Positions 1 through 64,000 of a stretch of DNA of 64,000 nt are shown piece after piece; position 1 is the stretch's first letter, and every line of letters begins with the position of its first letter. Origin of the DNA: Deltaproteobacteria bacterium (lineage in GTDB: Bacteria > Bdellovibrionota > JACOXK01); assembly GCA_016186995.1 (NCBI GenBank), contig JACPKQ010000016.1, forward strand, positions 5,627 through 69,626, given 5' to 3'. Position numbers and translations under genes: made by a program. The notes under the pieces are model-generated. The model searched no databases, had not been told where the DNA came from, and saw only the letters and a list, made by a program, of their open reading frames with translations.

Positions 1-8076: not shown

Positions 8077-8670
8077 ATGGGTGTTGATATCCTTAAAAAT
8101 CCTCAGTTTTATTTCAAGGAAGTTCTTGAAGACGCACTTAAAAATCAAAACATCGAAACAACTCCCGAAGTCTCTTACTATCTTGTCAATCTTCTCACCC
8201 ATTTTATGGAAACAGAAAATCTCTATCAACAAAAAACAGAAAATGGCCTTGAATACGAACCTCTTGCCATTAAATACCACAAAGCCCTTACCTCAGATAC
8301 ATTTAAAAAAATAACACTTCTTAAAGAAACAGGGGATCTTTCTCTTTATATTTCTGGTTTTTTTGGAGACAGCCTTAATAGATCTATTGTTGATATTAGC
8401 TATTATATTGGAATGGGAGAAGCTGCTTATGGAAATCTCTCCTATGCAATAGATAAGGATGTTTTTCAACACATTTTTAAAGAACTCAGTCAAAAATTTA
8501 TAAAATTTGTCGATATCTTAGCTGAAATGAGTCAAAGCACAGCAATTCTTAACAATGAAAGCCTTCTTGTTATATATGAAAAATGGCTCAAAACCAAAAG
8601 TGTGCATCTTTTTAAAAAACTTCAAGAAGAAGGACTTATTCCAGTTGATTTTTCGGATAATCACCAATAA
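8077..8670 (+). CDS. hypothetical protein
   Basis: 197-aa ORF with a Shine-Dalgarno-like GAGGTGAG upstream. No recognisable motif. Confidence 0.45.
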   Translation: MGVDILKNPQFYFKEVLEDALKNQNIETTPEVSYYLVNLLTHFMETENLYQQKTENGLEYEPLAIKYHKALTSDTFKKITLLKETGDLSLYISGFFGDSLNRSIVDISYYIGMGEAAYGNLSYAIDKDVFQHIFKELSQKFIKFVDILAEMSQSTAILNNESLLVIYEKWLKTKSVHLFKKLQEEGLIPVDFSDNHQ

Positions 8671-8681
8671 AAATAAAGAGT

Positions 8682-9413
8682 ATGTTTCGTTTGGTTTTCA
8701 TCCTTTTGTTTTTTCCTTTTTTATTTCTTCAAGCAGAGAATATCGTCTTTAGTAAAACCTGGGGTGAAAACATCCCAGTTCGAGAAAGCCCAACAACAAG
8801 AAGCTCCGAAATTATTACTACAATTCAAACCGCAACATCCATCCAAGTTTTAGGTAAAGCCTCTCAAAAAGTAAAAATTGGATCTGTTGAAGATTATTGG
8901 TACAAAATTCGAATACATTCTGATGGGAAAGAAGGTTGGATTTTTGGTGCCTATCTTCTTCAAGAAGGCTCACAAGAACTTAAAGAAAGCATGAGTTTTA
9001 TTGTACAAAACCTTTATCACTTTTTACCTGACATTCAAAAAACTCTAGAACAGATTAAAAACAATAGAAAAAACATTCTGAGTTTTATCCGATCTTTATC
9101 TAATGAAAAAAGAAGATTCCTTCATTATTATGCTTATCATTTTCTTCTTGAAAAAGATGAATTGGCCGTACCACTTCTTATAGAATTTATGAACCCACAA
9201 GACGAAGCCCTTCATCAAGAAGACGTAAACTATCTTGAAACATGGACATATCTTAACAAACTCATTCCTGCTTTTTTAAACTCTGATTATGCTTCTTATA
9301 AAAAATGGTGGTTTGAACAAAAAAGATTCCAATTTAACCCAAATGATCAAACACTGATGGAAATTTTCACCCACATCAGAAAAAACGAAGATAAACAGTA
9401 TCGAAGTTTTTAA
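8682..9413 (+). CDS. hypothetical secreted protein (signal peptide, SH3b-like segment)
   Basis: N-terminal MFRLVFILLFFPFLFLQA signal; WYKIRIHSDGKEGWIFGAYL resembles bacterial SH3. Confidence 0.45.
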   Translation: MFRLVFILLFFPFLFLQAENIVFSKTWGENIPVRESPTTRSSEIITTIQTATSIQVLGKASQKVKIGSVEDYWYKIRIHSDGKEGWIFGAYLLQEGSQELKESMSFIVQNLYHFLPDIQKTLEQIKNNRKNILSFIRSLSNEKRRFLHYYAYHFLLEKDELAVPLLIEFMNPQDEALHQEDVNYLETWTYLNKLIPAFLNSDYASYKKWWFEQKRFQFNPNDQTLMEIFTHIRKNEDKQYRSF

Positions 9414-9784
9414 CTTTCTGCTTTTTCTTCTAAAACAGAAATAAGAGTCTTAAGATCGTGGATTTCTTCTTCAAGAAGCTCTATTTTTGCTTTTTGTTCG
9501 AGAATAACTTGGTCTTTGTAAGTAGAAGCAGTTTCAGAAACAGAAACAACACTTTGAAGTGCTTCTCTTGTTAAACTAAGAGTTTCATTCAAAGCTTCAT
9601 GATTGAGCGTTTCTTTTTCAAAATCAGCCCACTCTTCGGCATCGCAAAATATATAATATTTGCCTTCATGGAGCTTGTACTTAATTTTTTCGGTTTTAAT
9701 ACGCCTTCTTAAAGTCGATGTAGAAACACCCTTTTTAAGAGAGTATTGCTGAAGGGGCACCCAATTTTTATCAAGCTCATTCAT
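9410..9784 (-). CDS. putative HTH DNA-binding protein with coiled-coil tail
   Basis: N-terminal LKKGVSTSTLRRRIKTEKIKY looks like an excisionase/MerR-type helix-turn-helix. The C-terminal heptad-rich region is EQKAKIELLEEEIHDLKTLISVLEEKAE. It is divergent from the patatin gene. Confidence 0.4.
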   Translation of the reverse strand: MNELDKNWVPLQQYSLKKGVSTSTLRRRIKTEKIKYKLHEGKYYIFCDAEEWADFEKETLNHEALNETLSLTREALQSVVSVSETASTYKDQVILEQKAKIELLEEEIHDLKTLISVLEEKAES

Positions 9785-9839
9785 TGACTTAGAAACCTCC
9801 GTTATGCTTATAATGGCAGCTTAACAAAGGCCTACGAAC

Positions 9840-11027
9840 TTGACTAGGAAAAAAAGTTTAAAAAATAAAAAGAAAATTGCCTTTGTGGCAAGCGGTGGTG
9901 CTGTCAAAGCTGCCTGCTTTCACATGGGTGTGTGTCTCGCCTTAGAAGAAAAAGGGTTTTCTTTTAAAGGGGGAACACTTCAAAGTCCAAAAAAATTAGA
10001 AAACGCTCACTATCCTATTGATATTTATGTAGGCTCAAGCGCAGGTTCGGTACTGACCTCACTCATTGCACAAGGATACACACTTTCAGAAATTGTTGAT
10101 TCTTTTATGCATCGAAAGAAAAAAAGTTCAAAACTTTCTTTCTCTTACATGAATCTTTTTAGTATTGCTCGCCCCCAAATTTATAAAAATATCAAAAAAT
10201 GGTTTTCTTCTAAAAAAGTTGCCAATGGAACCATTGAAGCTTTTTTTAAAAATTTTATTACTTTAAATAGCCCTTTAACAACAGAAGGAATCGAAAAATA
10301 TCTTAGAACTAAAGCTCTTAAAACAAATAAATTTCAAGATCTTTGCGTTGAACTGTATATTGTAGCAACAAAACTGGATCATTCTGCCAAAACTATTTTT
10401 GGCCCCCGTTCTTTAACTGAAGGTGGATATTGTGCAAAACATCATTGTGATTACAATACAATAACACCTATTTCTATAGCTAGTGCTGCCTCTGCATCGT
10501 TACCACCTTTTTATCAACCCTATCCTGTGAAAAAAAAGAAAAAAATAATTTACTATACAGATGGAGAAATCAAAGCAACTCTTTCAACCCATGTTGCTAA
10601 AGATGCAGGGGCAGATCTTATTATTGCTTCCTACACACACCAACCTTATCACTATACTAAAAGCATAGGTTCTCTCATTGATTACGGTATGCCTTCTATT
10701 ATGATTCAGTCCGTCTACCAAGCCATTGAACAAAAAATTCAAACATCACGACGAATTTATAAAGATAAGGGATTTGTTCTTGATACCGTCAGCCAATTTT
10801 TTAAAAAAAACCATCTTCCCGAAGATAAAAGAAAACTTCTGTGTGATCAGCTATCTCAAACACTCGATTATAATGAGAATCGAGATTATATTTACATTCA
10901 CCCAGAACCTAAAGATCATCAGCTTTTCTTTGGAGACCACTTCAACCTTTCTCCTAAAATCATGGAGCAAACTGTAAAAAGTGGTTTTAAAGCGGCCATA
11001 AGGGTTTTAAAGGATTATTCCTTTTAA
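9840..11027 (+). CDS. patatin-like phospholipase
   Basis: The oxyanion Gly-rich motif FVASGGAVKAACFHMG and the GxSxG nucleophile elbow VGSSAGSV are present. The catalytic Asp region (DGG-like) is probably YTDGEI. Confidence 0.7.
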   Translation: MTRKKSLKNKKKIAFVASGGAVKAACFHMGVCLALEEKGFSFKGGTLQSPKKLENAHYPIDIYVGSSAGSVLTSLIAQGYTLSEIVDSFMHRKKKSSKLSFSYMNLFSIARPQIYKNIKKWFSSKKVANGTIEAFFKNFITLNSPLTTEGIEKYLRTKALKTNKFQDLCVELYIVATKLDHSAKTIFGPRSLTEGGYCAKHHCDYNTITPISIASAASASLPPFYQPYPVKKKKKIIYYTDGEIKATLSTHVAKDAGADLIIASYTHQPYHYTKSIGSLIDYGMPSIMIQSVYQAIEQKIQTSRRIYKDKGFVLDTVSQFFKKNHLPEDKRKLLCDQLSQTLDYNENRDYIYIHPEPKDHQLFFGDHFNLSPKIMEQTVKSGFKAAIRVLKDYSF

Positions 11028-11165
11028 GTTTAAGAGGCCAGGCCAGTTTTTTTAAAGAGAACAAAATTGGGCAGCCTGGGGCTTCTCTAGAAAAATAAAA
11101 ATTTAGTATTTTCAATAACTTATCTGATTAAAATACTGGCATAAAGTCTGCAACCCTCTCTTTGT

Positions 11166-12485
11166 ATGAAAAGGATGAGGTTGCTTAAAGGAGGCAAGGG
11201 CTTTGCCTATTCCCTAAAAAGAATAATAAAATTAGGTGTTTACTCAAGTTTAAGCTCTGTTTTTGCCTTAAGCTTATATGCCAATTATCGCCATAAATCA
11301 AAAATAGATGGATTTAAAGAATTTAAGCAGATTAAAGAGGTAACGCAAACTCTCACTAATACCTTTGCTGAAACCGTCACAGAACAACTTTCACAACACC
11401 TCCAAGTTAATCCTCAAAAATTTGAAACCTTATCAGATAAAGGGAAAATAAGATTTTTAGAAAATCTTCTTAACGATCCTGAAGGAAGGGTTTCTCAAAA
11501 TTTTAAAGTACCTAAAAATCTTAAAAACCAAGTGCTTTTTTGGTTTAAAGTTTTTAACATTTATTCAAATACAGATATTATTCTTCACAATATTAACGAA
11601 CCTTGGAAGATTTATACCGTTGTTGATACCTCAGGACTTTCGGGGAAAGAACGCTTCCTCAAAGTAAGGGAAGCTCTTAAACAGTTTCCACAATATCAAA
11701 ATCAAATTCGTCAACAGCAAGGAATGAAAAACTCAGTTGCTTTTGCTCTTGAAAAATCGGGCCGCTACATGAAAAATATGGAAAAGATTTTTAGAGAAAA
11801 CAAATTGCCTGTAGAACTTGTAAGACTTCCTATTGTAGAATCTTCTTTCAATCCTCAAGCTTATTCTAAGGTAGGTGCTGCAGGACTTTGGCAATTTATG
11901 AGAAAAACAGGAAAACACTTTTTAGAGAGTATTAATACTCATATTGATGAAAGACTCAGCCCATTTAAAGCAACTGAGGCAGCTGCACAACTTTTAAAAG
12001 AAAATTTTCAAATTTTGGGATCATGGCCTCTGGCCGTTTCTGCTTATCACCATGGACCTGGCCTCATCCTTAAAGCCAAAAAGGTTCTTGGAACAAATGA
12101 CCTTGGGGTCATGATCTCAACATTTAACCACCCTCAATATCAATTTGCTTCTAAAAACTACTACACTGAGTTTTTAGCTGCTGTTTATACTGAGAAATAC
12201 CATGACAAACTCTTTGAAGATTTAGAAAAAGAAAAACCCCTCAAATACGACGATGTTATTCTGGGATACTCTATGCGTGTAAAAGCAATCATGGACATTT
12301 GTCGTATTTCTTTAGAAGAACTTAAACTCTATAACCCAGACCTCAAAACCCAAGCTTTTCAATCAAGTTATTATTTACCAGAAAACCACTGGTTAAAACT
12401 CCCTCAGGGTAAGAAAAAATACATGGATCAGTTCCATAAAGAAGCTGAAGAAGCCAGAAAATTTATGGAAGGATTAAAATCTTAA
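11166..12485 (+). CDS. lytic murein transglycosylase (SLT domain, MltD-like)
   Basis: VESSFNPQAYSKVGAAGLWQFMRKTG matches the SLT catalytic motif (ES-x-FNP ... AGA-x-GLMQ). Confidence 0.7.
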   Translation: MKRMRLLKGGKGFAYSLKRIIKLGVYSSLSSVFALSLYANYRHKSKIDGFKEFKQIKEVTQTLTNTFAETVTEQLSQHLQVNPQKFETLSDKGKIRFLENLLNDPEGRVSQNFKVPKNLKNQVLFWFKVFNIYSNTDIILHNINEPWKIYTVVDTSGLSGKERFLKVREALKQFPQYQNQIRQQQGMKNSVAFALEKSGRYMKNMEKIFRENKLPVELVRLPIVESSFNPQAYSKVGAAGLWQFMRKTGKHFLESINTHIDERLSPFKATEAAAQLLKENFQILGSWPLAVSAYHHGPGLILKAKKVLGTNDLGVMISTFNHPQYQFASKNYYTEFLAAVYTEKYHDKLFEDLEKEKPLKYDDVILGYSMRVKAIMDICRISLEELKLYNPDLKTQAFQSSYYLPENHWLKLPQGKKKYMDQFHKEAEEARKFMEGLKS

Positions 12486-12510
12486 AATGGCATAATAACA
12501 AGCTTGCTTC

Positions 12511-12586
12511 TGAATTGGGGGCATATTTTTTGCTCCTAAACGTGCGCAAAAAACAGCGCCCCAATTCTCTCATGGATTTGAATTCC
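12511..12586. repeat. 74-bp hairpin-forming repeat (copy 1), inverted relative to the copy at 19634..19707
   Basis: gcttctgaattgggggcatattttttgctcctaaacgtgcgcaaaaaacagcgccccaattctctcatggattt. Its reverse complement is identical to 19634..19707. It is internally palindromic (gggggcatattttttgc / gcaaaaaacagcgcccc). Confidence 0.8.
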
Positions 12587-14430
12587 TATGGTAGAAAAAG
12601 TGTTGCGTAGCCTGGTGGAAAATAAAGTGTTGTGAGCCCTCTAAAAAATCCGTCTTTAGAATAGAAAGAAATAACTTCCTCACCTTGGGGAATGTTTAAA
12701 AAGCTCATCCGATGATGTCCTTTGACATCTGTGTTTTGACTTAAAAAATCAATTCCTCTTTCACGCATGTAAAAGTTAAAAGATACGTTGTTTGTTGTAT
12801 AAACTCGAAGCTCTTCATTAAAGAAAGAAAAATCTGCCCACAAATTACCTGCTTGGGGATTAAGTGGTAGTGGAAGTTTTTGATCTTCTAAAGAAAAAAG
12901 TGAGGGTAAATAAACAAAACTCAAACTTGGTTTATATTTTATATTTCCTAAAAAGTATTCTGGGTGTTCGAGCTCCAACTCTACAAAATCTTGAAAGGTT
13001 GCAATAGGACCTAAAGAAAAAGAACCTTCTTCATTTGTTTGTGTTTGAACAGGGTATCCTGCAACCCTCACTTGTACTTGAGTAACCCCTCCTTCATTTT
13101 CATTTCTTACAAGAGAAGTTTTTAAAACCTTTCCTTTTAGATAAATAGGGCTTTTCTCTTGAAGTACAAGTTCTGTCACTATGCCCTCTTTATGAGAGAA
13201 TCTTATAAAACCTATAAACTCTTGCCCTGCATAAGCCTCAAGAGTCCACATGCCTTCTTGTACAAAAGAAAAAGTAAAAATCCCTTCTTGAGATGATAAA
13301 GACTCTTCTCCACTTTCTTTGAGAACAAGCCTTACCCCTTTAAGGGGGAATCCAAATTTATCTAAAACCTGCCCATGAAGTTGGTTTGTATTTTCTTTAC
13401 GATCCACTAAAGCGACATCAACATATCGGCTGGTGTCCATGTAAAGTGGTACTCTTTGAACAACTTCTTTATTATTGAGAATTTCAAGATAACCATCAAA
13501 ATAATAAAGCTCATCAATATAGTAAAAGCCTTCTAAATTTGTTTTAAGAATAATATCTGTTCCTTCTAACCTTAGCTCAACGTGAGGAGCTGGTGTTGTA
13601 TAAGGATTAAGAGAAGAATATCCATTGAGTACTCTTCCAGAAAGAGCATAACTTTTTGGCTTATGCTGACCTATAAATAAATAAACATTTTTTAAATCTT
13701 CTTCTAAGTTAACAGGGTTAGCAGAATATACAGCTGTTGTTCTTAATGGATAAGATTCTCCCGTTTTAGGAGATTTCTTATCACTAAAATAACGGGCCAC
13801 AAGATGCCCTTGAACTTTTTTAGAAAACATAAATGAAAATCGAGAAACACCCTTTTCTAAAATATGGTGAGCAAGAAGGCGCGAGGTTGGTTTAGGAAGG
13901 CCGTCGGAACCGACGTCATCGTATAAACCAACCTCAAAATGACCCACATCATTTGTGTCGCGATTGTAATCGATCACCTGTCCTGAAATTATCCACTGCG
14001 CTTTTTGGGTCACGACTTGCGGTAGGAAAGTTTTTTTATTTTCCAAATTTTGCGTAGCAACCACAAGTGGGGTTTGGTCAGTACTTTGAGGGCTTGTTTG
14101 GGTTGTGGCTACAATTGTTTGCGGTGTCAGATGATCAAGGCTTTTTTGCAAATATCCTAGTTCGAAATTATTTCTTACACGATAAACCCGAGCTAATGCA
14201 TAATGATCAACACTATCAACAACAGTATTGAGAGGTTTTATATTTTTAATATTTTTTTCAAAGTTATTATACTCACCTTGAAGTACTAAACTCTGTTTTC
14301 GAATTTTTGTTTTGATATTTTTAACAAGTGGGGTTTTAAAATAAAGAAGTCCGGCAGCAGGCACCGCGAGCGGTACAAAAAGAAGAAACACAAGGAACTT
14401 CAACTTAAGATATTTTTCAATCGTCACCAA
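12586..14430 (-). CDS. large secreted protein with carboxypeptidase-regulatory-like beta-sandwich repeats
   Basis: 614 aa with an N-terminal signal/anchor. Recurrent GxVLD/GKVLK...V.V.G segments suggest Ig-like/CarD-like folds. No catalytic motif seen. Confidence 0.5.
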   Translation of the reverse strand: MVTIEKYLKLKFLVFLLFVPLAVPAAGLLYFKTPLVKNIKTKIRKQSLVLQGEYNNFEKNIKNIKPLNTVVDSVDHYALARVYRVRNNFELGYLQKSLDHLTPQTIVATTQTSPQSTDQTPLVVATQNLENKKTFLPQVVTQKAQWIISGQVIDYNRDTNDVGHFEVGLYDDVGSDGLPKPTSRLLAHHILEKGVSRFSFMFSKKVQGHLVARYFSDKKSPKTGESYPLRTTAVYSANPVNLEEDLKNVYLFIGQHKPKSYALSGRVLNGYSSLNPYTTPAPHVELRLEGTDIILKTNLEGFYYIDELYYFDGYLEILNNKEVVQRVPLYMDTSRYVDVALVDRKENTNQLHGQVLDKFGFPLKGVRLVLKESGEESLSSQEGIFTFSFVQEGMWTLEAYAGQEFIGFIRFSHKEGIVTELVLQEKSPIYLKGKVLKTSLVRNENEGGVTQVQVRVAGYPVQTQTNEEGSFSLGPIATFQDFVELELEHPEYFLGNIKYKPSLSFVYLPSLFSLEDQKLPLPLNPQAGNLWADFSFFNEELRVYTTNNVSFNFYMRERGIDFLSQNTDVKGHHRMSFLNIPQGEEVISFYSKDGFFRGLTTLYFPPGYATLFLP

Positions 14431-14564
14431 AGCCCTCTACCTTATTTTTATCACATCCAGGTTGGATATTCAAAAAATTTTCTTATGAATAATCATTTTT
14501 ATGAATAATCACAGGATATCCACAATGGTGCACTTGATTAATACAGTTCATAAGGATAAATGGT

Positions 14565-15509
14565 TTGGGGATGACAAGCATTATGAACAAATACTTAGAT
14601 GGAAAAAGATATTACTCCTTTGGACAACATCTTAAAGAACACTTTGGTGAGAAAGTTTATAAAGTTTCTTTGGATGGGGGATTTACTTGTCCCAACCGGG
14701 ATGGCACTTTAGGGCATGGTGGTTGCACATTTTGTAGCCAAGATGGTTCTTTAGCTCCAGGGGCTGATCCTTACATTGGACTCAAAGAACAAATTGAAAA
14801 AGGAAAAGTTTTTCTCGGTCAAAGGTATGGTGCTAAGAAATTTTTAGCTTATTTTCAATCTTTTTCAAATACCTATGGCGATGTTTTAGAACTTGAAAAA
14901 AAATATCGACTTGCTTTAAATCAAAAAGATATTGTAGGGCTTTCAGTTGCGACCCGCCCTGATTGCGTTCCTGATAAAACACTTGACCTGATAGCTGACA
15001 TTTCAAAAGATCATTACACCTGGTTAGAATTTGGGCTTCAAACGATGCATGATAATATTAATAAATCTTTAAACCGTCTTCATACTTTTAAAGACTTTGT
15101 ATCGGCTGTTGAGCGGGCTCACAAAAGAAATTTAAGAATTTGTGCTCATATTATTCTTTTTCTACCCGGAGAAACTAGAAAGCACATGGAAGAGACCATT
15201 CAGACCCTTTCCAAAATGCCTGTAACAGGCATTAAAGTACATCTCCTTCATGTTATTAAAAAAACAGCCCTTGCCTCCCAACATGCCAAGGGAGAAATCA
15301 GCCTTCCCTCGCAAAAAGAATATGTTGAAACCGTGGCTGATTTTGTAGAGCTTTTACCCCCTCATCTTATTATTCAAAGACTTACAGGGGAAACCTCTAA
15401 AGAGGAAATGATCGCCCCTCTGTGGGCTCTTAACAAAAATCAAATACTTAAAGAAATTAATGATACCCTTATTCAAAGAAATACTTGCCAAGGAAGCCGT
15501 TTCTATTAA
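14565..15509 (+). CDS. radical SAM protein, TIGR01212/YhcC-like
   Basis: Cys cluster CPNRDGTLGHGGCTFC near the N-terminus and a ~310-aa size typical of this family. Confidence 0.7.
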   Translation: MGMTSIMNKYLDGKRYYSFGQHLKEHFGEKVYKVSLDGGFTCPNRDGTLGHGGCTFCSQDGSLAPGADPYIGLKEQIEKGKVFLGQRYGAKKFLAYFQSFSNTYGDVLELEKKYRLALNQKDIVGLSVATRPDCVPDKTLDLIADISKDHYTWLEFGLQTMHDNINKSLNRLHTFKDFVSAVERAHKRNLRICAHIILFLPGETRKHMEETIQTLSKMPVTGIKVHLLHVIKKTALASQHAKGEISLPSQKEYVETVADFVELLPPHLIIQRLTGETSKEEMIAPLWALNKNQILKEINDTLIQRNTCQGSRFY

Positions 15510-15544
15510 AAAATAAATAGCTAGTTTAACGAATAGGAGGTGTT

Positions 15545-15982
15545 ATGAGAAAAATATTTTTTTTAATTTTAACGAGCTGCATGCTTTTAAGTCTTTCAAT
15601 TTGGGCTGTTGATATTGATTGTGATGTGTGCGGAATGGTCATTAAAGATAAAGCTCCAAATCACTTTATTCTTAAAAAAGCAGTAGCTTCTGAAAAAGCT
15701 CTCAATGCATGCTCAATCCCTTGTGTAAAAAAGGCAAAAAAAAGCTCGGCTCAATATACAAAGATAGAGGTTCCAGATTTTAATCATCCAGGAAAGTTTC
15801 TGGACGGTGAGAAAGCTTTTTTCCTTATCAAAAGCAAAAATGTTAAAAAAGACTTAGGTGATATGGTAATGCCTCCTCATGTGGTGGCATTTACAACAAA
15901 AGAAGAAGCTCTTGCTTCTCAGAAAAAATATGGTGATGGCGAAGTGGTGCAAGGATTAGAAAAAGCTTTAAAAGAGATTTAA
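15545..15982 (+). CDS. NosL-like / YHS-like metal-binding lipoprotein (putative copper chaperone)
   Basis: Signal peptide, then DIDCDVCGMVIKDKAPNHF (C-x2-C-G-M motif as in NosL/YHS domains). The C-terminus VVAFTTKEEALASQKKYG is NosL-like. Confidence 0.4.
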   Translation: MRKIFFLILTSCMLLSLSIWAVDIDCDVCGMVIKDKAPNHFILKKAVASEKALNACSIPCVKKAKKSSAQYTKIEVPDFNHPGKFLDGEKAFFLIKSKNVKKDLGDMVMPPHVVAFTTKEEALASQKKYGDGEVVQGLEKALKEI

Positions 15983-15996
15983 TAAAAATAAGTTTT

Positions 15997-16449
15997 ATGA
16001 AAAAAATACTAAAAAATATCATACTCGGTATGGGTTGTTTGCTCCTTCTCGTCTCATGTGGGCCCATGAATAAAAAACTAGCAAATCTTGATTCTGACAC
16101 TTCTTCTTTTGTAAAACCGGGTGAGGGCAAAAATCTTTCAAAAAATGCTCAGTTTTATATTTATAACTCACTTTTTCATTCGAAACCTATTTTAGGAGAT
16201 AATGAAATCACAATGAGATTTGTTTACGCCAATACTTTGGTATCACTTTCTGACAAAGCAAAGATCACCGTTATTTATAGCATGCCTGAAATGCCGCAAA
16301 TGGGTGAAGAAAAAGAAAATGCCACATTACAATCTGATGGAACTTTTTTAACAACACTTTTTTTTTCGATGGCAGGCCGTTGGCATATTATTTTAAAAAT
16401 AGAGGATGACTCCGTTCAGGATGAATATGCTTTTGAAATTACTCTCTAA
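15997..16449 (+). CDS. lipoprotein, FixH/YtkA-like domain
   Basis: Lipobox LLLLVSCG. The C-terminal motif GRWHIILKIEDDSVQDEYAFEITL is shared in form with the ORF at 17384 (GDWKFDISIARDQNDTFGKTININK). Confidence 0.35.
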   Translation: MKKILKNIILGMGCLLLLVSCGPMNKKLANLDSDTSSFVKPGEGKNLSKNAQFYIYNSLFHSKPILGDNEITMRFVYANTLVSLSDKAKITVIYSMPEMPQMGEEKENATLQSDGTFLTTLFFSMAGRWHIILKIEDDSVQDEYAFEITL

Positions 16450-17374
16450 GAAATATGTTCTTATTTTTACTTTTTTTTCCCTCATTTGGTCTGGATGGCT
16501 CCTAGCCTCAAGTTGTCATGGTGGAGGAGGCGGAGAAACCCTTGTTTTACCCTCCGGACAACGTTATCAATTCGGCTTTTCAACCTCTTATCGCTTCATT
16601 CAAGGTTCTTTTGATTCTTATGGTGGGTATACTTCTCAGTCTAAAAACTCTTCCATCAGCTCCACAACCACGTCATGGAGTGGTGGGGTAAGGCTGAGTG
16701 AGTCGTGGCAACTTTCATGGGCCCTTCCTCTTACTTATAATAAATATGTTTATTCAGGAAAAGATCACTCAAGGGCTTCTTTTGGGGATCCAGTTTTTGA
16801 AACAAGATATACATTTTTAGAAGATGTCCGTTTTTTATGGTATCAGCCAGAGCTTAGTTTTTATGGTGGAATACGACTTCCTTTTGGAACTTCAACTTAT
16901 AATTCATCTGACCCTTATGGAGCTGACGTTGTTGGGGAAGGTCTCAGTTTTGTTCACAGTGGAATGAGTGCCGCCAAACTTTTCCGTCCTTTTAAACTTA
17001 CAGTGAATTGGATTTTTTACTACCCATTAGAAAAAGAAGTGGACCAGATTCGAAATAGAAGTGTGGCTCCCTATGATTTTAAAAGTGGCAATCGTATTGT
17101 GCTCAATGGGGTTGCAAATTATCTCATTAGCAATCACTGGGCGACAGCCCTCGGTATCAAAGGATTTTGGATTTTAAAATCAAAAAAAGATCAAAATGTT
17201 GTAGAAGGATCTTCCGCACGATTATTTTCAATGACAGCTTCTCTTGGTTATGCGTACGATGTCTCATGGGGAATGGCTTTAAATTATGAGACCCCATTTC
17301 CATTTTATAAATATGGCGTTAATCAACCCAATTCCCACACACTTTCACTGTCCGTTAATTATGGGATATTTTAA
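16406..17374 (+). CDS. outer-membrane beta-barrel protein (porin/channel-like)
   Basis: Signal peptide, alternating amphipathic strands rich in Tyr/Gly/Ser, and an aromatic C-terminal residue (…NYGIF). Confidence 0.45.
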   Translation: MTPFRMNMLLKLLSKKYVLIFTFFSLIWSGWLLASSCHGGGGGETLVLPSGQRYQFGFSTSYRFIQGSFDSYGGYTSQSKNSSISSTTTSWSGGVRLSESWQLSWALPLTYNKYVYSGKDHSRASFGDPVFETRYTFLEDVRFLWYQPELSFYGGIRLPFGTSTYNSSDPYGADVVGEGLSFVHSGMSAAKLFRPFKLTVNWIFYYPLEKEVDQIRNRSVAPYDFKSGNRIVLNGVANYLISNHWATALGIKGFWILKSKKDQNVVEGSSARLFSMTASLGYAYDVSWGMALNYETPFPFYKYGVNQPNSHTLSLSVNYGIF

Positions 17375-17383
17375 GGAGGTTTT

Positions 17384-17779
17384 ATGAAAAAAATTCTATT
17401 CGTAATGAGTTTTGTGATGTTGGTCATCGTACCACCTATCATTGCCTCTGATGAGGGTGCCTTAGATCCTGCAGAGTTAACAGTTCAGGAAATATATCAA
17501 GTGAGTGGCAACTGGTCTTCTCTCAAACGCGGGTGGAATACTTTGATCCTAAAAATTTCGGATTCTCAAAACCAATCTATATCTCAAGCCAAGGTTACAG
17601 TGAAGTATGATATGGCCACAATGCCTATGAATCCACCAGATAATCCTGTCGTAGAAAAAGAGGGTGGAGTTTATGAAAAAAGTATCTTTTTGGGAATGGG
17701 GGGAGATTGGAAATTTGATATTTCCATTGCCCGAGATCAAAATGATACATTCGGCAAAACAATAAATATTAATAAATAA
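17384..17779 (+). CDS. FixH/YtkA-like periplasmic protein (paralog of 15997..16449)
   Basis: Signal peptide. MPMNPP plus the C-terminal GGDWKFDISIA motif parallel the upstream lipoprotein. Confidence 0.35.
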   Translation: MKKILFVMSFVMLVIVPPIIASDEGALDPAELTVQEIYQVSGNWSSLKRGWNTLILKISDSQNQSISQAKVTVKYDMATMPMNPPDNPVVEKEGGVYEKSIFLGMGGDWKFDISIARDQNDTFGKTININK

Positions 17780-17856
17780 CCCACTCCCACACGAGCTTTC
17801 CGTTAATACAGAATTGAGGAAAAAAGGGGTTTGTGTTATGTTAGCAAGCGATTCCC

Positions 17857-19611
17857 ATGAAAAAAGAGTCTCTTCTTAAAAATCTGTGGCCTTTATTGGT
17901 AAAAAACAAAAAATCCTATTTTGCTGGCATTTTCTTTTTGGTTACAACCGTTGTTTTAAGTGTTCGCATTCCTTATTTTCTTAAAGAAGCTATTGATGCT
18001 ATTCGTATTCAAGACAGTACAACTATCCAAAAAATGGCTTTTCTTATCATAGGCGCTTCTTTTATCTTTTCCATAACACGTGTGTTTTCTAGAATTCTCA
18101 TGTTCAATCCAGGAAGACGAATTGAGTATGAAATTAGAAATAAATTTTTCGAAAAACTTTTGAATTCACCCCTTAAATATTTTCAAACAACAAGCATTGG
18201 TGATCTTATGTCACGTGCCACCAATGATCTTCATTCATTTAGAGCCATGATTGGTTTTGCAGGGTTAGGGCTTTTCAATGCTGTTCTTACTTTTGCTTTT
18301 GTTTTAGTTTCTATGTTTAGTTTAAGTTGGAAGCTAACATTGGTTTGTATTATTCCATTTCCTATTCTTATTTATGGTCTTAAAAACATTATTAAAAAAT
18401 TCTATCTCTATGCCAATGCATGCCAAGAAGGAATGGCAGATTTAAGCACAAAAGTTCAAGAAAACTTTAATGGTATTCATGTTATTAAGTCTTATGTTCA
18501 AGAACATAACAAATATGAAGACTTTAAAAAACTGAATCAACAATATTTCTCAGATTGTTTAAGACTAGCCAAAGTTGAAAGTGTCATCTTTCCCCTTTTT
18601 AGAGATCTCCCAAATCTCATACTACCTCTTATTCTTGTAACAGGTGGTTATTCTATTATTGGTGGGAACCTTTCTTTAGGAACTCTTGCTGCTTTTGTGA
18701 TTTATCTCAAACAACTTGCAAACCCAACCATGACTTTTGGATGGGTTATTAACATTTTACAACGCGGAAGAAGTGCCTTTCATCGCATTATAGAAGTCAT
18801 TCACGCCCCCATTGAACTAGAAAATACTCAAACTCAAAACCCTATTGTAGGAGAAGTTGAATTTCAAAATGTGAGTTTTCGCTACTTAGAAAATCAGGAA
18901 AACATTCTTGAGAATATTTCTTTTAAACTCAAACCAGGACAATCATTGGGCATTCTTGGAAAAACAGGGGCTGGTAAATCAACCCTTGTAAACCTTTTAA
19001 TGAGAAATGAAAAACCCGTATCTGGAAATGTTCTTTTAGATGGAAAACCCATTGACCACTATGCTTTAAAAGCTTTGAGAGATTCTATAGGCTACGTACC
19101 TCAGTCCTCGTTTCTCTTTTCAAAAACGCTTAGGGAAAATATTTATTTTGGGCTCAAAGAAGAAAATGAAAATGAAAATCTTTTAAACAAAGCCATCCAG
19201 AAAAGCCACTTGGCATATGATCTTGACCAGCTCTATCAAGGTGTACAAACAGTTGTTGGGGAAAAAGGAGTTACTCTTTCAGGAGGACAAAAACAGAGAA
19301 CAGCCATATCACGTGCCATCATTGGAAGCCACCAAATTTATATTTTTGATGACGCTTTTTCTTCTGTAGACCATGAAACAGAAGAAGAAATTTTAAAAAA
19401 TCTAAAAGATATCTTTCATGATAAAATCTGTATTTTTATTTCTCATAGAATTTCAACCTTAAAACTGTGTGACAAAATTATTTATCTTAAACAAGGTGGT
19501 ATTTCTGAAAGAGGCACCCATGAAGAACTGTTAGAAAATAAAAAAGATTATTTTAGAACTTTTACACTACAGAATTTGGATGGGCTGGATCCTTCGATAG
19601 GCTCTGGATGA
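17857..19611 (+). CDS. ABC exporter, fused permease-ATPase (half transporter 1)
   Basis: Six-TM N-terminal domain, Walker A GKTGAGKST, signature LSGGQKQR, Walker B IYIFDDAFS. Confidence 0.85.
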   Translation: MKKESLLKNLWPLLVKNKKSYFAGIFFLVTTVVLSVRIPYFLKEAIDAIRIQDSTTIQKMAFLIIGASFIFSITRVFSRILMFNPGRRIEYEIRNKFFEKLLNSPLKYFQTTSIGDLMSRATNDLHSFRAMIGFAGLGLFNAVLTFAFVLVSMFSLSWKLTLVCIIPFPILIYGLKNIIKKFYLYANACQEGMADLSTKVQENFNGIHVIKSYVQEHNKYEDFKKLNQQYFSDCLRLAKVESVIFPLFRDLPNLILPLILVTGGYSIIGGNLSLGTLAAFVIYLKQLANPTMTFGWVINILQRGRSAFHRIIEVIHAPIELENTQTQNPIVGEVEFQNVSFRYLENQENILENISFKLKPGQSLGILGKTGAGKSTLVNLLMRNEKPVSGNVLLDGKPIDHYALKALRDSIGYVPQSSFLFSKTLRENIYFGLKEENENENLLNKAIQKSHLAYDLDQLYQGVQTVVGEKGVTLSGGQKQRTAISRAIIGSHQIYIFDDAFSSVDHETEEEILKNLKDIFHDKICIFISHRISTLKLCDKIIYLKQGGISERGTHEELLENKKDYFRTFTLQNLDGLDPSIGSG

Positions 19612-19633
19612 CAGGGAACAAATGAATCCATGA

Positions 19634-19707
19634 GAGAATTGGGGCGCTGTTTTTTGCGCACGTTTAGGAGCAAAAAATATGCCCCCAATTCAGAAGCAAG
19701 GTTGTAT
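19634..19707. repeat. 74-bp hairpin repeat (copy 2), inverted relative to 12511..12586
   Basis: Exact reverse complement of the 12511..12586 element. Confidence 0.8.
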
Positions 19708-19715
19708 TTAAAATA

Positions 19716-19770
19716 CTGGATTCCCGCCTCCGCGGGAATGACAGAAGGGGCCTGCAGGGATGACAGAGGA
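19716..19770. repeat. palindromic element 'ctggattcccgcctccgcgggaatgacagaa...gggatgacagagg'
   Basis: Perfect palindrome ggattcccg/cgggaatcc around a short loop. Same family as 1835..1893, 31145..31173 and 37839..37894, and related to the cores of 50204..50362 and 54170..54335. Confidence 0.7.
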
Positions 19771-19773
19771 TTT

Positions 19774-21537
19774 ATGAGTATGAGCGAAAATAAAAACTTT
19801 CTCACAGATAAAAAAAAAAAAAAAAAATTTTGGGGGTTTTTAAAACCCTATAAAAAAACTATATTCTTAAGTCTTGCCCTTATCTTTTGCATTGCAAGTT
19901 TAGGGCTGATTCAACCCCTTCTTATTAAGAAAGCGATTGATGATTACATAGCACACAAGGACGTATCAAGCCTTCTTGTGGTTTCCTCTACACTTTTGCT
20001 TGTGATCGGGGTCGAATACGGTCTTCGTTGTATGCAAGTTTTTCTCATGCAAAAAACTGGAGAAGAAACAATTCGAGATATCCGCAATGCACTTTATGCA
20101 CACATTCAAAGTCTCAAAACAGATTTTTTCTCAAAACAACCTATTGGACGCCTTGTCACCCGATGCACAACAGACATTGAAGCCCTTACAGAAATGTTTA
20201 CCTCAGGGCTTGTCGCTATCCTTGCCGATCTTTTTATGATTATAGGTATTGTTTTTATGCTTTTTTATCTGAGTCCTCAAATGACTCTGGCGAGTTTTCT
20301 TGTACTTCCCTTTCTTGTTATAGCAGCCCTTTATTTTCAAAAAAAGATGCGCTCTGCTTTTAGAAACATTCGAAAATACGTTGGAAATTTAAATGGATAT
20401 CTTCAAGAAAACCTAAATGGCATGGATGTTGTGCAGACCTTTAATCAAGAAGAACAAGCCTTTAAAGAGTTTAATGATCTCAACTTTAAAATTATGGGCT
20501 TTCACTTTCAAAATATTACCTATGACGCCATTCTTTACTCTATTGTTGAAGCCTTAAGTGCTATTACAATGGGGTTGATCATTTGGTTTAGTTCTGGAAG
20601 TCTTATTCAAGGGTTGATTACTGCAGGAACTCTTGTTGCTTTTATAGAATATATTCAAAGGTTTTTTATTCCTATTCGAGACTTGTCACAAAAATATGCC
20701 ATTATGCAATCAGGTTTGGCCTCCCTTGAAAGAATTTTTGCTCTTCTTGAAACAAAAGAGTTGATTCCTGTTTCTGCACAAGCTTTGATTCCTCACAAAG
20801 TAGAAGGATACATAGAATTTAAAAATATTTCTTTTTCTTACAAAGAAAATGAGCCTGTTTTAAAAAACGTTTCTTTCAAAATACAAAATGGTGAAAAAGT
20901 AGCCTTTGTAGGCCCTACAGGAAGTGGTAAATCAACCATTATGAAACTGATCACACGCCTTTATGATGTTAACGATGGGGAAATTTTGCTTGATGGTATT
21001 GATGTTCGAAACTTAAATCTAAAGTTTTTAAGAAAAAATGTGTGCCTTGTTTCTCAAGACTTTTTCATTTTTTCTGGAAGTGTTTCAGAAAATGTAAGTT
21101 TAGGAGATCCTTCTATTACAAAAGAAAACGTTATAGAAGCCTGTAAGGCTGTTGGTATTCATGAATTTATTCTTTCACTTACGCAAGGGTATGGCACAAA
21201 ATTAGCCGAAAAAGGAAGTAATATTTCTGTGGGCCAACGACAACTCATTTCTTTTGCAAGGGCTTTTGCCTTTAACCCGAAAGTACTTATTTTGGATGAA
21301 GCCACATCTAATATTGATACCCATACAGAAATTTTGATTCAAAAAGCTTTGGAAAAATTGATTGAAGGAAGAACGTCCATGATTATTGCACACCGCCTTT
21401 CAACCATTAGAAATGTAGACCGTATTTTTGTTCTTCATAAGGGAAAAATTATTGAAAATGGATCTCATGAACAACTAGTCAGAGAAAAAGGGCTTTATCA
21501 CAAACTTTATTCACTTCAATTCCAACCTCATTTATAA
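19774..21537 (+). CDS. ABC exporter, fused permease-ATPase (half transporter 2), A18 tract in codons 12-18
   Basis: Start chosen at MSMSENKNFLTDKKKKKKFWGFLKPYKK. The upstream part of the ORF (from 19630) is a translation of the repeats. Walker A GPTGSGKST, signature VGQRQL, Walker B LILDEATS. Confidence 0.8.
   Translation: MSMSENKNFLTDKKKKKKFWGFLKPYKKTIFLSLALIFCIASLGLIQPLLIKKAIDDYIAHKDVSSLLVVSSTLLLVIGVEYGLRCMQVFLMQKTGEETIRDIRNALYAHIQSLKTDFFSKQPIGRLVTRCTTDIEALTEMFTSGLVAILADLFMIIGIVFMLFYLSPQMTLASFLVLPFLVIAALYFQKKMRSAFRNIRKYVGNLNGYLQENLNGMDVVQTFNQEEQAFKEFNDLNFKIMGFHFQNITYDAILYSIVEALSAITMGLIIWFSSGSLIQGLITAGTLVAFIEYIQRFFIPIRDLSQKYAIMQSGLASLERIFALLETKELIPVSAQALIPHKVEGYIEFKNISFSYKENEPVLKNVSFKIQNGEKVAFVGPTGSGKSTIMKLITRLYDVNDGEILLDGIDVRNLNLKFLRKNVCLVSQDFFIFSGSVSENVSLGDPSITKENVIEACKAVGIHEFILSLTQGYGTKLAEKGSNISVGQRQLISFARAFAFNPKVLILDEATSNIDTHTEILIQKALEKLIEGRTSMIIAHRLSTIRNVDRIFVLHKGKIIENGSHEQLVREKGLYHKLYSLQFQPHL
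19810..19827 (+). repeat. A18 homopolymer inside coding sequence (encodes KKKKKK)
   Basis: gat(a)18ttttggggg read directly from the sequence. Confidence 0.9.
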
Positions 21538-21624
21538 TGGATTGTGTTCAAAAATTCAGACTTTTTGAACACTACCTTTAATGGTTCATTGGACAACTCT
21601 TTTTGTGCCTGGCATTCTCATGCC

Positions 21625-22356
21625 ATGTCGCAAACACTTATACTTCTTCTAACAGCATTAATAACCTCTATCCTTTCAGGTGCGCTTGGAATGGGTGGAG
21701 GCATCCTTCTTTTTGCTGTGATGGCTCAGTACTTTCCTTTACAAATATTAGTTCCTCTTCATGGGCTCATTCAGTTAGGAAGTAATACTTCTAGGGTTAT
21801 TTACAGCTATAAATCTGTAAATCGAGGTTTAACCTTGCAATTTGCTCTAGGAGCACTTTTTGGGGCTGCCTTAGGTTCTCAATTTGTTATTCAAGTTCCA
21901 GAAAATTTTTATAAAATTGGTTTAGGATTTTTTATTTTGATTATTACTTTCTTAAATCTTCCTAAACCGAAGAAAAAATTTTTTCTAAAATGGCCCATAT
22001 TAGGAAGTATAGCTACTTTTTTAAGCCTTTTTGTAGGTGCGACAGGGCCATTACTTGCCCCCTACTACCTTTCAGAAAAGCTAAAAAGAGAAACACTTGT
22101 GGCAACCAAAGCTGCATGCCAAATTTTTATTCATCTTCTTAAAGTTATCACATTCTTTCTATTAGGCTTTGTTGTTAGCCCTCACCTTTTACTTCTTAGT
22201 GGTATGCTCATTATGGTTTTTATCGGAAACTACTTGGGTAAAATCATTCTTCATCGAATTTCAGAAAAATCTTTCGTTTGGTTATTTAAAGTGCTCATTA
22301 TTCTGCTTTCTCTAAGAATGATTTTTCAAGGGTTCTCAAATATATTTGCAAAATAA
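21625..22356 (+). CDS. TauE/SafE (TSUP) family membrane transporter
   Basis: MSQTLILLLTALITSILSGALGMGGGILLFAVMAQYF is the canonical TSUP N-terminus. A second half-repeat follows at ATFLSLFVGATGPLLAPYYL. Confidence 0.7.
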   Translation: MSQTLILLLTALITSILSGALGMGGGILLFAVMAQYFPLQILVPLHGLIQLGSNTSRVIYSYKSVNRGLTLQFALGALFGAALGSQFVIQVPENFYKIGLGFFILIITFLNLPKPKKKFFLKWPILGSIATFLSLFVGATGPLLAPYYLSEKLKRETLVATKAACQIFIHLLKVITFFLLGFVVSPHLLLLSGMLIMVFIGNYLGKIILHRISEKSFVWLFKVLIILLSLRMIFQGFSNIFAK

Positions 22357-22461
22357 ATAACCAAAATTCTGGTTTGAACTTTTCATTTCCCTATCGTTCG
22401 TTGACAAGAAAATGGGCCCTTGATACGACTTCGTAAGTACTTTTAATTCCCAAGGAATTTT

Positions 22462-22857
22462 ATGTTTGAAGACTTCGCACACGTTCTTATTATGCTCATC
22501 GTAGGGGTTGTTTTTGTACCCTTAACATTGTTTGTAGGAAAGTTTGTCCGACCTCATAACCCTTATGCAGAAAAAGAGACAACTTATGAATGTGGAGAGG
22601 AACCACAAGGAAGTGCTTGGGTTCAATTTAACCTTCGATTTTATACCATTGCCATTCTTTTCATTATTTTTGAAGTTGAAGTAGCTCTGATATTTCCTGT
22701 TATTGCTGTATTTAGAGAAAAAGCATCTCAATCAACATGGGATACAGGGCTTTTAGTTTTTATAGAAATTCTTGTTTTTGTTCTTATATTAGTCTTAGGG
22801 CTTATCTACGCCTGGGTCAAAAAGGATCTTAACTGGATTAAAAAACTGACAACTTAA
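22462..22857 (+). CDS. nuoA: NADH-quinone oxidoreductase subunit A (cluster 1)
   Basis: YECGEEPQGSAWVQFNLRFYTIAILFIIFEVEVALIFP is the NuoA/ND3 signature. Confidence 0.85.
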   Translation: MFEDFAHVLIMLIVGVVFVPLTLFVGKFVRPHNPYAEKETTYECGEEPQGSAWVQFNLRFYTIAILFIIFEVEVALIFPVIAVFREKASQSTWDTGLLVFIEILVFVLILVLGLIYAWVKKDLNWIKKLTT

Positions 22858-22859
22858 TT

Positions 22860-23862
22860 ATGGAAACACTTGCAGGTTTTTTAGCAGAACTCACAAACAA
22901 TGTGCTTCCCTTTTGGGCTTATAGTCTCATTGCCATTCTACTTATTTTGGGTGTTGTGGCTCTTCCATTTGCAGGCATTGCCACTTATCTGGAAAGAAAG
23001 GTTTCGGCTGATATTCAAGCACGCATTGGCCCCAATCGTGTGGGCCCCTTTTATTCTTGCCCCCATGATTGTTATTGTAGGAAGTTTCGCTTCTTTTGTT
23101 GTTATTCCTTTTTCAGAAAAAATTATTATTTCAGATTTAAACATCGGTTTTCTTTATCTTCTTGCGATGGGTTCTCTTGTAGGGTTGGGTATTATTATGG
23201 GAGGTTGGGCCTCTAACAACAAATGGTCTCTTTTAGGCGGAATGCGTTCTGCAGCCCAAGTTATTTCTTATGAAATACCAAGTGCTTTAGCAGGCCTTTC
23301 AGTTGTGCTTGTTTCTGGAAGTTTGAGTTTTGGAACAATTGTAAGAGAGCAATCTCACTTGAACTGGTATATTTTTCATAATCCTTTTCTTTTTATCAAT
23401 TTTTTTATTTTTTTCACTGCTGCTTTAGCCGAAGTCAATCGAACACCCTTTGATATTCCAGAAGCAGAATCAGAACTTGTTGGAGGGTTCCATACAGAAT
23501 ATTCAGGTATGCGTTTTGCTATTTTCTTTATGGCAGAATACGCTGATATTTTTGTCATTTGTGCTATTTCTTCTGCTCTCTTTTTAGGTGGATGGTACTT
23601 ACCTTTCATTCCACTTGATGCTCTTTCTACAAACTTAAAAGTTTTTGTTCAGTTTTTTGTTGTCACTACAAAGACCCTCATTCTTTTTTATGTTGTCATG
23701 TGGTTAAGATGGACTTTGCCACGATATCGTGTGGATCAGCTGCTTGCTATTTGCTGGAAGTTTTTAACCCCACTTGCTTTTACAATGTTGATCTTTACAG
23801 CTCTTTGGGTTCTTGTTTTTCAAGGACGTGGGCTTGTACAAATGATTCAGGAGTTATTTTAA
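22860..23862 (+). pseudogene. nuoH: NADH-quinone oxidoreductase subunit H (cluster 1), disrupted by an out-of-frame internal deletion
   Basis: Frame 1 reads METLAGF...ARIGPNRVGPF and then degenerates. The NuoH sequence resumes in another frame (ORF 22900..23862: ...FILAPMIVIVGSFASFVVIPF...GGWASNNKWSLLGGMRSAAQVISYEI...). Relative to the intact copy at 32452, about 28 codons (LGLFQPIADGIKF...KILF) are missing at ~23046. Confidence 0.6.
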
Positions 23863-23863
23863 A

Positions 23864-24358
23864 ATGACAGATATTATTTTGCTCATTTTTGGCTTAATAA
23901 CCGTAGTTTCAGCTGCTCTCGCTGTTTTTCATCCTCACATTGTTTATGCAGCCTTTTCCCTCATGCTTACTTTTTTTGGAGTGGCTGGACTTTATGTTTT
24001 TTTACAAGCAGATTTTGTAGCTGGGGTTCAGGTGCTTATTTATGTAGGTGGCATTCTCATCCTTTTTCTTTTTGCCATTATGCTTTCCCATAAACTTTTT
24101 GGAAGTCCCCTTAGGGATTTACAAAAAAAATTGATTCCTGCTCTTGGCTTAAGCCTCCCCATTTTTTTTATTATTGCTTATGTGATTTTTTCAACAAATT
24201 GGAATCTTGTTTCTCAAACAGGACAAAATGAAACTGTTTCAAGTTTAGGGCATTTAATCCTTGATCAATATATTTTACCCTTTGAACTTGCCTCCATTCT
24301 TCTTTTAGGGGCCCTCATAGGGGCTGTGTATTTAGTGAGGTCTTCAGATGATAAATAA
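23864..24358 (+). CDS. nuoJ: NADH-quinone oxidoreductase subunit J (cluster 1)
   Basis: 164-aa hydrophobic protein; position and ...VQVLIYVGGILILFLFAIML match NuoJ/ND6. Confidence 0.75.
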   Translation: MTDIILLIFGLITVVSAALAVFHPHIVYAAFSLMLTFFGVAGLYVFLQADFVAGVQVLIYVGGILILFLFAIMLSHKLFGSPLRDLQKKLIPALGLSLPIFFIIAYVIFSTNWNLVSQTGQNETVSSLGHLILDQYILPFELASILLLGALIGAVYLVRSSDDK

Positions 24359-24656
24359 TCTTTATTTCTTCCTTACTATAAGTGCTCTTCTCTTCAGCTT
24401 GGGTATTACCGCTATTTTTTATAGAAAAAATATTATCGCAATTCTTATTGGGGTGGAACTTGTTCTTAATGCAGCTTCTTTAAATTTTGTCGCTTTTTCA
24501 AGATTTACACAATCTCATCTTCATGGCCAAGTCTTTGCTTTATTTATTATTATCATTGCAGCTGCTGAAGCAGCCGTTGCACTGGCTATTGTTTTAAGAC
24601 TTTTTCAAACAAAAGAAACCATTGATGTGGAGGAAGCAAACGCGCTTAGAAATTAA
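24348..24656 (+). CDS. nuoK: NADH-quinone oxidoreductase subunit K (cluster 1)
   Basis: 102 aa; ILIGVELVLNAASLNFVAF...IIIAAAEAAVALAIVL is the NuoK/ND4L signature. Confidence 0.85.
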   Translation: MINNLYFFLTISALLFSLGITAIFYRKNIIAILIGVELVLNAASLNFVAFSRFTQSHLHGQVFALFIIIIAAAEAAVALAIVLRLFQTKETIDVEEANALRN

Positions 24657-26818
24657 TGGACATGATCAAACTTTCATTACTTATCGTAACTCTTCCACTC
24701 ATAGCTTTCACCATTCAAATTCTTGTGGGTAAGCGCCTACCTCGAGATGGAGATTTTATTTCTCTTGCAAGTATTTTTGTTTCTTGGATTTTATCCCTTA
24801 AGCTTTTGTGGAATGCTTTTTCTCTTTATGATCCACAACTTAAAATCACAAAAGAATGGCTTTGGTTTGATTTGGCGCGGTTTTCAAGTGATTTAGACAT
24901 TTTTGCTTTAAAACTTCCTGTGGGCATTCTTTTAGATAATGTTTCAATTCTTATGCTTGTGGTTGTGACAACGGTCAGTTTTCTTGTGCACTTTTATTCA
25001 ATAGGTTATATGAAGGGTGACGCTCATTATTCACGATTTTTTGCCTATCTTTCTCTGTTTTCTTTTTCCATGCTTGGGCTGGTACTGACAGACAATCTTT
25101 TTGTTCTTTATATTTTTTGGGAGCTTGTTGGGGTGTGCTCTTATCTTTTGATTGGTTTTTGGTTTGAAAAGAGAAGTGCTGCTAATGCTTGTAAGAAGGC
25201 TTTTTTAACAACACGTGTGGGAGATATTGGCCTGTTCATTGGTATCATGATGGTCTTCACCACATTAGGAAGTGTTTCTTATTCCTCAATCTTTGAAGCG
25301 AAAGCTTCCGGGCTTTTTTCTGGTGTTTTCGGAACGATTGCCGGGCTTTGTATTTTTATGGGTGCTGTTGGGAAAAGTGCTCAGTTCCCACTTCACATTT
25401 GGTTACCTGATGCCATGGAAGGCCCAACACCGGTAAGCGCTCTTATTCACGCTGCCACCATGGTTGCCGCTGGTGTTTATCTTGTGGTTCGTCTTTTTGT
25501 CTTTTTTACTCCCGATGCGCTTCTCACAATCGCTTATGTGGGTGGATTCACCGCTTTGTTCGCCGCCACGATGGCTCTAACCCATCAAGATATAAAAAAA
25601 GTTTTAGCTTATTCAACTGTTTCCCAATTAGGGCTTATGATGCTCGCCTTAGGTGTGGGTGCCTACACAGCGGGTTTCTTCCATCTTGTGACTCACGCTT
25701 CTTTTAAAGCTTGTCTCTTCCTTGTTTCAGGAAGCGTGATTCATGCTCTTCATGGTGAACAAAATCTTTTTAAAATGGGTGGGCTTCGGAAAAAAATGCC
25801 CCTTACCTTTGGAACGTGCCTTATAGCAACACTTGCTATTGCAGGAGTTCCTTTATTTTCAGGTTTTGTGAGTAAAGATCAAATTTTAGCAGGCACTCTC
25901 TCTTTTGCTTATAACCATCCTCCACATTCTCTTCTTGCTTTTTTCGGTTTTGGGGCTTCGGCTCTTACAGCTTTTTATATGTTTCGGTTACTCTTTCTAA
26001 CTTTTTTTGGAAAACCACGCGATGAAAAACTTTATTCTCATGCACATGAATCATCTTTTGTAATAACACTTCCCCTTATTATTTTAGCTATTCTAAGTTT
26101 GGGGTTTATCTACGAAAAACAAAATTGGTTTGAACACCTTATTCAAAAGCCTCAACTCATTGCTATAAAATCAAGTGTTGTTGTGGCACCTAATTCCGAG
26201 ACACTACCTATTTTTAAAAAAATCAAAGAAAAAACAAAAGAGAATGTGGATCCTTCGGCTACGCCTCAGGATGACAGAGAGGTTCTCGGGGATGACGTAA
26301 AAGATCAACCACAAGTTGCCTATGTTGAGCCTCATAAAACAGAAAATGAAAAGAAAGCACACACACAAGCTATGGTTGCCTCTGTATTCTTTGCCTTTTT
26401 TTCTATTTTCTTAGCATGGCTCTTTTACATTCAAAGAGTTATAGATCCGGAAAAAGTTTCAGAAAAATATAAATCTGTTTATAATACATTAGTAAATCTT
26501 TATTGGATTGATGAGGCTTATCAATTTCTTTTTATTGGACCACTTATTAAAATAAACAATTTTCTCTATAAAAAAATAGATTCAGAAATTATTGACCAAG
26601 GGTTTATCGATAGGAGCGCTTTAATCACCGTCAAAACAGCACACGCGCAAGGCGATTTTGATAATACTGTCATTGACCGTGGTGTTGATGGCACAGCCCA
26701 CACTGTGTTTTCGGGGGGACTAAAACTTGTTCGAATCCAAACAGGCCAAGTTCAAGATTATCTTAAGATTGGTTTAGGTCTTGTGATTATTTTACTGATT
26801 GCATTTATACTGATGTAG
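24656..26818 (+). CDS. nuoL: NADH-quinone oxidoreductase subunit L (cluster 1), with ~100-aa charged insertion
   Basis: WLPDAMEGPTPVSALIHAATMVAAGVYL is the antiporter-like core. 720 aa versus 625 aa for the cluster-2 copy. The extra low-complexity segment KKIKEKTKENVDPSATPQDDREVLGDDVKDQPQVAYVEPHKTENEKK lies before the C-terminal helix. Confidence 0.85.
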   Translation: MDMIKLSLLIVTLPLIAFTIQILVGKRLPRDGDFISLASIFVSWILSLKLLWNAFSLYDPQLKITKEWLWFDLARFSSDLDIFALKLPVGILLDNVSILMLVVVTTVSFLVHFYSIGYMKGDAHYSRFFAYLSLFSFSMLGLVLTDNLFVLYIFWELVGVCSYLLIGFWFEKRSAANACKKAFLTTRVGDIGLFIGIMMVFTTLGSVSYSSIFEAKASGLFSGVFGTIAGLCIFMGAVGKSAQFPLHIWLPDAMEGPTPVSALIHAATMVAAGVYLVVRLFVFFTPDALLTIAYVGGFTALFAATMALTHQDIKKVLAYSTVSQLGLMMLALGVGAYTAGFFHLVTHASFKACLFLVSGSVIHALHGEQNLFKMGGLRKKMPLTFGTCLIATLAIAGVPLFSGFVSKDQILAGTLSFAYNHPPHSLLAFFGFGASALTAFYMFRLLFLTFFGKPRDEKLYSHAHESSFVITLPLIILAILSLGFIYEKQNWFEHLIQKPQLIAIKSSVVVAPNSETLPIFKKIKEKTKENVDPSATPQDDREVLGDDVKDQPQVAYVEPHKTENEKKAHTQAMVASVFFAFFSIFLAWLFYIQRVIDPEKVSEKYKSVYNTLVNLYWIDEAYQFLFIGPLIKINNFLYKKIDSEIIDQGFIDRSALITVKTAHAQGDFDNTVIDRGVDGTAHTVFSGGLKLVRIQTGQVQDYLKIGLGLVIILLIAFILM

Positions 26819-26827
26819 GAGGACTTT

Positions 26828-28393
26828 ATGCATAGTTGGTTTGGACAACACACTCTTTCGCTGATTACTTTTATTCCCATCATAGGAATATTACTTGTAT
26901 TAAGTATACCCAAAACAAAAGAAACGGTTCTAAAATATACAGCCCTTGCTTTTGCAACTACTCCTTTTGTTCTTTCTCTTTATGTTTACCAGTATTTTGA
27001 TTTGACTTCTTCTAAAATGCAGTTTGTAGAGCAACTCAACTGGATCCCAAGTTTTAATATTGAGTATTTTTTAGGAATCGATGGGCTTTCACTTCCTATG
27101 ATTCTTTTAACAGGACTTCTCTCTGCTCTTTGCATTATTGCATCATGGAATATTAAAAAAGGTCTTAAGGGTTATCTTGCTCTCTTTTTACTTTTAGAAA
27201 CAGGAATGCTTGGGGTTTTTTGTGCTCTTGATTTCTTTCTTTTTTTTATTTTTTGGGAAGTCATGCTTCTTCCTATGTATTTTCTTATTGGTATTTGGGG
27301 TGGTCCTAAAAAAGAATATGCAGCCATCAAGTTCTTCCTTTATACACTTGTTGGATCTGTTCTTATGCTTGTAGCTTTGATTGCTTTTTATCTCAACACA
27401 GATCCCCACACTTTTAATCTTATTAAACTTTCAGAACCTGGTATTTTAGTAGGCAATCAAATTTCACTTTTTGGAATCTCCTTATCTTTCCACAGTTTTA
27501 AAATACTCCTGTGGATATTTTTGTTTATCGGATTTGCTATTAAAGTCCCACTCTTTCCATTTCATACATGGTTGCCTTTAGCACACGTTGAGGCACCTAC
27601 TGCTATTTCTGTAATTCTTGCAGGCGTTCTTTTAAAAATGGGAACTTACGGATTGCTTAGAATTTCCTATCCTATTTTACCAGGAGAAACTCTTTACTTT
27701 ATTAAAGATATTCCGCTTCTTCCTCTTTTAGGGGTGGTGAATATTATTTATGGCGCCTGCTGTGCCATGGCCCAAATTACTTTACCTGAAGAAAAAGGTG
27801 GGAACGATCTTAAAAAACTGATCGCTTACTCCAGTATCAGCCATATGGGGTATGTCATTTTAGGAATGAGTGCCATGACAAGTGAAGCTATGCACGGAGC
27901 TGTGTTTCAAATGTTTAATCACGGAACTATCACTGCCATGCTCTTCTTACTTGTAGGTGTCATTTATGACCAAGCTCACCATAGAAAAATTGATGGCTTT
28001 GGAGGTTTGGCAACAAAAGTACCCGTGCTCACAGGTATTGTATCAGTTGCCTTTTTTGCGGCACTGGGTTTACCAGGGCTTTCTGGTTTTATCTCTGAAG
28101 CTCTTGTATTTTTAGGATCTTTTAAATCAACTCTCCCAGGGCTTCGTACTTTTACAGTCTTAGCTACTTTGGGTATTATTTTAAATGCTGCTTTTTTACT
28201 GTGGGCATTGCAAAAAATATTTTTAGGCACACTCAACACTCAATATGAAAACTTTCAAGATATGACAAAACGAGAGCTTATTACACTTGTTCCACTCACT
28301 GTGGTTGTCATTTTTTTAGGCGTGTATCCAACACCGATGCTTGATCTTATGCAACGAACTTTAAATAATTTATTGCACTTAATGGGAGTTTAA
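26828..28393 (+). CDS. nuoM: NADH-quinone oxidoreductase subunit M (cluster 1)
   Basis: FPFHTWLPLAHVEAPTAISVILAGVLLKMGTYGLLR is the NuoM/ND4 motif. Confidence 0.85.
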   Translation: MHSWFGQHTLSLITFIPIIGILLVLSIPKTKETVLKYTALAFATTPFVLSLYVYQYFDLTSSKMQFVEQLNWIPSFNIEYFLGIDGLSLPMILLTGLLSALCIIASWNIKKGLKGYLALFLLLETGMLGVFCALDFFLFFIFWEVMLLPMYFLIGIWGGPKKEYAAIKFFLYTLVGSVLMLVALIAFYLNTDPHTFNLIKLSEPGILVGNQISLFGISLSFHSFKILLWIFLFIGFAIKVPLFPFHTWLPLAHVEAPTAISVILAGVLLKMGTYGLLRISYPILPGETLYFIKDIPLLPLLGVVNIIYGACCAMAQITLPEEKGGNDLKKLIAYSSISHMGYVILGMSAMTSEAMHGAVFQMFNHGTITAMLFLLVGVIYDQAHHRKIDGFGGLATKVPVLTGIVSVAFFAALGLPGLSGFISEALVFLGSFKSTLPGLRTFTVLATLGIILNAAFLLWALQKIFLGTLNTQYENFQDMTKRELITLVPLTVVVIFLGVYPTPMLDLMQRTLNNLLHLMGV

Positions 28394-28399
28394 AAAGTC

Positions 28400-29872
28400 A
28401 TGTTAGAAACATTATCATTCATCCTTCCTGAACTTTCCCTAACACTCACTTTGTGTACTCTTTTACTTGTCGGACTTAAATTTAAAAATAAATTTCTTCT
28501 TTATAGTCTTGTCAAAATGGGTGTATTGGCTACTTTTATTTTTCTTGTGTGGGGTGGTGGTGGATATTTAAATAGTGTTTCTATTTTTTCCAACAGTTTA
28601 AGTATCGATCCTTTATCTCGATTTTTTAAAATACTCATTCTTTTCCCAACACTTTTTTGTTCTTGGTTTGCTTTAAATTCTTACGAACTTCACGAAAAAT
28701 CCCATATTGAAGCGCTTCTCCTCATATTAGGAAGCACTTTAGGAATGTTTTTTCTTGTAAGCAGCAGTGATCTTCTTATGATTTATCTCTCACTTGAGAC
28801 GGTAAGCATTTTCTCTTATGTTTTAGCAGGTATTCGAAAAAAACATGCTCTTTCCAATGAAGCTTCCGTCAAATACATGATTTTCGGTACTTTTGTAAGT
28901 GGTGGTATGCTGTATGGTTTGAGTCTTCTTTATGGCATGACAGGGTCTCTCAACCTTTTAGATATTGCTACCCAACTTAAAGATTACAACACCCATGATT
29001 TTTCACTTTTATTTATATCTCTTCTTATTTTTGGTGGATTTGCTTACAAAATTTCTGCGGTTCCGTTTCATATGTGGACGCCAGATGTCTATGAAGGAGC
29101 GCCCACACCTATTACAACCTTTTTCTCAACAGCTCCTAAAGTTGCTGGATTTGCAGTTCTTATTCGATTTTTTTATGTTGTTTTTTCAACTCAGATGACA
29201 GAAGGGGGTGTTACAATATGGGCAACTACTGATTTACACTGGCCTGAGATAGTAGCTCTTCTTTCAGCTATAACTATGACAGTAGGTAACTTTGCTGCTC
29301 TTTCTCAAACTAATGTCAAAAGACTTTTAGCTTACTCAACCATTGCTCATTCTGGATATATCCTCATGGGTTTTGTCGTTCTTGGGGTGGAGGGGCTTGA
29401 AGCCGTCCTCTTTTATACCCTTGTTTATATTTTTATGAAATTAGGAGCCTTTTTTGTAACTCAATGTGTAGGTAATAAATTTAAAAATGAAGAACTGAGC
29501 TCATTTAAAGAAATTGGGTGGAAATCCCCTCTTCTAGGAATCAGCATGACCCTTTTTCTTTTTGCTCTTATTGGACTTCCTCCTACAAGTGGCTTTATAG
29601 GAAAATTTTATCTTTTTAATGCTGCTCTTCACAAAGGTTTACTCTGGCTTGTCATTGTTGCTATTTTTAATTCTGTCGTTTCTCTTTATTATTACGCGAA
29701 AATTCTTAAGGCACTGTACCTTGAGAAAAGCGAAAAAGAGTTTTCATTTACACTTAACTTCTTTGACTCCTACGTTCTTGTCTTTCTTTCGGTAGCTGTT
29801 ATGCTCCTGGGGATTTACGTTGAACCTTTCATCCACTGGGTTAAAGCATCAGTTTATTTTATTGTTGGATAA
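28400..29872 (+). CDS. nuoN: NADH-quinone oxidoreductase subunit N (cluster 1)
   Basis: VPFHMWTPDVYEGAPTPITTFFSTAPKVAGFAVLIR is the NuoN/ND2 motif. Confidence 0.85.
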   Translation: MLETLSFILPELSLTLTLCTLLLVGLKFKNKFLLYSLVKMGVLATFIFLVWGGGGYLNSVSIFSNSLSIDPLSRFFKILILFPTLFCSWFALNSYELHEKSHIEALLLILGSTLGMFFLVSSSDLLMIYLSLETVSIFSYVLAGIRKKHALSNEASVKYMIFGTFVSGGMLYGLSLLYGMTGSLNLLDIATQLKDYNTHDFSLLFISLLIFGGFAYKISAVPFHMWTPDVYEGAPTPITTFFSTAPKVAGFAVLIRFFYVVFSTQMTEGGVTIWATTDLHWPEIVALLSAITMTVGNFAALSQTNVKRLLAYSTIAHSGYILMGFVVLGVEGLEAVLFYTLVYIFMKLGAFFVTQCVGNKFKNEELSSFKEIGWKSPLLGISMTLFLFALIGLPPTSGFIGKFYLFNAALHKGLLWLVIVAIFNSVVSLYYYAKILKALYLEKSEKEFSFTLNFFDSYVLVFLSVAVMLLGIYVEPFIHWVKASVYFIVG

Positions 29873-29875
29873 AAA

Positions 29876-30256
29876 ATGGCGTATCAAACTCACGAATACA
29901 TTGCCGTTGGAATGCTTTTTCTTTTTGCAGCACTCGTTGCTACTTTAATCTTGATTGCTACACATCTTTTGGGTCCTAAAATTAAAGACCCAGCTAAAAT
30001 GCGTCCTTATGAGTGTGGCCCTGAGCCACAGGGAACGCCACGTCATCAATTTTCTGTTCATTTCTATATCATTGCCATTTTCTTCATTCTTTTTGATATT
30101 GAGGCTGTTTTTATGTATCCATGGGCTGTGATGTTTAAAAAGTTTTTAATCCTGCAAGGATTTGTCATTATTCTTGATATGGTTGTATTCATTGGTATTT
30201 TAGCTGTTGGTTTTATTTATATTTGGAAAAAGAAGGCACTTGAATGGGATTTATAG
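29876..30256 (+). CDS. nuoA: NADH-quinone oxidoreductase subunit A (cluster 2)
   Basis: YECGPEPQGTPRHQFSVHFYIIAIFFILFDIEAVFMYP. Confidence 0.85.
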   Translation: MAYQTHEYIAVGMLFLFAALVATLILIATHLLGPKIKDPAKMRPYECGPEPQGTPRHQFSVHFYIIAIFFILFDIEAVFMYPWAVMFKKFLILQGFVIILDMVVFIGILAVGFIYIWKKKALEWDL

Positions 30257-30696
30257 ACAGAATTAAAGACGGAAAGCTAGAGGTTTCCGCCGATGATATG
30301 AAATCATGCGTGTGGGAATTTAAAGAAGCGGGGTTTTCTTATCTTTCTGATCTTACAGCCAGAGACAATTATCCAGAAAAGCCTCGGTTTCATGTCATTT
30401 ATATTCTTACTCATATGAAAGAAGGAAAATCTATTATTCTTAAAGTTCCTCTTCCAGAAGAAAACCTTCATATTTTGACCATTACTGATATTTGGCCTGG
30501 TGCTAATTGGTTAGAAAGAGAAGCCTTTGATATGTTTGGAATTATTTTTGATGGACATCCCAACCTTACAAGAATTTTGGCTTCGAGCTCTCAAAGCTGG
30601 AGTGGGCGTGGGACAGAAGACTACCCATTAAGAAAAGATTACAACCTTATCCAACGCCCTGGAGATGATAAAACAGAAAAAAATGAAAAATACTGA
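30244..30696 (+). CDS. nuoC: NADH-quinone oxidoreductase subunit C (30 kDa subunit), short form
   Basis: LTITDIWPGANWLEREAFDMFGIIFDGHPNLTRIL is the NuoC signature. No nuoB before it and no nuoD after it. Confidence 0.75.
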   Translation: MGFIDRIKDGKLEVSADDMKSCVWEFKEAGFSYLSDLTARDNYPEKPRFHVIYILTHMKEGKSIILKVPLPEENLHILTITDIWPGANWLEREAFDMFGIIFDGHPNLTRILASSSQSWSGRGTEDYPLRKDYNLIQRPGDDKTEKNEKY

Positions 30697-31144
30697 TCAG
30701 AAATACATTGAAGAAATTTTTTCTAGATACCCTAACAAGCGGGCAGCAACCCTCCCACTTTTAACGCTTGCACAAGAAAGATTTGGATACATTTCAAAAG
30801 AAGCCTGTGTGTGGGTTGCAGAGCTTATTGGGGTTTCCCCTATGGAAGTTCATGAAACAGCAAGTTTTTACACCCTGTATTATTTAGAACCTGTGGGCAA
30901 AAATAAAATTAAACTATGCACTAATGTTTCTTGCATGCTTTTAGGGGCTAAAAAAATTGAAAAAACCTTAAAAAGAAAATTGGGTTTAAAAAAGAAAGGC
31001 ACTACAGAAGATAAAAAATTTCATTTTGAAACAGCAGAATGTTTAGGTTATTGCGATAAAGCCCCTGTGATGCAGATAAATACCGAAACATTTGAAAAAA
31101 TTTCTGATGAAAAGGTAGATGAAATTTTAAAAAAATATGAATAG
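30665..31144 (+). CDS. nuoE: NADH-quinone oxidoreductase subunit E (24 kDa, [2Fe-2S])
   Basis: Cys ligands in CTNVSCMLLGAKK...TAECLGYCDKAPVMQIN. Confidence 0.8.
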   Translation: MIKQKKMKNTDQKYIEEIFSRYPNKRAATLPLLTLAQERFGYISKEACVWVAELIGVSPMEVHETASFYTLYYLEPVGKNKIKLCTNVSCMLLGAKKIEKTLKRKLGLKKKGTTEDKKFHFETAECLGYCDKAPVMQINTETFEKISDEKVDEILKKYE

Positions 31145-31173
31145 TGGATTCCCGCCTTTGCGGGAATGACATT
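31145..31173. repeat. palindromic element ggattcccgcctttgcgggaatgacattgg between nuoE and nuoF
   Basis: 9-bp perfect stems ggattcccg/cgggaatcc; family of 19716..19770. Confidence 0.7.
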
Positions 31174-31180
31174 GGATTTT

Positions 31181-32455
31181 ATGGAAAAATATTTTCTTAA
31201 AAATATTGGTAAAAAAGACTCACACAAGCTTTCTACTTATGAAGAAAGTGGTGGGTATCAAACTATTCAAAAAGTTTTTAAACTTGAACCCCAAAAAGTC
31301 GTGGAAGAAGTAAAAATCTCTGGTCTTCGTGGATTAGGGGGTGCAGGATTTCCTACAGGAATGAAATGGGGTTTTATTCCTAAAAATATTTCTCCCAGAT
31401 ATCTTGTCTGCAATGCAGATGAAGGGGAGCCAGGCACTTTTAAAGACAGATGGCTTATGGATAACGACCCCCACCTTCTCTTAGAAGGTATTATGATAGC
31501 AAGTTACGCACTTGATATTCATACAGCTTATATTTTTATTCGCGGTGAGTTTTACAATGCAACTCAAAAAGTAAAAGAAGCCATCAAAGAATGTTATGAA
31601 CAAAAATATTTGGGTAAAAATATTTTTGGGAAGAGTTTTGATCTTGATATTTATGTTCATAGTGGCGCAGGGGCTTATATTTGCGGTGAAGAAACTGCAC
31701 TTTTAGAAGCTTTGGAGGGCAAACGCGGACTTCCACGAGTAAAACCACCCTTTCCAGCCATTGAAGGGCTTTTTGGAAAACCGACAGTTATTAATAACGT
31801 TGAAACCCTATGTGGAGTTAAGCTTATCTTAGAACATGGGGCGAAGTGGTACAAAAGTGTGGGAACTGAAAAAAATCCTGGTTACAAACTTTTCCCAATT
31901 AGTGGACATGTGAACAAACCGGGCGTTTATGAACTTCCTTTTGGAATGCCAGTTCAAGAAATTATTGAAAAATATGGTGGTGGAGTCCCAGAAGGAAGAA
32001 AAATTAAAGGGGTTATTCCAGGTGGATCAAGCTCTGGTGTTTTAACAGCTTCGGAACTTAATACACCTATGGATTTTGAAACCTTCCGTGGAAAAGGGAT
32101 GATTCTAGGAACCGCTTCTATCATTGTGATGGATGAAACAACAGATATGGTTGAGATTCTTCATAACATTATGCATTTTTATGCTGAAGAATCTTGTGGG
32201 CAGTGTACACCTTGTCGAGAAGGCACGATGTGGAGCTATAAAATTTTGAATCGTCTCATGAAAGACGAAGGAACACGGGAAGATATTGAAACCTTAAAAA
32301 GAATAGCGAAAAATATCAGTGGCACAACACTGTGTGCCTTAGCTGATGGTGCTGCCATTCCTTTAAAAGGATTTGTAGAAAAATTTCCAGAAGATTTTGA
32401 AAAAAGAATACGAGCACCTAGAAGAGAAACACCTAAACCGGTGATTATGCGATGA
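31181..32455 (+). CDS. nuoF: NADH-quinone oxidoreductase subunit F (51 kDa, FMN/NADH-binding)
   Basis: GLRGLGGAGFPTGMKWGF (FMN site), NADEGEPGTFKDR, and the C-terminal Cys cluster ESCGQCTPCREG. Start chosen at MEKYFLKN, after the repeat. Confidence 0.85.
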   Translation: MEKYFLKNIGKKDSHKLSTYEESGGYQTIQKVFKLEPQKVVEEVKISGLRGLGGAGFPTGMKWGFIPKNISPRYLVCNADEGEPGTFKDRWLMDNDPHLLLEGIMIASYALDIHTAYIFIRGEFYNATQKVKEAIKECYEQKYLGKNIFGKSFDLDIYVHSGAGAYICGEETALLEALEGKRGLPRVKPPFPAIEGLFGKPTVINNVETLCGVKLILEHGAKWYKSVGTEKNPGYKLFPISGHVNKPGVYELPFGMPVQEIIEKYGGGVPEGRKIKGVIPGGSSSGVLTASELNTPMDFETFRGKGMILGTASIIVMDETTDMVEILHNIMHFYAEESCGQCTPCREGTMWSYKILNRLMKDEGTREDIETLKRIAKNISGTTLCALADGAAIPLKGFVEKFPEDFEKRIRAPRRETPKPVIMR

Positions 32456-33507
32456 CGCTTACTATTTTGTTAGTTACATTACTTAAAGTTCTTGTTCTTT
32501 CTTTTGTTGTCATCAATGTTGTTCCACTCATGACATGGGTTGAAAGAAGAGGAAGTGCTTTTATACAAGGCCGTATTGGTCCAAATCGTGTAGGGCCTTT
32601 GGGGCTTTTTCAACCTATAGCCGATGGTATCAAATTCATCATGAAAGAGGATACTTATTATCCTCATGTTGATAAAATTCTTTTTATCATTGCCCCAGCT
32701 TTAGCCCTCATTCCTGCTATATTAGCGTTTGCCGCCATTCCTTTTGGCCCACAATTTACGTTGTGGGGATACACAACCGCTCTTCAAATTGCTGATATCA
32801 ATATTGGGGTTATTTATGTTTTGGCTATCGCCTCTTTAAGTATTTATGGAATTCTTTTAGGTGGCTGGGCCTCTAATAATAAATACAGCTTTTTAGGAAG
32901 CGTTCGAAGCAGTGCTCAGATGATTTCATACGAAGTTGCCTTGGGCCTTTCTATTGTAGGGCTTCTGATGATTTATGAAACCACTAGTTTAAAAGACATG
33001 GTCTTAGCACAATCAGTTCCTTTGTGGGGAGTTTTACCTAAATGGGGAATTTTTACTCAACCTGTGGCTTTTCTTCTTTTTTGGATTTGTATATTTGCCG
33101 AAACAAACAGACTTCCTTTTGATTTACCAGAAGGCGAGACGGAGCTTGTAGCAGGCTATCACACCGAATATTCAGGAATGAAGTTTGCACTTTTTTTTAT
33201 GTCTGAATATATGGCTATGTTTACAGGAAGCGCCCTTGCGGCCACCCTTTTTTTAGGTGGCTGGGCTTTCCCACCCGGCATTCAGGAATGGATTCTCAAC
33301 TTTGGCCTTTCTAGAAATTTATTTGCTTTTATATGCTTTATCAATTTTATGATTAAGGTTGCGTTCTTCTTATGGTGTTTTGTATGGGTGAGGTGGACCT
33401 TCCCACGATTTAGATATGATCAACTTATGAAATTAGGTTGGAAGTTTATGATACCTGTTGCTCTTTTAAATATTTTAGCTACAGGATTTGTCATATACGG
33501 GGCTTAA
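32452..33507 (+). CDS. nuoH: NADH-quinone oxidoreductase subunit H (cluster 2, intact)
   Basis: GRIGPNRVGPLGLFQPIADGIKF...GGWASNNKYSFLGSVRSSAQMISYEV...TNRLPFDLPEGETELVAGYHTEYSGM. Confidence 0.85.
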   Translation: MTLTILLVTLLKVLVLSFVVINVVPLMTWVERRGSAFIQGRIGPNRVGPLGLFQPIADGIKFIMKEDTYYPHVDKILFIIAPALALIPAILAFAAIPFGPQFTLWGYTTALQIADINIGVIYVLAIASLSIYGILLGGWASNNKYSFLGSVRSSAQMISYEVALGLSIVGLLMIYETTSLKDMVLAQSVPLWGVLPKWGIFTQPVAFLLFWICIFAETNRLPFDLPEGETELVAGYHTEYSGMKFALFFMSEYMAMFTGSALAATLFLGGWAFPPGIQEWILNFGLSRNLFAFICFINFMIKVAFFLWCFVWVRWTFPRFRYDQLMKLGWKFMIPVALLNILATGFVIYGA

Positions 33508-33511
33508 AACG

Positions 33512-33997
33512 ATGGAACACATACTTTTTTATGTTATAAGTGGTTTAGCAATTATAAGTGCTTTAAGCGTTATTCTGAATAAAAACCCTGTTTATTCAGC
33601 TTTATCACTTGTAGGTTTTCTTTTTGTTCAAGCCATCCTTTTTGTACTTCTCAAAGCTTATTTTATAGCTATTGTACAGGTGCTTGTTTATACGGGTGCC
33701 ATTATGGTGCTTTTTGTTTATGTTGTTATGGTTATGAAGCTAAATGAAGAACTTCTTCCTCGTATTCGCTTAAGACCTTTTAGTCTTTTTCTTGCTGGGC
33801 TTTTTGCTTCTTATCTATTTTATATTTTTTCAAAAACACCCACTTTTTCACATCCTGTTTTAAAAACAGGCGATATTTCAGAAATAGGAGAGCTTTTATT
33901 TTCAAAATATGTACTTCCTTTTGAAGTCATTAGCTTATTGTTACTTGTTGCTATGGTAGGGGCTGTTGTTTTAAATAGGAAAAGCAAACATGAATGA
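33512..33997 (+). CDS. nuoJ: NADH-quinone oxidoreductase subunit J (cluster 2)
   Basis: Paralog of 23864..24358 (VQVLVYTGAIMVLFVYVVMV). Start at MEHILFYV just after the nuoH stop. Confidence 0.75.
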   Translation: MEHILFYVISGLAIISALSVILNKNPVYSALSLVGFLFVQAILFVLLKAYFIAIVQVLVYTGAIMVLFVYVVMVMKLNEELLPRIRLRPFSLFLAGLFASYLFYIFSKTPTFSHPVLKTGDISEIGELLFSKYVLPFEVISLLLLVAMVGAVVLNRKSKHE

Positions 33998-34283
33998 GTA
34001 TTTTATTTTAGCAAGTATTCTTTTTGCACTTGGAGTCACAGGTGTTCTTATGAGACGCAATCTTTTGGTTATTCTTATGTCTGTTGAGATCATGCTTGCA
34101 AGTAGTAATCTTGCTTTGATTGCAGCTTCTTCTCATGTTGGCAATTTACACGGACATATTTTTGTACTTTTTAATATTGCTGTTGCCGCTGCTGAAGCAG
34201 CTGTAGGCCTTGCTTTGATTGTTATTATTTATAAAAATAAAAAGACCGAAAACGTTGATCAGTTTACATCACTTCACGGATAA
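33990..34283 (+). CDS. nuoK: NADH-quinone oxidoreductase subunit K (cluster 2)
   Basis: ILMSVEIMLASSNLALIAAS...NIAVAAAEAAVGLALIVI. Confidence 0.85.
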   Translation: MNEYFILASILFALGVTGVLMRRNLLVILMSVEIMLASSNLALIAASSHVGNLHGHIFVLFNIAVAAAEAAVGLALIVIIYKNKKTENVDQFTSLHG

Positions 34284-34423
34284 TTAAAAAAACAGCCCAT
34301 CTAAAGCACCACCCCCAAACTGAAAACCCCAATCCCACTTCTGTCTTTAAAATTTCTTTACTTGCCAGCCCAAGAGGAGGCGTGTAGCTTTGTTCAAGTC
34401 ATTGAGATTATAGGGGAAACCTG

Positions 34424-36301
34424 ATGTCTTCATACTTGATTTACGTTGCACTTTTAAGCCCTTTTTTAGGGTTTTTAATACAGATTTTTTTAGGTGGAAA
34501 GCTTTCCAAAACTATTTCTGGAACAATATCTTCTCTTGCTGTTTTTGTTTCGTTTTTAGCAAGTCTTTTTCTCTTTTTTGAGTTCCACAATGTCAGCTTT
34601 TCCCATACACTTTTCTCTTGGTTTGATATTGGAGATTTCAAAGCAGATTTTTCCGTAAAAATAGACCAGCTATCCCTTCTTATGATGCTTGTTGTAACAG
34701 GTATCAGTACTTTAATTCATATTTATTCAACAGGTTACATGCACGAAGATCCGCTTTTTTCTCGTTACTTTGGTTACTTAAATCTTTTTGTATTTATGAT
34801 GCTTACCCTTATTATGGCAGACAATCTTCTTCTTATGTTTGTGGGCTGGGAGGGTGTTGGTTTGTGCTCTTATCTTTTGATTGGTTTTTGGTTTGAAGAT
34901 GATTTTAAAGCTTTTTGTGGAAAAAAAGCATTTATTGTTAATAGAATTGGGGATGCTGCCTTTATTTTAGGAATTTTTCTTATTTTTTCTTTATTTGGAA
35001 CGCTTGAGTTTGAATCTCTTTACACTTCTACTTTAAACCGCTCCCCTGAAATGGGCTTTGGTCTTCTTTCTTGCATCACTCTTTTTCTTTTTATAGGCGC
35101 AACAGGAAAAAGCGCACAAATTCCTCTTTATGTATGGTTACCAGATGCCATGGCAGGCCCAACCCCTGTTTCAGCTCTTATTCATGCTGCTACCATGGTA
35201 ACAGCCGGTGTGTATATGATTTGTCGCTTGAGCTTTTTTTATGATCTAACACCCATTGTTCAAAATATTATTATTGTGATCGGAATGGCTACAGCGATTC
35301 TTTCAGGACTGATTGCTCTTACACAAAAAGATATTAAAAAAGTTTTAGCTTATTCAACGGTTTCTCAATTGGGCTATATGTTTGTTGCAGCTGGCCTCGC
35401 AGCTTATGGGGCTGCCATGTTTCATCTGACAACACATGCTTTTTTCAAAGCCCTTCTTTTTCTTTGTTCAGGAAGTGTCATTCATGCCATGAACGGGGAG
35501 CAAGATATGTTTAAAATGGGCGGGCTTAAAAATGTCATGCCTATTACTTACCTTTCTTTTCTTGTGGGGGCCTTAGCGCTTTCAGGTATTCCCCCTTTGG
35601 CGGGTTTCTTCAGTAAAGATACTATACTTGCATTTGCCTTTGCAAAATCCCCCCTTCTTTGGGGATTAACTGCTTTCACAGCACTTCTCACTTCTTTTTA
35701 TATTTTTAGAGCTTTATCTCTCACCTTTCATGGAAAATTAGGCAATATTCATGCTCATGAATCCCCTAGTTCTATGACTGTTCCTCTTGTTTTGCTTTCT
35801 TGTGGAACATTGCTCGTTGGTTTTTTAGGACTACCCCCCATGTTTTCTCACCTTTTTCATGTTGAAAATCTGTTTGAAAAATTCTTGGGATGGGAATCCT
35901 CTCTTCACCTTTCAGGGCAAACAGAGTGGTTTTTGATGGGTGCGTGCTCAGCATTGGTCATACTCACCGCCTACACAGCCACAAAGCTTTTTAGTGGAGA
36001 CAAAGCAAAAGTAACAGCGCTGAAAAACAAATTTTCAAAACTTCACACACTTTCAGAAAATAAATTTTATGTGGATGAGTTTTACGATCTTGTTTTTGTG
36101 AAAACTGCACACAAGAAAGCTCAGTTTTTTTGGGAAAAAATTGATATTTTTGTGATTGATGGAATAGTCAACGGCGTTGGATCACTAGGAAGAAATCTTT
36201 CAATACTCTTGAGCCTTATTCAAACGGGAAGGGTCATTAATTATGCCTTTATGATGTTTTTAGGTATGATTTTAATTCTTCTTTATTTAGTGAAGTTGTA
36301 A
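34424..36301 (+). CDS. nuoL: NADH-quinone oxidoreductase subunit L (cluster 2)
   Basis: WLPDAMAGPTPVSALIHAATMVTAGVYM. Preceded by an unusual 140-nt intra-operon gap. Confidence 0.85.
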   Translation: MSSYLIYVALLSPFLGFLIQIFLGGKLSKTISGTISSLAVFVSFLASLFLFFEFHNVSFSHTLFSWFDIGDFKADFSVKIDQLSLLMMLVVTGISTLIHIYSTGYMHEDPLFSRYFGYLNLFVFMMLTLIMADNLLLMFVGWEGVGLCSYLLIGFWFEDDFKAFCGKKAFIVNRIGDAAFILGIFLIFSLFGTLEFESLYTSTLNRSPEMGFGLLSCITLFLFIGATGKSAQIPLYVWLPDAMAGPTPVSALIHAATMVTAGVYMICRLSFFYDLTPIVQNIIIVIGMATAILSGLIALTQKDIKKVLAYSTVSQLGYMFVAAGLAAYGAAMFHLTTHAFFKALLFLCSGSVIHAMNGEQDMFKMGGLKNVMPITYLSFLVGALALSGIPPLAGFFSKDTILAFAFAKSPLLWGLTAFTALLTSFYIFRALSLTFHGKLGNIHAHESPSSMTVPLVLLSCGTLLVGFLGLPPMFSHLFHVENLFEKFLGWESSLHLSGQTEWFLMGACSALVILTAYTATKLFSGDKAKVTALKNKFSKLHTLSENKFYVDEFYDLVFVKTAHKKAQFFWEKIDIFVIDGIVNGVGSLGRNLSILLSLIQTGRVINYAFMMFLGMILILLYLVKL

Positions 36302-37909
36302 ATGGATTTATTGTTAAAACATTTTTTAAGCATTACTATTTTCTTACCGGCCCTTTTTGGCCTTTTTCTTTTTTTTATACCTCAAAGTAAAACAAGGTTT
36401 TTAAAATTTGTTTCTTTAAACGGAAGTATTCTTACCTTTTTAATGACCCTTGGCATTTTGTGTTATTTTACAGGAACGGCTGAAGTACAATTTGTTGAAA
36501 AATATTCCTGGATACCTCTTTTTGGGGTTTCTTATTTTATTGGTATCGATGGTTTAAGCCTTTATCTTTTTATTCTTACAAGTTTTTTGACACCCCTTGT
36601 TCTTCTTTATGTATCTCCTGAAGAAAAAAAGCTAAAACCCTTTTTGATTCTTATTTTATTTTTAGAAACGGCTATGCTCGGTACTTTTGCAGCGCTTGAC
36701 CTTATTCTTTTCTACATTTTTTGGGAGGCCATGCTCATCCCCATGTATTTTATGATTGGAGTGTGGGGTGGGGAAGAAAGGCTGTACGCAACGATCAAGT
36801 TTTTGCTTTATACCATTCTAGGAAGCTTCTTAATGTTAGTTGCCTTGATTGCACTTGTGATGATTCACCATTCAACAACAGGTGTTTTTACAACAAATCT
36901 TTTAAAACTTTATGGCACACCATTAGGCTCTTTAGAAATGTGGTTGTTTTTAGGATTTGCTCTTGCCTTTCTTATTAAAGTGCCCCTTTTTCCTTTTCAT
37001 ACATGGTTGCCTGATGCACACGTTCAGGCTCCCACAGAAGGAAGCGTCATTTTAGCAGGGATTTTACTTAAAATGGGTATGTATGGACTTTTTCGTTTTG
37101 CTTTGCCTTTATTCCCTCAAGCAAGCATGGCGGTGACACCTTATGTTGTTACCCTTGCGCTTATAGGAATTATTTATGGTGCTTTTCTGGCCTGGGCTCA
37201 AAAAGATCTTAAAAAACTTGTGGCCTATTCAAGTGTCAGTCACTTAGGTTATGCAGTGCTAGGGCTTTTTGTTTTAAACCATACAGGGGTTACAGGAAGC
37301 TTAGTTCAAAATATCTCTCACGGGCTTGCCACAGGGGCACTCTTTTTTATTGTTGGAATGATTTACAAACGTACTCACACAAAGAAAATTGAAGAATTGG
37401 GTGGGCTTGCAAGTTCATGTCCTAAACTTTTCTTTTTCTTTCTCATTGCAACATTGGCAAGTATTGGTTTACCCCTTACAAGTGGTTTTGTAGGTGAGAT
37501 CCTTTGTCTTTTTGGAGCTTTCCAAGAATATGGCGTACAGGGTTTTGCGTGGGGTGGGGAAACTTTGATCAACATAAGAAATATTATTTTTGGAACAGTG
37601 GGCATTCTTGGCGTACTTATGGGTGCTATCTACATGCTTAATATGTTTCAAAAAGTAATGTTTGGAAAACCAAAATTTGAAGATTTGAAAGATCTTGAAT
37701 GGAAAGAGGTTTTAGTTTTAACACCTTTAATTATTATGATTTTCTCAATTGGGGTGTACCCAAAATTGCTCACAAACAAGATGGAAAATTCTATCGATCA
37801 TCTTGTTAAAAACGTTTATAAATATTCGTTAACAACTTTGTCATTCCCACCCGAAGCTCTCGGCACAAGCGGGAACCCAGAAAGCGAAGCTACCTCTAAA
37901 AAGGATTAA
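36302..37909 (+). CDS. nuoM: NADH-quinone oxidoreductase subunit M (cluster 2) with repeat-encoded C-terminal tail
   Basis: FPFHTWLPDAHVQAPTEGSVILAGILLKMGMYGLFR. The last ~23 aa (LSFPPEALGTSGNPESEATSKKD) are encoded by palindromic element 37839..37894 and are absent from the cluster-1 NuoM. Confidence 0.85.
   Translation: MDLLLKHFLSITIFLPALFGLFLFFIPQSKTRFLKFVSLNGSILTFLMTLGILCYFTGTAEVQFVEKYSWIPLFGVSYFIGIDGLSLYLFILTSFLTPLVLLYVSPEEKKLKPFLILILFLETAMLGTFAALDLILFYIFWEAMLIPMYFMIGVWGGEERLYATIKFLLYTILGSFLMLVALIALVMIHHSTTGVFTTNLLKLYGTPLGSLEMWLFLGFALAFLIKVPLFPFHTWLPDAHVQAPTEGSVILAGILLKMGMYGLFRFALPLFPQASMAVTPYVVTLALIGIIYGAFLAWAQKDLKKLVAYSSVSHLGYAVLGLFVLNHTGVTGSLVQNISHGLATGALFFIVGMIYKRTHTKKIEELGGLASSCPKLFFFFLIATLASIGLPLTSGFVGEILCLFGAFQEYGVQGFAWGGETLINIRNIIFGTVGILGVLMGAIYMLNMFQKVMFGKPKFEDLKDLEWKEVLVLTPLIIMIFSIGVYPKLLTNKMENSIDHLVKNVYKYSLTTLSFPPEALGTSGNPESEATSKKD
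37839..37894. repeat. palindromic element (inverse orientation copy of the 1835..1893 family) forming the 3' end of nuoM-2
   Basis: tgtcattcccacccgaagctctcggcacaagcgggaacccagaaagcgaagctacc aligns at roughly 75% identity (by eye) to the reverse complement of 1835..1893. Confidence 0.7.
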
Positions 37910-37910
37910 A

Positions 37911-39326
37911 ATGGTAGAAACAAGTTTAAAATTGATGCCACTTCTTGCTCTTGCAGGTGGATCTTTTTTAGTTTTACTTTACGAAGTTTTTTCAAAAAAA
38001 TTAAAATCCTATTCTTTTTTTCTTTCACTTCTTATTCTTGGTATAAGCGGTTATTATATAATAACTCTTTTTGGAAGCGGTGAAATCACTCTTTTTGAAG
38101 GATTTCTCACCCTTAATAATTACTGGCTTTTTGTAGCAGGCCTTATTGTTTTTGTAAGTTTCTTTACCCTTCTTCTTTCTTACCCTTACAAAGGTCTTAA
38201 AAATGAATACTACTTTCTTATTTTAATAGCAGCGCTTGGCATGAGTCTTATCCCTGCAACATGGAATTTTTTGACTCTCTTTTTAGGAGTAGAACTTCTT
38301 TCTCTTTGTTTTTATATTCTTGTAACATACCAAACCAGTAATTTGAGAGCCAATGAAGCAGCTCTTAAATATTTTATATTGGGCGCTTTTGCAGCTGGTT
38401 TTTTTGTTTTTGGAATTGCTCTTATTTATGCAGCGACAGGCTCTTTCTCAATGAAAGATACATCTTCTATACTTCTTACCCCGGAAGTAAATATGACTTA
38501 CCTCACAATAGGGATTGCTTTTATAATTGTGGCTTTAGGTTTTAAAATAGCATCTGCTCCTTTTCACATGTGGACACCTGATGCCTATGAAGGAGCTCCA
38601 ACACCCATTACTTCTTTTATGGCAACAGGGGTTAAAGTTGCTGCCTTTGCAGCTCTTTATCAGATCTTTTTTGTTTACTTGGCTCCGCTTAAAACACATT
38701 GGGAGTTTGTCTTTTATGCTTTGTGTATTTTAACCATGTTTGTTGGAAATTTAGGGGCTCTTATTCAAAAAAATGTGAAAAGACTTTTAGCTTATTCTTC
38801 TATTGCTCATGCAGGTTATCTCCTCATTCCTTTTGTAAGCTATACTTTTAATACAAAAATAGAGGCATCCACTTCTCTTTTTTATTATTTAGTTATTTAC
38901 TGCATTATGAACATCGGTGCTTTTGCAATTGTTATTGCTTTAGGTCAAGAAGACATAGATGATTATGCAGGGCTTAGCTCCAAAAAACCTTTGACCGCTT
39001 TAGTTTTTTCGCTTTTTCTTCTTTCTTTAGCAGGTTTTCCACCCACAGCAGGATTTTTAGCTAAGTTTTTTATTTTTGCTGCAGCTCTTCAAACAAAATT
39101 TTATTGGCTCGTTGTTTTAGCTGTTATTAACGCTTTTATAGCCATTTATTACTACACAAAAATTATTGTCACTATGTATATGAAAGAATCTGAAGTATCC
39201 GAGACAAAAACATCTTTTCACCCTTTACTTATTGTGACTCTTGTTATTATGGCAGCACTCACACTTTACCTAGGCATAAAACCAGATCTTCTTTTAAATT
39301 TAATCAAAAACTCTTTGTTTTTTTAA
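37911..39326 (+). CDS. nuoN: NADH-quinone oxidoreductase subunit N (cluster 2)
   Basis: APFHMWTPDAYEGAPTPITSFMATGVKVAAFAALYQ. Confidence 0.85.
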   Translation: MVETSLKLMPLLALAGGSFLVLLYEVFSKKLKSYSFFLSLLILGISGYYIITLFGSGEITLFEGFLTLNNYWLFVAGLIVFVSFFTLLLSYPYKGLKNEYYFLILIAALGMSLIPATWNFLTLFLGVELLSLCFYILVTYQTSNLRANEAALKYFILGAFAAGFFVFGIALIYAATGSFSMKDTSSILLTPEVNMTYLTIGIAFIIVALGFKIASAPFHMWTPDAYEGAPTPITSFMATGVKVAAFAALYQIFFVYLAPLKTHWEFVFYALCILTMFVGNLGALIQKNVKRLLAYSSIAHAGYLLIPFVSYTFNTKIEASTSLFYYLVIYCIMNIGAFAIVIALGQEDIDDYAGLSSKKPLTALVFSLFLLSLAGFPPTAGFLAKFFIFAAALQTKFYWLVVLAVINAFIAIYYYTKIIVTMYMKESEVSETKTSFHPLLIVTLVIMAALTLYLGIKPDLLLNLIKNSLFF

Positions 39327-39355
39327 TGTGGTTGGCTCTCAAAGCGGCTGGCACA

Positions 39356-39667
39356 TTAATAAGTTTTTTTAAAGCTTCTGAGCTTGACGTAGCCTGCAAC
39401 AACTTTTTCTGGATTAAGCCCAATATATTTGGAATACTGTCTTAAAAACCCTTTAAGATAAACAAGGGCAGGAAATACATCTAAATCTTCCTCTTCAATA
39501 GCTCTTAAATAGTTTTTCCCAACTCGAGTTTTATCTGCAATTTCATCTAACGAAATCTTTCGAAACTCTCTTACTTGTCTTAAAAACTCACCTGTAAAGA
39601 ACTCTTTTTGATTCATTTCACTTTCAAAAGAATGAACACTTTGTTCTGAAGTCAGTTCTTCACTCAT
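39356..39667 (-). CDS. helix-turn-helix protein, RodZ N-terminal-like
   Basis: LRQVREFRKISLDEIADKTRVGKNYLRAIEEED is an XRE-type HTH as found in the RodZ N-terminus. Short (103 aa), with no transmembrane segment. Confidence 0.5.
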   Translation of the reverse strand: MSEELTSEQSVHSFESEMNQKEFFTGEFLRQVREFRKISLDEIADKTRVGKNYLRAIEEEDLDVFPALVYLKGFLRQYSKYIGLNPEKVVAGYVKLRSFKKTY

Positions 39668-39755
39668 AATGACGAAACACTAATCAAACGTGTTGTTTAA
39701 GTCAATCAAACAGGCCTTTTGACAATGGCATAAAACATAACTAAAAACTCATCTC

Positions 39756-40592
39756 ATGCCAAAAGTTTCTATTATTATTCCTACTCACAACCGAGCACTT
39801 TTTGTAAAAGAAGCTATTCAATCTATCCTCTGTCAAACCTTTCAAGATTTTGAACTCATTGTTGTTGATGATGGCTCTCATGATCATACTTTTGAGACAC
39901 TTCATACCTTTAAAGACAAAATGATTTATCATTACCAAAAAAACAAAGGTGTCAGTGCTGCAAGAAATAAGGGTATTTCTCTAGCTAAAGGCGACTGGGT
40001 TTGTTTTCTTGATTCTGATGATCTTTGGACAAAGGAGAAACTTCAAATACAACTTAAAGAAACTGAAAACAGTGGTTTTCTTGTTTCTTACACAGAAGAA
40101 ATCTGGCATCGAAAAGGAAAAAGAGTCAATCCTAAAGATAAACATCAAAAGTTTTCTGGCTATATTTATGAAAAATGCCTTCCTCTTTGCATTATTAGCT
40201 CTTCTTCGGTCATGATTCATAAATCTGTTTTTGGAAAGGCGGGGTTTTTTGATGAAAGCCTCCCCGCCTGCGAAGATTATGATTTATGGCTTAGAATTTC
40301 AGCACATTTCCCTATACATCTTATTCGGAAACCACTCATTATCAAAAGAAATGGTCATGAAGAACAACTTTCTCAAAAATATTGGGGATTAGACCGCTTT
40401 CGCATTCTAGCATTGGAAAAAATGCTTTTATCTCACAAGATCTCTTCTTATGAAAAAAAGAAAACCCTTGAAGAGCTCTATTGTAAAAGTCGCATTTTTG
40501 CCCAGGGTGCCCTTAAGAGGAAAAAAATCTTAGAAGGGGCCCATTATTATCAAAAAACTCTTAAAGCTCAGTTTAAGCTGACTTTTACTTGA
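39756..40592 (+). CDS. family-2 glycosyltransferase
   Basis: MPKVSIIIPTHNRALFVKEAIQSI...VVDDGSHD...DSDD has the GT-A fold DxD motifs. Confidence 0.75.
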   Translation: MPKVSIIIPTHNRALFVKEAIQSILCQTFQDFELIVVDDGSHDHTFETLHTFKDKMIYHYQKNKGVSAARNKGISLAKGDWVCFLDSDDLWTKEKLQIQLKETENSGFLVSYTEEIWHRKGKRVNPKDKHQKFSGYIYEKCLPLCIISSSSVMIHKSVFGKAGFFDESLPACEDYDLWLRISAHFPIHLIRKPLIIKRNGHEEQLSQKYWGLDRFRILALEKMLLSHKISSYEKKKTLEELYCKSRIFAQGALKRKKILEGAHYYQKTLKAQFKLTFT

Positions 40593-40625
40593 GCGTTCTA
40601 TCGCAACGTTGTAGAGTGAAGGTAT

Positions 40626-41639
40626 ATGGCTCTTATTTCGAAAAAGATTACAATAGGTTGTGATATTGGTGCTCACTCTATTAAATGGGCAGAAGTTCAA
40701 CAAAAGGGTTCAGAATACCGCCTTCTTTCTTTTTATGAAAAACCCCTTCCTCATAATGCAATAGTCAATGGCAAAATTAGAGATTTTGCAGCCGTTGCCA
40801 AAAGTCTTAAAGAAATCGTCAAAAAATCAAAAAAACCCAAAAAAATATGTATTTCTATTCAAGGCTCTCAAGTTGTTACTAAAAAAATTCAGGTTCCAAG
40901 CTTCACACGTGAAGAAAGCACACCTTGCATTGAATGGGAAATCGAACAATACATTCCTTTTGATAAAGAAGGTGTCTACCTTGATTATTATAAATTAGGA
41001 GATTCTCATGTTGTTTTTGTCGCGGCCGAAAAAAATCTGGTAGATACTTACACACAGTTTTTAACAGATCTTGAAACCCCTGTAGATACCGTTGAAACAA
41101 ATTGTATGGCATTAGAAAAAATCTGGAAAACAAACTATCCAGAAGATTTTGATAAAACAGCAGCTATCATTTCACTTGGGGCAAGCTATTCAGAGCTTTC
41201 TATCTTTCAAAACCACCATTTACATTGGAATTATCCCATATTTTCAAATGGAAGTACGCTCACCCACATGATTCAAAAAAAACTTAAACTGACTTTTGAA
41301 GAGGCTGAAAATCTCAAACAAGGTGCCCAAGATAAAGCTCCAAAAGAAATAGATGATGTGATTTTTGAATATTTGGATGAAATGGGAGAAGAGGTTTTAA
41401 AAGCTTTAAAAACATTTATATCTTTTGAGCCTTCTGTATCTTTAGATAAAATATACATTACAGGCGGGGTTTCAAAAATGGGGGATTTAGTTTCTCGATT
41501 GAGTGAAAAATGTGGCTTTCAACTTATACCTTTAGAAATTTTCAAAAATATCAAAAAACACAAAAAGCTTAACATTAAATCACTTAACAGTGTGGAGAAA
41601 CAAGCAGCGATAGCTGTAGGGTTGGCCCTAAGAACATAA
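40626..41639 (+). CDS. pilM: type IV pilus assembly protein PilM (actin-like ATPase fold)
   Basis: ITIGCDIGAHSIKWAEV N-terminus, ~340 aa, followed by pilNOPQ. Confidence 0.75.
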   Translation: MALISKKITIGCDIGAHSIKWAEVQQKGSEYRLLSFYEKPLPHNAIVNGKIRDFAAVAKSLKEIVKKSKKPKKICISIQGSQVVTKKIQVPSFTREESTPCIEWEIEQYIPFDKEGVYLDYYKLGDSHVVFVAAEKNLVDTYTQFLTDLETPVDTVETNCMALEKIWKTNYPEDFDKTAAIISLGASYSELSIFQNHHLHWNYPIFSNGSTLTHMIQKKLKLTFEEAENLKQGAQDKAPKEIDDVIFEYLDEMGEEVLKALKTFISFEPSVSLDKIYITGGVSKMGDLVSRLSEKCGFQLIPLEIFKNIKKHKKLNIKSLNSVEKQAAIAVGLALRT

Positions 41640-42169
41640 TGCCACAACTCAATCTTTATAAAAAAGCCCCTTCTCAAAGTACCCTTAAATTTTGGCTTAT
41701 CTTATGTCTGTGTCTTTTAGGAGAAACTCTTTTATTTATTTATCTTACAAGCCTTCAAGATAGTAGGGTGGCTTCACTTCAAGAACAACATGAAACGTTT
41801 GCCAAAAATGAACAAAGGCTTGCTAATAAACTTGAAATTGAGCGAAAAAAACTTCTTTCAAAAGTACCGCCGCCTATTCAGAAAATTTCAATGCAAGAAG
41901 TTATTGAGAGCAAAAAAAGATCTATTGAGCTTCTTCAAAAAGTAACAATAACTCTTCCACGCCAAGCCTGGCTTGAGAAAATTGAAGAGGAAAGTGATCA
42001 CTTTAAAATAGTTGGGTTTGCACTTAATCACGAGATGATTTCAAACTATATTGATAATCTTGAAAAAACAAACGAGTTTTATGAAATTAATTTACTTTAT
42101 TCAGAAAAACAAATAAAAACACGTATTCATAAATTCGCTATAACGTGTTTTTATAAAAAAAGAACATGA
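41639..42169 (+). CDS. pilN: type IV pilus assembly protein PilN
   Basis: Single N-terminal transmembrane helix, coiled coil, ~175 aa; position between pilM and pilO. Confidence 0.6.
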   Translation: MPQLNLYKKAPSQSTLKFWLILCLCLLGETLLFIYLTSLQDSRVASLQEQHETFAKNEQRLANKLEIERKKLLSKVPPPIQKISMQEVIESKKRSIELLQKVTITLPRQAWLEKIEEESDHFKIVGFALNHEMISNYIDNLEKTNEFYEINLLYSEKQIKTRIHKFAITCFYKKRT

Positions 42170-42696
42170 ATCAAAGTTTAAAACAAAAGTTGATTGTTGT
42201 GCTTTGTATTTGCTTTCTAGCACTGATCTATTTTTCGCTTATTTATTCACCAACACAGGATGTACAACTGACTTTAGAATCAAACATTAAAAAACTTGAT
42301 GGGCTTACCACCCAACACAAAAAAGAATTGGAAGAGCTTGAAAAACGTGTTTCTTTGCCCTCTGACAAAAAAGATATGGATTCTACCATTTCTCATGCTT
42401 TACCTAACAAAGTTGAAGTCGCAAGCTTTCTTAAAGACATTTCAAAAATAGGACAAAGTCTTAAAATTCAATTTTTAGAATTTAGACCCCAAGAAAAAGT
42501 TCAAAAAACTAATTATATTCTCATTCCTTTTCATGTTAAAATTCAAGGCAAGTTTCCACAAGTACTTGGATTCTTTGACAAAATTACCGACACTGATAAA
42601 CTGATTACAGTAAGTGGGTTAAAGTTAACGTTGGCAGAAAAAGATGCATCGTTAGTTAAAGCAGATGCTGTTATAACAACGTTTCAAAGATTCTAA
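42166..42696 (+). CDS. pilO: type IV pilus assembly protein PilO
   Basis: N-terminal transmembrane helix plus coiled coil, 176 aa; synteny. Confidence 0.6.
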   Translation: MNQSLKQKLIVVLCICFLALIYFSLIYSPTQDVQLTLESNIKKLDGLTTQHKKELEELEKRVSLPSDKKDMDSTISHALPNKVEVASFLKDISKIGQSLKIQFLEFRPQEKVQKTNYILIPFHVKIQGKFPQVLGFFDKITDTDKLITVSGLKLTLAEKDASLVKADAVITTFQRF

Positions 42697-42733
42697 CCCT
42701 TCACTTTGTTCAGGGTGACAGGGGCAGAGGGCA

Positions 42734-43084
42734 ATGAAAAAAAAACTTATCTGTTTATCGGTTGCCTTTGTTATTTGTGGCACATCTTTTGCTGTCACCC
42801 AAAACACGCATCGGAATCCTTTTGAACCCATACACGTGAGTCAAAAAAGAAAAAAAAGTTTAAATACTCTCGATCTTTCCTCATTTAAAATACGTGGTCT
42901 CATCACAAACCACAGTGCAGTTCTCGAAGCACAAGGTGCAAGTTTCATAGTCATCGTTGGGTCTAAGATTGGCTATCAAGGTGCTGAGATCATAGCTATT
43001 AAGGACGATCACCTTGTGTTAAAGTTAAATTATAAAAATAAGGACGATCAATGGTTCCGAAAAACGTGGAAATGGTCTATTTAA
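42734..43084 (+). CDS. pilP: PilP-like lipoprotein
   Basis: Signal peptide; small beta-rich protein immediately before the secretin. Confidence 0.45.
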   Translation: MKKKLICLSVAFVICGTSFAVTQNTHRNPFEPIHVSQKRKKSLNTLDLSSFKIRGLITNHSAVLEAQGASFIVIVGSKIGYQGAEIIAIKDDHLVLKLNYKNKDDQWFRKTWKWSI

Positions 43085-45012
43085 AGAGATGTTTTGTGGT
43101 TTTGTTTGTTTTACTGTTTGTCTCCCATTGTTCAACGGTAAAACCAAGAAGACCTGAGTTTGCCATTGTTAAACAAATTGAAATCATTGATAAACAAACT
43201 TCTGCTCATGTGGGCATTTTTATTCCAAAAATACAGGACAAATCCGTCACCTACCAAGTTATTAAAGATGATACAGATCCTAATAATCCACCCACCATTA
43301 TCTTAAGTCTTAAAAATGTAGATGTTGCTAATACACCTGTACCTGCAACAAATGATATTAGAACCAATGCTATTCATAAAATTACAACTCGCTATGAAGA
43401 TGTAGCAGAATCCACGCGTGGATTTATCCACATTGCTTTAACAAACGATTACCCTTACCAAGTTATGGAAAAGCCTTTTGGTTATGAAATCAAAATTTTA
43501 AAAGACAAACCTCCTTTAGAGAAGTTTCTTAAAAAAACTGAGGAAAAGACTGAAAAAGCAGAAAAACCTGCAACCCCAGAGCAACCGGAAGCTACACCCA
43601 CAGAAGAACCCCTTGTCGAATCTGAAACAACACCCACAAAAGAAGAAACTCCACAAGAAACACCCTCCTTCGAAAGTTCAGGCCCCATTGAGATTAAAGG
43701 TGCTCTCTTTCAAGGAAATAGCCTTATTATTGAAGCTACCAACTCCATTCAAGAAGCTACTTTAAGCCTTTCTTCCCCACGAGAATATATTTTGAAACTT
43801 CCTAACTCGAGCATAAACTCTGCGACACTTAATTATCTTAAATCTATTAAGGGTAAATTTAATGATGCTATCCAATCCATACAAACACTTTCAATAAACA
43901 ACAATGAAATCTCGATTGCGATTCGAGTGAAAAAAGATGTTTACCCTGTACTTAAGCATACTACAGGAAAAACACTTATTCTTTTTAAAGAACTCCACGC
44001 ACCCTTAGACGATTTTGGAAGTTATCTTGATATTAAAGAAGAAATTTCACAAAAAAAAATAACACTAAACTTAAAAGATATAAAAATTTACGATGCTCTT
44101 AAACTTTTAGCCTCTTACACAGATCTTAACTTTGTACTTGATAAAAACATTGAGGGCCGTACAAATTTAAAACTAAAAGATGTCTCTTGGGATGCAGCTT
44201 TTACTATGCTTCTTCAATCTGAAAGACTTGGTTTTGTAAGAGAAAAAGGGAACATTATACGCGTTGCTAGTCTTTTATCCCTCATAAAAGAAAAAGAATT
44301 AGCCTATCGTGCCCATGCCGCACAAGCTGCTTTACAAGAAAAAGAAGCTGCTGTGTTTCCTCTCTCCTACATTGAGGTCTCACAGTTTAAAGGAAAAGTT
44401 GAAGGCTTTTTAAGTGAACAAGGAAATCTTATTATTGATGAATCTTCAAATACCCTCATGGTTTATGACCATCCAAGCCGTATTCAAAAAATTTATGAGC
44501 TTCTTTCTAATGCTGATTTTAAAAGAGCCCACGTTATTCTTAAAGCAGAGATCGTAGAAGCCTCTTCTGAATTTCACAAAGAAATACAAGAACACCTTGA
44601 TAAAGCTATAGAAGTAATGGAAAATTCTCAATTTCAAGGAAACGTCAAAAACTACTACAACCTTGAAGAGTTTTTAAAACGTGCTGAGGCCGACCATAAA
44701 ATCAGCCGGGTTTCCTTTCCTGAGCTTTCTGCATTAGATAGAAAAAACACATCTGTTTCTGCAACTGTTAAAACAGAAAACAAAAATACTGTTTTTAAAC
44801 TTTCGGTTTTACCAAGAATTATTGAAAACGATGATATTCTTTTAGAAGTAAAGTTTGAAAAAGAACATCCACTTTCTGATAAAAGTGAAGTTTTTATTAA
44901 TGCCCAAACTCACCTTCTTACTAAAAATAATAACACCTCTGTTGTGGGAGGTTTTACAACCTCAGGAAAAGAATTTTTTATCTTGATTACCCCTACTATC
45001 AAGAATATTTAG
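43051..45012 (+). CDS. pilQ: type IV pilus secretin PilQ-like, compact C-terminal secretin domain
   Basis: Lipoprotein-like start (VLFVLLFVSHCS), Pro/Glu/Thr-rich linker, and N0/N1-type domain (VFPLSYIEVSQFKGKVEGFLSEQGNLIIDESSNTLMVYDH...). The secretin-type VILKAEIVEASSEF and the terminal FILITPTI are present. Confidence 0.6.
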   Translation: MVPKNVEMVYLKRCFVVLFVLLFVSHCSTVKPRRPEFAIVKQIEIIDKQTSAHVGIFIPKIQDKSVTYQVIKDDTDPNNPPTIILSLKNVDVANTPVPATNDIRTNAIHKITTRYEDVAESTRGFIHIALTNDYPYQVMEKPFGYEIKILKDKPPLEKFLKKTEEKTEKAEKPATPEQPEATPTEEPLVESETTPTKEETPQETPSFESSGPIEIKGALFQGNSLIIEATNSIQEATLSLSSPREYILKLPNSSINSATLNYLKSIKGKFNDAIQSIQTLSINNNEISIAIRVKKDVYPVLKHTTGKTLILFKELHAPLDDFGSYLDIKEEISQKKITLNLKDIKIYDALKLLASYTDLNFVLDKNIEGRTNLKLKDVSWDAAFTMLLQSERLGFVREKGNIIRVASLLSLIKEKELAYRAHAAQAALQEKEAAVFPLSYIEVSQFKGKVEGFLSEQGNLIIDESSNTLMVYDHPSRIQKIYELLSNADFKRAHVILKAEIVEASSEFHKEIQEHLDKAIEVMENSQFQGNVKNYYNLEEFLKRAEADHKISRVSFPELSALDRKNTSVSATVKTENKNTVFKLSVLPRIIENDDILLEVKFEKEHPLSDKSEVFINAQTHLLTKNNNTSVVGGFTTSGKEFFILITPTIKNI

Positions 45013-45083
45013 GTTATCCCATGAACCTCATCATTGGCATACACCTCATTGACGCATGAGTTTTATTCTTCTATTCGTAAGGA

Positions 45084-46196
45084 ATGATTCGTTATTTAAC
45101 GGCTGGAGAATCTCACGGTGTGGGTTACACACTCATCATCGATGGTTTTCCAGCAGGGTTTAAAATTGATTTTAACCATCTTCAAAGTTTTTTAAACAAA
45201 AGACAAAATTTCTTTGGAAGAAGCACCAGAAGTTGTTGGGAGGAAAATCTTTTTAGAATTCTCTCAGGCGTTTCTGAAGGTGTCACAACAGGAGCTCCAC
45301 TTAGTTTTTTTATTGAAAATAATAGTAAATCTCAAAAAAAACCTTTTAAAGATCATCTTAAAACTCCACGGCCAGGTCATGCAGATTTAGCTGGCATGCT
45401 CAAGTTTGATCATAAAAATGTTGAATTAGTATGGGAACGAGCCAGTGGAAGAGAAACCGTTGTAAGAACTTTGTGTGGTGCACTCTCACTTCAATTTTTA
45501 AAAGAATTTGAAATAGACTCTCTTTCTCATGTTACAAACATTGGAGGCGTTAAAACTCCACCTTCAAAAAATACTTTTTCTTCACTTAAAAATGCACTTT
45601 CTTCTTCGAATTTGCTTTGTTCTGATTCAGAAATAGAAGAATTGATGAAAGAAAAAATAAAATCAGCAGAAAAAGAAAAAACAAGCTTGGGGGGAATTTT
45701 TGAATTAAGAATGACGCATTTACCTATTGGGCTTGGTTCTTATACCCAGTGGGATCAAAAACTAGATGCCTTGATTGCGCATGATCTTATGAGCATTCAA
45801 GGTATTAAAGGTGTTCAATTTGGGATTGGGTTTCTTTATGGAGAAACACCTGGTCACCAGGCTCATGATGAAATCATAAGCACTACACAAAGAAAAACAA
45901 ATAATGCAGGTGGTATCGAGGGGGGCATGACAAACGGGGAAGAAATAATAGTTTCTTGTACTGTAAAACCACCGGCAACACTTTTAAAACCTCTTTCTTC
46001 AATCGATGTAGATACCCAGGAAAAAACTAAAGCGTTTGTAAGCCGAAGTGATGTGTGCTTTGTTCCTTCTGCTGCCGTTGTAGGAGAGGCTGTTTTAGGA
46101 ATTCAAATATTAAACGCTTTTCTTAAAAAATTTGGGGGTGATTCTCTATCACAAACAAAAAAACATTATGAAACTTATTGCAAACAAATTAAGTAA
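45084..46196 (+). CDS. aroC: chorismate synthase
   Basis: MIRYLTAGESHGVGYTLIIDGFPAG...RPGHADLAG... are chorismate synthase signatures. Confidence 0.85.
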   Translation: MIRYLTAGESHGVGYTLIIDGFPAGFKIDFNHLQSFLNKRQNFFGRSTRSCWEENLFRILSGVSEGVTTGAPLSFFIENNSKSQKKPFKDHLKTPRPGHADLAGMLKFDHKNVELVWERASGRETVVRTLCGALSLQFLKEFEIDSLSHVTNIGGVKTPPSKNTFSSLKNALSSSNLLCSDSEIEELMKEKIKSAEKEKTSLGGIFELRMTHLPIGLGSYTQWDQKLDALIAHDLMSIQGIKGVQFGIGFLYGETPGHQAHDEIISTTQRKTNNAGGIEGGMTNGEEIIVSCTVKPPATLLKPLSSIDVDTQEKTKAFVSRSDVCFVPSAAVVGEAVLGIQILNAFLKKFGGDSLSQTKKHYETYCKQIK

Positions 46197-47202
46197 AGTT
46201 TATTTAGGTCACAATGAACTTTCTTTCATTTCTCAAACTTTAAATAAAAATTCTTATTCTTGTTTTTTCTTTGTTATTTCTCATTCAGTTCCTAAAACTT
46301 ATATAAAAAAAATAATTGGTTCTTTAAACAAAGAATATATTCTTTTTTATATTAAAGACGGGGAAACAAATAAAAACTTTTCTCAATTTAAAAAAATATT
46401 AAATGAATTGTTTAAAAATAAATTAGATCGGGAAAGTGTACTTATTTCTATTGGTGGTGGATCACTCAATGATTTAGCTGGTTTTTGTGCCTCTATTTAC
46501 CTTCGCGGTATTGATTGGATGACAATTCCCACAACGCCTCTTTCTCAAATGGATGCATCCATGGGTGGAAAAACAGCACTTAATTATCAAGGTAAAAATA
46601 CAATTGGGAGTTTCTATCTTCCCCACTCCATTTTTATTGATACTATTTTTTTAAAAACAGTTTCTAAAACCATTTTAAAAGAAAGCTTTTCAGAAATGAT
46701 AAAAATGGCTTTGGGTTTTGATCAAAAACTTTATTCATTACTTTTAAAAAAAGATCTTTCTCAAACAAACAATCTTCACAGAGTTTTTACAAGATGTATC
46801 CAACTTAAAGAAAAGGTTGTCATTCAAGATTTCAGAGAAAAAAAAGGTTTAAGACAAAAACTTAATTTTGGTCACACTTTAGGTCATGTTTTTGAGCAAT
46901 CTCAAAAAATAAGCCATGGCAAAGCAGTTCAAGAAGGTTTAAAAACAGCGCTTTTTCTTTCTAAAAAGTTGCGATGTTGCACCCCAAAAACATATGATAA
47001 GTGTATAGAATTATTAAATAAATTTAATACCAATGGGATGACTACATTTCCCCCTTCTCAAACCATTAAGAAATTTCTTTATAAAGATAAAAAAAGAAAA
47101 AAGGGTGAGATTGATTTTATCTTTTTAGAAAAAATAGGTACACTCAAAGTAAAGAAAATTCAGATTTCAGAGTTAATAAATTATGTATCAAGCTATTCTT
47201 AA
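46168..47202 (+). CDS. aroB: 3-dehydroquinate synthase
   Basis: ISIGGGSLNDLAGFCASIYLRGIDWMTIPTTPLSQMDASMGGKTALN is the NAD/metal-binding core of DHQS. Confidence 0.8.
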   Translation: MKLIANKLSKVYLGHNELSFISQTLNKNSYSCFFFVISHSVPKTYIKKIIGSLNKEYILFYIKDGETNKNFSQFKKILNELFKNKLDRESVLISIGGGSLNDLAGFCASIYLRGIDWMTIPTTPLSQMDASMGGKTALNYQGKNTIGSFYLPHSIFIDTIFLKTVSKTILKESFSEMIKMALGFDQKLYSLLLKKDLSQTNNLHRVFTRCIQLKEKVVIQDFREKKGLRQKLNFGHTLGHVFEQSQKISHGKAVQEGLKTALFLSKKLRCCTPKTYDKCIELLNKFNTNGMTTFPPSQTIKKFLYKDKKRKKGEIDFIFLEKIGTLKVKKIQISELINYVSSYS

Positions 47203-47932
47203 TTTTTATGTTTCTCTTTTTCTTATAATGAGCGTGGCATGTCCACTTTTAATATCTTTACTGTATTCTTTATTCTTTAAAAAAATTTCATCTGAGATGG
47301 ATCACCACGTTGGTGGATCTCTTCTTCTTCATAAAAAATTAAGAAATTGGTGGATTGCAATTATAAGTCCCTTGGAAAGTACTCTTTTTAAAACAAAACT
47401 TTCTTCAAATACTTTAACTCTTAGTGGGCTATTTTTAAGCTTTGTATCGGGCATCCTTTTTTCTTATGGATATATTAGTTTAGCCGGAGCAGCTCTGATT
47501 CTTAATGCTGTTTTTGATATTTTAGATGGTCGAATTGCACGTCGAAGAAACAAAGCAACAAGAATGGGTGCTTTTTTAGATAGTTTTTGTGACCGAATAG
47601 GTGAAATTTTTATTTTTACTGGGCTTCTTCTTTTTTTTAGACTCACTTCTGTTTTTCATATTGTTCTCATTATTCTTTTAACTTCATTTTTGATTAGTTA
47701 TGCACGAGCACGGGCTGAAGGCCTTGGATTTTATACAAAGGTAGGGCTTATCCAAAGGGCCGAAAGACTTTTCATTTTGATCATAGCAAGCTGCACAAGC
47801 CCTTTTTTTGAGGTTTTTGGGTTTGGAGAGTTTACAATACTTATTGCAGCTCTTGATATTTTAGCAATTTTAAGTGTTTTTACGCTGTTTCAAAGGTGTT
47901 TTTCTATATATTCTTCACTGCGTTCAGAATGA
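47183..47932 (+). CDS. CDP-alcohol phosphatidyltransferase family protein
   Basis: DILDGRIARRRNKATRMGAFLDSFCDRIGE matches D-G-x2-AR...G-x3-D-x3-D. The stop codon is provided by the first repeat of the 47920..48181 array. Confidence 0.7.
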   Translation: MYQAILNFYVSLFLIMSVACPLLISLLYSLFFKKISSEMDHHVGGSLLLHKKLRNWWIAIISPLESTLFKTKLSSNTLTLSGLFLSFVSGILFSYGYISLAGAALILNAVFDILDGRIARRRNKATRMGAFLDSFCDRIGEIFIFTGLLLFFRLTSVFHIVLIILLTSFLISYARARAEGLGFYTKVGLIQRAERLFILIIASCTSPFFEVFGFGEFTILIAALDILAILSVFTLFQRCFSIYSSLRSE

Positions 47933-48181
47933 CAGAGGGGCCGTCCGCAATGACAGAAACTTCGAGTCTATGTGCAGATGACCTTGGCCTGTCATCGCGA
48001 GGGTTCTTAAAGAACCCGTGGCGATCTCAACACGCAAGTGTTGTCCTAGAATTGCTAAAGCAATTCTAGGAGATTGCTTCGCTACGCTCGCAATGACACG
48101 TATCCATGAGAGAGTAGGGACTGGGTGTTTTGTTGCACGTTCAGGAAACAAAACACCCTCCCTACTCAGAACCCAAGTCTG
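47920..48181. repeat. tandem mosaic of three palindromic element types
   Basis: cagaatgacagagg/gcaatgacagaaacttcgag (compare 7917-7940), then tgtcatcgcgagggttcttaaagaacccgtggcgatc...gcttcgctacgctcgcaatgacacg (family of 5396..5480), then gagagtagggactgggtgtttt...aaaacaccctccctactcagaacccaag hairpin (compare 7942-7990). Confidence 0.7.
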
Positions 48182-48805
48182 TTATGGCAGATGAACTGTA
48201 ACACCTGAGGCTAAAGGCACTGTTTCTTGAGGTTTGTTTTGAGATTGTGAGAAAAAATAAATAGCTCCTGTTACAGCTAAAGCACTTCCCACCCAAAACC
48301 ACGAATTTTTAAAAAAGCTTTTTTCTTGTAAAGCCTCTTCTTCTTCATTAAAAAAAGAATGCATTAGATCCCATTCTTCTTGTGAAACACTTTGTGAAAG
48401 AATCGGTGCTTCTTTTGAATCAGTACCTTTTTGAGATTGTGGTTTTATTTTTTTAAAAAGCTCTACTACTTTTGGAGAAAAAGCCTTTTCATCAATTTTA
48501 AAATGACTATCAAGTTCAAAAACTTTTCTAAATGCCCCCTCTGCCTTATAAAGTTCATTTTTACTTAAATGGGCCACCCCAAGTAAAAAATAGGCATGAG
48601 CAACATCTTTAAATTTTTTGAGGTTATTTTCATCATGAATGTGAATGGCTTTGTTCAAAGTCTGTATAGATTCATCCAACTTAAACTCATGAAAAAGCTT
48701 TTGCCCTTTTTCAAGGGTCTCTGAAAACTGAGGCTCTGCGTAGGAAATATTAGCAGCTAGAAAAATAAGTATCCAGATCAGATTGCCACGGTTCACTTCA
48801 TTCAC
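48182..48805 (-). CDS. secreted TPR-like protein
   Basis: Signal peptide LIWILIFLAANISYA, helical repeat-like middle, and a C-terminal transmembrane/anchor helix. Confidence 0.45.
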   Translation of the reverse strand: MNEVNRGNLIWILIFLAANISYAEPQFSETLEKGQKLFHEFKLDESIQTLNKAIHIHDENNLKKFKDVAHAYFLLGVAHLSKNELYKAEGAFRKVFELDSHFKIDEKAFSPKVVELFKKIKPQSQKGTDSKEAPILSQSVSQEEWDLMHSFFNEEEEALQEKSFFKNSWFWVGSALAVTGAIYFFSQSQNKPQETVPLASGVTVHLP

Positions 48806-48835
48806 CTCGCAATGACAAAAGCGGTGATACTACCC

Positions 48836-50137
48836 TCACCAACTGCTTGTCAATTGTGCAACTTTATCACAAATCTCTTCTTCTTTTACAGAAATGAGAT
48901 TGCCATTTTGTTTGAGAATTTTGCCACTTACAACCACCGTTTCAATGGCTTGAGGTGAAAGAGAATAAACAATATTATTAATCAGATTCTCTTTTTTATT
49001 TGGATACAGCGAAATATCCTTAAGATTTAACCCTACAAAATCACAGTGATAATTCTTTTCTAATTTTCCAATAGATAAACCTAAAACCTTACCCCCATTC
49101 TCAGTACCCATTTTAAAACTGGTTTTGGCTCCACAAACTGAACCGTCAAGATTATACACTTTTTGAAGAAGAGAAGTCATTCGCATTTCATCAAAAACAC
49201 TTGTTCGGTTATTAGAACAAGCCCCATCTGTTCCTAAACCAATCACAACATTGTTTTTTAAATATTTTAAAATAGGAGAAACACCGTCACCCAAAAACAT
49301 ATTGCTTGTGGGGTTGTAAGCAAGCTTAACCTCATTTTCACCCATAAGTTTTATTTCTTCATCTGTCACCCACACACAGTGTACACCCACTAGTTTTTGA
49401 GAACACACCCCCAAAGAATCTAAAAATAAAATGGGAGTTTTCCCAAACTTTTTCTTTACTTGTTCTACCTCATAAGGAGCTTCTGCAATATGCATGTGAA
49501 GAAAACAATTTTTTTTCTTTGCAATATCCAATCCTGCTTCAATCATTTCAACGCTTGCGCCATGAAGACTGTGCGGGGCTGGATAAATATGAACCATAGA
49601 ATTATTTTCATATTTTTCAACTAAAGAAAGACATCGCGCATGGGCATCTGAAACCTTTTCTTGGTATTGTTTGGGGGCTCCCTTCCAATCATACATGGTG
49701 CGAGCCATCACAAAACGAATTCCTACCTCTTGAGCTGCTTTAACCACCGCTTCTGCATTTTCATTGCCTCCATTATGAATATAGAAAAAATCGCACACTG
49801 TTGTAACCCCGTATTTAACCATTTCACTAAACGCAAAAAGAGCTCCTATATAAATACCTTCGCTATTTAAAAGTTTTGAATATTTATAAATGCCATCATC
49901 ACGCCACTTTTCAAAAGGAAGATCATTAGCAAATCCTCGTATTAAGGATTGAAAAGAATGAGTGTGGACATTCACAGTACCCGGAATAAGAACCTGATCT
50001 TTAAATTGAACAACATCTTTAGATTTGGGGTCTTGAGAAAGAATATCTGTGATTTTTCCATCTTTACATACAAGAGTGTGGTTCTCTTTAAATTCTCCAT
50101 CTACATAGACAAGTGGCGCTTTAAAAAATGTGCTCAT
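48836..50137 (-). CDS. amidohydrolase-family deaminase/chlorohydrolase (MtaD/guanine-deaminase-like)
   Basis: Metal-binding VNVHTHSFQS (HxH), then later HMHIAE and GTDGACSNN, typical of the TIM-barrel amidohydrolase superfamily. Confidence 0.7.
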   Translation of the reverse strand: MSTFFKAPLVYVDGEFKENHTLVCKDGKITDILSQDPKSKDVVQFKDQVLIPGTVNVHTHSFQSLIRGFANDLPFEKWRDDGIYKYSKLLNSEGIYIGALFAFSEMVKYGVTTVCDFFYIHNGGNENAEAVVKAAQEVGIRFVMARTMYDWKGAPKQYQEKVSDAHARCLSLVEKYENNSMVHIYPAPHSLHGASVEMIEAGLDIAKKKNCFLHMHIAEAPYEVEQVKKKFGKTPILFLDSLGVCSQKLVGVHCVWVTDEEIKLMGENEVKLAYNPTSNMFLGDGVSPILKYLKNNVVIGLGTDGACSNNRTSVFDEMRMTSLLQKVYNLDGSVCGAKTSFKMGTENGGKVLGLSIGKLEKNYHCDFVGLNLKDISLYPNKKENLINNIVYSLSPQAIETVVVSGKILKQNGNLISVKEEEICDKVAQLTSSW

Positions 50138-50203
50138 AAGACTAGCTCATATCCATAAAAAATTGAGTTCTACTTAACTTAAAGTTCGAGGTCTTGCGAG
50201 AAA

Positions 50204-50362
50204 ATGATCTGTATCTGGAGCGGAAGTAAAGCGCAGCCCAAAGTTTGTAAATACTCAAAATACTGGATCCCGGATAGTGCCTCGCACTTCCGGGATGACA
50301 GAAAATTCGTGTGGGACAAATACAGCGAGCCATGGAGCGAAAGATATAGATCATTTTAAGAA
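50204..50362. repeat. ~155-bp structured repeat (copy A) with terminal inverted repeats and central ggatcccgga...tccgggat hairpin
   Basis: Aligns along its length to 54170..54335 at roughly 80% identity by eye. Its terminal stems differ between copies but stay complementary (tgatctgtatc/gatatagatca versus ggttactatc/gatagtaacc). Confidence 0.75.
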
Positions 50363-50422
50363 CCTAACCTCTTTAGTAGCAGTCACTTGACCTCATTTCA
50401 AGGCTCGACTAGGATGCCCTCC

Positions 50423-51346
50423 ATGCGTAAATACCTGTTTGTTTTTATGGCGTTTCTGCTTGTGTTCACAGGTTCTCTTTATTATTTCAAACCTCACACA
50501 GAGAACACTAACAAGCCACACACACTTCAAGATGAGTTAGGTCGAAGTGTTACTTTGCCGGAAAGCAAAGAACGCCTTATTTCCCTAGCACCTAATATTA
50601 CTGAAATACTTTTTGCTTTGGGTATGGGTTCATCTGTTGTAGGTGTTTCAGACTTTAGTGATTATCCTCCCGAGGCTGTCAAGCTTCCTAAAGTAGGTGG
50701 CTTTGCAGGGCCTAATATAGAACTCATTGCAGAACTTAAGCCTGATCTTGTGATTGCAACAGCTGATGGCAACCCAGAACAATCTGTAACAAAACTTAAT
50801 AAAATTTCTGTACCCAGCTTTGTTATTAATCCAAGAAGCTATGATGGCATTGTTCAGTCCATTGGGAAGTTGGGTATTATTTTAGATAGAAAAGAAGTTG
50901 CAGAAAAAATTGCAGAAGCCATGAATGCCACAAAGGTTTACATACAAACCCAAGTAACACCCTTAAAACAACCTAAAGTACTTTTTCAATTAAATGCAAA
51001 ACCTATTATGAGTGCTAATAAAAATACTTTTGTACATGATCTTATCTCCATTGCAGGTGGCATTAATATTGCAGCTGAATCAGGTATTAATTATCCAAAA
51101 TTAAACGCAGAAGCTATTGTTCAGAAAAATCCAGATATTATTATTGTAGCTTCAGACGAAAACCAATTTAAAGTTATTCAAGAACAGTGGAAAACATTCT
51201 CCAGTGTCTCTGCCGTCAAAAATAAAAAAATTTATCACATTAATCCAAACATTATTTTAAGACCTTCCCCAAGGGTCACTCAAGGACTCATACAACTTTT
51301 TAAAATTTTTCACATACCCACCTCCCTTGAAAAAAATAAAGGGTGA
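50423..51346 (+). CDS. ABC transporter periplasmic binding protein, iron-siderophore/cobalamin (BtuF/FhuD) class
   Basis: Signal peptide; the class-III SBP fold is suggested by ISLAPNITEILFALG...PDLVIA and the single long hinge helix. Confidence 0.7.
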   Translation: MRKYLFVFMAFLLVFTGSLYYFKPHTENTNKPHTLQDELGRSVTLPESKERLISLAPNITEILFALGMGSSVVGVSDFSDYPPEAVKLPKVGGFAGPNIELIAELKPDLVIATADGNPEQSVTKLNKISVPSFVINPRSYDGIVQSIGKLGIILDRKEVAEKIAEAMNATKVYIQTQVTPLKQPKVLFQLNAKPIMSANKNTFVHDLISIAGGINIAAESGINYPKLNAEAIVQKNPDIIIVASDENQFKVIQEQWKTFSSVSAVKNKKIYHINPNIILRPSPRVTQGLIQLFKIFHIPTSLEKNKG

Positions 51347-51355
51347 CGTTTAAGG

Positions 51356-52324
51356 GTGTTAAGCGCTAAAAAAATTATTCTAACTTGTTCTTATTTATTT
51401 TTTTTTCTTGCTATTTGTTTTTTAATATCCATTAAAAGTGGGGCAGTCTCATTTTCTTGGGGTGAGGTTTTTGACTTTTCAAATAAAATTATTACTTCTA
51501 TTCGTATTCCACGTGTCATTTTAAGTTTGATTGTGGGGGCATCGCTTTCTCTTGCTGGTGTTGTGTTTCAGGCTATTCTTAAAAACCCACTTGCAGACCC
51601 CTATGTGCTGGGTGTTTCAAGTGGAGGGGCCGTTGGGAGCACTTTAGCTGTTCTTTTAGGGCTTGTTTTTTTACAACCACTTTATGCTTTTTTTGGATCT
51701 TTTTTAAGTATTGTTTTTGTGCTTTTTGTTGCAAAAAGAACAAGCTCACATTCTCTTATTTTAACAGGTGTCATTCTTAATTTTTTTCTAGCCTCCCTAC
51801 TCACTTTATTTTTATCGCTCGCCTCTCCAGCACAACTGAGTTCTTCTTACACATGGATTTTAGGAAGTCTCTCCTTTTCTTCATGGGATCTCTTATTAAA
51901 ACTTTTACCTTTTATTTTGATAAGTATACTTTTTCTTTATTATTGTTCACATCTTCTTAATATTTTAAGTTTGGGAGAGGAAAAGGCATTGACGCTGGGT
52001 GTATCCGTTCAAAAATGGAATCTTATTCTTCTTCTTATAACTTCTTTTTTAACAGCTATTGTTGTTTCTTTAAGTGGTATTATTGGTTTTGTGGGGCTTA
52101 TTATTCCCCACACAGCAAGAAATATATGGGGAAGTGATCATCGCATTCTTATTCCTACTTCCCTTCTTTTAGGAGGAAGTTTTGTAATGATAGCAGATAC
52201 TTTAGCACGCACTCTTTTTTTACCTGCTGAAATTCCTGTGGGTGTTTTAACCGCCATTATTGGAGCCCCTCTTTTTATTTATTTTTTAAAAAAAGGTTAT
52301 GATTTTCAAAGCGCAAGAAATTGA
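51356..52324 (+). CDS. FecCD-family ABC permease
   Basis: RIPRVILSLIVGASLSLAGVVFQAILKNPLADPYVLGVSSGGAVG is the FecCD/BtuC signature. Confidence 0.8.
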   Translation: MLSAKKIILTCSYLFFFLAICFLISIKSGAVSFSWGEVFDFSNKIITSIRIPRVILSLIVGASLSLAGVVFQAILKNPLADPYVLGVSSGGAVGSTLAVLLGLVFLQPLYAFFGSFLSIVFVLFVAKRTSSHSLILTGVILNFFLASLLTLFLSLASPAQLSSSYTWILGSLSFSSWDLLLKLLPFILISILFLYYCSHLLNILSLGEEKALTLGVSVQKWNLILLLITSFLTAIVVSLSGIIGFVGLIIPHTARNIWGSDHRILIPTSLLLGGSFVMIADTLARTLFLPAEIPVGVLTAIIGAPLFIYFLKKGYDFQSARN

Positions 52325-53060
52325 TTTTTGGATCGAGGAAAAAAAGATCCTCAGTAATATCTCACTTAATATTGGAAGTGGTTCTTTCACTGCACTTCTA
52401 GGCCCCAATGGAGCTGGTAAATCAACTCTTCTTAAGATTTTTTCAAGAGTTTTAGAACCTTCACAAGGAAAACTCTTTTTTGAAGATAAAGAAATTAATT
52501 CAGTATCTTTACGAGATTTTTCAAAAAATGTATCTTACCTTCCACAAAACTTTCACTTTCCATTTGCTATTCAGGTTTTAGATCTTGTCCTTTTGGGAAG
52601 AACGCCTCACCAAAATTTTTTAACTTTTAATAACCAAAAAGATTTATATATTTCTATTTCAGCATTAAAAAAAACAGGTGTTGAACATTTGCAAGATCGA
52701 TATTTTCAAACTTTAAGCGGTGGGGAAAAACAAAAAGTGCTTCTCGCTAAATGCCTTGCGCAAGAAACAAAAGTGTTGTGTCTTGATGAACCTACAACAT
52801 TTTTAGATTTAAAACATCAGATTGAGTTTTCTGATCTTCTTAAAAAGCTTAAAAGTGAAAATAACTTCACTGTTATCCTAGCAACCCATGATTTAAGTTT
52901 TTTAAAAAATTGCTGTGATCATACTGTCTTTTTAAAACAAGGAGAAGTGGTCCAATATGGAAACACAAAAGAACTTCTTACAACATCTAATATTGCAAAA
53001 CTCTTTGATTTACCTAAAGCTTCGCTTAAAGGATTTCCTTTAGAAGAATACCCTCATTGA
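52299..53060 (+). CDS. ABC transporter ATP-binding protein (FecE/BtuD-like)
   Basis: Walker A GPNGAGKST, signature LSGGEKQKV, Walker B LCLDEPT. Confidence 0.8.
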   Translation: MIFKAQEIDFWIEEKKILSNISLNIGSGSFTALLGPNGAGKSTLLKIFSRVLEPSQGKLFFEDKEINSVSLRDFSKNVSYLPQNFHFPFAIQVLDLVLLGRTPHQNFLTFNNQKDLYISISALKKTGVEHLQDRYFQTLSGGEKQKVLLAKCLAQETKVLCLDEPTTFLDLKHQIEFSDLLKKLKSENNFTVILATHDLSFLKNCCDHTVFLKQGEVVQYGNTKELLTTSNIAKLFDLPKASLKGFPLEEYPH

Positions 53061-53804
53061 TAAAGAGTGTTGTAGTTCTCTTTTTTTAAGACTTTGTTCA
53101 AAACCATAAAAAAAGCCTAATTTATAAAGCGCCCAACCAGCACCTAAAGAATAAGATTGGAAAGAAGGTGTGGTATTAAAATGCCCACCCCCTCTAAACG
53201 AAAGACCAGTTTTTTCATGATGAATTTCGGCACCCGTTTGAAGTGAAAAATTCTTTTCTGAAAAATTTTTTGAAACATCTGAAGAAAGAAGAAGAATATC
53301 ATAAATATTTAATTGAACACCCACTCCTAAAATTTTGGAATCACTTAAAAGATCCTCTCCTACAAGTCCAACATGAATATTTGAGTGCACTTCTAAAAGC
53401 CCCCCTGCCTTAAGATTCACATGGTTGAAAGTATCATTAAAAGTATAATCGCTTCCTATTCCTAAAGAAAAAACACCCCATCTTTTTGCCAAAGCCCCTT
53501 GTATAACGTTTTGAGGACTTTCCACATCAAAATCCTTTCTTGAATATCCCAAAGCAGCCCCGTAAAAAGATGTTTTTGAATCAACAACTGAAGCATTCCA
53601 AGATCGCACCCCAGGTTTTACATCAACATAAGCTTCAATAGAATATTTATCCGTAAAGGCGAAAGAAGCTGGATTTGAGCTTAAACTTTCATTTAAAGAT
53701 ATAACCCCTCTTAAAGCACCTGATAGCCCTAAAGACCGTGGGCCCACAGCACTTACAGAAGAAACTAAAGCTCCTAAAAATAAAACAGATAACGGCAATT
53801 TCAT
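53040..53804 (-). CDS. outer-membrane beta-barrel protein
   Basis: Signal peptide MKLPLSVLFLGALVSSVSA, alternating beta-strand pattern, terminal aromatic (…MRVFF). Confidence 0.5.
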   Translation of the reverse strand: MKLPLSVLFLGALVSSVSAVGPRSLGLSGALRGVISLNESLSSNPASFAFTDKYSIEAYVDVKPGVRSWNASVVDSKTSFYGAALGYSRKDFDVESPQNVIQGALAKRWGVFSLGIGSDYTFNDTFNHVNLKAGGLLEVHSNIHVGLVGEDLLSDSKILGVGVQLNIYDILLLSSDVSKNFSEKNFSLQTGAEIHHEKTGLSFRGGGHFNTTPSFQSYSLGAGWALYKLGFFYGFEQSLKKRELQHSLSMRVFF

Positions 53805-53822
53805 ATCTTCACAAGCTAGCAT

Positions 53823-54459
53823 ACATACGTTACCCCCTCAACAAAGGTCTTTGTAATGGTGCTTAACAACACGCCTCAATTCTCTCATGGATTTGAATCT
53901 CCTTGTCATTTCCGCTCTGAGGTGAAGCCAATAGCTGGAATCCAGTATTAATTTTAAGCTCTTGAAATGGTAACAAAAGATAGGGATAGTACTTCCTTCG
54001 GGTACGGCGTCACTTTTTTCCTGCGAAAAAGTGCGCCTCGCGTCTCAGTCAATCTGCCACATATTCTATGTGGACCAAGCCAGATTTCCTTCCGACACGA
54101 CCCTCTGTAAGCACTATCCCTATCTTTTGCCCTATAGATTTATTTCGAGTTCATGTGAAGAAATGGTTACTATCTGGAGCGGAAGTAAAGCGGAGCCCAA
54201 AATTTGTAAATATTCAGAATTCTCTCATCCCGGACAGTGCTTTAGCACTTACGGGATAACGAAGAATTCATGTGGAACAATTACAGCGAGCCATGAAGCG
54301 AAAGATAGTAACCATTTTAAGAACTTAATTTGGAAAAGAAGAATACTAGATTCCTGCTTGTGCGCTTTGCGCTATCAGCGGGAAGGATGTTCTCAAAGGT
54401 GGGTTGACTTTGAATACTTAATTATGCTAAAAATTGGCGCCTTTGTGGGGAGGAACTAA
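53823..54459. repeat. 640-nt non-coding repeat mosaic including copy B (54170..54335) of the 155-bp element and a fragment of the 74-bp element (53868-53900)
   Basis: The alignment to 50204..50362 is described above. caattctctcatggatttgaat matches 12565-12586. The predicted ORFs in this region are low-complexity and overlap repeats. Confidence 0.7.
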
Positions 54460-54468
54460 GTGATTTAT

Positions 54469-54834
54469 ATGAATAAAACAAAACTTAAAAAATTCGAAAA
54501 AATACTGACAACCCAGTTAGAAGAACTTTTTCGAGGGGCTATCCAAGTAGCTGATGATACTATTCTTTCTGACGAAAAAGGAAAGCTTGATAATGTCGAT
54601 TTAGCTTCCATTGAAATAGATTGGATCAATTCTCTAAGAATTAAAGATAGGGAACGAAATCTCATGCTTAAAATCAAACAAGCCCTTAGAAGAATTGATG
54701 ACGGCTCCTTTGGGGTTTGTGATAGTTGTGGTGAAGAAATTAATGAAAAACGTCTTTTAGCGCGCCCTGTCACAACACATTGTGTTGAGTGTAAAGAAAT
54801 AGCTGAGGAAACCGAACAAAGAAAAGGTTTATGA
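54469..54834 (+). CDS. DksA/TraR-family C4 zinc-finger protein
   Basis: The C-terminal CDSCGEEINEKRLLARPVTTHCVECK is the four-Cys finger of DksA/TraR, preceded by a coiled-coil-like segment. Confidence 0.7.
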   Translation: MNKTKLKKFEKILTTQLEELFRGAIQVADDTILSDEKGKLDNVDLASIEIDWINSLRIKDRERNLMLKIKQALRRIDDGSFGVCDSCGEEINEKRLLARPVTTHCVECKEIAEETEQRKGL

Positions 54835-55697
54835 ACCTTACAAAGGTTGTCATTCCAGCAGCTGGACGTGGCACAAGGTTACTTCCAGCAACAAAAGCTG
54901 TTCAAAAAGAACTTATTCCTATTATTGATAAACCAACCGTTGAGTATGCTGTAGAAGAAGCTTTAAAATCTGATTTCAAAGAGGTTCTTTTTATCACTTC
55001 AGATAAAGAAGGAAGTATTAAAAATTATTTTCTAGAAGATAAGAATCTCAATCACTATCTTGAAGAAAAAAAGAAATATGATCTTTTAGAAGAACTTCCT
55101 CAATATCACCAATCTTTACGTTTTCATTCGGCTCACCAACCTGAAGCCGGCGGATTAGGAGCCGCTGTTCTTTTGGCAGAGGATTTTGTTCAGAACGAAG
55201 CCTTTACCGTTACACTTGTTGATGACATTATTGATGCCGATGTTCCGGTACTTAAACAAATTAAAAATGTTTTTAGTAAAACCCGCTCTTCCATTATATC
55301 CGTTATGGAAGTAAGTGATATTGAAGTTCCTATGTATGGCATTGTTGAAGGAGAAGAAGTGGAGCCAGGTCTTTATAAAATTAAAAGGGTTGTGGAAAAA
55401 CCTAAAGCAAGCGAAACAACATCAAGACTCGCTATTATTGGAAGATATCTCTTAACCCCAGGTATTTTTGAATGCCTTAAAATAACCCCTCGGGGCAAAA
55501 GTAACGAAATTCAACTTACAGATGCCATAAGCCTCCTTTTGCAAAAGGAAGAAATATATGCTTATAAATTTAAAGGGACGCGTATTGACGCAGGTGATAA
55601 ACTAGGGCTTCTTAAAGCCCAACTTTATTTTGGGGCTAAAAACAGATTATGGAAAGCAGAACTCAAAAAATATGTGGATTTTCTCTTTTCTTCTTAA
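54831..55697 (+). CDS. galU: UTP--glucose-1-phosphate uridylyltransferase
   Basis: KVVIPAAGRGTRLLPATKAVQKELIPIIDKPTVEYAVEEA is the canonical GalU N-terminus. Confidence 0.85.
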   Translation: MNLTKVVIPAAGRGTRLLPATKAVQKELIPIIDKPTVEYAVEEALKSDFKEVLFITSDKEGSIKNYFLEDKNLNHYLEEKKKYDLLEELPQYHQSLRFHSAHQPEAGGLGAAVLLAEDFVQNEAFTVTLVDDIIDADVPVLKQIKNVFSKTRSSIISVMEVSDIEVPMYGIVEGEEVEPGLYKIKRVVEKPKASETTSRLAIIGRYLLTPGIFECLKITPRGKSNEIQLTDAISLLLQKEEIYAYKFKGTRIDAGDKLGLLKAQLYFGAKNRLWKAELKKYVDFLFSS

Positions 55698-56593
55698 TTC
55701 CTTTTCTTTCCCATTCCTATTTTACAACTCCAACTTATGTTTTTGAACACGGAGCAACTTCAAGACAAATCATAAGAACTCTAAAAATAGATTATAAAAT
55801 TAAATTTTCCGAAAACTCTCAATCTTGTCTTCAATCGCTTTATCTCTCATCCCCAGATTCTTATCGCATGGAATTACAATGTGGGGATGAGAAAAAAAAT
55901 TTTGGTAGCTCATCTGATTTCTCTTTTGGTTTGTGGAAAATCCTTTTTTCATCATCTGAAAATGCCATATTTAGTGCGCTTCAGGAAAAAAATATTCTTG
56001 AAACTTTTTCCGGAACGCTTCCTCTGCCCCTCTTTAAAAAAGAGAAGTTTATTCTTAAAAAGAACCCTCTTACAAACGAAAAAAATCTTGAAAAAACAGA
56101 TTTAAAAGAATTAGAAGAGCGTTTTGAACCGGAAAACATTGTTTATATTGATAATATAGAATTTAAAAAATTTACTACTGCACGGGCCCAATTTTTACCT
56201 GTTAAGTTTGAAGACGGTTTTGCACAAAAAATATTTTTACCTCAAAATGACATGGCTTATATTTTAATGGATTTTACAAATCGTGCTGAAAAAATTTATC
56301 CATCTCCTCTTATTTTTAGATTTTTTCACGAAGAGGTTTTATATCAAGTGCGTTTCGAAGACTATCATCTTCATAAAGGTGTTTTAAGAATACCTAAAAA
56401 AATAACAGTTTCAGAAATTGAAAGGAAAGAAATAGAAGAAGGCTTTGAAGAAACTGAAACCTCTTTTGCACAAATGGAATTCGAACAAGTTCTTGTAAAC
56501 ATACGCATTTCTCCAGATTTTTTTAATATTAAAGAAAATTCAAGCCTTTCTCATAATGAGATGGAAAAACTCTTAGATCTTTGTTATCGCTAA
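55649..56593 (+). CDS. hypothetical protein (hydrophobic N-terminus), overlapping galU 3' end by 49 nt; start uncertain
   Basis: 314-aa ORF with no recognisable motif; signal-like FSLFFLIPFLSHSYF. Confidence 0.4.
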   Translation: MESRTQKICGFSLFFLIPFLSHSYFTTPTYVFEHGATSRQIIRTLKIDYKIKFSENSQSCLQSLYLSSPDSYRMELQCGDEKKNFGSSSDFSFGLWKILFSSSENAIFSALQEKNILETFSGTLPLPLFKKEKFILKKNPLTNEKNLEKTDLKELEERFEPENIVYIDNIEFKKFTTARAQFLPVKFEDGFAQKIFLPQNDMAYILMDFTNRAEKIYPSPLIFRFFHEEVLYQVRFEDYHLHKGVLRIPKKITVSEIERKEIEEGFEETETSFAQMEFEQVLVNIRISPDFFNIKENSSLSHNEMEKLLDLCYR

Positions 56594-56596
56594 AAC

Positions 56597-57946
56597 ATGA
56601 CTCTTTTAAAAACTCTTGAAACCATTGATAGCTTTATCTGGGGGCTCCCCCTTATTACTCTTCTTGTAGGAACAGGTTTATTTCTTACTATAAGACTTAA
56701 TTTTGTTCAGTTTCTTCACTGGAGACATGCACTTGATCTGATTCGAGGAAAGTACGACAATAAAAATGACGAGGGAGACATCTCTCATTTCCAAGCGTTA
56801 AGCGCAGCTCTTTCAGCCACCATTGGTCTTGGAAACATTGCTGGGGTTGCACTAGCTATTACTATGGGTGGCCCTGGTGCTGTTTTTTGGATGTGGGTTA
56901 CAGCACTTGTGGGTATGGCTACAAAGTACACAAGCTGTACTTTAGCTGTAAAATATAGATTGACTCACAAAAATGGTTCTATAAGTGGTGGGCCCATGTA
57001 TTTTATTGAAAAAGGATTGGGCCCACGTTTCAAGTTTCTTTCTGTATTTTTCTCTTTTGCTTGTATTTTTGCAGCCTTTGGAATGGGAAATATGTTTCAA
57101 GCTAATCAAGTAGCCAAAGCTCTTTTTGACGGCTTTCACATACCTCACTACATGACAGGAATTATTTTAGCCGTCTTAGCTTATCTTGTAATCATTGGTG
57201 GTATCAAACGAATTGGTCAAGTGGCCTCTCGCCTTGTCCCTTTTATGTGTCTTCTTTACATAGTAGCCGCCATCCTTATTCTGATTATTAAAATAGATGT
57301 TCTTGTAAACTCTTTTCTTCTCATTATGACCTCCGCTTTTACAGGAACAGCAGCCATAGGTGGATTTGCTGGAGTTGCTGTTTCAAAAACAATCGTTAAA
57401 GGTGTGGCCCGGGGTATTTTTTCCAATGAAGCTGGGCTTGGTTCTTCCCCTATTGCCCATGCTGCAGCCAAAACAAAAGAACCCGTTCGAGAAGGACTTG
57501 TTGCTATGGCAGAACCTTTTATTGATACTATTATTATTTGCTCAATGACCGCTCTTGTTATCGTATCTACAGGAGTGTGGACAGAAGCAGAAGGTATAGC
57601 AGGAATTGCTCTCACTATCAAAGCTTTTGAATCTGTTTTACCTCATTTTGGGGGTTATATTGTTATTTTTTCTGCGACACTTTTTGCTTTTTCAACCATG
57701 ATTAGTTGGTCCTATTATGGGGAAAGAAGTGCTGAATATATTTTAGGAGAAAAAGCTGTTTATGCTTTTAAAATGGCTTATGTTTTTCTCATTGTAGTGG
57801 GTGCTGTTTATGAGCTTACACCTATCATCTTGTTTTGCGATATAGCTAATGCCTGTATGGCAATCCCAACACTTTTTGCTTTAGTAGCTTTAAGTGGTAT
57901 TGTAAAAAAACTAACTCAAGATTATTTTGAAAGAACTTTTTCTTAA
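56597..57946 (+). CDS. sodium:alanine (AGCS-family) symporter
   Basis: ISHFQALSAALSATIGLGNIAGVALAITMGGPGAVFWMW is the AGCS signature. Confidence 0.85.
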   Translation: MTLLKTLETIDSFIWGLPLITLLVGTGLFLTIRLNFVQFLHWRHALDLIRGKYDNKNDEGDISHFQALSAALSATIGLGNIAGVALAITMGGPGAVFWMWVTALVGMATKYTSCTLAVKYRLTHKNGSISGGPMYFIEKGLGPRFKFLSVFFSFACIFAAFGMGNMFQANQVAKALFDGFHIPHYMTGIILAVLAYLVIIGGIKRIGQVASRLVPFMCLLYIVAAILILIIKIDVLVNSFLLIMTSAFTGTAAIGGFAGVAVSKTIVKGVARGIFSNEAGLGSSPIAHAAAKTKEPVREGLVAMAEPFIDTIIICSMTALVIVSTGVWTEAEGIAGIALTIKAFESVLPHFGGYIVIFSATLFAFSTMISWSYYGERSAEYILGEKAVYAFKMAYVFLIVVGAVYELTPIILFCDIANACMAIPTLFALVALSGIVKKLTQDYFERTFS

Positions 57947-59903
57947 TATTATTGTCCCCCTTCCTCTTAAGTCCGTCTACGTTTATAAACTCCCTGAAAA
58001 CTTAAAAGACCAATACTCCTTCGGAAAAAGAGTTCTTATCCCTTTTGGGAAACGAAAAACTTATGGATATGCACTAGAACTTCTTTCTGAAAAACCCAAT
58101 GACATTAAAAATATTAAAGAAATTTTGGGGTTTTCTGAAGAACCTGAAATTTTTGATATTCACATGATCCGATTTTTTAACTGGATCTCCAATTATTATC
58201 ACCACCCTCTAGGACAAGTTATCAAAACAGCAACCCCTCAATTTAAAAACTTTCGCCCTCTTAAGGAAAAGAATATAAAACACAAACCTGAAGAACCCCT
58301 TGTGTTTCAAGAAGATCAAAAAAAGGTTTTTGAAACTATCTCAGAAACTTTGAATAAAAAAACTTTCAAAACCTTTCTTATTCATGGTGTTACTGGAAGT
58401 GGAAAAACAGAAATTTATTTACAACTTATTGAAAAAAACCTTTTGCTGGGCAAATCAAGTATTGTCTTAGTTCCAGAAATATCTCTCACACCACAAATGG
58501 AATCCCGATTTAAAAAACGCTTTGGAAATAAAATTACAACCTATCACTCAGGGCTTTCGGGGAGAGAACGCTATTGGAATTGGAGAAAAGCAAAAGAAGG
58601 AAGTGTTTCTATTATTTTAGGAACTCGAAGTGCTATTTTTGCTCCTTTTAAAGATTTAGGCCTTATTATTATCGATGAAGAACACGATTCTTCATTTAAA
58701 CAAGAATCAGGCCTCCTTTATAATGCACGCAACCTTGCGTTAGTCCGAGGTCAACTTGAAAACTTTCCTGTGGTTTTAGGATCAGCAACCCCCAGTCTTG
58801 AATCTTATTATGCAGCACAAAAAGGAAAATATACTTATCTTCACTTGCCCTCTCGAATCAACAAACGCCCCTTACCCCAAGTTAAAATTTTAAGTCTTCA
58901 AAATAAAACGGAGCTTATGAGCTTCGAACTTAAAAAACACATTGAAAAGGTTTTAGAAAAAAAAGAGCAAGTTCTTCTTTTTTTAAATCGTCGTGGATTT
59001 TCTCATTTTCTTCTTTGTACACATTGCGGATATACAGCAAAATGCTCTCATTGTAGTGTTACCCTTACTTACCATAAAAAAAACAACCATCTTAAATGCC
59101 ATCACTGTAACGCAACAAAGGCAACTTTTACACAATGTCCAGAATGTCATAACGAAAAAATTAAAGATATTGGCTCGGGAACAGAAAAAATTGAAGAGAT
59201 GATTCAAAAAATGTTTCCTCAAGCGTGCGTTGCTCGCCTTGATCGAGATAAAACAAATAAAAAAGGGGTACTTCAAGACACACTTTCAAAAATGGGGAAA
59301 AAAGAGATTGATATTCTTATTGGAACACAAATGATCACAAAAGGTCATGACTTTCCAGATATCACACTTGTGGGCATTTTGATGGCTGACTCTTCTTTAA
59401 ACCTTCCTGATTTTAGAGCGGGGGAAAGAACATTCCAACTTATAACTCAGGTGGCAGGTCGTGCTGGACGTGGGGAAAAACCAGGTTTTGTCTATATTCA
59501 AACCTTTAACCCTGATTTATATATTTTGAAACATGCTCAAACTCATGACTTTGAAAGTTTTGCACAAAAAGAACTCTTGAGTAGGGAAAGCTTACTTTAT
59601 CCCCCTTTTTCAAGGTTGTGTAACATTCGAATTCAAGGAAAAAACTATGAAAAAACATGGGAATGTGCAGTGCATATTAAAAATAGACTTTTAAAATATA
59701 AAGATTCTAAAAAAATAGAAATGAGAGGCCCTTCTCCTGCCCCTCTTTCCAAAGTTCAAGGCAGATTCCGTTTCCACATACTTTTAAAAGCCCAAACAAC
59801 AAAAATTTTACACCAAAACCTTCTTCTTATCTCCCAAAACTTAGAAGAACCTTCTTATAATGTTCAACTCTCGTTAGATATTGACCCTTTGAATCTCTTA
59901 TAA
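57927..59903 (+). CDS. priA: primosomal protein N' (replication restart helicase)
   Basis: Walker A GVTGSGKTE, DEEHD, and Cys-rich zinc-binding region CTHCGYTAKCSHC...HLKCHHC. Confidence 0.85.
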   Translation: MKELFLNIIVPLPLKSVYVYKLPENLKDQYSFGKRVLIPFGKRKTYGYALELLSEKPNDIKNIKEILGFSEEPEIFDIHMIRFFNWISNYYHHPLGQVIKTATPQFKNFRPLKEKNIKHKPEEPLVFQEDQKKVFETISETLNKKTFKTFLIHGVTGSGKTEIYLQLIEKNLLLGKSSIVLVPEISLTPQMESRFKKRFGNKITTYHSGLSGRERYWNWRKAKEGSVSIILGTRSAIFAPFKDLGLIIIDEEHDSSFKQESGLLYNARNLALVRGQLENFPVVLGSATPSLESYYAAQKGKYTYLHLPSRINKRPLPQVKILSLQNKTELMSFELKKHIEKVLEKKEQVLLFLNRRGFSHFLLCTHCGYTAKCSHCSVTLTYHKKNNHLKCHHCNATKATFTQCPECHNEKIKDIGSGTEKIEEMIQKMFPQACVARLDRDKTNKKGVLQDTLSKMGKKEIDILIGTQMITKGHDFPDITLVGILMADSSLNLPDFRAGERTFQLITQVAGRAGRGEKPGFVYIQTFNPDLYILKHAQTHDFESFAQKELLSRESLLYPPFSRLCNIRIQGKNYEKTWECAVHIKNRLLKYKDSKKIEMRGPSPAPLSKVQGRFRFHILLKAQTTKILHQNLLLISQNLEEPSYNVQLSLDIDPLNLL

Positions 59904-59926
59904 AGTAGACGTATACTTGGGGTAAG

Positions 59927-61039
59927 ATGAAAAAAAATGCTTTCAAACTCACAATACTTGATCAATATTTTTTAAAAAAATTTATTTTTTACTTTTTTAC
60001 TTGCTATATTATTTTCATCTCTTTCTATTTTATCATCTCATTTATGACAGACTCTGATTATTTAAAAAGTGAATTTCTTCTTGTTTTAAAAGAGTATATT
60101 TATCTACTACCATCCGTGGTTTATATTCTTATGATCCCAGTCATTCTTTTGGCCGCTTTGTTTACCTTCTCATTTTTCGCTAGAAATTCAGAACTCATCG
60201 CAATACAAGCCAATGGAGTAAGTTCATATAGACTTTTTTCTTTGTTAATACTTACAACACTTTTCTTGGGGGGTATTGTGCTTATAATTTCTGACAGACT
60301 CACTGAAAAGTATTTTGAAAAAGCTATTCAAATTAAATACGTGGAAATAAGAAAAGACCGTAGCTTCTCTTTTTTTAAAACTGGAAAACTTTGGTATCGA
60401 TCAGATAATATTATTTTAAATATTGATTCATTTGATCATATCAATAATACTTTTCACAATGTTACTGCTTACACTGTAGATGAAAGTTTTAAATTAATCA
60501 GCCACATAGATGCTCACAGTTGTAGGTTTTCAAACAACCAGTGGGTTCTTTATGATGGTATGGAGTTCTCATACGAAAACACAAACAATGTTTTTCCTAC
60601 CATAAATAAATTCCACTCTAAAACTATTAAAATTAACAAAAAACCAGACGATTTTGGTATTTTACAAAAAAGGAAATTTGGTTTTTATTCTATTAAAGAT
60701 CTTAAAGAAATTATTAAAAAAAATGAAAAACTCGGAGTATCTACACTTTATTACAAAACACAATTACATAGTAAATTTTCTCAACTTTTTAGCTTGCTTG
60801 TTATGATTTTTTTAGCCATCCCCTTTGCTTTTACAAACTACAAAAAAATATCTAATACTCATAATATCGTTGTAGGTCTTGCAATCTCCTTTATTTTTGG
60901 AAGTTTTCACTCAACCTTTACATCACTCGGAAGTTCTGGTGTTTTATATCCTTTTATAGCTGCTTGGGGGGCTAATATTATTTTTATATTTATTGGTGCT
61001 TATATTTTTTGGCACAAGAGGGAAGAATGGCAATTTTAA
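59927..61039 (+). CDS. LptF/LptG-family LPS export permease (YjgP/YjgQ)
   Basis: 370 aa. N-terminal three-TM bundle, large periplasmic beta-jellyroll insert, and C-terminal TMs, as in the LptF/G architecture. Confidence 0.65.
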   Translation: MKKNAFKLTILDQYFLKKFIFYFFTCYIIFISFYFIISFMTDSDYLKSEFLLVLKEYIYLLPSVVYILMIPVILLAALFTFSFFARNSELIAIQANGVSSYRLFSLLILTTLFLGGIVLIISDRLTEKYFEKAIQIKYVEIRKDRSFSFFKTGKLWYRSDNIILNIDSFDHINNTFHNVTAYTVDESFKLISHIDAHSCRFSNNQWVLYDGMEFSYENTNNVFPTINKFHSKTIKINKKPDDFGILQKRKFGFYSIKDLKEIIKKNEKLGVSTLYYKTQLHSKFSQLFSLLVMIFLAIPFAFTNYKKISNTHNIVVGLAISFIFGSFHSTFTSLGSSGVLYPFIAAWGANIIFIFIGAYIFWHKREEWQF

Positions 61040-61542
61040 AAATAGTAACAATTCCAGATCCAATTCTTAGAAAAAAGCTTGCGTCTGTAAAAAATATTAA
61101 TAAAAAAATGGTTCAATTAGCTCATGATATGTTGGAAACAATGTATAACGCACCAGGAATAGGTCTTGCCGCAAACCAAGTAGGTTTTGATTATCAACTC
61201 GCTGTTATTGATGCTACAAGAAGCCCAGAAGAAAAAGGAAAAAATCCTATTATTCTATTCAACCCAAAACTTCTAGAAAAAAAAGGAAAAATTATAAATG
61301 ATGAGGGTTGTTTAAGCATCCCTAGGATTTATGATCGGGTCATGCGAGCTCAAAAAGTAAAAGTTTCTTATCAAAATGAGCACGGAAAAGAAAAAATTAT
61401 CGAAGCCGATGGCCTTTTAGCACAAGCTCTTCAGCATGAAATCGATCATCTTAACGGAAATCTTTACATCGATTTACTCAGCTCTCTTAAACGCAATTTG
61501 ATCCTTAAAAAATATAAAAAACTTAAAAATGAAAAAAAATAA
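61027..61542 (+). CDS. def: peptide deformylase
   Basis: GIGLAANQVG, EGCLSIP and QHEIDHLNG are the three Def motifs. Confidence 0.9.
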   Translation: MAILKIVTIPDPILRKKLASVKNINKKMVQLAHDMLETMYNAPGIGLAANQVGFDYQLAVIDATRSPEEKGKNPIILFNPKLLEKKGKIINDEGCLSIPRIYDRVMRAQKVKVSYQNEHGKEKIIEADGLLAQALQHEIDHLNGNLYIDLLSSLKRNLILKKYKKLKNEKK

Positions 61543-62476
61543 AATAAAAATTCTTTTTTTGGGAACCCCCTTTTTTTCTGTTCCAAGCTTAGAAGCTCTC
61601 CACAAAAGCGAACTTTGTGAACTTATAGGTATAGTGACCCAACCCGATCGCCCTCAAGGGAGAGGACAAAAATTAAAACCTGGTGCTGTCAAAGAATATG
61701 CCTTAAAAAATAAAATTCCTTGTTTTCAATTTCAATCTATAAACTCTTCTAAAGCTTTGAATGAGTTAAAAAAATTAAAACCTTCACTTATTTTTGTGGT
61801 TTCTTTTGGACAAATTCTCTCAGAAGAAATTTTAAACTTAAGCCCTTTGGGTTGTTTGAATGCTCACGCTTCTCTTTTACCCCAATATCGAGGTGCTGCT
61901 CCTATTAATTGGGTTTTGATTCGTGGAGAAAAAGAAACAGGGGTGTGTATTATTAAACTTATTAAAAAGTTGGATGCCGGTCCCGTTGTTATTCAAGAAA
62001 AGGTTAAAATCTCTCACAATGACAACTATGAAACGCTTTATAAAAAACTTGCCTCTCTTTCTGCAAAACTTATTCTTAAAACCCTAGTGCTTGCCCAAAA
62101 AAACCAACTTAAATTTCAAGAACAAGATCACAATAAAGCTACTTATGCTCCAAAAATCGAAAAAACTCAGTGTCACATCAATTGGAATGATAAAGCTTCT
62201 CATATCCATAATTTTATACGGGGACTTTCGCCTATTCCTTGTGCATTTACGTTTTTTGAAGGACAAAGATTTAAGGTTTATGCTTCTCAAATATCAAAAA
62301 TAAAAGCTAACAACAAACCTGGTACTATTGAAGAATGCAACCCAACTGGTATTTTAGTAAATACACAGGACAAGAGGCTTTTCTTGACAGAAATCCAGCT
62401 AGAAAATAAGAAGAAAATGTCTGCCTCCCTTTTTCTACAGGGGAAAAAACTTAAAAAAGGAACCTGTCTTGGATAA
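61529..62476 (+). CDS. fmt: methionyl-tRNA formyltransferase
   Basis: KILFLGTP...VTQPDRPQGRG...LNAHASLLPQYRGAAPI are formyltransferase motifs. def-fmt are coupled. Confidence 0.9.
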   Translation: MKKNKIKILFLGTPFFSVPSLEALHKSELCELIGIVTQPDRPQGRGQKLKPGAVKEYALKNKIPCFQFQSINSSKALNELKKLKPSLIFVVSFGQILSEEILNLSPLGCLNAHASLLPQYRGAAPINWVLIRGEKETGVCIIKLIKKLDAGPVVIQEKVKISHNDNYETLYKKLASLSAKLILKTLVLAQKNQLKFQEQDHNKATYAPKIEKTQCHINWNDKASHIHNFIRGLSPIPCAFTFFEGQRFKVYASQISKIKANNKPGTIEECNPTGILVNTQDKRLFLTEIQLENKKKMSASLFLQGKKLKKGTCLG

Positions 62477-63128
62477 AAAATATAAAATTGCCCCAAGCAT
62501 TCTTTCTGCTGATTTTTCAAGACTTGGAGAAGAAATAAAAGCAACAGAAAAAGCTGGTGTTGATCTTTTCCACATTGATGTTATGGATGGACATTTTGTT
62601 CCTAACATCACTATGGGGCCTATCATGGTGGAGGCTGCACGAAAAGTAACAAAACTCCCTCTAGATACCCACCTTATGATTGAAAATCCAGAAAAATACA
62701 TTGAAGCTTTTATCAAAGCAGGTTCTACAGGCATAAGTGTTCATATTGAAACCTGTAAAAATCTTCCGGAAACCCTTCACATGATCCACAATTTTGGAGC
62801 AAAACCTGGCATTGCTATTAATCCCGACACACCTATCGAAAAACTCACCCCTTTCCTTGAAAAAACCCAATACATCCTTGTTATGAGTGTTCACCCGGGT
62901 TTTGGAGGACAAAAATTTATTGAATCAACTTATGAAAAAATTAAAAAACTTGCCCATCTTATAAAAAAATCAAAACAAAAAATTGATATTGCTATTGATG
63001 GTGGGGTTGGACTGGACAATATTAAAAAACTTAAAGACGCAGGGGTTAATATTTTTGTGGCTGGAAGTGCAATTTTTAAAAGTAGGGATTATGCAGAAAC
63101 AATTCAAAAAATGAGGGGGGCTTTATGA
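62469..63128 (+). CDS. rpe: ribulose-phosphate 3-epimerase
   Basis: IAPSILSADFSRLGEEI...HIDVMDGHFVPNIT...VHPGFGGQKF. Confidence 0.9.
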   Translation: MDKKYKIAPSILSADFSRLGEEIKATEKAGVDLFHIDVMDGHFVPNITMGPIMVEAARKVTKLPLDTHLMIENPEKYIEAFIKAGSTGISVHIETCKNLPETLHMIHNFGAKPGIAINPDTPIEKLTPFLEKTQYILVMSVHPGFGGQKFIESTYEKIKKLAHLIKKSKQKIDIAIDGGVGLDNIKKLKDAGVNIFVAGSAIFKSRDYAETIQKMRGAL

Positions 63129-63529
63129 CTCCTAAAAAAGAAGACGTTGAAAAAATAGAAGGCTTTCTTAAAAAGCTTAAAATCGATCCTCAAAAAGCAC
63201 AACAAGGAGACAATGCATGGCTTATACGCCAAGGTAATGCCCATATTTTTGTTCTTGTTGCGGGTGGTTTTCTTATTTTTCAATCTCCAATGATAGCTAC
63301 ACCCAAAACAAATATTCAAACACTTTACAGACTTTTGCTAGAACTCAATGATAATGCTTCAGAAACTTTGGGTACCGCTTTTGGTATTAATACCCACAAC
63401 GAGATTGTTCTTAAATCACTTTATCCGTTTCAAAGCCTTAGTTTTGAAGCTTTTTCTTACTTCATTACAAGCATTGCCCATGTTGCTGATAAATATCGAA
63501 AACAACTCAAAGAAAAGTTTGATGTTTAA
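63125..63529 (+). CDS. YbjN-like hypothetical protein
   Basis: 134 aa, mixed alpha/beta, no catalytic motif; resembles YbjN (putative sensory-transduction regulator) proteins in length and composition. Confidence 0.35.
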   Translation: MTPKKEDVEKIEGFLKKLKIDPQKAQQGDNAWLIRQGNAHIFVLVAGGFLIFQSPMIATPKTNIQTLYRLLLELNDNASETLGTAFGINTHNEIVLKSLYPFQSLSFEAFSYFITSIAHVADKYRKQLKEKFDV

Positions 63530-63530
63530 A

Positions 63531-64000
63531 ATGAAAAATAAAATTTTTCTCGACGGAGAAATACTAAAACTGAGCGATGTTGAAAAAGTTTCTTTGGGTG
63601 GTGCAAAAGTAAGTATCTCACCTCAAGCCATCTCTAAAATCCAAAATGGGAGAAAATTCATTGAAAACATTATTGATGGAAAACATATTGTTTATGGTGT
63701 GAACACAGGATTTGGACACCTTTCAAATAAAAAAATAAAAAATAATGAACTTGCTCAACTACAAAAAAATCTTATAAGAAGCCACTGCACAGGAATAGGT
63801 AATATTTGTTCCAAAGAAGTGGTTCGGGCTATGATGTTGTTACGCGCTAATACGCTTGCTAAAGGAAACTCTGGAGTGCGTCTTGAGGTTATAGAAAAAA
63901 TCATTGAGCTTCTCAATAAAGATACTTATCCCATTATTTATGAACAAGGCTCTGTAGGCGCTAGCGGGGATTTGGCACCCCTAGCACAATTAGCGCTGTG
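63531..64000 (+). CDS. hutH: histidine ammonia-lyase (N-terminal part; continues past window end)
   Basis: VYGVNTGFGHL and the MIO-forming GSVGASGDLAPLA motif (Ala-Ser-Gly triad). Confidence 0.85.
   Translation, partial: MKNKIFLDGEILKLSDVEKVSLGGAKVSISPQAISKIQNGRKFIENIIDGKHIVYGVNTGFGHLSNKKIKNNELAQLQKNLIRSHCTGIGNICSKEVVRAMMLLRANTLAKGNSGVRLEVIEKIIELLNKDTYPIIYEQGSVGASGDLAPLAQLAL

Follow-up and report, generated by a model that had tools for sequence, protein, structure and literature searches.

Many bacteria carry small structured repeats such as REPs, REPINs and MITEs, and the mode of movement is known for few of them. Compensatory changes are frequent in REPIN hairpins, which are believed to function as single-stranded DNA (PMC3116915), and the palindrome of a REP must carry the tetranucleotide GTAG at its 5′ foot (PMC8266576). 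Like the REPIN/REP elements, which are mobilized by RAYT (TnpA-REP, HUH Y1 transposases), the repeat family that we describe here consists of ~100-nt non-coding hairpins scattered in extragenic space, and it shares with them the multiple copies, the hairpin kept by compensatory changes and the lack of a transposase within the element (PMC3116915; PMC8266576). Its members are also small, without coding capacity and palindromic overall, as are bacterial MITEs (Correia/NEMIS, ERIC, Nezha; PMC10969869). They resemble MITEs further in being intergenic, occasionally intragenic, and present or absent between relatives, with possible TA flanks in one subfamily.

The attC sites of integrons (e.g., VCRs) are recombination sites that are read as a folded single strand, in which the structure of the stem, not its sequence, matters. 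As in attC, the central part of the present element is of very variable length and the copies form species-specific families of direct-orientation repeats. The conserved part of attC lies at the base of the stem, whereas that of the present element is internal. The attC boxes RYYYAAC/GTTRRRY occurred neither in the copies first seen nor in the 29-member alignment described below, and there was no cassette array or integrase among the flanking genes examined. Rickettsia palindromic elements (RPEs), reportedly described by Ogata et al. in 2000, are palindromic repeats tolerated in frame within coding genes, a situation that we encountered once only, in a selB gene (L009). To our knowledge, RPEs are confined to Rickettsia, and no sequence relation to the present element is expected.

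Two copies of a hairpin element

We analyzed a 64,000-nt stretch of contig JACPKQ010000016.1 from a Deltaproteobacteria bacterium (hereafter the window). A sequence-only reading of the window had proposed two same-orientation repeats of ~80% identity at 50204-50362 and 54170-54335. Alignment bore out the two +/+ copies, here called A and B, and their location, although the limits had been drawn too tightly, as homology extends up to 26 nt wider. The copies lie in direct orientation ~3.96 kb apart and are 83% identical over ~180 nt, a value that we obtained in both gap-free blocks of the alignment and that is close to the original estimate. The 19-mer CTGGAGCGGAAGTAAAGCG and a 25-mer common to both copies each occurred exactly twice in the window and in 0 of 100 shuffles. 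The coordinates of the parts are collected in Table 1.

Table 1. Features of copies A and B and of the adjoining promoter in the window
Feature	Position	Strand	Basis or remark
Copy A, hairpin element with conserved core, 183 nt	50185..50367	+	A/B alignment, repeat families D1/D2
Copy A site	divergent spacer		amidohydrolase gene (48836-50137, -) / Peripla_BP_2 gene (+)
Copy A closing stem, 5′ arm	50201..50216	+	inverted repeat I16, 16 nt
Copy A core, 5′ half, CTGGAGCGGAAGTAAAGCGCAGCCC	50215..50239	+	exact 19-mer common with copy B
Copy A variable apex domain, ~81 nt, including hairpin 50267-50296	50240..50320	+	
Copy A core, 3′ half, TACAGCGAGCCATGGAGCGAAAGAT	50321..50345	+	25-mer matching in both copies
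Copy A closing stem, 3′ arm	50342..50357	+	inverted repeat I16
Sigma-70-like promoter TTGACC-17-TAGGAT, binding-protein operon	50387..50415	+	consensus scan; 3′ of copy A
Copy B of element, 185 nt	54144..54328	+	A/B alignment
Copy B site	divergent spacer		OMP-like ORF (53040-53822, -) / dksA (54460-54834, +)
Copy B closing stem, 5′ arm	54161..54175	+	inverted repeat I19, 15 nt, 100% complementary
Copy B core, 5′ half, CTGGAGCGGAAGTAAAGCGGAGCCC	54174..54198	+	exact 19-mer common with copy A
Copy B variable apex domain, including hairpin 54227-54257	54199..54281	+	alignment, fold, base-by-base reading
Copy B core, 3′ half, TACAGCGAGCCATGAAGCGAAAGAT	54282..54306	+	25-mer match
Copy B closing stem, 3′ arm	54303..54317	+	inverted repeat I19

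Both copies folded stably on the + strand, copy A at -59.9 kcal/mol (z = -4.5 vs. shuffles) and copy B at -54.7 kcal/mol (z = -5.0). The sole non-Watson-Crick position in the arms of copy A is a G·U on this strand. Compensatory changes had been claimed for the outer inverted-repeat stem, and they are indeed present: the arms of A and B differ at four pairs, and 4/4 are still paired, for which we roughly estimate a chance probability of ~1e-5 (1/C(15,4) × (1/3)^4). The same claim for the central hairpins did not hold up on base-by-base reading, since neither change is compensatory; a T→C change falls on an extra-helical (bulge) base of the 5′ arm, and a C→A change turns a G-C pair of copy A into G·A in copy B. 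In the window copies, an A-run and a U-run flank the stem.

A dispersed family with a conserved center

The family was collected by exact-motif scans with a 16-19-nt core motif across GTDB genomes and metagenomes, and gave 29 distinct relatives from MAGs and metagenomes of 35-74% GC; all 29 are distinct full copies and were aligned. The GTDB-genome scan returned 14 loci, nine of which carry the element (L003 twice; L013 ends at a contig end), with L012 as a tenth carrier holding a minimal variant; the other four were chance matches to the 19-mer. The metagenome scan returned 30 loci. Among the hosts are “Deltaproteobacteria” MAGs and a Nevskiales-like gammaproteobacterium, and a divergent copy is present in a Bacillota-labelled MAG. 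No match to the repeat was found in the literature, Rfam, plasmids or IMG/VR, and the family is apparently a previously undescribed small hairpin-forming repeat. Gathering-score matches to Rfam 15 in the window and nine loci were tRNAs only, matches at E ≤ 10 were chance ones (miRNA hairpins and the like), and one high-GC copy had none at E ≤ 1.

Every relative contains a near-invariant core, (C)UGGAGCGGAAGUAAAGCGCAGC...GCGAGCCAUGRAGCGRAR, with a long stem of freely varying sequence on one side and an apex on the other. The core is ~45 nt long (about 22 + 20 nt), asymmetric and purine-rich, and its columns are invariant in the 29-member alignment. Because an exact 16-19-nt motif was used for collection, part of the 5′ core conservation is imposed by the search itself; the 3′ core, GCGAGCCATGRAGCG, is kept across the family though it lay outside the search pattern. 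A near-identical decamer, GGAGCGGAAG, adjoins the stem on both strands, and we read the core as a series of very short helices separated by internal loops. By sequence reading, the core loops hold four GGA motifs. The closing stem comprises 15-30 bp of free sequence in which pairing is kept, and the apex may be as small as a 5-nt loop or as large as a branched domain of ~130 nt; the region of the copy A apex is a 5-10-nt loop in short members and is replaced by other domains in high-GC members.

Covariation that preserves structure, as the sequence-only reading had suggested from two copies, extends to the whole family. Double changes occurred at 22/22 outer-stem pairs across the 29 members, 89% of outer-stem cells were paired vs. 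35-49% when partners were slid, and the covariation score was 0.561 vs. 0.164, with 0/500 shuffles reaching the observed value. RNAalifold independently found the same outer stem, covariation at the first pair of the apex (AU 11, CG 10) and the same 2-bp core helices, which are invariant and so carry no covariation signal. In well-formed stems, we counted at least seven independent G·U pairs vs. one A·C, and tandem G·A/A·G is kept in 10 high-GC copies; this set of non-canonical pairs is what folding of the GGAGCGGAAG strand, rather than of its complement, would predict. Given a dispersed structured family in which stem pairing is preserved over sequence, the suggestion of a MITE or structured ncRNA was in the right neighborhood.

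The family shows the compensated hairpin and extragenic dispersal of REPs and REPINs. Like classical MITEs, its members are small and non-coding, occur in multiple copies and vary in their presence at orthologous sites. The architecture is nevertheless different from both. A REPIN has two inverted conserved REP units and a variable spacer, whereas here the arms are free and there is one asymmetric conserved center; the two-unit arrangement was rejected, as 22/22 arm pairs covary and the center is invariant and asymmetric. A conserved GTAG is absent from the 29-member alignment, the nearest conserved string being GTAA within GGAAGTAAAGCG. The defining feature of MITEs is a pair of conserved terminal inverted repeats that match an autonomous IS, whereas here only the center is common to gamma- and “delta”-proteobacteria. 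Classical MITE terminal repeats were likewise rejected, since the termini are wholly different among the window, GWA2-type, high-GC and Nevskiales-type copies.

Genomic sites and the transporter locus

The copies of the window had been described as direct repeats that flank an iron-uptake island. Family matches support the Peripla_BP_2, FecCD and ABC_tran genes named there; the fourth ORF of the block (OMP-like) matched no family, and its assignment as an outer-membrane barrel is plausible from its sequence rather than proven (it has a signal peptide and a C-terminus ...RVFF). That the repeats border an excisable iron/B12-uptake island, or that copy A is a riboswitch or leader of the BtuF-like operon, would fit their direct orientation, identity and spacing (83% over ~180 nt, 3.96 kb apart) and the position of copy A just 5′ of the Peripla_BP_2/FecCD/ABC operon. 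However, the block encodes only the transporter and the OMP-like ORF, with no integrase, transposase or other mobility gene, and the order amidohydrolase/binding-protein/FecCD/ABC/OMP-like ORF/dksA persists in relatives without the repeat. Relatives with a 65-67% identical amidohydrolase keep the amidohydrolase/binding-protein/FecCD part, synteny around the transporter is kept in contigs P0005, P0004 and P0003, and P0005 keeps the gene order of the window through dksA to priA. The orthologous spacers measure 66 nt (L053), 165 nt (L054), and 134 and 71 nt (P0005 contig), and the element is absent from both spacers that are readable as DNA. The 165-nt spacer of L054 holds an unrelated hairpin instead. 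The transporter genes therefore do not form an island, nor does the element serve as a riboswitch for them.

Other observations agree. The element also occurs beside unrelated genes and inside selB, and no cobalamin or other riboswitch model matched even at E ≤ 10. The sigma-70-like promoter lies downstream of copy A, and the TTGAC...GATGCC...ATG arrangement recurs in the orthologous L053 spacer, which has no element; if the promoter is real, copy A is probably outside the binding-protein mRNA. Both copies are upstream of likely promoters (transporter operon; dksA). We regard the island and riboswitch explanations as highly improbable and already largely refuted, and copies A and B are best regarded as tolerated insertions, neither regulators nor island borders. 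Recombination between 83% identical direct copies is physically possible; there was no sign that it has occurred.

Across the family, the neighboring genes are unrelated housekeeping genes with no constant partner or orientation: ~11 copies are antisense, three are co-oriented and four lie in divergent spacers. Several loci hold more than one copy: in L003, two copies lie within 8 kb, L019 and L031 each have two, and L026 has a tandem pair. Decayed or truncated copies also occur (L019 half copies, L036, L026a). In no copy is there a gene between the core halves. One copy (L042) exactly fills a dnaN-recF spacer, antisense; the corresponding spacers of relatives whose DnaN is 94, 87, 84 and 82% identical are 100, 21, 60 and 55 nt long, and none of the four contains the core. 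In the selB gene, the element is inserted in frame in a linker and adds ~20 residues relative to nine homologues. These absences come from relatives with 65-94% identical proteins rather than from strain comparisons. Several GWA2-type copies have TA beside their decayed outer arms, and the ends of the window copies are not placeable to the base; with ends unplaceable and empty orthologous sites too diverged for alignment, no target-site duplication was established.

Element-free orthologous spacers often hold another strong hairpin (L054, L175, L181), which, together with the A-run and U-run beside the stem in the window copies, could indicate generic intergenic stem-loops (terminators or mRNA-stabilizing REP-like hairpins) retained site by site by the host, the common core being a trace of recent horizontal spread with no role of its own. 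We find this unlikely. The core is identical at 35% and 73% GC while stems and apices have fully taken on the composition of the host, pointing to a long-standing presence under constraint; moreover, the U-tract is missing in high-GC copies and many copies run antisense to the genes around them.

Mobile element or RNA module

We lean, with little more than even confidence, toward the copies belonging to a REPIN/MITE-like mobile element that is non-autonomous and functions when folded as a single strand. The element would spread, or would once have spread, in the REPIN/MITE manner, with a trans-acting enzyme reading the core on single-stranded DNA or RNA and the closing stem merely presenting the core to that enzyme. 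A RAYT gene is expected once in a genome with REPs or REPINs, usually with the repeats on either side. No gene for a mobilizing enzyme was seen adjoining any copy, there was no RAYT or other Y1 transposase among the annotated neighboring genes (fragments ≤ ~20 kb around each copy), and neither an autonomous partner nor a transposition intermediate was seen. An invariant center with free arms is also the reverse of classical MITEs and REPINs, and exact conservation of >40 nt across genomes of 35-74% GC could equally reflect a host RNA function.

Such a function is the substance of a second explanation, in which the family would be a structured RNA present in multiple copies, either as a gene or as a module. 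Examples would be an RNA that binds protein or serves as a sponge, and a self-cleaving ribozyme of a new class. Activity or binding would then reside in the core, with the closing stem as its clamp and the apex as an optional stem, as in hammerhead and twister ribozymes. An invariant core between covarying helices with an optional stem of variable length is in keeping with this, as are the restriction of G·U pairs and tandem G·A to one strand, the four GGA motifs and the absence of an Rfam match, by which the class, if RNA, would be new. For a self-cleaving ribozyme, the only suggestive feature is this architecture, with its unchanging core, covarying closing stem and dispensable apex. We nonetheless consider an RNA gene doubtful, as the surroundings of the copies share no conserved promoter or terminator motif, ~11/14 tandem-gene contexts have the folding strand antisense to the neighboring genes, both window copies are upstream of likely promoters, one copy is translated within selB, truncated copies occur and orthologous sites in close relatives lack the element.

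More tentatively than the mobile reading itself, we suggest that the core may represent a functional nucleic-acid module of a new type, kept across phyla inside a self-propagating hairpin. In it, the same decamer opposes itself across the helix, and the internal loops, as read here, are purine-rich. The module could be the recognition site of a structure-specific mobilizing enzyme, in which case the element would be a single-strand mobile element of a new kind; alternatively, the module could be a new ribozyme or protein-binding RNA.

For annotation, the analysis removes false “island” and “riboswitch” readings from a B12/iron-type transporter locus. The element also accounts for assembly breaks in these MAGs; the ends of short-read contigs L048 and L049 fall inside copy A. 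The family is unusual in conserving an asymmetric center of ~45 nt, not its ends, and in keeping the same center in very distant lineages at 35-74% GC. This shared center points to a conserved partner, an enzyme or host factor, that reads the folded single strand. Short variants of 92 nt (e.g., L010:1184-1275) are tractable in vitro, and the partner, if found, would add to the known element-enzyme pairs or RNA classes.

Two copies at a transporter locus

Gap-free repeat blocks and pairwise alignment placed two directly oriented copies of a hairpin element in the window, copy A between an amidohydrolase gene and a Peripla_BP_2 gene and copy B between an OMP-like ORF and dksA (see the table). 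The copies are 83% identical, confirming the direct repeat described in the sequence-only reading, although its limits were too narrow by as much as 26 nt. Within the 64 kb, exactly two occurrences were counted for a 19-mer and for a 25-mer taken from the copies, against none in shuffled sequences, and a profile search of the window with filters off returned only A and B. An AT-rich inverted repeat with similar arm spacing lacks the core.

Both copies folded far more stably than shuffled sequences (z = -4.5 and -5.0). Four paired positions differ between the closing arms of A and B, and pairing is kept at all four, as had been claimed for the outer stem; the sole irregularity in the copy A arms is a G.U on the + strand. 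The paired substitutions also claimed for the central hairpin did not hold up, since neither change is compensatory: the T/C difference falls on an unpaired extra base in the 5' arm, and the C/A difference turns a G-C pair into G.A.

The window also contains a second, different structured palindromic family, one copy of which lies just upstream of copy B. Its 30-nt arms are complementary within each copy and unrelated in sequence between copies, while the interior shows partial conservation (overall column identity about 74%), following the same logic of free stem and conserved interior as the main element. Its copies share the 5' flank CTTGAAATGG and fold strongly (z = -5.8 and -7.1), with no Rfam match at gathering score.

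The genes between copies A and B had been read as a possibly mobile iron-uptake island. In relatives with a 65-67% identical amidohydrolase, the divergent amidohydrolase/binding-protein/FecCD arrangement is retained, and on one relative's contig (P0005) the order extends through an ABC ATPase, a 265-aa ORF, dksA and an NTP-transferase gene to priA. The copy A-side spacer measures 66 nt in relative L053 and 165 nt in relative L054, where it holds an unrelated hairpin; the core was absent from both by profile search. The P0005 spacers, judged by length alone and not by sequence, are 134 nt (copy A side) and 71 nt (copy B side). We rejected the island because gene order is conserved without the repeats and mobility genes are absent from the block. 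A cobalamin riboswitch, prompted by the BtuF-like operon, matched no Rfam model, and a transporter riboswitch of any kind was rejected since the element adjoins unrelated genes elsewhere, relatives lack it and the promoter lies downstream. Island and riboswitch readings are thus highly improbable.

Promoter-like sites for the binding-protein gene and for dksA are located downstream of copies A and B, respectively, so the element is not necessarily included in either mRNA. The -35/-10-like motif of the binding-protein gene is kept in L053 (TTGACC/TTGACA ... TAGGAT/TACGAT) and stops just about 8 nt short of the ATG, which suggests that the transporter operon mRNA may be leaderless or have a very short leader. 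The 260-aa ORF next to copy B matched no Pfam or NCBIfam family; its product begins with a signal peptide and terminates in ...MRVFF, and the relative's 265-aa ORF occupies the same position. The 260-aa protein probably works with the ABC importer as a small beta-barrel in the outer membrane.

Coordinates of the element copies and associated features (L-numbers denote loci outside the window)
Feature	Position	Strand	Remark
Copy A	window 50185-50367	+	
Copy B	window 54144-54328	+	
Copy A closing inverted repeat	window 50201-50216/50342-50357	+	
Copy B closing inverted repeat	window 54161-54175/54303-54317	+	
Central hairpin, A / B	window 50267-50296 / 54227-54257		
AT-rich inverted repeat	window 2761-2929		
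Second palindromic family	window 7700-7859 and 53974-54129		
Promoter-like site, binding-protein gene	window 50387-50415		conserved with L053
-35/-10-like motif	window 50387-50426; L053 2419-2486		
Promoter-like site, dksA	window near 54404-54436		TTGACT..TAAAAT, read by eye
260-aa ORF	window 53040-53822	-	
Copy within selB	L009 3199-3300		selB ORF 2159-3688
Solo 3' halves	L019 about 1361-1382 and 3622-3642	-	
Tandem full copies	L026 35-179 and 274-418		
Start codon in copy L003b	L003 7156	-	267-aa ORF 6353-7158
Unrelated perfect hairpins	L054 1880-1930; L175 3772-3871; L181 about 4105-4150		element-free spacers

Family members and their structure

An exact-match scan of GTDB (one genome per species) with CTGGAGCGGAAGTAAAGCG returned 14 loci, nine with the element, one (L012, in a Bacillota-labelled MAG) with a minimal variant and four with chance 19-mer matches. 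Four copies come from 'Deltaproteobacteria bacterium GWA2_38_16' (L003 twice, L006 and L009), two from another MAG (L010 and L013) and one each from L014, L011 and L001. MAGs may carry incorrect taxonomic labels. Scanning metagenomes with GAGCGGAAGTAAAGCGNAGC gave 30 loci. Judged by its DnaN, the host of the L042 copy is nearest to Nevskiales gammaproteobacteria. The sequence-only reading had proposed collecting further copies and analyzing their covariation; once duplicates were removed, the alignment held 29 full copies rather than a mere pair, with stem pairing preserved. Because copies were collected with an exact core seed, the set understates diversity and copy number and makes the 5' core look more conserved than it is.

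Every copy follows a common plan of long closing stem, 5' core, variable apex, 3' core and other stem arm. The 5' core is (C)UGGAGCGGAAGUAAAGCGCAGC, and the 3' core, GCGAGCCAUGRAGCGRAR, is conserved throughout though absent from both search patterns. Short copies (about 95 nt) have a 5-10 nt loop as their apex, and in copies A and B the apex measures about 81 nt. Copies from genomes of roughly 69-74% GC carry a domain of two hairpins there, and those of a third group (L025, L033, L042 and L043) another long helix.

The structure model was proposed from single-sequence folds and then tested on the alignment. All 22 outer-stem pairs showed changes on both sides, and 89% of stem cells were paired, compared to 35-49% when partners were shifted by 1-3 columns. 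For covariation, the score was 0.561 vs. 0.164 in shuffles, none of 500 reaching the observed value. RNAalifold independently recovered the same stem and showed covariation of the first apex pair (AU 11, CG 10). It also predicted four 2-bp helices within the core, where invariance makes covariation uninformative; on that reading, the core would be a run of purine-rich internal loops, and a near-identical decamer (GGAGCGGAAG / GGAGCGRARR) would face itself beside the stem. A diverged second copy in L031, found by profile search, reads AUGAGCGUAAGUAAAGCGCAGC, so the two Gs that open the decamer, and one G inside it, are not essential.

Well-formed stems contain at least 7 independent G.U pairs vs. 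one A.C, and 10 high-GC copies have a tandem G.A/A.G in common; read from the other strand, they would become A.C and pyrimidine mismatches. The G.U excess and the tandem G.A/A.G point to the GGAGCGGAAG strand as the one under structural constraint, as RNA or single-stranded DNA. A check for replication-strand bias found weak GC skew in the window and an orientation to genes that varies among subfamilies.

Placement, gain and loss of copies

Genes adjoining the copies are unrelated to each other, and orientation varies: about 11 copies run antisense to tandem neighbors, 3 are co-oriented and 4, including A and B, are in divergent spacers. The L009 copy lies in frame within selB, which encodes the selenocysteine elongation factor, in the linker that precedes the winged-helix domains, and adds about 20 residues that are absent from nine homologues; the same insertion is present in a protein of 99% identity encoded by a RIFCS 'Deltaproteobacteria' MAG. 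The L042 copy fills the space between the recF start and the dnaN stop, antisense to both genes. In four relatives of its host (DnaN 94, 87, 84 and 82% identical), the corresponding spacers of 100, 21, 60 and 55 nt have no core and hold other hairpins or none, these empty sites, like those for the window copies, being taken from relatives, not strains. Element-free orthologous spacers at L054, L175 (dnaN-recF, with a 22-bp stem) and L181 carry other, unrelated perfect hairpins, and it seems that sequences able to form hairpins repeatedly land, or are retained, in such spacers.

Decayed copies were found at L036 and L026 (L026a). At L019, solo 3' halves starting exactly at AUGGAGCGGAGG lie about 12 nt past each full copy, and L026 carries a tandem pair of full copies spaced 240 nt apart, which suggests that the repeated decamer is a site of recombination or of more than one insertion. 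The conserved AUG of the 3' core in L003b, one of the two copies at L003, opens a downstream 267-aa ORF in frame, with a signal-peptide-like N-terminus (MKRKKTSSFSLLFGIIFISIPVFSQ); the element may here have donated the start codon and charged n-region of a secreted protein. The conserved UAA/AUG pair was rejected as a stop/start or ribosome-bypass device, since the selB copy is translated in another frame and the AUG is in frame with the downstream gene in L003b only.

The main rival explanation, a structured RNA gene or ribozyme, fits the architecture of the element. However, placement is mostly antisense or untranscribed, promoter or terminator motifs are not conserved, one copy sits inside selB and decayed copies exist, and we consider this explanation unlikely.

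Relation to known repeats and proposed mode of propagation

Searches of Rfam 15 with the window, short and high-GC copies, at gathering and permissive E-values, gave only chance hairpin matches. Compared by eye, none of hammerhead, hairpin ribozyme, k-turn, SRP, boxA or retron fits the core. At the sensitivities used, the element was absent from IMG/VR (two chance matches to a 17-mer, 120+ to the 3' 15-mer, none with a 5' core nearby, and no match to a two-part pattern) and from PLSDB plasmids (blastn with one short and one high-GC copy). A full-text literature search for the core sequence found no paper, and keyword searches led only to general REP/MITE literature.

REPINs, hairpins with frequent compensatory changes that are thought to act as single-stranded DNA and are moved by a separate RAYT (PMC3116915), are closest in behavior. 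However, the element lacks the GTAG that defines them (PMC8266576) and is not built from two conserved REP units in inverted orientation. Size and turnover are as in MITEs, though conserved termini are missing. With RPEs it shares only the tolerance of translation, and with attC sites a definition by structure and a variable center, without their R boxes. By this comparison, the element belongs among structured interspersed repeats.

We somewhat favor a non-autonomous element that would propagate through a folded single strand, a trans-acting enzyme reading the core and the stem serving only to present it. Dispersed copies, rapid gain and loss, the lack of a fixed partner gene or orientation, the tolerated in-frame insertion, decayed copies, strand-specific constraint and the invariant center all fit propagation of this kind. 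Among the loci examined, we found no autonomous version with a gene between the core halves and no mobilizing enzyme or intermediate, and established no target duplication. An explanation by generic host hairpins, with the core as a hitch-hiker, appears quite improbable.

Short-read contigs L048 and L049, from two runs, have position 1 inside copy A (window about 50240), as expected of a repeat, and L023 and L045 also end inside the element; these independent contigs break at the core/apex boundary. The element repeats fragment assemblies of these organisms.
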